Origin: Dehalococcoidia bacterium
GTDB taxonomy: Bacteria > Chloroflexota > Dehalococcoidia > Lucifugimonadales > JAGWBF01
Length of the DNA stretch: 28,734 bases
Assembly (NCBI GenBank): GCA_021296015.1
Contig: JAGWBG010000001.1
Location: 1-28,734 of the forward strand
Direction of reading: 5' to 3'
The position numbers and the translations under genes are program-made. Positions 1 to 28,734 of this stretch are shown in pieces (position 1 is the first letter of the stretch; every line of letters begins with the position of its first letter). The notes under the pieces were generated by a model that worked only from the letters and a program-made list of their open reading frames with translations, was not told where the DNA came from and ran no database searches.

Positions 1-2
1 AC

Positions 3-215
3 CCCTTCCGCCTATTCTTCCATCACGTCGTGCCACTGATGGGCCAGATTATCGCCGGAGACAGAGCAGCCTACACCTACTTGCCCCAGTCGGTGGCCGG
101 GTTTCACTCCGCGGACGAGCTGGCCCGGTACTTCGAGGAGGTGGGGCTGGAGAACGTGGGCTACCAGCGAATGGGTTTGGGTGCCGTAGCAGTACACTGG
201 GGCACAAAGGCTTAA
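3..215 (+). CDS. menG: UbiE/MenG-family (demethylmenaquinone) methyltransferase, C-terminal fragment running off the window start
   Basis: Frame is open from position 3 (PFRLFFHHVVPLMGQIIAGDRAAYTYLPQSV...AVHWGTKA*). AYxYLPxSV is the characteristic UbiE/MenG C-terminal motif. Confidence 0.8.
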   Translation, partial: PFRLFFHHVVPLMGQIIAGDRAAYTYLPQSVAGFHSADELARYFEEVGLENVGYQRMGLGAVAVHWGTKA

Positions 216-292
216 CTACCACTTGCCAGCAGCCGCTGAGAGCAATAAAATCCAGTGGTAGGCATTCCAGGTGAACGAAAAGGAGTGTAGTC

Positions 293-643
293 ATGCCCAT
301 ATTTGATCACAGGAATCATCCTCCTCTGGAGCCGGTGGATGGCAGGGAATCACGCCGGTTTGTGAACAAAGAGGCGGGCGCAGCCTCTCTTACAGTAGGG
401 GAATTGGTGATGCATCACGGCTCAGCGCTGCGGCTGCACACTCACCCCACTGATGAGGCCATAATACTAATGGAGGGCAATGTCCAGATGATTGTGGGCA
501 ACGAGTCCCACGACGCCGCCCCCGGAGATACCCTGCTGGCCCCACCTGGAACGCCCCACAAGTTGGTGAATGAGTCCGGCGACGATGCCCGGATGTACAC
601 CATATTCCCCACGGACAGCCCCACCACCGAGTACGTGGACTAG
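293..643 (+). CDS. Cupin domain protein
   Basis: HTHPTDE (HxHx3-4E) and GDTLLAPPGTPH cupin metal-binding motifs; AAGGAG RBS upstream. Confidence 0.85.
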   Translation: MPIFDHRNHPPLEPVDGRESRRFVNKEAGAASLTVGELVMHHGSALRLHTHPTDEAIILMEGNVQMIVGNESHDAAPGDTLLAPPGTPHKLVNESGDDARMYTIFPTDSPTTEYVD

Positions 644-928
644 ACGCAGCGTCGTAATATAAGTATGTAGGATGAAACTGGGGTATTGTCAGGGGTCCGA
701 TTTCAGAAGGGCGGGACGATTCCCTGTATTCCAGTAGTCGTTTTCCCCTGCTTGCCGCAGACCCTCCACTGTGACGGGCCGCATCCAGCTTGTGGCCTGT
801 ACTATGCCTTGAGGCACAAGGGTTGAGAACGCAACGGTAACATTCCGTTTTGCGTGGTTTGGTTGTGGACAGCACCAACTCCACCTGTTATTCTTAATAT
901 CTGGAGCCAAACATAATCAAGGGAATAT

Positions 929-1591
929 ATGGCAGTACCAATAAGCATCCTCCCTGGCAAATTTCGATGGCTGGCTTTGGCTTTGGGCCTGTCGGTGGCC
1001 GCTGCTCTGCTCATCAGTTGCGGCAGCGAAGCACCCGCTACCGACACGCCAATGCCTCGCCCAACCTCCACACCGGTTGACCTTGGCTCCTCTACGGAAA
1101 CTCAACAGCCCACAGCGGTGCCTGCGCCCACCTCACCACCTATCCAAACGTCGTTGGAGGTGGGGCACGAGGTGGGACAGAAGGCCCCGGATTTCATGCT
1201 GACCACAGTGGAGGGTGAGCAGGTTACCCTGGCCAGTCTCCAGGGCCGTCCAGTAGTCCTCTACTTCTACGCCACCTGGTGACCCGTCTGCCGTGCCTCG
1301 TTGAGGCAACTGAAGAACGTCCAACCTGAATACGCGGACCGCGTGGGCTTTCTTGCAGTGGACGTAGACCCTTCGGAGAGTGCCGAAAAGATCCTGTCTT
1401 ACAAAGAGGTCGAGGGATTCTCGTGGCCCATGACCACTGCTGATGCTGTCATGGTGAAAAGCTATAACGTCACTCGTCAAGCTGCCCATGTGACCCTCGA
1501 CTCCAACGGCATTGTCCTGTCAAGTGTCACCTACGGAAGCGAGACCGCAGAGGATTGGCGACAGCTTTTCGAAAGCCTGCTCGGCTCCTGA
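929..1591 (+). CDS. Lipoprotein thioredoxin-like redoxin (TlpA/AhpC-TSA family), probable selenoprotein (Sec118, UxxC), 220 aa
   Basis: ORFs 929..1282 and 1301..1591 are in the same frame and separated only by TGA 1280-1282: YFYATW-U-PVC aligns with the (F/W)ATWCxxC motif. Lipobox LISC, Pro/Thr-rich linker, and GQKAPDF motif. Confidence 0.85.
1294..1308 (+). promoter_or_regulatory. Candidate bacterial SECIS hairpin of the redoxin gene
   Basis: Perfect TGCCTC-GTT-GAGGCA stem-loop. The loop begins with G(U) 17 nt after the UGA, consistent with the bacterial SECIS consensus. Confidence 0.6.
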
Positions 1592-1656
1592 CCCCCACCA
1601 GTCTGTATGACTTCAGAATCGGTACGACGGACCAATCAAATGAAGGGATCACCCAA

Positions 1657-2085
1657 CTATCCCGCTACCTCCATCTCGTCCAGAATCTTGGGGGCTTCCG
1701 TCAGCGTCCTGTGTACCGGACACCGTCGGGAGATTATCAGTAACCTCTGGCGTTGCTCTTCAGTGAGGTCGCCTTTCACAACAATGTGACGGCGAATCAA
1801 GTCCAGCATCGTGTCGTCGTCTTCCTCGCACTCCTCACAGTCCCGTGCGTGCACTCGATCATAGCTCAGGTCTATGGTGACCCCATCCAGAGGCCAACCC
1901 TTTCTCCTTGCATAGAGGATAAGGGTCATAGCCGTTCAGGTGCCCAGGGCCGAGAGGAGAAGCTCGTAGGGGTTGGGGCCAAGCTCGTCGCCGTCGTAGT
2001 GGGAATCATCGGCAACGAAAGCGTGGCGGGTGGTGGTGACCAACTGCTGAAGATTGTTCAGGCTTTCGACTCTCACCGTATCCAT
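1657..2085 (-). CDS. OsmC-like protein, probable selenoprotein (Sec50), 142 aa
   Basis: Reads MDTVRVES...GPNPYELLLSALGT-TGA(1936-1938)-TAMTLILYARRKGWPL...RCPVHRTL. TGA occupies the first catalytic Cys of the OsmC GPxPYELLLxALGxCxxMT motif. AAGGAG RBS at 2092-2097. The track ORF 1657..1929 is only the part after the TGA. Confidence 0.85.
1892..1933 (-). promoter_or_regulatory. Candidate SECIS hairpin of the OsmC-like gene
   Basis: On the minus strand directly after UGA: GGCUA/UGGCC, ACCCUU/AAGGGU and UCCU/AGGA stems enclosing a CUAUGCA loop. Confidence 0.45.
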
Positions 2086-2117
2086 TGGAGACTCCTTATA
2101 GTATTGGTCTTATACGG

Positions 2118-2882
2118 CTATCCTATAACGAAACCAGCGTCCACAGGCATGACGTTCCCGGTCACGAATGAGGCCGCATCAGAACATAGCCACACCACAA
2201 CTTCAGCAACCTCCTCCGGCGTCCCCAGCCGTCCGACTGGCTCCATCGCACTGGCCTGCTCCTCACCCCTTGGGTTGTCCACATTGATGCGGGCAAACAT
2301 GGGGGTATGAATGAAGCCGGGGCACACGGCGTCGACACCAATACCCGGCCGAGCGTATTCCAGGGCGGCTGTCTTGGTCAACCCGGCCACCCCATGCTTT
2401 GTGGCGGCGTAGGCCGACGCGCCCCTCATGCCCACCAGGCCGGCAGCCGAAGAAGTGTTTACGATAGCTCCCCCGCCCTGCTTGAGCATCTGGGGAATCT
2501 CGTACCTCAAGCACAACCACACACCTTTGAGATTGACACTCATCAGTTGGCCCCAGGCATCATCAGGGTATTCGTGGGTGCGCAGCCCGACCGGGCCCTC
2601 TATGCCAGCGTTGTTGTGGGCGCAGTCCAGCCGTCCATAAGTTTCGACGGCCCTGTTGACCATCGCCTCAACATCGGCGGCCCTGGATACGTCAGCGTAA
2701 GCGAAGATGGCCTCTCCACCGGCATCATTTATCATGCTTACCGTGTCCTCGCCACCCTCGGCATTCACGTCGGCCACGACCACCCTGGCCCCTTCCCTGG
2801 CAAATATCAGGGCGGTGGCACGCCCCATTCCCGAACCTCCACCCGTCACCAGAGCAACCTTGGACTCCAGGCTTCCAGCCAT
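2118..2882 (-). CDS. Short-chain dehydrogenase/reductase (classical SDR)
   Basis: TGGGSGMG Rossmann motif, NNAG, catalytic YAATK, and C-terminal VTGxxMPVDAG. Confidence 0.92.
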   Translation of the reverse strand: MAGSLESKVALVTGGGSGMGRATALIFAREGARVVVADVNAEGGEDTVSMINDAGGEAIFAYADVSRAADVEAMVNRAVETYGRLDCAHNNAGIEGPVGLRTHEYPDDAWGQLMSVNLKGVWLCLRYEIPQMLKQGGGAIVNTSSAAGLVGMRGASAYAATKHGVAGLTKTAALEYARPGIGVDAVCPGFIHTPMFARINVDNPRGEEQASAMEPVGRLGTPEEVAEVVVWLCSDAASFVTGNVMPVDAGFVIG

Positions 2883-2971
2883 TTCTACACCTCTCCTACG
2901 CGATATATTTGCTCCGTCTTGTTGATTTACCTTTCCTAAGAGTGTGTTTCCAAAGATGCTTGACGCACATT

Positions 2972-3061
2972 GTCATTCCGAGGAGCGGAGCGACGAGGAA
3001 TTTAAAATCTCCGGCTTCAACAAAGCCACGGCTTTAGATTCCTCGCTGCGCTCGGAATGAC
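2972..3061. repeat. REP-like palindromic element (GTCATTCCGAG...CTCGGAATGAC)
   Basis: 11-bp perfect terminal inverted repeat plus an inner CGAGGAAT/ATTCCTCG stem, in an intergenic region. Confidence 0.75.
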
Positions 3062-3192
3062 GTGGGACCGAAATGTCAGCTGAGCCAAGCTAAGGACAAT
3101 GGATAAATGTCTAATGTGCATCAGGCATATTAGAGGAGAAGGCACTTTGGAAACACCTTCTAAGAATCTCGCTGACCGTGCTGGTGTTTTGG

Positions 3193-3278
3193 TCCGCCAA
3201 AGGCGGATGGCCTTGAATCTGGTCTCCGTTGAGTACCTTCTCAGATTCCACACTCCGATTCGCTCCGTTCGGAATGAC
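3193..3278. repeat. Degenerate second copy of the REP-like element
   Basis: TCCGCC-AAA-GGCGGA hairpin, GAATCTG/CAGATTC stem, and right arm ending TCGGAATGAC as in 3052-3061. Confidence 0.5.
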
Positions 3279-3340
3279 ATGGTGAGGGCGCTCTGTGTCG
3301 GATTAAGGGACATGGCCTTTTCGCCGCACCTTTTCGTCAG

Positions 3341-4954
3341 TCATGGCACTGAGTCTCCCTTCTCAACATGAGCGGAAGCCGGGTCTCCCCAGCCGCCTCC
3401 ACCTGGAGTGCGGATGCTCAGCACGTCTCCCGGCTCTACGTCCAGCACCTCTTTCCCCGAGAGCTTCACTTCTTCGTAACCGCTACGGAATAGCACGTTC
3501 TCTCCCCGCTCACCATGGTGTCCCCCGTGGAGTCCATAGGGGGCGAACCTGCGCCGCTCCGATAGAATGGTCACCCTGGCCCTCGTGAGGAACTCCACGT
3601 CTCGCACAAGGCCGTCTCCCCCGGAGAATTTACCAGCGCCCCCGGAGCCGTTGCGGAGAGCGTAACGCTGAAGGCGCATAGGGTAAACGAACTCCAGGGC
3701 CTCAATGGGGGTGTTCATGGTGTTAGTCATGTGGGTATGGATGCCCGAAACACCGTCTTTGGTGGGCCTGGCACCCATCCCACCGGCGATGGTCTCGTAG
3801 TAGACAAATGGCTTGTCCCGTGTGAGGTCATGGCCGCCAATTAGCAAGTTATTCATGCTGCCCTGACTCGCGGCGGGGATAAGCTCCGGCAGGGCCTGGG
3901 ACATGGCAGCCAGCAGTACGTCGGTGACACGCTGAGAGGTCTCCACGTTGCCCCCGGCCACTCCACGCTGAGGCTCCGGGTTAATCAGCGACGCATGGGG
4001 TGCAACGATGCTCACAGGCCGCAGGCAACCCTGGCTGGGAGGCACGTCCATGCCCACGATACAATGGACCATATACAAGACCGCTGAGACCGTCACCGCC
4101 AGGGGAGCGTTGATGCAGCCCGGCCGCTCAGGGGACGTGCCGGTGAAGTCCACCGCCATCTCATCACCGTCTACGATAATCGTTACGGCTATGGGCACAG
4201 GCTGGTCGGTGAGTCCGTCATCGTCCATATAGTCCATGTAGTGGTATGAGCCGTCGGGTATGCGGCTGATGGCAGCCCTGGTAAGCCGCTCCGAGTAGTC
4301 CAGAAGGGCTTCCATGTGCTCCAGGGTGGTCTCCAGATTGTACCGGGCGACTATCTCCTCCAGCCTTCTCTCTCCCACGCGGATGGATGCAAACTGGGCT
4401 GCCAGGTCTCCCTTGCGCTCGTCTGGCGTCCGGGAGTTGCGGCAGATGAGCTGCACCACTTCCTGGTTCAGTCTCCCGCTACGGGCCAGCTTCAGAGGAG
4501 GGATGATAGTACCCTCCTGGTAAAGCTCGGTAGACAGTGGGAGGGACCCGGGGGTCATACCCCCAACGTCGGCGTGATGTCCACGGTTAGAGATGAATCC
4601 TGCCAAGCGTCGCTGACCGTCTTCGGTAACGTAGACGGGTGCCACCAGGGTGATGTCGGGCAGGTGAGTGCCGCCCAGGTAGGGGTCGTTGAGTATCACG
4701 ACGTCGCCGGGTCTCAGGGAGCCTGTGAAGCTGTCAATAGCCGCCTTCACCGAGGCGGGCATGGCTCCCAGGTGGACGGGCACGTGTGCGGCTTGGGCTA
4801 CCATCTGGCCCTGGGGACTAAATAGGGCGCAGGCGAAGTCCCGCCTCTCCTTGATGTTGGGCGAGTAGGCGGTGCGCTGAAGGGCCACCCCCATCTCCTC
4901 ACTCACGGAGATGAACAGGTTCTTGAACACTTCCAGGCTTATGGGGTCAACCAT
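3341..4954 (-). CDS. hyuB: Hydantoinase B/5-oxoprolinase family subunit
   Basis: MDPISLEVFKN..., SPNIKERRDF, HVPVHLG, NDPYLGGTHLPD, HHADVGGMTPGS, ETIAGGMGA, HTHMTNTMNTPIE and TPGGGGWG motifs. Confidence 0.93.
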   Translation of the reverse strand: MVDPISLEVFKNLFISVSEEMGVALQRTAYSPNIKERRDFACALFSPQGQMVAQAAHVPVHLGAMPASVKAAIDSFTGSLRPGDVVILNDPYLGGTHLPDITLVAPVYVTEDGQRRLAGFISNRGHHADVGGMTPGSLPLSTELYQEGTIIPPLKLARSGRLNQEVVQLICRNSRTPDERKGDLAAQFASIRVGERRLEEIVARYNLETTLEHMEALLDYSERLTRAAISRIPDGSYHYMDYMDDDGLTDQPVPIAVTIIVDGDEMAVDFTGTSPERPGCINAPLAVTVSAVLYMVHCIVGMDVPPSQGCLRPVSIVAPHASLINPEPQRGVAGGNVETSQRVTDVLLAAMSQALPELIPAASQGSMNNLLIGGHDLTRDKPFVYYETIAGGMGARPTKDGVSGIHTHMTNTMNTPIEALEFVYPMRLQRYALRNGSGGAGKFSGGDGLVRDVEFLTRARVTILSERRRFAPYGLHGGHHGERGENVLFRSGYEEVKLSGKEVLDVEPGDVLSIRTPGGGGWGDPASAHVEKGDSVP

Positions 4955-5291
4955 CTATCACCTCTTCAGTCAACTCTATCCAGTAGGATGCTATCTCCTG
5001 CCAGATGAGGCTATCCCGGAGCTTCTGCTCCATCTCATCAGGGGTATAAGTCAGAATTTCAAAGGCCACAGTATAGGGGGCAAGGTTGCGCAGTCTTGCC
5101 ATGCGCTTCACCAACTCCCCGGTGAAATCAGGGGAGACCACCGCCATATCCACGTCGCTATCCTCTAGCCAGTCTCCCCGGGCGAAGCTGCCGTACAGGT
5201 AGACGCGGGCGACGGGATGGACCTCCTTCAATCGTCGAAGGAAGGAGCGTATGGCATCCTCGACTTTAAGGGGCAAGGAGTTGGCGAGCAT
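4947..5291 (-). CDS. Minimal nucleotidyltransferase (MNT, Pol-beta superfamily)
   Basis: LYGSFARGDWLEDSDVD = GSx(A)RG...SDxD signature. Overlaps the hyuB start by 8 nt. Confidence 0.85.
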   Translation of the reverse strand: MLANSLPLKVEDAIRSFLRRLKEVHPVARVYLYGSFARGDWLEDSDVDMAVVSPDFTGELVKRMARLRNLAPYTVAFEILTYTPDEMEQKLRDSLIWQEIASYWIELTEEVIDG

Positions 5292-5306
5292 GGGCTAATT
5301 ACTCCA

Positions 5307-7325
5307 TTATCCGGGGGCGATTACCAGGTTCTTCCACTGGTCCACCTCGGCCAACCAGCCGGGAGGTATCACTATCGTGGAGTCCATCTGGTGGACAAGC
5401 GCCGGACCCGGGATACGGTTGCCACAATGCAGCCTGTCCCGCAGGTAGAGGGAGGTGGCAAAAGCGCCTTCTCGGAAGACCACGTTGGTCTCGCCGGTAC
5501 GGGCCTCATTGGGATTCTCGGAGGCGGGCGCTTCGGGCTGGGGTGTGGGCGCGTCCACAGCAACTACCATCTTCAGGCGAAGGTTCACTATCTCCACCGG
5601 CTCCGAGGGGTCGGCGTACCCGAATCGCTGCCTGTGGGCTTTGTGAAAGGCGCCGCTAATGGCCCGGTCCAGGGAACGCCCGGAACGATGCGATGGATAG
5701 TCCACGTTAAGCTCGTAGGACTGTCCCACGTAGCGCACGTCAAGGGACCGCTGGGCCACGAGTCGCTCCATATTCAGTCCTTCTTGTCCCATGTCTTCTC
5801 TGGCCTGGTCCTCCAGGGTAGAGAAATCCTCCTCCAACCGCTCCCGGCTGACGTCCTGCCCTCGGAGCATGACAGTCCGGGAGTAGTCCTTCACAATATC
5901 GGCGATGGCGACACCCAGAGCCGACAAAATGCCCGGGTTTGGAGGAATCAGCACCCTGGGTATGCCCAACTCTTGGGCCAGGTCGCAACTGTGCATAGGC
6001 CCTGCTCCCCCGAAGGGAACCAGAGTAAACTCCCTGGGGTCGTACCCTCGCTCCAGGGATATGGTCCTTATAGCCCGCTCCATACTGGCATTCACCACTC
6101 GAATGATACCCAAGGCAACTTCCTGCGTGCCGGTCCCTATATTCTTTGCCAACTCGCCGATGAGCTTTTCGGCCCTGTGATAGTCGAGGGGCAGCCTTCC
6201 GCCAAGAAAGTGCTCAGGTTGTAGTCTTCCCAAGACCAGATTGGCGTCAGTAACGGTAACGCTGTCTCCTTTCCCATAGCAGGCGGGGCCCGGGTCGGCT
6301 CCGGCGGACTGGGGACCCACCAGCAACGCGCCTCCCTCGTCCACTCGTGCGATGGAGCCGCCCCCCGCACCTACGCTGTGTATCTCAATCATGGGCACGC
6401 TGATGGGGTATCCACCCAGCACGGATGACGTGGTCTCCTTTATTCTGCCCGGGCAAAGGGAGACATCGGTGGATGTCCCACCCATGTCCAGGGTTATGAT
6501 GTCTTTGTAGCCTGCCAGAGAGCCTGTGTAGAAGGCACCTACCACGCCGCCGGCGGGGCCACTCAATACGGTGCGCACCGGCTGGGATGCGGCCAGGGAA
6601 GCGATTATGCTGCCGCCGGAGGACTGCATGATACGCAGCCCACTACCCAGAGCCTTCTCAAGATTGGCCAGATACCGGGCCATAACAGGGCCTACGTAGG
6701 CGTTGACTACGATGGTGCTGGTGCGCTCGTACTCCCGGAACTCGGGCAACACCTGGCTGGATATAGATAGGAACGGCTTGGCACCCAGTTGTTCCAGGGC
6801 TTCCCGCAACATCTCCTCGTGAAGGGGATTCAGAAAGGAGAAGAGGAGGGATACGGCCACCGCCTCAACCCCTGACGCTTCTATGGCTTTGGCCACGCCC
6901 TCCAGGTCCTCGGGTGAGGGCGAGGTCAGAACGGCGCCGGTGTAGTCTACTCGTTCCTTTATTCCATGACGAAGCTCCCTGGGAACCAACACAGGGGGAC
7001 GTTCCAGCATCAGGTCGTAAAGCTCGGACCTGCTCTGCCTCCCTATCTCTAGCACGTCCTCGAAGCCCTGAGTGGTTACCAGAGCGGTACGTCCCCCTTT
7101 TCCTTCCAGTAGAGCGTTGGTCGCTACCGTGGAGCCGTGGACGAAGAGGTTCCGATCTCCCGAATCGGCATCCCCGACTTCCAACTCCTCTATGCCCTGA
7201 AGTATGCTCCGTGAGGGGTCGGCGGGGGAGGAGGGCAGCTTGTGTACGATAATTTGTCCATCCTTCAAGACAGCGAAATCGGTGAACGTGCCACCGACGT
7301 CTATACCGATTACAATCTCAGACAT
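5307..7325 (-). CDS. hyuA: Hydantoinase A/5-oxoprolinase family ATP-binding subunit
   Basis: GIDVGGTFTD, HGSTVATNALLE, REYERTSTIVVNAY, LSGPAGGV, DMGGTSTD, GAGGGSIA and GADPGPACYG motifs. Confidence 0.93.
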   Translation of the reverse strand: MSEIVIGIDVGGTFTDFAVLKDGQIIVHKLPSSPADPSRSILQGIEELEVGDADSGDRNLFVHGSTVATNALLEGKGGRTALVTTQGFEDVLEIGRQSRSELYDLMLERPPVLVPRELRHGIKERVDYTGAVLTSPSPEDLEGVAKAIEASGVEAVAVSLLFSFLNPLHEEMLREALEQLGAKPFLSISSQVLPEFREYERTSTIVVNAYVGPVMARYLANLEKALGSGLRIMQSSGGSIIASLAASQPVRTVLSGPAGGVVGAFYTGSLAGYKDIITLDMGGTSTDVSLCPGRIKETTSSVLGGYPISVPMIEIHSVGAGGGSIARVDEGGALLVGPQSAGADPGPACYGKGDSVTVTDANLVLGRLQPEHFLGGRLPLDYHRAEKLIGELAKNIGTGTQEVALGIIRVVNASMERAIRTISLERGYDPREFTLVPFGGAGPMHSCDLAQELGIPRVLIPPNPGILSALGVAIADIVKDYSRTVMLRGQDVSRERLEEDFSTLEDQAREDMGQEGLNMERLVAQRSLDVRYVGQSYELNVDYPSHRSGRSLDRAISGAFHKAHRQRFGYADPSEPVEIVNLRLKMVVAVDAPTPQPEAPASENPNEARTGETNVVFREGAFATSLYLRDRLHCGNRIPGPALVHQMDSTIVIPPGWLAEVDQWKNLVIAPG

Positions 7326-7367
7326 AAAGCACCTTTCTTAAACACGTAAGCAGGGAACAGTTAAAAT

Positions 7368-7385
7368 TATAACATCAGTGTTATA
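7368..7385. promoter_or_regulatory. Palindromic candidate operator between divergent genes
   Basis: TATAACA-tcag-TGTTATA perfect 7-bp inverted repeat in the AT-rich hyuA / small-ORF spacer. Confidence 0.45.
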
Positions 7386-7424
7386 CTAACCTCATGCTAT
7401 TACTACAGCAGGAGGACGGACTGC

Positions 7425-7598
7425 ATGGAAGTGCAGACTATAAATTTCACCATCGAACGAGAGACCAAGAACACCGTCCGCTACCAGGAGGAAGCGGATG
7501 GTAAACCCCCGGCCATCGGCACCATCTACGTCCAGAAGTGGTTCCTGGGCCAAAACCCGCCCCAGAGAATCGCCGTCACTATCACGGAAGGTGAGTGA
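7425..7598 (+). CDS. Small hypothetical protein, 57 aa (below the ORF-track cutoff)
   Basis: GGAGG RBS at 7411-7415, then ATG: MEVQTINFTIERETKNTVRYQEEADGKPPAIGTIYVQKWFLGQNPPQRIAVTITEGE*. Codon usage is C/G-ending like the neighbouring genes. Confidence 0.75.
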   Translation: MEVQTINFTIERETKNTVRYQEEADGKPPAIGTIYVQKWFLGQNPPQRIAVTITEGE

Positions 7599-7615
7599 AG
7601 GCGACCGAGCGCCGG

Positions 7616-7644
7616 TTGTAAAGTGCCAAAATCTGACGTATATT
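7616..7644 (+). promoter_or_regulatory. Candidate sigma70-type promoter for the zinc-finger ORF / 6S RNA
   Basis: TTGTAA-17 bp-TATATT. Confidence 0.4.
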
Positions 7645-7710
7645 GTATTACTGTCGCATCTATCATAACATCCGTCACATTGAGAATCTGCTGCAACGGA
7701 GGGAAATAGG

Positions 7711-7947
7711 ATGGCACAAGCAAATACAGGCTACGCCCCGGAAGCCTGTGCTCTATGTGGAGGGACAGGAGAGGTTTCAGCAAGCCCGTGTAGGCCTTGC
7801 GGGGCCCAGGGCAAAGTGTTGGTAGCGCCGCCGCCTACTATATGCGCCCAGTGTGGGGGAAAGGGAAAGCAGGGCACTTCAAGGTGCTGGAAGTGCGGCG
7901 GCTCAGGCTGGAGAGACGCACGAAAGCAAGCTGCAGCAGCGGGCTAA
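7711..7947 (+). CDS. Stand-alone DnaJ-type cysteine-rich zinc-finger protein, 78 aa
   Basis: Four CxxCxGxG-type repeats: CALCGGTG, CRPCGAQG, CAQCGGKG, CWKCGGSG. No J-domain (no HPD). Confidence 0.75.
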   Translation: MAQANTGYAPEACALCGGTGEVSASPCRPCGAQGKVLVAPPPTICAQCGGKGKQGTSRCWKCGGSGWRDARKQAAAAG

Positions 7948-8093
7948 AGGAGCCATAATTTCAAACGATACCGTCCCAACGGGTCACCTGCAACCGTGGC
8001 GCCCAATTCCACGGGGGGCCGAGGACAACAAGCGAGTCAGGTGGTCCCGTTGGCATCGCTGCTTGAGCGGGTAGCCTGCTGGCTCGACTTGAC
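7925..8093 (+). ncRNA. ssrS: Probable 6S RNA
   Basis: About 170-nt irregular rod: closing stem CAGCGGGCT(7937-45)/AGCCTGCTG(8073-81) plus CAAG/CTTG; unpaired A/U-rich bubble GAGCCATAATTTCAAAC; inner stems CGAT/ATCG, CCAACGGG/CCCGTTGG, CACCTG/CAGGTG, CCGTGG/CCACGG. AGCGGGC, GAGCC..ATTTCA.AC and AGCCTGC resemble E. coli 6S as recalled; no covariance search was run. Confidence 0.7.
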
Positions 8094-8117
8094 AGGTCTA
8101 GCAGGCCCTAGTAATAT
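8089..8117 (+). promoter_or_regulatory. Sigma70-type promoter of the SAM operon
   Basis: Perfect TTGACA (8089-94), 17-bp spacer, TAATAT (8112-17), about 35 nt upstream of the riboswitch. Confidence 0.7.
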
Positions 8118-8149
8118 GGTTTGTGAATAAAATCGCATAAAGTAAAACC

Positions 8150-8275
8150 CACCTTATCCAGAGAGGCAGAGGGAACGACCCTGAGAAGCCGGGCAACCGG
8201 TCGGGGTCATGGCAGATGTCCATGACACGACACGGTGCTAATTTCGGCCCCGAAGGTTCGGGGAAAGATGAGGGG
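8150..8275 (+). promoter_or_regulatory. SAM-I (S-box) riboswitch aptamer
   Basis: CTTATC-AGAG...GAGGG...CCC..GAA..GGCAACC...GGTGCTAATT...GAAAGATGAG; P1 CTTATC/GATGAG; directly upstream of SAM-cycle genes. Confidence 0.95.
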
Positions 8276-8290
8276 GGCTTAGTATGAATT

Positions 8291-8318
8291 AAGCTTCCTT
8301 CGCATAGGAAGCTTTTTA
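8291..8318 (+). terminator. Intrinsic terminator of the riboswitch expression platform
   Basis: AAGCTTCCT-tcgcat-AGGAAGCTT followed by T-run. The 5' arm can alternatively pair with GAGGGGGGCTT (8270-80, overlapping the P1 3' strand) as an antiterminator. Confidence 0.85.
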
Positions 8319-8351
8319 TATGCAATTTTTCATGTGCGGGGAGATGGCTTC

Positions 8352-9404
8352 ATGGCCGAGGTGAAGGCTATAGAGTGGGCCAATGGAAAGCTCAGACTTC
8401 TCGATCAGACCAAACTCCCTGTGGAGCAGACTCCCTTGGAGTTGGACCACTACAAGGAAGTAGTAAAGGCCATCGCGGAGATGCGGGTCCGCGGCGCGCC
8501 CGCCATAGGGGTCGCTGCCGCTTATGCCGTAGCCATGTCTGCCAGAGACGTCCAAGCGGAGAGCCACCGGGAATTTCTGGCCCAGCTGGCCGAGCTGGGC
8601 GACGAGATAGCCTCGGCCAGACCGACCGCCGTGAATATAACCTGGGCCGTTCAACGGATGATAGACGCAGCCGAGTCCGAGCCTGACCTGGACCTGATAA
8701 GGACACGGCTCCTCGCCGAGGCACAGCGTATCCAGGAAGAGGACGTGGAAATAAACCGGCGCATGGGTAAATATGGCGTCGAGCTTATGCCCGATGGCGG
8801 AGCAGTCCTGACCCACTGCAATACGGGAGCGCTCGCGACAGCAGGCTATGGCACGGCTTTGGGGGTAATCAGGGCCGGATGGGAAACCGGAAAGCGTTTC
8901 CACGTCTTCAATACCGAGACCCGTCCATTCCTTCAAGGTGCGCGTCTCACCTCATGGGAACTGGTGCAGTTGGGAATACCGTCCACCCTCATCGTGGACT
9001 CAAGCGCCGGGCTGCTGATGAGGCGTGGCGAGGTGAGTTGTGCCATAGTTGGCGCCGACCGCATCGCTGCCAACGGCGACGTCGCCAACAAGATAGGTAC
9101 ATACTCCCTCGCTGTGATAGCCAGAGAGAACGGCATACCCTTCTACGTGGCCGCACCGACCAGCACAGTGGACTTGAGCATACCGTCCGGTAACGAGATA
9201 CCCATCGAGGAAAGACAAGCCGAGGAGGTGACCCGGTTCGGCGGTGCGCAAACTGCTCCGGAAGGCATTGACGTTAGAAACCCCGCCTTTGACATAACAC
9301 CCCATCAGTACATCACCGCTATAGTTACCGAGAAGGGCGTAGTGCGGGAGCCTTACACCGAAAGCTTACCTGAGACCGTCAAGGGTATGCAGGTAGAATC
9401 ATGA
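8352..9404 (+). CDS. mtnA: S-methyl-5-thioribose-1-phosphate isomerase
   Basis: LLDQTKLP, MRVRGAPAIG, ARPTAVN, LTHCNTGALAT, ETRPFLQGARLTSWEL, GADRIAANGDVANKIGTY and NPAFDITP motifs. ATG 8352 chosen as start. Confidence 0.95.
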   Translation: MAEVKAIEWANGKLRLLDQTKLPVEQTPLELDHYKEVVKAIAEMRVRGAPAIGVAAAYAVAMSARDVQAESHREFLAQLAELGDEIASARPTAVNITWAVQRMIDAAESEPDLDLIRTRLLAEAQRIQEEDVEINRRMGKYGVELMPDGGAVLTHCNTGALATAGYGTALGVIRAGWETGKRFHVFNTETRPFLQGARLTSWELVQLGIPSTLIVDSSAGLLMRRGEVSCAIVGADRIAANGDVANKIGTYSLAVIARENGIPFYVAAPTSTVDLSIPSGNEIPIEERQAEEVTRFGGAQTAPEGIDVRNPAFDITPHQYITAIVTEKGVVREPYTESLPETVKGMQVES

Positions 9405-10294
9405 CTGAAGCCCGAATCGCGATAATCGGCGGCAGCGGCCTCTACGAGATGGATGCCCTGACCAACGTGCGTGAGGTGGAGATAGACACTCCCTTCGGCA
9501 ACCCCAGCGACGCCGTCATCCTTGGCGACCTGGAGGGTATGCAGGTCGCTTTTCTGGCACGCCACGGTAGAGGTCATCGCATAAATCCCACCCGACTCCC
9601 CGTCAGGGCCAACATATATGCCCTCAAGACTCTGGGAGTTGAATGGATTATATCCGTCAGTTCCGTGGGCAGCCTGAAAGAAGCTCTAAAGCCTCTGGAC
9701 TTTGTGGTCCCCGATCAGCTCATAGACCGCACCCGTCAGAGAGCGAGTACATTCTTCGACGACGGACTGGTAGCCCATATAGCCTTCGCCGATCCTTTCT
9801 GTCCGGTGCTCAGCGGCCTGCTCTACAAGAGCGCTCAGCAGACATGTACAGAGCGAAGCCGGAGCGGTGCAGACGTCGGGTCAATCCACAGGAGCGGCAC
9901 CTACGTTGTCATGGAAGGGCCTGCCTTCTCCACGAAGGCCGAAAGCGCACTCTATCGCTCATGGGACGCGGACATCATCGGCATGACCGCCCTTCCGGAG
10001 GCCAAGCTGGCACGCGAGGCGGAGATTTGCTACGCGACCCTGGCCTGTGTCACCGATTACGACTGCTGGCACGAGACCGCCGAGTCGGTAACGGTAGAGG
10101 TGGTGGTGGCGAATCTGATGAAGAATGTATCCACGGCCAAAGAAGCGTTAAGAGGAGTTTTGCCCAATATCCCGATAGAACGCTCCTGTTCCTGTGCCTC
10201 GGCTCTGAGAGATGCAATCATTACCTCAAGGGACCGCATCCCCCAAGAGCTAAAGGAAAAGATGCAGCCCATCACGGGGAAATACTTGATATAA
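9401..10294 (+). CDS. mtnP: S-methyl-5'-thioadenosine phosphorylase
   Basis: IIGGSG, TPFGNPSD, ARHGRGH, ANIYALK, EGPAFSTKAES, IGMT..PEAKLAREAEICY and VTDYDCW motifs. Confidence 0.95.
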   Translation: MTEARIAIIGGSGLYEMDALTNVREVEIDTPFGNPSDAVILGDLEGMQVAFLARHGRGHRINPTRLPVRANIYALKTLGVEWIISVSSVGSLKEALKPLDFVVPDQLIDRTRQRASTFFDDGLVAHIAFADPFCPVLSGLLYKSAQQTCTERSRSGADVGSIHRSGTYVVMEGPAFSTKAESALYRSWDADIIGMTALPEAKLAREAEICYATLACVTDYDCWHETAESVTVEVVVANLMKNVSTAKEALRGVLPNIPIERSCSCASALRDAIITSRDRIPQELKEKMQPITGKYLI

Positions 10295-10306
10295 GGAGAG
10301 ATGGTT

Positions 10307-10666
10307 ATGGCCAGGCAAGACCCTGGAGAACCCTACTTCCGCGTAGACTCGGACGAAGCCGTGGAGATTCTCCAAAGGGAGGGGAATGGCGCCGCTATAG
10401 TTGACGTGCGCCGAGACGATGAGTGGGTGACCGGACACGCCAGCAACGCAATCCACATACCCATTGACGACTTGTTGGGCAGGATGGACGAACTCCCTCA
10501 AGGAAAGAAGCTCCTGTTCATCTGTGCCGCCGGAGTGCGTAGCGGCCTGGCCTGCGAGATGGCCGCCTCCATGGGCTTCCCCAGCGAAAACCTGTACAAC
10601 GTGGAGGACGGCACGCCCACCTGGATTGAGAAGAATCACCCAACCTCCTACGGCGATGAGCCGTAG
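10307..10666 (+). CDS. Single-domain rhodanese (sulfurtransferase-like)
   Basis: IVDVR..DEW..GHA..AIHIP, active-site loop CAAGVRS; AAGGAG RBS spacing favours ATG 10307. Confidence 0.85.
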   Translation: MARQDPGEPYFRVDSDEAVEILQREGNGAAIVDVRRDDEWVTGHASNAIHIPIDDLLGRMDELPQGKKLLFICAAGVRSGLACEMAASMGFPSENLYNVEDGTPTWIEKNHPTSYGDEP

Positions 10667-10760
10667 GCAAAAGCACCGAGACTTATATCGCGTATTTCAG
10701 GGCTGCGGCCAATGCAGCCCAAACTCCGGTAAGCCCTATATCGTAAAGTGAGAACCAACC

Positions 10761-11732
10761 ATGACCATACTTGTAGTAGGATCAGTGGCCTACGACTCGG
10801 TAGCCACTGCCCAGGGTAGCAGACAGGATGCCCTGGGCGGGTCAGCCACCTATTTCTCCTTATCGGGCAGCAACTTCGCTAAAGTGGGAATCGTAGCGGT
10901 GGTTGGAGACGACTTCAGGACGGAGGACGTGGAGCTTTTGAAGTCCCACCACGTGGATACTTCCGGACTCAAGACATCTCGCGGCAAGACCTTCCGATGG
11001 GCGGGGGAATACGACGCGAGGGACGTGAACATCCGCCAGACCCTGGATACCCAGCTAAACGTATTCGCCGACTTCGAGCCAGAGCTAACCCAGGAGCAAC
11101 GTTAACAGCCCTACCTCTACCTGGCAAACATTGACCCGGAGCTTCAACTCAAGGTGCTTGAACAGATGGACGAGCGGCCCAGGCTGGTGGCCGCCGATAC
11201 GATGAACTTCTGGATAGACGGCAAGAGGGATGCCCTCACCGAGGTCGTGAAGGCGGTGGACGTTCTGTTCATGGATGAGAATGAGACTCGTATGTTCGCC
11301 GCCCCTCATGTCAACAGTGCAAATACAGTAAAAGCGGCCAGGTACATCCTGAGCCTGGGACCAAGAATGGTCATGATCAAGAGGGGCGATCACGGAGTGA
11401 TGCAGTTCACGGAGGATTCGATTTTCGTTGCTCCGGCTTATCCCCTTGAGAACGTGGTAGACCCCACAGGAGCGGGAGACTCGTTCGCCGGAGGGTTCAT
11501 GGGATACCTGGCGGCAACGGGAGACCTGAGCCAATCGGCCTTCCACAGGGCCACCGTGTTGGGTTCGGTCATGGGTTCCTTCGCAGTGGAGCACTTCAGC
11601 GTAGAGCGATTGTGCTCTCTGACACGTCCCGAGCTCACCAACCGGTTCCGCGAGTTCTCCCAACTGAGCCAGTTCGATGCTCTGAGGGATGACGAGACGC
11701 TGCCCTGGCATGAGAATACTGGTCCCGAATAA
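10761..11732 (+). pseudogene. PfkB/ribokinase-family kinase (adenosine-kinase-like by context) interrupted by an in-frame TAA at codon 115
   Basis: ORFs 10761..11105 and 11154..11732 are in one frame; read-through gives ...QEQR*QPYLYLANIDPELQ... Motifs VVGSVAYD, LGGSATY, DTMNFWI and DPTGAGDSFAGG are present. Confidence 0.8.
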
Positions 11733-11819
11733 GTGAGTCCGCCTCACCCTCGAATGCCCAGACCGAAAGATGCGGGCGACCGAAGGCCGGGGGTGAAGGG
11801 GCCACAAACAAAACATTAA

Positions 11820-13109
<1,290 letters not shown>

Positions 13110-13133
13110 TATATAACGAGGAGGAACTGTACA

Positions 13134-14357
13134 ATGGCTTTTACCTTTATGGACTCAGCACGTTATCTCCTGACCTCGGAGTCGGTTACGGAGGGACACC
13201 CAGACAAGCTATGTGACCAGATTTCCGATGCAGTCCTTGACTCCATCCTTGGCCAGGACCCGGAAGGCAGGGTCGCATGTGAAACATGCACCACAACCGG
13301 CCTGGTAGTGGTCATGGGGGAGATAACCACCAACTGTTACGTGGACATTCCATCTCTGGTGCGGGATGCTCTGAAAGCGGCAGGCTACGTTCACGCCGAT
13401 TACGGCATTGACTACAAAAGCTGCGGGGTTATGGTCTCCATCAAGGAGCAGTCAAAAGATATAGACGCCGGAGTGAGCCGCTCTCTGGAGCTTCGTGAGG
13501 GGGCAGGGAGCGACAACGGCCATGAGGATAAGCTCAGTATAGGGGCCGGGGACCAGGGAATGATGGTGGGGTTCGCCTGCAACGAGACCCCGGAACTGAT
13601 GCCCCTGACGGTAAGTCTGTCCCACAAGCTTACAAAGCAGCTAGCCAAGGTAAGGAAGGACGGTGTACTGGAATACCTGCGGCCCGACGGCAAATCCCAG
13701 GTTACGGTGGAGTACAACTATGGCGTGCCCAAGCGCGTAGATACCGTGGTCATAAGCGCTCAACATGATCCTGATACCAACAATGAGGACATAAAGAAAG
13801 ACATCATGGAGCATGTCATAAAGAGCGTGATACCCGAGGAGCTTATGGACTCCGAGACCCAATACCTCATCAACCCCAGTGGAAGGTTCGTCACTGGCGG
13901 GCCCGAGGGGGATGCCGGACTCACCGGGCGGAAGATACTGGTGGATACCTACGGCGGGATAGCCCGACACGGCGGGGGCGCTTTCTCAGGAAAGGACCCG
14001 ACGAAGGTGGACCGCTCCGGGGCCTACGCTGCCCGGTACGTTGCCAAAAACATAGTGGCAGCAGGGCTGGCCGACAGAGCGGAAGTATTGGTGTCTTATG
14101 CCATCGGCAAGGCCGAGCCAACCTCCATAAGCGTGGAGACCTTCGGCACCGGCAAGGTAGATGACGACGTCATAAGCGAACTGGCGTTAAAACACTTTGA
14201 CCTGAGACCCGCGGCCATAATAGAGAACCTGCACCTGAGAAGGCCCATCTACAAGGGCACCGCAGCCTATGGTCACTTCGGGCGCGAGGACCTGGACCTG
14301 CCCTGGGAGCGCACGGACAAGGCTGCCATTCTCAGGTCGGAGGCAGGCCTGAGCTAG
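13134..14357 (+). CDS. metK: S-adenosylmethionine synthetase
   Basis: [61 protein letters not shown] motifs. Confidence 0.97.
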
Positions 14358-14382
14358 AATAAATAGGACTCAAATACCCTGG

Positions 14383-14396
14383 GCGCTCGGAATGAC
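14383..14396. repeat. Half-copy (right arm) of the REP-like element
   Basis: GCGCTCGGAATGAC is identical to 3048-3061; intergenic between metK and the mutase. Confidence 0.55.
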
Positions 14397-14459
14397 ACAG
14401 AGTTATCTCTAGGCCCTAAATCGCGGCGAAAGCTCAGCATAATCTCACAGGAGTCTGAG

Positions 14460-15887
14460 ATGGCGATAATCCGGTTCGGGACGGACGGGTGGCGCGGCCT
14501 CATCGCCCGAGACTTCACCTTCGACAACGTAGCCCTATGCGCCCAGGGAGTAGCCAGCTACCTGCACAAGGAGGGAAGGGCCGGGGATGGCCTCGTCGTC
14601 GGCTACGACACACGTTTCGCTTCCCGGGAGTTTGCCGGCCTGGTAGCGGAGGTCATGGCCGGAAATGGCATCGTCACCTTCCTTTCCGACAGGGCCGCTC
14701 CCACCCCGGTGGTGAGCTATAACATTCTGCACCATAAAGCCGCAGGCGCAGCCATTATAACCGCAAGCCACAATCCGGCCCTTTGGAACGGATTCAAGTA
14801 CAAACCCGACTACGCCGGCAGCGCCAGCCCCGAGGTAACCGCACGGCTGGAGCAGGAGATTGAGCGGGCGGAGACCGATGGTGTAAGCTCAATGCCACTA
14901 CACAAGGCCGGGGACGAGGGGCTTGTGCAAATCATAGACCCGACGCCTCCGTACCTGGAGCAGATTGCCCGTCTTGTGGATATAGAAGCCATCTCCGGTG
15001 CGGGCCTTAGCATAGTGGTAGACGCCATGCACGGAGCGGGGGCGGGTTACTTGCGTTCAATTCTTCCCCAGAGCAGGGATAGGAGCATGGTATTTGAGAT
15101 AAACGGTGAGCGTAACCCGGCCTTCCCCGGTATGGAGCGGCCCGAACCAATAGCGGCCAATCTGGCGTCCCTCTCTCATACGGTGGTCGAAAAAGGGGCA
15201 GACGTGGGTATCGCCTTCGATGGCGACGCCGACAGGGTGGGGATAATTGATGAGAAAGGAACCTTCATCACCACACTCGAGGCTTTCGCCTTGCTCGCTC
15301 TCTATCTCCTGGAGATAAAAGAGGACAAGGGAGCCCTGGTGAAGTCCTTGACTTCCACCAGTATGGTCTACAGGTTGGGGGAGATTTATGACGTGCCCGT
15401 CTTTGAGACGGCAGTGGGATTCAAGTACATCTGTCCCATCATGTTGCGAGAAAACGCCCTTATGGGTGGCGAGGAAAGCGGAGGCTACGGCTTTCGGGGT
15501 CACATACCGGAGCGCGATGGTATACTGAGCGGCCTTCTGCTGCTGGAGTACATGGCGAAGACGGGTAAGCGTCCGTCGGAGCTTATGGAGCATCTGTTTG
15601 AGGTAGTAGGTCCCCATCACTACCAACGCCGCGACATCTCCTTTCCTCCTGAGGACAGGGAAAGCCTTCAAAGCAAGCTGGAGAGCGGCGACCTGAACGA
15701 GGTGGCCGGAATGCCCGTAGTATCCGCCGACTCCATAGACGGTCGGCGGTTCAAGTTCTCCTCCAACGTCTGGCTCCTGGTCCGATTCTCAGGCACCGAA
15801 CCCCTGCTCCGAATATACGCCGAGGCGGAGAGTCCGAAGAAGGTTGGGCAGCTTCTGGACGGTGCTGAGGCCTTTCTGGGACTCTGA
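14460..15887 (+). CDS. Phosphoglucomutase/phosphomannomutase family protein
   Basis: FGTDGWRG, TASHNP (phosphoserine), DGDADR (metal), GFKY, GEESGG and RFSGTEP motifs. Confidence 0.92.
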   Translation: MAIIRFGTDGWRGLIARDFTFDNVALCAQGVASYLHKEGRAGDGLVVGYDTRFASREFAGLVAEVMAGNGIVTFLSDRAAPTPVVSYNILHHKAAGAAIITASHNPALWNGFKYKPDYAGSASPEVTARLEQEIERAETDGVSSMPLHKAGDEGLVQIIDPTPPYLEQIARLVDIEAISGAGLSIVVDAMHGAGAGYLRSILPQSRDRSMVFEINGERNPAFPGMERPEPIAANLASLSHTVVEKGADVGIAFDGDADRVGIIDEKGTFITTLEAFALLALYLLEIKEDKGALVKSLTSTSMVYRLGEIYDVPVFETAVGFKYICPIMLRENALMGGEESGGYGFRGHIPERDGILSGLLLLEYMAKTGKRPSELMEHLFEVVGPHHYQRRDISFPPEDRESLQSKLESGDLNEVAGMPVVSADSIDGRRFKFSSNVWLLVRFSGTEPLLRIYAEAESPKKVGQLLDGAEAFLGL

Positions 15888-15974
15888 AATGGACCTTCCA
15901 CAGTTCCGTTCCAGAATCCTATCCATGGAGTGGGAGCGGTCCGCAAGCGCTCCCACGGAAAGGACGGTAGATAG

Positions 15975-17075
15975 ATGCCCGATGAATTAGTCCCAGAAGG
16001 TGCTGCTCTCGCCAAACCCCTTGATGATCCGTCCCTTTATCCCGGATTGGACCCCACCAACCTGAGACATAGGCTACGAGATTTCCCCGACCAGTGCAGG
16101 ACCGCTTGGGCCGAAGCTTCCGCTTTCAGCTTGCCCCCCAGCTATGCAGGGGCGCGGCGGGTGGTAGTGGCCGGCATGGGCGGCTCGGCCATCGGCGGGG
16201 ACCTGCTGGCCGACCTGGCTTCCCTTGAGGACTCCCCCCCCATAGTCGTCTCCCGGGACTACCGGATTCCCGGGTACGTGGACGAGGATACCCTGGTGCT
16301 GGCATGCAGCTACTCGGGCGAGACAGAAGAGACCATATCCGCCTTCCGCCAAGCCTTATCCCAGGGCGCGAAGGTCGTGGCCGTAACCGGAGGCGGAACG
16401 CTGGCCGCCGAGGCGCAGGAGCACGATGTACCTGTGTTCAGAGTAACGTACAAGGGCGAGCCCAGAAGCGCCCTTGGCTATAGCTTCATTGTACCTGCGG
16501 TCTTGCTCATGAAGCTTGGTCTTGTGTCCGACAAGGCGCGGGACTTTGATGAAGCAATGCCGATTCTGGATGGTCTGGTGCCGGAACTGGCTGAAGGGTG
16601 CCCTTCTACCGGCAACGCCGCCAAAGCGTTGGCAGCAGACCTCCTTGACAAGCTTGTTGATATCTATGGCGCGGGTATCTTCCACGGCGTGGCCCGCAGG
16701 TGGAAAACCCAGTTCAACGAGAACTCCAAGGTATGGTCCGCTTTCGAATCACTGCCGGAGGCACACCACAACTCGGTGGTAGGATACCCACTGCCGGCCG
16801 GGGTGAAAGACCGCACCTTCGTCCTCCTTCTGACGCCAGGTCACTTGCATCCGAGGACACGTCTCAGATACGAGATTACCCACAGCCTTTTGGAGAGAGA
16901 GGCCATCCACAGGAGGAGGCTGGAGGGTCGGGGTGAAGGCCCCCTTAGCCAGATGCTCAGTACCATCCTTCTGGGAGACTACGTGAGCTATTACCTGGCA
17001 CTGCTCCAGGGTATCAACCCCTCTCCGGTCTCGGTTATAGACTACGTCAAGGAGCGATTGACCAACCCGACCTAG
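15975..17075 (+). CDS. Bifunctional phosphoglucose/phosphomannose isomerase (PGI/PMI family)
   Basis: GMGGSAIGG, SYSGETEET, TGGG.L, RWKTQFNENSK and PEAHHN motifs. Confidence 0.9.
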   Translation: MPDELVPEGAALAKPLDDPSLYPGLDPTNLRHRLRDFPDQCRTAWAEASAFSLPPSYAGARRVVVAGMGGSAIGGDLLADLASLEDSPPIVVSRDYRIPGYVDEDTLVLACSYSGETEETISAFRQALSQGAKVVAVTGGGTLAAEAQEHDVPVFRVTYKGEPRSALGYSFIVPAVLLMKLGLVSDKARDFDEAMPILDGLVPELAEGCPSTGNAAKALAADLLDKLVDIYGAGIFHGVARRWKTQFNENSKVWSAFESLPEAHHNSVVGYPLPAGVKDRTFVLLLTPGHLHPRTRLRYEITHSLLEREAIHRRRLEGRGEGPLSQMLSTILLGDYVSYYLALLQGINPSPVSVIDYVKERLTNPT

Positions 17076-17103
17076 CGACACGCCGATTGCCCTTCTCGGG
17101 CAG

Positions 17104-17532
17104 CTACCGCTTGGTGTACTGAGGGGCGCGGCGGGCCCGCTTCAAGCCGTACTTCTTGCTTTCCTTGATCCTGGCATCTCGCGTCAGAAGCCCGAACTTG
17201 CGTAGAGTGGGCTTGAAAGCCTCGTCGAAGACCACCAGCGCCCTGGAAATACCGTGTCGTATAGCCTGGGACTGGGCTGATACTCCCCCTCCCTCCACGT
17301 TGGCAACAATACGGAACCTGTCGAGGGATTCCGTCACTCGGAGGGGTTCCTGTACCGCCGCTTGCCAGGTGGGCCATGGGAAAAACTCCTCAAGGGGCTT
17401 TCCGTTGACCTGCACCCGGACAGACGGCCCGGGTTCCCCGGAGCCAAGGTTCTGGTACAGTCGCACCTTTGCGATAGCCGTCTTGCGCTTACCTGTACCG
17501 TAATAGTATTGCTGAGTAGCTTCCTGTACCAA
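17104..17532 (-). CDS. rpsI: 30S ribosomal protein S9
   Basis: GTGKRKTAIAKV, GGGVSAQSQAIRHGISRAL and KKYGLKRARRAPQYTKR motifs. Confidence 0.97.
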   Translation of the reverse strand: MVQEATQQYYYGTGKRKTAIAKVRLYQNLGSGEPGPSVRVQVNGKPLEEFFPWPTWQAAVQEPLRVTESLDRFRIVANVEGGGVSAQSQAIRHGISRALVVFDEAFKPTLRKFGLLTRDARIKESKKYGLKRARRAPQYTKR

Positions 17533-17548
17533 GGGTTACTTACCTCCC

Positions 17549-18001
17549 TTAGCTGTCTTCACCCTCAACGGAGGGCGGTCTGGCTATTTGAGCCTGATGG
17601 GGATGTGTATCACCGCTGTAGACCTTCAGCCGCTTGAGCATTTCTCTGCCCAGTTTATTCCGGGGCAACATTCCCTTCACGGCCATTTGCACCACCCGTT
17701 CCGGGTGTGTCTCCATCACGTCGCGCAAGATGAAGGTCTTCAGATTACCTATGTAACCGCTGTGCCGGTAGTAGGTCTTTTGGGTTAGCTTCCTGCCAGT
17801 GAGCCTTACCTTGGATGCGTTCACTATCACCACGTAGCCGCCGGTCAGCGTATGCGGCGTATAGTCAGGTCTGTCCTTGCCTTGCAGTGTCCTTGAGACA
17901 CGGGTGGCGAGCCTGCCAAGGGTCTGTCCAGTGGCATCTATCAGATGCCACTCAGGCTTAACATCCGCTGGCTTCGCCATATAGGTCTTATCCCGCTTCA
18001 T
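17549..18001 (-). CDS. rplM: 50S ribosomal protein L13
   Basis: WHLIDA.GQTLGRLA, KDRPDYTPH, YRHSGYIG and GMLPRNKLGR motifs; GGAGG RBS before ATG 18001. Confidence 0.97.
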   Translation of the reverse strand: MKRDKTYMAKPADVKPEWHLIDATGQTLGRLATRVSRTLQGKDRPDYTPHTLTGGYVVIVNASKVRLTGRKLTQKTYYRHSGYIGNLKTFILRDVMETHPERVVQMAVKGMLPRNKLGREMLKRLKVYSGDTHPHQAQIARPPSVEGEDS

Positions 18002-18785
18002 AGTTGCCTCCAACCTCGGGTGGAAAGTTCGAATAATGTACGCTCATCAGGCATAGCCCCCTGGCCGGCAGTGACGGGCAATATCTCAACTCTTTGCGCG
18101 TACCGTCCATTATCTCTCTCATTATCTCCACTGGCAATCTGCCCAGCCCAATGTCCACCAGGATGCCATTGGTCCGACGAATCTGATGTAGTAGAAAGCC
18201 GGTGGCACAGGCTTCGATGTACACCAACTCCCCGTCTCGCCACACGTCCCACCGAGCTACATTTCGTACCGCGCTTCTTCCGGGGGGCAGCGACGACGTG
18301 AGGGCCGAGAAATCATGAGTACCAGGCAAGTAGCTCGCCGCCTCTTTCATCCTCCCTATGTCCAGCGGAGACGATACCCAGTGAGAGAAGTCCCTCAGCA
18401 AGGCTGAGGGCCACCTGGCATTTAGCAAGGTGTACCGGTACGTCCTACCAACCGCGTCCTTCCTGGAGCTAAAATCCGGCGAGACCTGATACGCTCCCCT
18501 GACCTTGATGTCAGGCGGCAAATGCCAATTCAGGGCGTTTACAAATGTGTCCGTTGTGTAAGGTGCATGAGTCAGGAAATCTGCTACCTGACCCCGGGCG
18601 TGAGCGCCGGCGTCGGTACGGCTGGCTCCTCTAACCCTTGTGTTCTCTTGTGTTAGGCTTTTTATCGCCCTCTCCAGTTCACCCTGTATGGTGGGGACGT
18701 GGACCTGCCATTGAAACCCCTTATACCCAGTGCCGTCGTAATCCAGGATGAGGGCAATCCGCCGTCTGTCATTGGAACAATGCAA
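17988..18785 (-). CDS. truA: tRNA pseudouridine(38-40) synthase
   Basis: YDGTGYKGFQWQ, ASRTDAGAHA, RTYRY, FLLHQIRR and LPARGLCL motifs. Start uncertain (TTG 18785 chosen); the track's upstream 45 codons overlap rplQ. Confidence 0.9.
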   Translation of the reverse strand: MHCSNDRRRIALILDYDGTGYKGFQWQVHVPTIQGELERAIKSLTQENTRVRGASRTDAGAHARGQVADFLTHAPYTTDTFVNALNWHLPPDIKVRGAYQVSPDFSSRKDAVGRTYRYTLLNARWPSALLRDFSHWVSSPLDIGRMKEAASYLPGTHDFSALTSSLPPGRSAVRNVARWDVWRDGELVYIEACATGFLLHQIRRTNGILVDIGLGRLPVEIMREIMDGTRKELRYCPSLPARGLCLMSVHYSNFPPEVGGNYEAG

Positions 18786-18810
18786 CTGTGGACCACGCTC
18801 AACCTGGACG

Positions 18811-19164
18811 CTACACCAGTTCGACGAGGGCCATGGCTGCCGCATCTCCCTTCCGGGACCCCAGTTTGACAATACGGGTATACCCTCCCGGCCGGTTGGC
18901 ATACCTGGGGGCCAACTCATCGAACACCTTCTTCACCACCTCCTGGTTGGGGACCTGGGCCAAGGCGAGGCGGCGGTGGTGAAGGGTGCCTTTCTTGCCG
19001 TGGGTTATAAGCTTCTCGACGAACCTCCTGGCTTCCACGGCTTTGGCCTCGGTAGTAACTATGCGTCCGTGACGCACAACCCCACCAGCCAGAGAGCGGA
19101 GGAGAGCCAACCGCTGGTCCTTGGGTCTGCCTAGTTTCTTACCAGCTATACGATGTGCTACCAT
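18811..19164 (-). CDS. rplQ: 50S ribosomal protein L17
   Basis: HRIAGKKLGR, RIVTTEAKA, RPGGYTRIVKLGSRKGDAA motifs. Confidence 0.97.
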   Translation of the reverse strand: MVAHRIAGKKLGRPKDQRLALLRSLAGGVVRHGRIVTTEAKAVEARRFVEKLITHGKKGTLHHRRLALAQVPNQEVVKKVFDELAPRYANRPGGYTRIVKLGSRKGDAAAMALVELV

Positions 19165-19172
19165 CGGCGGTC

Positions 19173-20381
19173 TTAGTTCTCCTCTCTATTTTGTCTAAAT
19201 GAGCTATCAGATTTGGCATCGTACAAAGTCAAGAGGTCATCCTCTTCGTCGTCACCGCCCCTGTCATCCCAAATGGGCTTGTCATCTTCAACCTCGAACT
19301 GGGCGGCAATATGACTATCGTCACCAATCTCACTAGATGTCTGGAACACCCCAACTCCCTCCTGTGCGCCTCCATTGGTCCCGTGGCCGGGCAGCCTTGC
19401 TGCCGCGTCCTCTTCGCTCAACATACCCTTGGCACCGAGCTTGGTCAGAAGCTCCTCCAGTGACTTCTCTCCGAAGTTTCTTATCTTGAGGAGCTCACTA
19501 TTGCTCATTTCAAGCACCTGGCCGACTTTGCTTACGTAGGCCCGCTTGAGACAGTTGAGGGTTCTGGGAGTAAGCTCCAGCTTCTCAATGGGGGTCTGGT
19601 ATATCTCAGGAGATACCGTAATTAGGGGCCTGTCAGCACCGCCTTTGGTCTCGTTGCCCAGATTGCTGAACAGGAAGAAGTGGTTGACCAGCACGTCCGA
19701 TGATTTCTTGAGGGCGTCTATGGGGGTTATCGTACCATCGGTCCACATCTCCAACACCAGACGCTCGTAATCGGTGACATGCCCTACACGGGTCCTCTCG
19801 ATTGCGTAGTTGACCTTCCTCACGGGGCTGAAGATGGCATCAACCGGCAACACGCCCATAAGAGGCCCCGTTATTCCATCGCCCTGGCTAACGGGTTGGT
19901 AACCTTTGCCGTGGTCTACGTTGAACTCCACCGAAATAGCGGCATCATCCGAGTCCAGGGTGGCCAGGTGATGTTCCGGGTTGACGATTTCGAAATCGGC
20001 GGACGTGGCTATATCCCCTGCACACACCCTGCCCTGTCCGGTTATTTCAAGACGCATCTTACCCGGTCTGCCGGTAACAGAGCGTATCCGTATTCCCTTC
20101 ACCCTCAGGAGAAACTCCATGACCTCTTCTCTCATGTGGGATATGTTGGAATACTCGTGCAAAACCCCGTCAATCTTCACCCACGTGATGGCGGTCCCCT
20201 CTATGGAACTCAAGAGCATACGCCTTATAGGGTTACCTATAGTCATGCCATAGCCCCGTTGCAGCGGCTCTATGGTAAACTTGCCATAGGTATTATCAGC
20301 CTGGAGTATCTTAATCTCAGGGGTAAGGTTCTCAGTCCCGCCCTGGGTTGTTCCTCTGGACATGATAGAGGTTTCCAACAT
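19173..20381 (-). CDS. rpoA: RNA polymerase alpha subunit with a long acidic C-terminal tail
   Basis: EPLQRGYGMTIGNPIRRMLLSSI, LPVDAIFSPVRKVNY, RTLNCLKRA and IRNFGEKSLEE motifs. Confidence 0.97.
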   Translation of the reverse strand: MLETSIMSRGTTQGGTENLTPEIKILQADNTYGKFTIEPLQRGYGMTIGNPIRRMLLSSIEGTAITWVKIDGVLHEYSNISHMREEVMEFLLRVKGIRIRSVTGRPGKMRLEITGQGRVCAGDIATSADFEIVNPEHHLATLDSDDAAISVEFNVDHGKGYQPVSQGDGITGPLMGVLPVDAIFSPVRKVNYAIERTRVGHVTDYERLVLEMWTDGTITPIDALKKSSDVLVNHFFLFSNLGNETKGGADRPLITVSPEIYQTPIEKLELTPRTLNCLKRAYVSKVGQVLEMSNSELLKIRNFGEKSLEELLTKLGAKGMLSEEDAAARLPGHGTNGGAQEGVGVFQTSSEIGDDSHIAAQFEVEDDKPIWDDRGGDDEEDDLLTLYDAKSDSSFRQNREEN

Positions 20382-20389
20382 AATCGCTA

Positions 20390-21016
20390 CTACCTCGAGT
20401 AAAACTCCACTATTAGTCGTGTATCTATCGCCGATTCCAGGTCCTCCTCAGCGGGGACACTGGACACGTTGCCTGTCATGTTGTTGGTATCCAGGTCGAG
20501 CCAACTGGGCACAGGCCGCTTGGGTATGTCCTCGGTAAGCGCTTTGAAGAAGTCCCTCTGCTTGTGGGACTCCTTCCAGGCGATTACGTCTCCCGGCCGC
20601 AGCATATAGGAGGGTATGTTCGTCTTGCGGCCATTTACGGTGAAGTGGCCGTGGAGTACCAACTGGCGGGCCTGACGCCGGGACTCGGCGAATCCCAACC
20701 GGTACACTGCGTTATCCAAGCGTCGTTCAAGGAGCTCAAGAAGGTATTGTCCTGTGACCCCCGGCCGTTTGAAAGCCTGGGACATGTACCTTCTGAACTG
20801 GCCCTCCATTATGCCGTAAATGTACCGTGCCTTCTGCTTTTCGCGAAGCTGGATGCCGTGGTCGGAGACTCGCCTTCGGCGGCCCGATTGGTTCCCGGGG
20901 GGCGTGCGTCTCCGCTCTATGGCGCATCTGGGCGTGAAGCAGCGCTCCCCTTTGAGGAATAGTTTTTCTCCAACCCTGCGGCACAACCTGCACACAGGTC
21001 CTGCATATCGTCCCAT
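20390..21016 (-). CDS. rpsD: 30S ribosomal protein S4 (zinc-binding type)
   Basis: [14 protein letters not shown]...CFTPRC, LREKQK and [14 protein letters not shown] motifs; real ATG at 21016. Confidence 0.97.
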
Positions 21017-21026
21017 CGTGTTATCC

Positions 21027-21410
21027 TTACACCCTTCTACGTTTAGGTGGCCTACACCCATTATGTGGTATGGGGGTTATATCCCTGATACTGGTTATGA
21101 TTAGCCCGGCTGCCTGCAAGGAGCGTATGGCCGCCTCCCTACCGGAGCCTGGGCCTTTAATCAGGACATCCACGTGTCTGAGACCCTGGTCCATCCCCTT
21201 CCGGGCAGCCTGTTCGGCCGCTCTCTGTGCGGCGAAGGCGGTGCCCTTACGCGACCCCCGGAACCCCGACGTGCCGGCGCTGGATGACGCCAGTACGCTG
21301 CCCTGTGGGTCTGTGAGGGTTACCAGAGTGTTGTTAAAGGTAGAGTGAATGTACGCTCGGCCTCTAGGTACAACTTTCCTCTCTCTTCGGCGACTTCTGG
21401 GTCTTGCCAT
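21027..21410 (-). CDS. rpsK: 30S ribosomal protein S11
   Basis: [21 protein letters not shown] and [15 protein letters not shown] motifs. Confidence 0.97.
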
Positions 21411-21432
21411 GGGCCTCCTTTACTCGTGCCGG

Positions 21433-21825
21433 TTACTTCTTGGCTCCGGTGCGGCGTCCTCGCCCTGCCACTGTCCTTCTGGGTCCTTTGCGAGTCCTGG
21501 CATTGGTACGGGTCCTCTGTCCCCGGAGGGGCAGCCCACGACGGTGTCGGAGGCCACGAAAGGACCCAATCTCAATCAGCCTGCGTATGTTCATGGTAAC
21601 TTCCCGACGCAGGTCGCCTTCAACTACGAAATCCCGGTCTACTATCTCCCTTATTCTGTCTATCTGCTCGTCGGAAAGCTCCATTACCTTTGGCTTGGGG
21701 TCGCCGTCTATATCGGCCCTTCTCAGAATATCCTGGGCCACGGTGGAGCCTACGCCGTAGATGCGGCACAAAGCCACATCCACTCTCTTCCCATCAGGTA
21801 TATCTACACCCGACACACGCACCAT
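21433..21825 (-). CDS. rpsM: 30S ribosomal protein S13
   Basis: [38 protein letters not shown] motifs. Confidence 0.97.
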
Positions 21826-21845
21826 ATTATCCCCTCCTTGCTGGT

Positions 21846-21959
21846 CTAGCCTTGTCTCTGAGCATGTCTAGCATTGGAGCAGATTATACGCACTGATCCT
21901 TTGCGCTTTATGACTCTGCACTTATCACAACGGGGTTTCACCGAAGCTCTTACTTTCAT
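21846..21959 (-). CDS. rpmJ: 50S ribosomal protein L36 (missed by ORF track, 37 aa)
   Basis: [37 protein letters not shown], zinc-binding C+ form. Confidence 0.97.
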
Positions 21960-21986
21960 ATCAACACCATCTCAACGCCTGTCTGC

Positions 21987-22205
21987 TTACTTGAATCGGT
22001 AGGTGATGCGCCCCCGACTCAAGTCGTAGGGCGATAGCTCTACCAGCACCCGGTCTCCCGGGAGCACTCTTATGAAATGGAGGCGGATTTTGCCTGAAAC
22101 ATGGGCCAACACCCTATGGTCATTGGGAAGCTCTACCCTGAACATGCCATTTGGCAGGGCTTCTACGACTGTCGCCTCCACCTCTATTGCTTCCTTCTTA
22201 GCCAT
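21987..22205 (-). CDS. infA: Translation initiation factor IF-1
   Basis: [26 protein letters not shown]...[15 protein letters not shown]. Confidence 0.97.
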
Positions 22206-22251
22206 AGACCTCCTTTGGGGTTCCTGGGGTTCCAAGGGCCGGGAGAAACAC

Positions 22252-23055
22252 CTATCTCGGGACCGTCAGAACTTCGGCCTCCCCATCGTTTATGGCGATG
22301 GTATGCTCGAAGTGGGCCGAGAGGCTTTTATCGGCTGTGACCACCGTCCACTGGTCATCCTGGAGCCGTGTGTGCCAGCCGCCTATATTCACCATTGGCT
22401 CAATAGCTATCGTCATACCCCTGCGGAGCAGGGCGCCTCTACCACCGGGGCCATAGTTGGGGACCTGGGGGTCCTCGTGGAGGAACCGGCCAATGCCATG
22501 CCCGACGTACTCACGGACGACGCTGTACCCACGAGCCTCCGCAAACTTTTGTACTGCATCCCCTATGTCTCCCACTCGCGCGCCTCCCCTGGCAGCTTTG
22601 ATACCCTCCTCAAGGGAAAGGCGCGTAACTTCGATGAGGTCTGCGGACTCCGGGCTTATGTTGCCCACTCCAACGGTAATGGCAGCATCGCCTATGAAGC
22701 CGTCATCGACGGCTCCCACGTCCATTTTAACCAGGTCGCCCTCTCTTAGCACCCTGTCTCCCGGTATCCCGTGCACTATCTCATCGTTGACGGATGCACA
22801 TATAGTGGCCGGGAACCCCCGATAGCCTTTGAACGCCGGTTTAGCCCCCAGCTTCTTTATCTCCCTGTTTGCGATGGCATCCAACTCCCGAGTCTTTATG
22901 CCGGGCTTGACCGACTCCCGCAGCACGGCAAGGGTAGCGCCGACCACGGCACCGGCCCTCCGCATGGCGTCCATCTCCTGGGGAGACTTGACGGTTATGC
23001 CGCCGGAATAGCTCGACGGCGAGTTGGATGCTGTTTTCATTTTTCTTGTACTCAT
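22252..23055 (-). CDS. map: Methionine aminopeptidase type I
   Basis: [37 protein letters not shown] and SAHFEHTI motifs. Confidence 0.96.
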
Positions 23056-23139
23056 TTTATCACTTCCACGGACTGATTCCTAATTTCACGATAGCCCGTC
23101 CCTTTTCCGGACGTCATCGGGCGGCCTCCACTGTACTTA

Positions 23140-23817
23140 TCATTCGACTTGCAGGGCCTGAAGAAGCCTACAGCATATCTCATCCACTTCCCCAACCCCA
23201 TCAACTTCCGCCAGGCAATTATCCCGATGATAATATTCTACAAGGGGCTGCGTCTCGTCTTCGTAGACCTGGATACGCGTCCGAATAGCTTCCGGCGCAT
23301 CATCCTGCCGCTGGTACAACTCCCCTCCGCAAGAGTCACATACGTCAGGGGTTTTGGGGGGCGTCGTCTCTCTATGATAAGGGGTCTGGCATTGACGGCA
23401 TACCAGGCGTCCACTGAGCCTCGTCACGAGCTCGTCAACGGGAACCTTAATCAGGATAGTTTTGGTTATCGCCAGCCCTCTACCTGCCAGGGCCTGGTCC
23501 AGGGACTCCGCCTGTATGAGATTTCGTGGGAACCCGTCCAGCAGAAAACCATTCTGTGCCAGGGGCGGCAGGATTCGCTCCAGCACCATGGCAATGGTTA
23601 TCTCATCGGGAACCAACATTCCCTGGGTCATATAATCCAGCGCCTTCACCCCTAGAGGTGTACCCTGCTGCTGATGATGCCTGAACAGGTCTCCGGAAGC
23701 AACGTGGGGCACGTCCAATCTGCCGGCCAGCGTCTTGGCCTGAGTGCCTTTACCCGCTCCGGGAGGGCCTAGCAATATCAGTCGGTTTGCACCGGACACG
23801 CTTTGACGTGAACTCAT
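23140..23817 (-). CDS. adk: Adenylate kinase (zinc LID type)
   Basis: GPPGAGKGTQA, LDGFPR, LID with CRQC...CDSC, and QRQDD motifs. Confidence 0.96.
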   Translation of the reverse strand: MSSRQSVSGANRLILLGPPGAGKGTQAKTLAGRLDVPHVASGDLFRHHQQQGTPLGVKALDYMTQGMLVPDEITIAMVLERILPPLAQNGFLLDGFPRNLIQAESLDQALAGRGLAITKTILIKVPVDELVTRLSGRLVCRQCQTPYHRETTPPKTPDVCDSCGGELYQRQDDAPEAIRTRIQVYEDETQPLVEYYHRDNCLAEVDGVGEVDEICCRLLQALQVE

Positions 23818-23826
23818 GGCAGAGTG

Positions 23827-25152
23827 CTACCTCAAAAATCCTTCGTAGTTTCGCATGAGCAACTGGGCCTCTAGCTGGCGCAAGGTATCCAGGGCTACCC
23901 CCACCATAATCAGCAAGCTGACACTGGGAAGCACCGCAGCTTGCACGTCCGTGATTTGGGAGGCGATGTAGGGCACAATCGCCACGAAGCCCAGGAATAG
24001 CGCTCCCCCCACCGTGAGGCGCAGAATGACACGGTTGAGATAGTCCTGAGTGGGTTGGCCCGGTCGGATGCCGGGCACAAATCCTCCGTTTCGCTGGAGG
24101 TTCTCCGCAAGGCTTTGCTGCTGAAAGACCACCAGTGTGTAGAAGAAGGTGAAGATTACCACCAACAAAAAGGTCAGTACCCAATAGAAGCCGTGGGTGG
24201 GACTGAACCAGACAGAGAGCGTGCCAGCCAGATTTCCTATCCAATCCTCTCGGACTCCCACGAAGCTGGCTATGGTTCCAGGCAATATGACAACGGAGAA
24301 GGCGAAAATGAGGGGAATCATCCCCGCCGAGTTTATTCTTATGGGCAAATAGGTAGCACCCGTTTGGCGATACATCCTGCCACCGCGAAAGATGCTGCGC
24401 CCGTATTGTACCGGTATCCTGCGGTGGGCCTCTGTGAAGACCACGATGAGGGCCATAACAGCTACCGCGATAATTGCCAGCCAGATTATCCCCAAGGCGT
24501 TGGTCTGGTCCGATGTCTGCTGCATCAGGCCGGGGAAGCCTGCGACGATACCGGCGAAGATGATGAGAGATATGCCGTTTCCGATGCCTCGCTCGGTGAT
24601 TAGCTCGCCCAGCCACACAAGGAACATGGTCCCTGCGACCAGTGACCCAAGCATTGCTATGGTGGCTATAAAGTCACCGTTGCCGGGCCCGGACCAAACA
24701 TTGCTGATAACTCCGGCTTGCTGGATAAGCTGCAGTTGCCCATAGCCCTGAGCAAGAGCTATGGGGACCGTCAGCCAGTGGACGATACGGTTAATCCTTT
24801 GTCGTCCCGACTCGCCTTCCTTGGAAATACGCTGCAAGCTGGGTATGACGGGAACAAGTAGCTGCATCACGATGGATGAGGTTATATAGGGGAACACACC
24901 GAGGGCGGCGACACTCATATTTCTGAGAGCGCCCCCGCTAAACAGGTCAAGGAACCCCAGAAGCTGGTTGGAATCGAAGAGGTTGTCTAGCTCGTTCTGG
25001 TCTATTCCGGGGAGTGGGACCTGGGCCATGAACCGGAACACGGCCAGCAGGGCCAGGGTGAACAATATCTTTCCCCGGAGGTCAGGAATGCGGAAGGAGT
25101 CAATGGCCGCCTGGAGCAGCCGTGGTCTCCCCTCTATCTCTTGGGTCATCAT
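23827..25152 (-). CDS. secY: Preprotein translocase subunit SecY
   Basis: ALGVFPYITSSI, GIGNGISLIIF, RRIPVQY, AGMIPLIFA, FVPGIRPG and SLLIMVGV motifs. Confidence 0.97.
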   Translation of the reverse strand: MMTQEIEGRPRLLQAAIDSFRIPDLRGKILFTLALLAVFRFMAQVPLPGIDQNELDNLFDSNQLLGFLDLFSGGALRNMSVAALGVFPYITSSIVMQLLVPVIPSLQRISKEGESGRQRINRIVHWLTVPIALAQGYGQLQLIQQAGVISNVWSGPGNGDFIATIAMLGSLVAGTMFLVWLGELITERGIGNGISLIIFAGIVAGFPGLMQQTSDQTNALGIIWLAIIAVAVMALIVVFTEAHRRIPVQYGRSIFRGGRMYRQTGATYLPIRINSAGMIPLIFAFSVVILPGTIASFVGVREDWIGNLAGTLSVWFSPTHGFYWVLTFLLVVIFTFFYTLVVFQQQSLAENLQRNGGFVPGIRPGQPTQDYLNRVILRLTVGGALFLGFVAIVPYIASQITDVQAAVLPSVSLLIMVGVALDTLRQLEAQLLMRNYEGFLR

Positions 25153-25154
25153 GT

Positions 25155-25598
25155 CTAGATTGCCTCTGCCCTTCCTCCGACCGCTTCTATCTTCTCACGT
25201 GCAGAGTCCGTGAACTTGTGGGCGCGTACTCTGAGCGGGACTGTGATCTCGCCATTGCCAAGGATTTTCACCGGATGCTTTATGCTCCTCAATATCCCCG
25301 CCCTGACCAGGCTTTCCGGGACTACTTCCGAGTCCCTGGGGAACCTGTTTAGCTCCTCCAATTTCACCAGATGGTATTGTTTTTTGAATATGTTGGTGAA
25401 CCCGCGCCTCATGGGAAGCCCCTTTATGAGGGGCAACTGTCCTCCCTCAAACCCTGGCCGCACGCCTCTACCCGAGCGCGACTTCTGGCCTTTCATGCCA
25501 CGACCGGAGTAGCTTCCATGGCCGCTGGCATCTCCCCGGCCAAGCCGCTTCCTGTTCCTCCTTGTTCCAGGAGTAGGGGCTACCTGATGCTCCATCAT
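25155..25598 (-). CDS. rplO: 50S ribosomal protein L15
   Basis: RLGRG.ASG.G..SGRG.KGQKSRSG and FEGGQLPL motifs. Confidence 0.97.
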   Translation of the reverse strand: MMEHQVAPTPGTRRNRKRLGRGDASGHGSYSGRGMKGQKSRSGRGVRPGFEGGQLPLIKGLPMRRGFTNIFKKQYHLVKLEELNRFPRDSEVVPESLVRAGILRSIKHPVKILGNGEITVPLRVRAHKFTDSAREKIEAVGGRAEAI

Positions 25599-25599
25599 T

Positions 25600-25758
25600 T
25601 TAGGAGACCTCCCACCTTATCAAAACTCCTCGGGGATTAAGGAAATGCCGTTCTATGTTCCATCGATACGCTGCAAGTGTCCGAAGGGGTGTCCAAATAG
25701 GGAATCTCATCTTATCTCGACCGGGAACGGTTTTGCACCCGTGATACTCCACGAGCAT
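25600..25758 (-). CDS. 52-aa ORF occupying the rpmD (L30) position; highly divergent L30 or decaying remnant
   Basis: ATG directly follows the rpsE TAG, and TAA ends 1 nt before the rplO ATG: MLVEYHGCKTVPGRDKMRFPIWTPLRTLAAYRWNIERHFLNPRGVLIRWEVS. Only weak eyeball similarity to L30. Confidence 0.35.
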   Translation of the reverse strand: MLVEYHGCKTVPGRDKMRFPIWTPLRTLAAYRWNIERHFLNPRGVLIRWEVS

Positions 25759-26295
25759 CTACCGTTCCGGTGTCCCCAACCCCTTGCGCATTGCTATCTC
25801 CTGAGCGGGGTCCTTCAGCTTTTGCAAAGCCTCAAGGGTGGCATAGACCACGTTGATGGGATTGCGAGATCCCAGGGACTTGGCAACGGCGTCTTTCACC
25901 CCCGCCAGGTCCAGGACAGCTCTGACCACGCCGGCGGCGATGAGGCCGGTGCCCGGAGGCGCAGGCTTGATGAGGACCAGCGAGGCACCCTTCTTGGCCG
26001 AAGCCTCCTGGGGTATGGTGCTCCCCCTTAGCGGAATTTTAATCAGGCTCTTTCTGGCGGAGGCGTTACCCTTTCGGACGGCATCGGGGATGGCTAGAGC
26101 CTTGCCAAGACCGGCTCCAACTATTCCCTCACCGTCTCCTACGACCACAAGGGCGTTGAAACGCAGGTGACGTCCCCCTTTGACAACCTTGGCTATGCGA
26201 CGGGTGGATACCACCCGCTCATTCAGGTTAAGATTGGAAGCGTCTATCTTTCCACCGGTAAATGGGATAGGGGTTTGTGGCAATGTGGAGACCAT
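25759..26295 (-). CDS. rpsE: 30S ribosomal protein S5
   Basis: RIAKVVKGGRHLRFNALVVVGD and PAPPGTGLIAAG motifs. Confidence 0.97.
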   Translation of the reverse strand: MVSTLPQTPIPFTGGKIDASNLNLNERVVSTRRIAKVVKGGRHLRFNALVVVGDGEGIVGAGLGKALAIPDAVRKGNASARKSLIKIPLRGSTIPQEASAKKGASLVLIKPAPPGTGLIAAGVVRAVLDLAGVKDAVAKSLGSRNPINVVYATLEALQKLKDPAQEIAMRKGLGTPER

Positions 26296-26663
26296 CAGAA
26301 ATCCAGACCTCCCTCTCTCGCAGCATCGGCCAGCGCCTTGACTCGACCGTGGTATTTATATCCTCCTCGGTCAAAGACCACCTTGGTTGCACCCGTGCTC
26401 AAAGTCCTTTGGGCTATGGCAGCGCCCACCCGCTTCGATAGCTCAGCCTTGGCTACCTGTTCCGCCGACTGCCTTATATCCGGCTCCAAGCTGGATGCAA
26501 AGGCTATGGTATGTCCGTTGACGTCGTCTATAACCTGAGCGTATATCTGCTTGAGGCTTCGGAAGACACAAAGCCTGGGACGGTCGGGTGTCCCGGAAGC
26601 CCTGCGTCGCACCCTTCGGTGTCTTGCCAACCTCAGTTTCCGTGAGTCCTTATCTCTAGGCAT
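26295..26663 (-). CDS. rplR: 50S ribosomal protein L18
   Basis: [18 protein letters not shown] and [25 protein letters not shown] motifs. Confidence 0.97.
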
Positions 26664-26720
26664 TTAGTGTAGCCTCCAGCTCGCCGGGAAATTGCTTCCC
26701 AGATATGACATTCGGACTTT

Positions 26721-27320
26721 CTATTTCTTTCTCGCCGCGGACTTGCCGGGTTTGAAGCGCAGGACCTCTCCGGCGTACCTTATGCCCTTCTCTTTGTATG
26801 CGTTGGGTGGCCTCACCCTGCGGATGACAGACGCCACCTCGCCCACCTTCTGCTTGTCGTTGCCCTCGACGTGGACACGGTTATTGCCCTCGACAGTCAG
26901 GGTGACACCTTCCAGAGGGTTAACCTCCACCGTATGGCTGTATCCCACGTTGAGCACTATGCCGTCGCCGGACTGCTGCACCCTGTAGCCTACTCCCATA
27001 AGCTCCAGGGTCTTCCGGTATCCCTGGGTTACTCCGACTATGGCGTTGGCGATTAGGCTGCGGGTAAGCCCGTGCAGGGCACGGTGGAATTTGCTGGCCG
27101 AGTACCTTTCCACCACCACCCGGCCATCTTCCACGTTTACGTTCACGTCGGGGTGTATGGGCTGGACCAAGGTGCCATTAGGCCCATTTACGGTCACCTC
27201 ACCATAGCCCACGATGACCTCCACGCCGGCGGGTATGGGTATGGCCCTTCGGCCTATCCTGGAGAGGGTCCTTTCGTTTTTCCCGTTGGCAGTTCCGTTA
27301 CCGCTACCGTTACCAGACAT
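26721..27320 (-). CDS. rplF: 50S ribosomal protein L6 with N-terminal extension
   Basis: [16 protein letters not shown]...GVTQGY, GVGYR and [13 protein letters not shown] motifs. Confidence 0.96.
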
Positions 27321-27708
27321 GACAGAGTAGCTCCCCTCCTATGCCTTGTCGCCAGGCATCCCGTCCCGTCATCAATCCCTGGGACGTGGACAGGATTGCT
27401 ATACCCAACCCACCGTACACACGGGGAATCTCTCCCTTGCCCACGTAAACCCTGAGTCCCGGCTTGCTCACTCGTTTCAGGCCGCTGATGGCGGGTTGTC
27501 TGCCCTCTCTGTAAGCCAGGTGTACGCGAAGCACGGGTTGGGGCTGGCCCCTTAGCATATCGTAGTCTCGGATAAATCCTTCCGACTTCAGTATTCGGGC
27601 TATGGAGACCTTCATCTTTGAGACAGGCATCACCAGGGATTCGTGTCTCATGGTCTGGGCATTTCTTATACGGGTCAACATATCCGCTACGGGATCAGTC
27701 ACAGGCAT
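27310..27708 (-). CDS. rpsH: 30S ribosomal protein S8
   Basis: [24 protein letters not shown] and [10 protein letters not shown]...GGE motifs. Confidence 0.97.
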
Positions 27709-27758
27709 GTTATTACTTTACTCCCCATAGTTTCTGCTCGACTCGTTCACGACAGAGC

Positions 27759-27944
27759 TTACCAGCTAGCCTTCCTGACCCCCGGCAACTCTCCTCTGAG
27801 GGTAAGTTGCCGGAAGCAGATGCGGCAGAGACCGAAGTACCTGATGTAAGCCCTTGGTCTGCCGCAACGGTGGCACCGGTTATACTGGCGTACCCCGAAT
27901 TTCTTGGGCTTTTTCCACTTCTCAATTAGAGATTTCTTAGCCAA
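27759..27944 (-). CDS. rpsN: 30S ribosomal protein S14, type Z (61 aa, TTG start)
   Basis: [21 protein letters not shown]...[11 protein letters not shown]; AAGGAG RBS. Confidence 0.97.
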
Positions 27945-28052
27945 GTCCGCTCCTTAGATTCACTCAGCGGGGCGCTCTTTTCATGCCGCCCTGAGCTGAG
28001 TCGAGTGCCGGGTCTTGAGACGGTCTTGCGTCTCCAGGGGTCACCTCAACCT

Positions 28053-28734
28053 TCAGGATAAAGAAGCCCTTGCGAAAGGCATTCCCAAAAGGGTCAAAAG
28101 GCGCTCGGCCTCCGCATCGGTCCTTGCGGTGGTGGCGATAGTCACCTGGAAGCCACGGATGCGCTCTATCTGACCATAGTCTATTTCAGGGAATATTATC
28201 TGCTCCCGGATGCCCATGGAGTAGTTGCCGCGTCCATCGAAACTCCTGGGAGAAACACCCCGGAAATCTCTGATACGGGGCAGGGCAGTGTTGAAGAGCC
28301 GGTCTACGAAATGGTACATCCTGGTCCCCCGGAGGGTCACACACACACCTATGGTATTGCCCTCTCTCAACTTGAACCCCGCTATGGACTTCCTGGCTCG
28401 CGTCACTATGGGTTTCTGACCGGATATGGCGGTGAGATCCCTGGTAGCGCTCTCTATGGCCCTTGGATTCGTCAGCGCCTCTCCCAAGCCAATATTGAGC
28501 ATCACCTTCTTCAGTCGTGGCACCTGCATGATGTTATCGTACTCGAACTCTCGCATCATGGTGGGCACTACTTCCGAGAAGTGCACTGCCCGGAGACGCG
28601 GGTTCGCCAGTTCCGCCCCATCGGCGGCGGTAGACGCACCGTTCTCCCCGGACGAAGGCTGCGGCTCCTCAACCGCCTGGGTAGCCTCTGCCCTACTCCT
28701 ACGCCTGCTGCCTGAGGATGAGCCTTCAGTCCGG
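28053..28734 (-). CDS. rplE: 50S ribosomal protein L5, 5' end beyond the window, with long N-terminal extension
   Basis: [41 protein letters not shown] and [10 protein letters not shown] motifs. Frame stays open to the window edge. Confidence 0.96.

Follow-up and report, generated by a model that had tools for sequence, protein, structure and literature searches.

A conserved in-frame UGA, very probably decoded as selenocysteine, in the gene for a putatively lipid-anchored TlpA/ResA-like redoxin of Dehalococcoidia

Analysis of a 28,734-nt stretch of DNA (hereafter the window) from a sponge-associated Dehalococcoidia genome indicates that what looks like a stop codon midway through a gene almost certainly specifies selenocysteine (Sec), and that the two "fragments" on either side of it constitute one redox protein with a predicted membrane anchor. 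The two open reading frames, at positions 929-1282 and 1301-1591, share a single frame and are split solely by the TGA at 1280-1282, as a preliminary description of this DNA had claimed, and readthrough of this codon yields the motif A-T-W-U-P-V-C. On the strength of the comparisons described below, we consider it very likely that the region from 929 to 1591 is a single selenoprotein gene, in which UGA is decoded as Sec and whose product would be a lipid-anchored surface redoxin of the TlpA/ResA-like type. Contig C34, which includes the window, belongs to an assembly that comprises 2.08 Mb in 338 contigs and is 87% complete. Among named organisms its closest relatives are uncultured Dehalococcoidia, and the DNA is met again in sponge metagenomes. 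The component parts of the gene are as follows.

929..1591, plus strand: complete coding sequence with an in-frame Sec UGA; 220 codons, with a TGA stop at 1589-1591
929..1021, plus strand: signal peptide, with the lipobox L-I-S-C at 1010-1021 and Cys31 (1019-1021) as the predicted lipidated residue
1022..1150, plus strand: flexible tether rich in Pro, Thr and Ser, extending to about residue 74
1151..1588, plus strand: TlpA/ResA-like thioredoxin-fold domain, residues 75-220 (from Pfam, AlphaFold2, Foldseek and a profile search against the PDB)
1280..1282, plus strand: putative Sec UGA, which encodes residue 118 at the start of U-P-V-C (from alignment with ResA and with Cys-form members)
1289..1291, plus strand: TGC codon of Cys121, the predicted resolving residue of UxxC (column C47, which does not vary in alignment A2)
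1294..1308, plus strand: SECIS-type hairpin with a 6-bp stem and the apical loop GUU at 1300-1302 (from conservation and covariation)
1481..1483, plus strand: Ala185 (domain residue 111) at the cis-proline position of the thioredoxin fold (from profile alignments)

The in-frame TGA is conserved among relatives. A six-frame search of 40 relatives, representing 30 genera and 17 families of the same order, recovered a homologue in every one of them. Each match between 85% and approximately 31% identity (E < ~1e-23) contains exactly one TGA, and matches free of stop codons begin only at E ~5e-21, where they correspond to other TlpA-like paralogues. In the translated homologue loci the TGA column always reads W-U-P-x-C, and full-length homologues with a single TGA are present in relatives, the codon being kept in 38/38 distinct aligned homologues from more than 30 genera (31-85% identity). 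When 150 more genomes were sampled from the class, 18 strong matches were obtained, 17 of which carry the TGA and the lone exception TGT at the Sec codon. The U residue aligns with TGT or TGC in 27 Cys-form members of the family and in G071. Relatives carry TGA, and not TGY, at this codon, and they retain the downstream hairpin with compensatory changes.

The identity of the codon is also supported by a sequence of separate origin. A 5.5-kb contig from another sponge study (run X2) contains the whole gene at 97% identity, with 16 differences, none of which occurs at 1280-1282, such that this contig likewise reads TGA. Metatranscriptome contigs of a relative that is 88-93% identical span positions 990-1591 including the TGA, although contigs of this kind are not proof of transcription. 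Four runs, all made up of contigs, were compared, and X2 alone is taken as evidence for retention of the TGA, since the other three have low-support differences that were not fully enumerated. Additional sponge-metagenome contigs (X3 and X4) match the gene as far as the W-U-P codons (position 1284), beyond which they carry hairpin variants known from other members; their divergence beyond 1284 indicates that several members of this Sec family coexist in sponge microbiomes.

The genome that carries the gene encodes the components that would be needed to decode UGA as Sec, a point on which the preliminary description depended. It contains selA (1.4e-135), SelB with its characteristic winged-helix domain (2.5e-21), a single tRNA-Sec, which is the sole tRNA found with the anticodon UCA, and selD (6.2e-110), which itself has an in-frame TGA. 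This selD (L004:1531, G000:C45) is itself a putative selenoprotein gene, with the sequence H-C-A-G-U-A-A-K and a downstream 7-bp hairpin whose loop contains G-U. Members of the Dehalococcoidia are among the ten bacteria richest in selenoprotein genes, with 46-49 each (PMC13326102). The terminus of the gene described here is a TGA, and its relatives stop at the same place with TGA, TAG or TAA. Elsewhere, therefore, TGA acts as an ordinary stop, and it has not been reassigned.

Downstream of the putative Sec codon lies the hairpin that had been proposed for this site, TGCCTC-GTT-GAGGCA at 1294-1308, with six Watson-Crick pairs and a GUU loop whose first nucleotide comes 17 nt after the UGA. The published model of bacterial SECIS elements (bSECIS) specifies a loop of 3-9 nt, an upper stem of 4-16 bp and a G within the first two loop positions, together with a location 16-37 nt from the UGA and a minimum free energy of -7.5 kcal/mol or lower (PMC13188914). 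The hairpin fits this model, falling within all four published constraints with its 3-nt GUU loop, its 6 bp, its spacing of 17 nt and its energy of -8.2 kcal/mol; the energy of the surrounding 50-nt region is -11.9 kcal/mol. The surrounding 64-nt region is no more stable than shuffled sequences (z = -0.18), and folding stability was for this reason dropped as an argument. Hairpins of at least 6 bp that resemble bSECIS elements follow approximately 2-2.5% of the TGA triplets in the window, and the loosest, 4-bp version of the model is unspecific, as 58-65% of these triplets pass it. Taken alone the hairpin is weak evidence, and its strength derives from the fact that the TGA, the position of the hairpin and the GUU loop are kept in 38/38 homologues. 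An Rfam scan of the window, which is uninformative in this respect, detected no SECIS family and returned a SAM riboswitch only (SAM-I, RF00162, at 8151-8274 on the plus strand; 69 bits, E = 2.3e-14).

Evidence for the hairpin as a conserved RNA structure comes from an alignment of the 48 nt from the TGA onward in 38 distinct homologues, which contains no gaps. The loop nucleotides G21, U22 and U23 (window positions 1300-1302) are invariant in all 38. G21 occupies a third codon position, and the Leu or Phe codon that follows is UUN in every homologue and CUN in none. Of the 38 homologues, 37-38 preserve each of the pairs 17-27, 18-26 and 19-25, with core pairs exchanged among C-G, U-A and U-G and among G-C, U-A, U-G and G-U, in some cases by way of synonymous Arg codons (AGG versus CGG). 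The covariation score of 0.313 compares with 0.117 for column shuffles (none of 500 reaches the observed value) and with 0.02-0.11 when the 3′ partners are slid. The GUU loop is found in 0/11 Cys-type TlpA-like paralogues of the same genomes and in 0/27 Cys-coding members of the same family, and all three pairs are found in 1/11 and 3/27 of these sequences, respectively. These controls show that the amino-acid sequence alone is not the source of the hairpin. RNAalifold by itself recovered only the three core pairs; the outer pairs vary by clade, and one clade is bulged. Hairpins, though of another geometry, also occur after the other candidate Sec codons of this genome, namely those of selD, of the neighbouring OsmC-like gene and of a further TlpA-like paralogue.

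Two explanations that dispense with Sec were weighed against these data. The TGA could be a real stop, whether in a pseudogene, between two small genes or through an assembly error, which would leave a 117-residue fragment devoid of the active site. Public gene callers do split the gene, as had been anticipated, with N-terminal fragments alone on record, and a TTG at 1301 offers a possible start for the second reading frame. Nevertheless, the TGA occupies one column in 38 distinct homologues, both halves are under purifying selection, and the independent contig also has TGA. Moreover, the fold is complete only across the TGA, and termination at that codon would deprive the product of the entire CxxC helix. 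A genuine stop seems exceedingly improbable. Alternatively, the UGA might be read through without Sec, either by near-cognate insertion of Trp or Cys or under a reassigned code, and this would equally give an open frame. Such decoding is hard to reconcile with the use of TGA as an ordinary stop in this same gene and its relatives, with a full Sec machinery in which the sole tRNA with a UCA anticodon is tRNA-Sec, and with the placement of the codon exactly at the catalytic Cys, followed by a bSECIS-fitting hairpin that is absent from the Cys forms; we accordingly hold it to be highly improbable. Decoding of the UGA as Sec is the reading that we adopt in what follows.

The N-terminus of the predicted protein consists of basic residues and a hydrophobic core followed by the lipobox L-I-S-C, and is joined to the folded domain by a tether rich in Pro and Thr. 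Both elements had been noted previously, and they hold up on inspection, with Cys31 as the candidate lipidation site and the tether extending to about residue 74. A lipobox, comprising a small residue and then Cys, is kept in nearly all homologues, and the tethers of relatives are alike in composition and variable in length. A fragment of LspA occurs at a contig end of the assembly that carries the gene. Lgt was not found in this 87%-complete assembly and is present in 5/5 close relatives.

Two Pfam families match the domain that follows the tether, AhpC-TSA at 2.1e-19 (70 bits, cut-off 26) and, likewise above threshold, Redoxin at 2.4e-17. Their matches take in residues 82-198, on either side of the TGA. 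SCO1-SenC scores above its threshold as well. When a profile of 35 family members was compared with the PDB, Bacillus ResA was retrieved at 1.7e-21, with U aligned to the first Cys of CxxC, which bears out the assertion that the TGA falls on the nucleophilic Cys of a WCxxC motif. An AlphaFold2 model of residues 75-220 (pLDDT 94.4, pTM 0.89) has the Sec just ahead of helix 1, which spans 45-55 in model numbering. Foldseek comparisons of this model gave ResA structures with TM scores of 0.84-0.89 and rmsd values of 1.2-1.5 A (for 4nmu, 0.88 and 1.3 A), with Etrx1/2, SdbA, StoA and DsbE among the further top matches and peroxiredoxin-type entries far lower. The features that distinguish TlpA-type proteins are thus recognizable, in that the fold has the N-terminal hairpin and central insert, and W-U-P-V-C stands in place of W-C-x-x-C.

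Reviews of prokaryotic selenoproteins list three matching groups of predicted UxxC proteins, among them "Prx-like thiol:disulfide oxidoreductase" (PF00578, UxxC/UxxU; representative WP_010940744.1) and "Redoxin family protein" (PF08534) (PMC13188914, PMC9312934). Since the rule applied in the field is the combination of domain and Sec motif, the gene belongs with the known UxxC redoxin selenoprotein groups, and UxxC thioredoxin folds are, as had been stated, a recognized selenoprotein class, one that is already catalogued. The protein resembles the PF00578 group in that AhpC-TSA is its best domain, in its UxxC motif, in its immediately downstream SECIS element and in the truncation of its members by gene callers; the present clade differs in its predicted lipoprotein anchor and in being centred on Dehalococcoidia. 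It is also similar to the TlpA-like and Redoxin UxxC groups, as these are described, in its TlpA-like fold, its Redoxin score and its UxxC motif. No NCBIfam model reaches its cut-off, the best being a ResA subfamily at 67 bits against 170, and the entries in protein databases are truncated, half-length N-terminal pieces, apart from a single weak match to a Cys protein of full length. The gene thus lacks an annotation, yet it does not represent a new kind of selenoprotein.

More specific relationships were also considered. NCBIfam NF041054, the "ResA-like WAxxUGC motif-containing protein", is likewise a ResA-like selenoprotein but differs in its Sec motif and its length, and membership was rejected at 27.6 bits against a cut-off of 300. 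Assignment to the peroxiredoxins sensu stricto was rejected because the protein has A-T-W-U in place of P-x-x-x-T-x-x-C and has no Arg at the cis-proline position. Similarity to ResA, CcmG (DsbE) and TlpA (1st9, 4nmu, 2b1k) extends to the fold and the place of the motif, and to a membrane anchor and outward-facing location that are predicted here. Unlike these proteins, the one described here has Sec for the nucleophilic Cys and Ala, Ser or Thr for the cis-proline (P-T of ResA), and its gene is not beside cytochrome c maturation genes. The lipoprotein-anchored, TlpA-like surface domains of Streptococcus pneumoniae Etrx1 and Etrx2 (4hqs, 2yp6, 4hqz) are matched at TM scores of 0.77-0.82. Those proteins are Cys enzymes that draw electrons from CcdA-type proteins, whereas no CcdA-type partner is encoded beside the present gene.

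The family departs from ResA and TlpA at the cis-proline, the residue that faces the CxxC in thioredoxin-fold oxidoreductases. The corresponding position is occupied by Ala, Ser or Thr (Asp in one case) in 35/35 Sec forms, usually within the context Q-S-T-K or Q-A-A-H. Proline is also absent from 27/27 Cys forms of the same family, which derive from Dehalococcoidia and several archaeal lineages, for a total of 62 members checked. It is kept in 21/21 other Cys TlpA-like paralogues and in 31/33 lower-scoring relatives where the column could be aligned. The cis-proline is more conserved than CxxC, is probably part of the substrate-binding site and may prevent metal binding, and peroxiredoxins carry Arg at this position (PMC2757866). 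Because the cis-proline of ResA, TlpA and CcmG is missing, we assign the protein to the TlpA-like fold and to the UxxC selenoproteins, not to ResA, TlpA or CcmG proper, and disulfide-reductase activity can be proposed only by analogy. Thus, the earlier proposal of an extracytoplasmic Sec redoxin stands as regards the selenoprotein, and there is less certainty in classing it as an ordinary disulfide reductase of the TlpA type.

The protein could therefore be a genuine selenoprotein that is not a disulfide reductase, such as a peroxidase resembling GPx or Prx or a Sco-like protein with a metal- or metalloid-binding site. The replacement of proline by Ala, Ser or Thr (Asp once) in all 62 members while other TlpA-like proteins keep it, at a position that may block metal binding and that differs in peroxiredoxins (PMC2757866), is in keeping with such a role, as are the Pfam results, in which AhpC-TSA is the best match and SCO1-SenC exceeds its threshold. 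Furthermore, the Cys-type TlpA-like proteins of congeners already stand beside ccmH-ccmF and a CcdA-like gene. Set against these points, the fold and the W-x-P-x-C motif are nearest to those of ResA and TlpA and not to those of Prx, GPx or Sco, there is neither a Prx-type Arg at the cis-proline position nor a Sco-type CxxxC, and no conserved neighbour is related to metal handling or peroxide. We regard a non-reductase function as possible, albeit at a rather low probability. The most likely activity of the Sec protein would be extracytoplasmic thiol-disulfide or oxidant reduction.

The genomic context contains no conserved neighbour that would suggest a substrate. The gene is solitary, separated by 286 nt on its upstream side and followed by an OsmC-like gene in convergent orientation, and a scan for promoters and terminators found one weak site of each, no more than in shuffled sequences. 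The neighbourhood of cupin, OsmC-like, SDR and hydantoinase genes is common to one of two congeners only, and in a comparison of 17 loci no neighbour was recurrent. The idea that the gene and the OsmC-like gene constitute a fixed "selenium redox module" is therefore unsupported. The OsmC-like gene (1657-2085, minus strand) has an in-frame TGA at 1936-1938, within A-L-G-T-U-T-A-M-T, and the 55 nt behind it fold into a strong stem-loop (-18.9 kcal/mol); "OsmC-like protein" is a listed selenoprotein family. At the level of conserved neighbours we found no link of the Sec gene to cytochrome c maturation, to Sco or oxidase genes, or to a CcdA/DsbD donor.

Searches with the Pfam models DsbD_TM and VKOR gave no match in the 87%-complete genome carrying the gene or in its genus. 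Congeners encode two further TlpA-like proteins, both of the Cys type. One resides in a ccmH-ccmF cluster, and cytochrome c maturation is therefore apparently served by a Cys enzyme. The other adjoins a polytopic membrane protein whose Cys motifs resemble those of CcdA and which scores 25.9 bits against the Pfam DsbD_TM cut-off of 27.1 and gives no hmmscan match. This CcdA-like protein (L115:310-1203 on the minus strand, and also L118 and L119) has 297 residues with two P-C / G-C motifs and is encoded beside the Cys-type TlpA-like lipoprotein. It occurs in both congeners and was not found by protein search in the 87%-complete assembly carrying the Sec gene. It may represent a divergent electron conduit missed by standard family searches, and is a candidate for the electron donor. 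As the other TlpA-like proteins apparently cover cytochrome c maturation, the Sec protein probably does something else, and it would be a third, independent surface redoxin.

These observations can be combined into a proposed mechanism. The UGA at 1280-1282 would be decoded by Sec-tRNA(Sec) delivered by SelB, as suggested by the conserved signals around the codon, with SelB recruited by the hairpin at 1294-1308 through the G-U-U loop 17 nt after the UGA, and the TGA at 1589 would act as the true stop. The product is predicted to be exported and lipidated at Cys31, and its Pro/Thr-rich tether would hold it on the outer face of the membrane. There, Sec118 would serve as the attacking nucleophile and Cys121 would resolve the resulting intermediate, giving a selenenylsulfide cycle.

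The relationship between Sec and Cys forms was assessed with a maximum-likelihood tree of 82 domains, in which the family lacking cis-proline is separated from relatives that contain it with a support of 99/93. Mapping the Sec label onto this tree requires at least two changes. Nine Cys forms from Dehalococcoidia constitute a clade that is nested inside the Sec forms, behind several well-supported branches, which suggests a reversal from Sec to Cys after duplication, and both Sec and Cys forms are present in some genomes. Given that one SECIS design is found in all Sec forms, the simplest reading of these sequences would be that Sec arose once and that a duplicated copy later changed from Sec to Cys, a reading that depends on the outgroup rooting. 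What is new here is the family-wide loss of cis-proline in both Sec and Cys forms and the nesting of the Cys clade inside the Sec forms.

Several related loci extend this description. Cys-coding members without cis-proline were identified in Dehalococcoidia (L142-L150, L155) and in archaeal metagenome-assembled genomes (MAGs; L149-L171), the latter from Thaumarchaeota/Nitrososphaerota, Nanoarchaeota/Woesearchaeota and Methanosarcinales. At three loci of genus g9 (L018:715-1932 on the minus strand, L019 and L022), a single uninterrupted frame contains a pair of TlpA-like domains, both of which have a TGA and this same hairpin, and these loci appear to encode a tandem fusion lipoprotein with two Sec residues and a Pro/Thr-rich linker. 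The genome that carries the present gene also contains a second UxxC TlpA-like candidate selenoprotein (L112, G000:C271), with a TGA at 461, the motif F-W-U-T-Y-C and the hairpin CAGCTC-GGG-GAGCTG 21 nt after the UGA; L111, which is of the same type, keeps the cis-proline.

We tentatively raise the idea, to which we attach a modest likelihood, that these proteins constitute a distinct, uncatalogued family. It would be defined by [YF]-F-x-A-T-W-[U/C]-P-x-C together with Q/T-S/T/A-S/T-K replacing the cis-proline loop, and would unite the Dehalococcoidia members, which are mostly Sec forms, with the archaeal Cys forms. Its open site might accommodate non-disulfide chemistry involving peroxide, metals or metalloids, and its history would include a Sec-to-Cys reversal after duplication and tandem two-Sec fusions.

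A literature search yielded no paper linking selenoproteins with sponge Chloroflexi. In public records, the gene and its relatives exist only as truncated fragments that lack the active site, an annotation that the present analysis repairs. As such fragments are all that is recorded and no NCBIfam model recognizes the family, the selenoproteomes of sponge-associated and other Dehalococcoidia are under-counted. The gene would add a surface-exposed selenoenzyme to a lineage that is among the most selenoprotein-rich of bacteria (PMC13326102). Finally, the combination of cis-proline loss with near-exclusive use of Sec in the bacterial members provides a natural test of the roles of proline and selenium in the chemistry of the thioredoxin fold.

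Follow-up and report, generated by a model that had tools for sequence, protein, structure and literature searches.

Apparent loss of the ribosomal protein L30 gene in uncultured soil Dehalococcoidia and a probable chance open frame in the spacer between rpsE and rplO

Introduction

What becomes of the place of a ribosomal protein gene when the gene itself can no longer be recognized? The question is raised by a window of 28,734 nt (the whole stretch of DNA analyzed here) from an uncultured soil lineage of Dehalococcoidia (Chloroflexota) that is known from metagenome-assembled genomes (MAGs) only. At the position of rpmD, the gene of ribosomal protein L30 (uL30), this window carries an open reading frame (ORF) of 52 codons, for which the initial annotation offered three readings: an extremely divergent L30, a replacement peptide, or an L30 pseudogene caught in the middle of its decay.

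Loss of L30 of this kind is already known from other bacteria. Lineage-specific loss of rpmD has been described for all CPR/Patescibacteria, Mollicutes, Halanaerobiales, several endosymbionts, and some Alphaproteobacteria (Galperin et al., 2021, 10.1101/2021.01.31.429008; Tsurumaki et al., 2022, 10.1101/2022.01.07.475337, the latter citing Brown 2015 and Yutin 2012). L30 sits at the surface of the ribosome and joins late in its assembly, and in CPR bacteria, which are without it, S5 and L15 become adjacent; in Halanaerobiales five of six are L30-less, with genomes of 2.5–4.0 Mb (Galperin et al., 2021; Tsurumaki et al., 2022). The literature that we searched yielded no paper describing L30 loss in Dehalococcoidia.

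The rpsE-rplO Junction and Its Surroundings

The ribosomal operon lies on the minus strand of the window in the order rplE, rpsN, rpsH, rplF, rplR, rpsE, a gap of 160 nt, and rplO, and continues after rplO with secY, adk, map, infA, rpmJ, rpsM, rpsK, rpsD, rpoA, and rplQ. Three of these genes, rpsE, rplO, and secY, are clean equivalogs by NCBIfam (Table 1). The 52-codon ORF occupies the spc-operon position between rpsE and rplO, and its geometry on the minus strand is as the initial annotation had described it, with no base between the rpsE stop and the ORF start and 1 nt between the ORF end and the start of rplO. The stop codon TAG of rpsE (25761–25759) directly adjoins the ATG of the ORF (25758–25756), giving TAGATG, and the stop codon TAA of the ORF (25602–25600), which is located between the Shine-Dalgarno sequence GGGAGG of rplO and the rplO start codon, leaves a single base (25599) before the rplO ATG (25598–25596). 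The assembly from which the window comes amounts to 2.08 Mb (338 contigs), with a completeness of 87%.

Table 1. Features at and next to the rpsE-rplO junction, with the evidence for each.
Feature	Position	Strand	Evidence
rpsE (uS5), 178 aa, intact	25759–26295	-	PF00333 and PF03719; TIGR01021, 184.8 bits
Spacer, 160 nt, probably non-coding and neutrally evolving; presumed ancestral slot of rpmD (L30)	25599–25758	-	identity, indels, GC
52-codon ORF, in our judgment open by chance rather than a gene	25600–25758	-	no family match, unconserved
Shine-Dalgarno sequence GGGAGG of rplO, within the 3' end of spacer and ORF	25608–25613	-	sequence reading
rplO (uL15), 147 aa, intact	25155–25598	-	TIGR01071, 146.6 bits
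secY, next operon gene after rplO	23827–25152	-	TIGR00967, 354 bits

Two further features of the window lie away from this junction. The ORF at the rpoA position (19173–20381, minus strand) has 402 aa and shows 66–95% identity to relatives, which is below that of the neighboring genes; bacterial RpoA has roughly 315–340 aa, and the ORF may contain a lineage-specific extension or an over-called start. At gathering score, Rfam finds a single match in the whole window, a SAM-I riboswitch at 8151–8274 on the plus strand (RF00162, 69 bits, E 2e-14).

Similarity of the ORF to L30 and Other Proteins

Does the 52-codon ORF encode L30 in a form that is merely hard to recognize? Searched against Pfam and NCBIfam, PF00327 included, the ORF gave zero matches even at E ≤ 10 and remains under the curated PF00327 cut-off of 23 bits, which bears out the earlier statement that no recognizable L30 fills the slot. 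An HMM built from the L30 of relatives likewise scored about 0 bits in the six frames of the spacer. The motifs K-S-x-I-G, L-G-L-R-R, and I-R-G-M are all present in the L30 of 12 relatives, and none of them occurs in the ORF.

To catch a pseudogene with several frameshifts, we used a frameshift-tolerant profile-to-DNA alignment against the L30 profile of the relatives. The sense strand of the spacer scored 18.2, a value equal to the shuffle mean and reached by 30 of 100 shuffles, while genuine rpmD genes score 174–205; the loose parallels to L30 motifs that had been pointed out in the ORF are thus at chance level. With rpmD DNA profiles (family-only and order-wide), nhmmer found nothing on either strand of all L30-less spacers, and the positive control L007 was recovered at E 5e-16. 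To judge from these searches, the coding strand of the spacer retains no statistically detectable rpmD sequence.

Other protein families do not claim the ORF either. A phmmer search with the 52-mer among 1.84 billion (1.84e9) representative proteins found no real homologue; the sole match, to a tandem-repeat protein of 625 aa, adds up a weak match of 34 residues twelve times and was rejected as an artefact. The single-sequence AF2 model of the 52-mer is of low confidence (pLDDT 60.7, pTM 0.36) and too poor for comparison with the two-layer alpha/beta fold of L30. On sequence grounds, we regard the 52-codon ORF as not a member of uL30.

Departures from the usual motifs are also seen among the L30 proteins that the family has kept. 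Genus g10 and a neighbor (L014, L026, L027, L023) have A-G for the usual I-G and I-L-G-M for I-R-G-M, and their rpmD genes are under strong purifying selection (omega ≤ 0.06).

Evolution of the ORF and the Spacer within the Genus

Conservation was judged from two other species of the genus, G002 and G001, the latter a single-contig genome. Metagenome contigs added no sequences to this comparison: an exact-pattern scan for genus-level relatives gave 0 matches, and a protein-seeded scan found none closer than 66% rplO identity. In G002 the flanking genes are 95–96% identical to the source genome at the nucleotide level, whereas the spacer, of 159 nt, is 88% identical. In G001 the flanks are 88% identical and the spacer has shrunk to 133 nt with 69% identity, with indels of 15, 11, and 1 nt (27 nt) and stops in every frame. 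The start codon of the ORF reads ATA in both species, and by parsimony the ATG is therefore a derived single-base change found in the source genome only. A deletion of 1 nt shifts the frame of G002 after 9 codons, and the same frame is open across the last 42 codons, ending at the same stop.

The substitutions tell a similar story. Over the 42 codons that can be aligned with G002, the ORF has 11 non-synonymous and 2 synonymous changes, corresponding to a dN/dS (omega) of about 1.9, and the changes fall 4/7/2 on the three codon positions. The corresponding positions of rpsE carry 1/1/18 changes, with 98.9% amino acid identity and a dN/dS of 0.04, and those of rplO carry 4/1/17, with 97% identity and a dN/dS of 0.08; the rpmD genes retained elsewhere in the family have an omega of 0.00–0.10. 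The spacer diverges by about 0.12–0.13 per site, not far from the dS of the flanking genes (0.14–0.18), and the best conserved stretch among the three species is formed by its last ~25 nt. Its GC content is 49% vs. 57–59% in rpsE and rplO. The GC3 of the ORF is 51% vs. 65% in these two genes, so that the codons are indeed more A/T-ending, as had been noted.

By our estimate, an open frame of 52 codons arises by chance at 49% GC with a probability of roughly 8% per frame, and the exact fit of the ORF to the spacer is less striking than it appears. The ORF is, as far as such comparisons can tell, not a gene but a frame that is open by chance in leftover DNA free to mutate. The pseudogene reading of the initial annotation came nearest to the truth and was nevertheless overstated, since the spacer, located where rpmD was truly lost across the lineage, behaves as neutral DNA and holds no detectable rpmD on its coding strand. 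The same annotation had taken an unconserved ORF together with a normal rpmD elsewhere as speaking against its view: conservation of the ORF is absent, and no normal rpmD was found elsewhere.

Distribution and Age of the L30 Loss

Is L30 missing from the slot only, or from the genome? A six-frame search with PF00327, which gave matches in 14 of 14 control genomes, found nothing in the whole source assembly at E ≤ 10, and tblastn with the L30 proteins of 12 relatives against the whole assembly reached a best E of 0.054. As the assembly is only 87% complete, the case for the absence of L30 from the source genome depends on synteny and on relatives with complete genomes. The locus that holds rpmD in relatives is contiguous in the source genome, and at E ≤ 1 the six-frame search of two single-contig genomes was empty for G001 and gave for G009 just one chance-level off-site match (E 0.23). 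The L30 gene has, on this genomic evidence, truly been lost in the source bacterium and its near relatives.

The loss extends over a good part of the uncultured family to which the genus belongs. By PF00327, nine of its 28 species, in seven of 14 genera, are L30-less, G001 and G009 among them, and rpsE and rplO are adjacent in all nine genomes. The distances between the two genes are -4, -1, 39, 91, 133, 142, 159, 160, and 209 nt in these genomes, whereas they are 238–351 nt in the L30-bearing members of the family; L30 was found in 31 of 41 relatives. The rest of the ribosomal operon is intact and under selection: each of 20 genomes yielded 15 of its proteins, except for one outgroup with 14, and these are 87–100% identical within the genus. 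The L30-less genomes tested have kept the other ribosomal proteins that are readily lost, namely S21, L25, L34, and L9, and the loss of L30 is thus isolated and not part of a general reduction of the ribosome.

In two L30-less genera of the family the end of rpsE and the beginning of rplO share 4 nt (ATGA) or 1 nt (L019/L192 of G007 and L016/L189 of G015); at these junctions the same loss has reached its end state, with full compaction. The longest spacer of an L30-less genome, the 209 nt of G009 (L011), has by eye one proline/serine-rich frame such as would come from palindromic repeat elements, and it may be an inserted repeat rather than the remains of rpmD.

At the level of the class, L30 is present in 375 of 401 sampled Dehalococcoidia species with a completeness of at least 90% (the tally takes in the unpublished G249, in which L30 is present and on which no claim rests), and the remaining L30-less species of the sample cluster in a few other families. 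Loss of L30 appears to be recurrent within the class. Further L30-less Dehalococcoidia belong to the families f60, f46, f70, and f56, including all listed members of f60, whose genomes have 1.0–1.7 Mb, and 4 of 11 in f46. A 14-nt overlap of rpsE and rplO is seen at three loci (L051, L052, L099). Outside the phylum, a Caldanaerobacter sp. MAG (L063) and a Peptococcaceae MAG (L078) have rpsE-rplO gaps of 26 and 33 nt with no L30 match within the gap, and they may be additional Firmicutes lineages in which the usual site lacks rpmD.

When was L30 lost? A maximum-likelihood tree of 15 proteins (2,894 columns) places the source genus (g1), g11, and g8 together in an L30-less clade (SH-aLRT 93–96) and needs four changes of the L30 state within the family, under a mixture model and LG+G4 alike. 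The family is a short-branched radiation, and a single L30-less clade is not rejected by the AU test (delta lnL 20, p-AU 0.31). The loss predates the genus, and rpmD was probably lost in the ancestor of a clade wider than the genus; we make no claim on the number of losses.

Explanations for the Spacer and Its ORF

We consider it very likely that rpmD was lost in the ancestor of the genus, that a neutral, non-coding spacer remains, and that the 52-codon ORF is an accident of drift. In this scenario the loss took place inside the uncultured soil family, and what remains between rpsE and rplO would be a transcribed, non-coding spacer of the operon that presumably descends from the rpmD region. 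The spacer would drift near the neutral rate, the sole part kept being its 3' end with the ribosome-binding site of rplO; one of three frames would be free of stops by accident, and the recent change of ATA to ATG beside the rpsE stop would have supplied a start codon. Ribosomes finishing rpsE may occasionally re-initiate at this ATG, so that the ORF may be translated by stop-start coupling, with a product under no selection. The ribosome itself would work without L30, as in CPR bacteria, Mollicutes, and Halanaerobiales. A counterpoint to simple drift is that a spacer of 130–210 nt persists in all five genomes of g1, g11, and g8, whereas in other L30-less lineages it has shrunk to 0–91 nt. The spacer might therefore serve some purpose, but between genera the spacers cannot be aligned except for one short match between L010 and L011.

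Three readings would give the ORF or the spacer a function. That the ORF is an extremely divergent yet functional L30 has next to no chance of being right: a product of 52 aa in the rpmD slot fits in position and length, but no frame matches the profile, the similarity of the sense strand is that of chance, the frame is broken in congeners, and purifying selection is absent, while the L30s retained in the family are well conserved (66–73 bits, omega ≤ 0.10). It is very unlikely that the ORF instead encodes a micropeptide that is very young and restricted to the lineage, or that it is a "bridging" ORF whose coupling to rpsE holds ribosomes on the mRNA as far as the start of rplO, so that the act of translation is selected and not the peptide. 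The adjoining stop and start in TAGATG, the ORF stop 1 nt ahead of the rplO ATG, and the frame of G002, open over its last 42 codons with the same stop, are what such coupling would look like; however, no Shine-Dalgarno sequence lies upstream of the ORF ATG, the ATG is missing in G002 and G001, the G001 spacer has stops in all frames, G007 and G015 manage without any spacer, and the dN/dS of ~1.9 does not speak for a selected peptide. The "replacement peptide" of the initial annotation fails on the same grounds, being an orphan ORF with a start codon unique to the source genome and that same dN/dS, and its "extremely divergent L30" fares no better, given the lack of any profile match, of purifying selection, and of an intact frame in the sister species. 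Highly improbable, too, is a cis-regulatory RNA such as an attenuator or a protein-binding leader for rplO-secY. The spacer is kept at 133–160 nt across the genus and one hairpin pairs the rpsE 3' end with 25724–25731, but there is no Rfam match in the spacer at gathering score or at E ≤ 10, its folding energy is not better than that of shuffles (z +0.5), its divergence is fast and rich in indels, and its coding strand has no terminator-like site. Promoter, terminator, and repeat scans of the spacer found nothing, the single promoter-like match (9 of 12) overlapping the rplO start codon.

A last alternative refines the loss of rpmD rather than replacing it, in that the spacer would be a remnant of rpmD inverted in place, which was flipped antisense, silenced, and then decayed. 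It draws on the antisense strand, where the frameshift-tolerant alignment to the L30 profile scores 31.8: GLRKC-RSMFHRYAASVR and, after a +2 shift, GCPNRESHLI are colinear with 28 positions of the profile (25628–25717, plus strand), an alignment that requires one deletion and one +2 frameshift. This score was reached by 1 of 600 shuffles and by 17 of 9155 windows drawn at random from the same genome (p ~0.002, uncorrected), and G002 scores 31.1 at the same place. However, about ten strand-by-spacer tests bring the corrected p near 0.02, the source window and G002 are near-identical and thus not independent, and the homologous codons of G001 are no more L30-like. HMMER gives -1.3 to +2 bits and nhmmer nothing on the antisense strand; moreover, an inversion of 200 bp within the operon would have taken place without supporting inverted repeats, and if the loss predates the split of g1, g11, and g8, neutral DNA could keep no signal. 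The antisense resemblance to L30 is probably due to chance, and we hold the inversion to be unlikely. Unlikely as well is a wider version, in which the family forms a time series of several independent, partly recent losses with spacers eroded one after another, and in which rpmD was here inverted in place with a faint antisense remnant still visible. If true, it would provide a dated, mechanistic case of free-living bacteria shedding the gene of a near-universal ribosomal protein.

Significance and Comparison with Known Systems

Loss of rpmD with a drifting spacer, the reading that we prefer, has several practical consequences. It guards against misannotation, as it would be wrong to annotate the 52-codon ORF as L30, as a hypothetical ribosomal protein, or as a novel peptide, and it adds a family of free-living soil Dehalococcoidia with genomes of 2.5–3.8 Mb to the lineages without uL30. 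L30 is also a standard marker in phylogenomics and in estimates of completeness, and its real absence slightly lowers the completeness estimates of these MAGs. Since L30-bearing and L30-less genera occur side by side, paired comparisons of their rRNA and of the neighboring proteins could show what makes L30 dispensable.

The ORF resembles uL30 (PF00327) in its operon slot and similar length, and differs from it in having no profile match, none of the motifs, and no conservation among congeners, and in evolving neutrally. Its likeness to the spurious ORFs of decaying intergenic DNA or pseudogene remnants is much more extensive: it is an orphan with a lineage-specific start codon, its dN/dS is near or above 1, and its GC3 is under that of real genes. 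It differs from these in that it spans the spacer exactly, and hence looked designed.

The family as a whole can be set beside the known losses of rpmD. As in those cases, rplO follows rpsE, no L30 gene is present anywhere in the genome, and the loss is common to related genomes; the family further resembles Halanaerobiales in having genomes of ordinary size (2.5–3.8 Mb) and not those of reduced symbionts. The Dehalococcoidia family differs in that its loss is a mosaic, affecting seven of 14 genera, and an isolated one, with S21, L25, L34, and L9 kept, and in that some of its lineages retain a spacer of 90–210 nt in place of a tight junction between rpsE and rplO.
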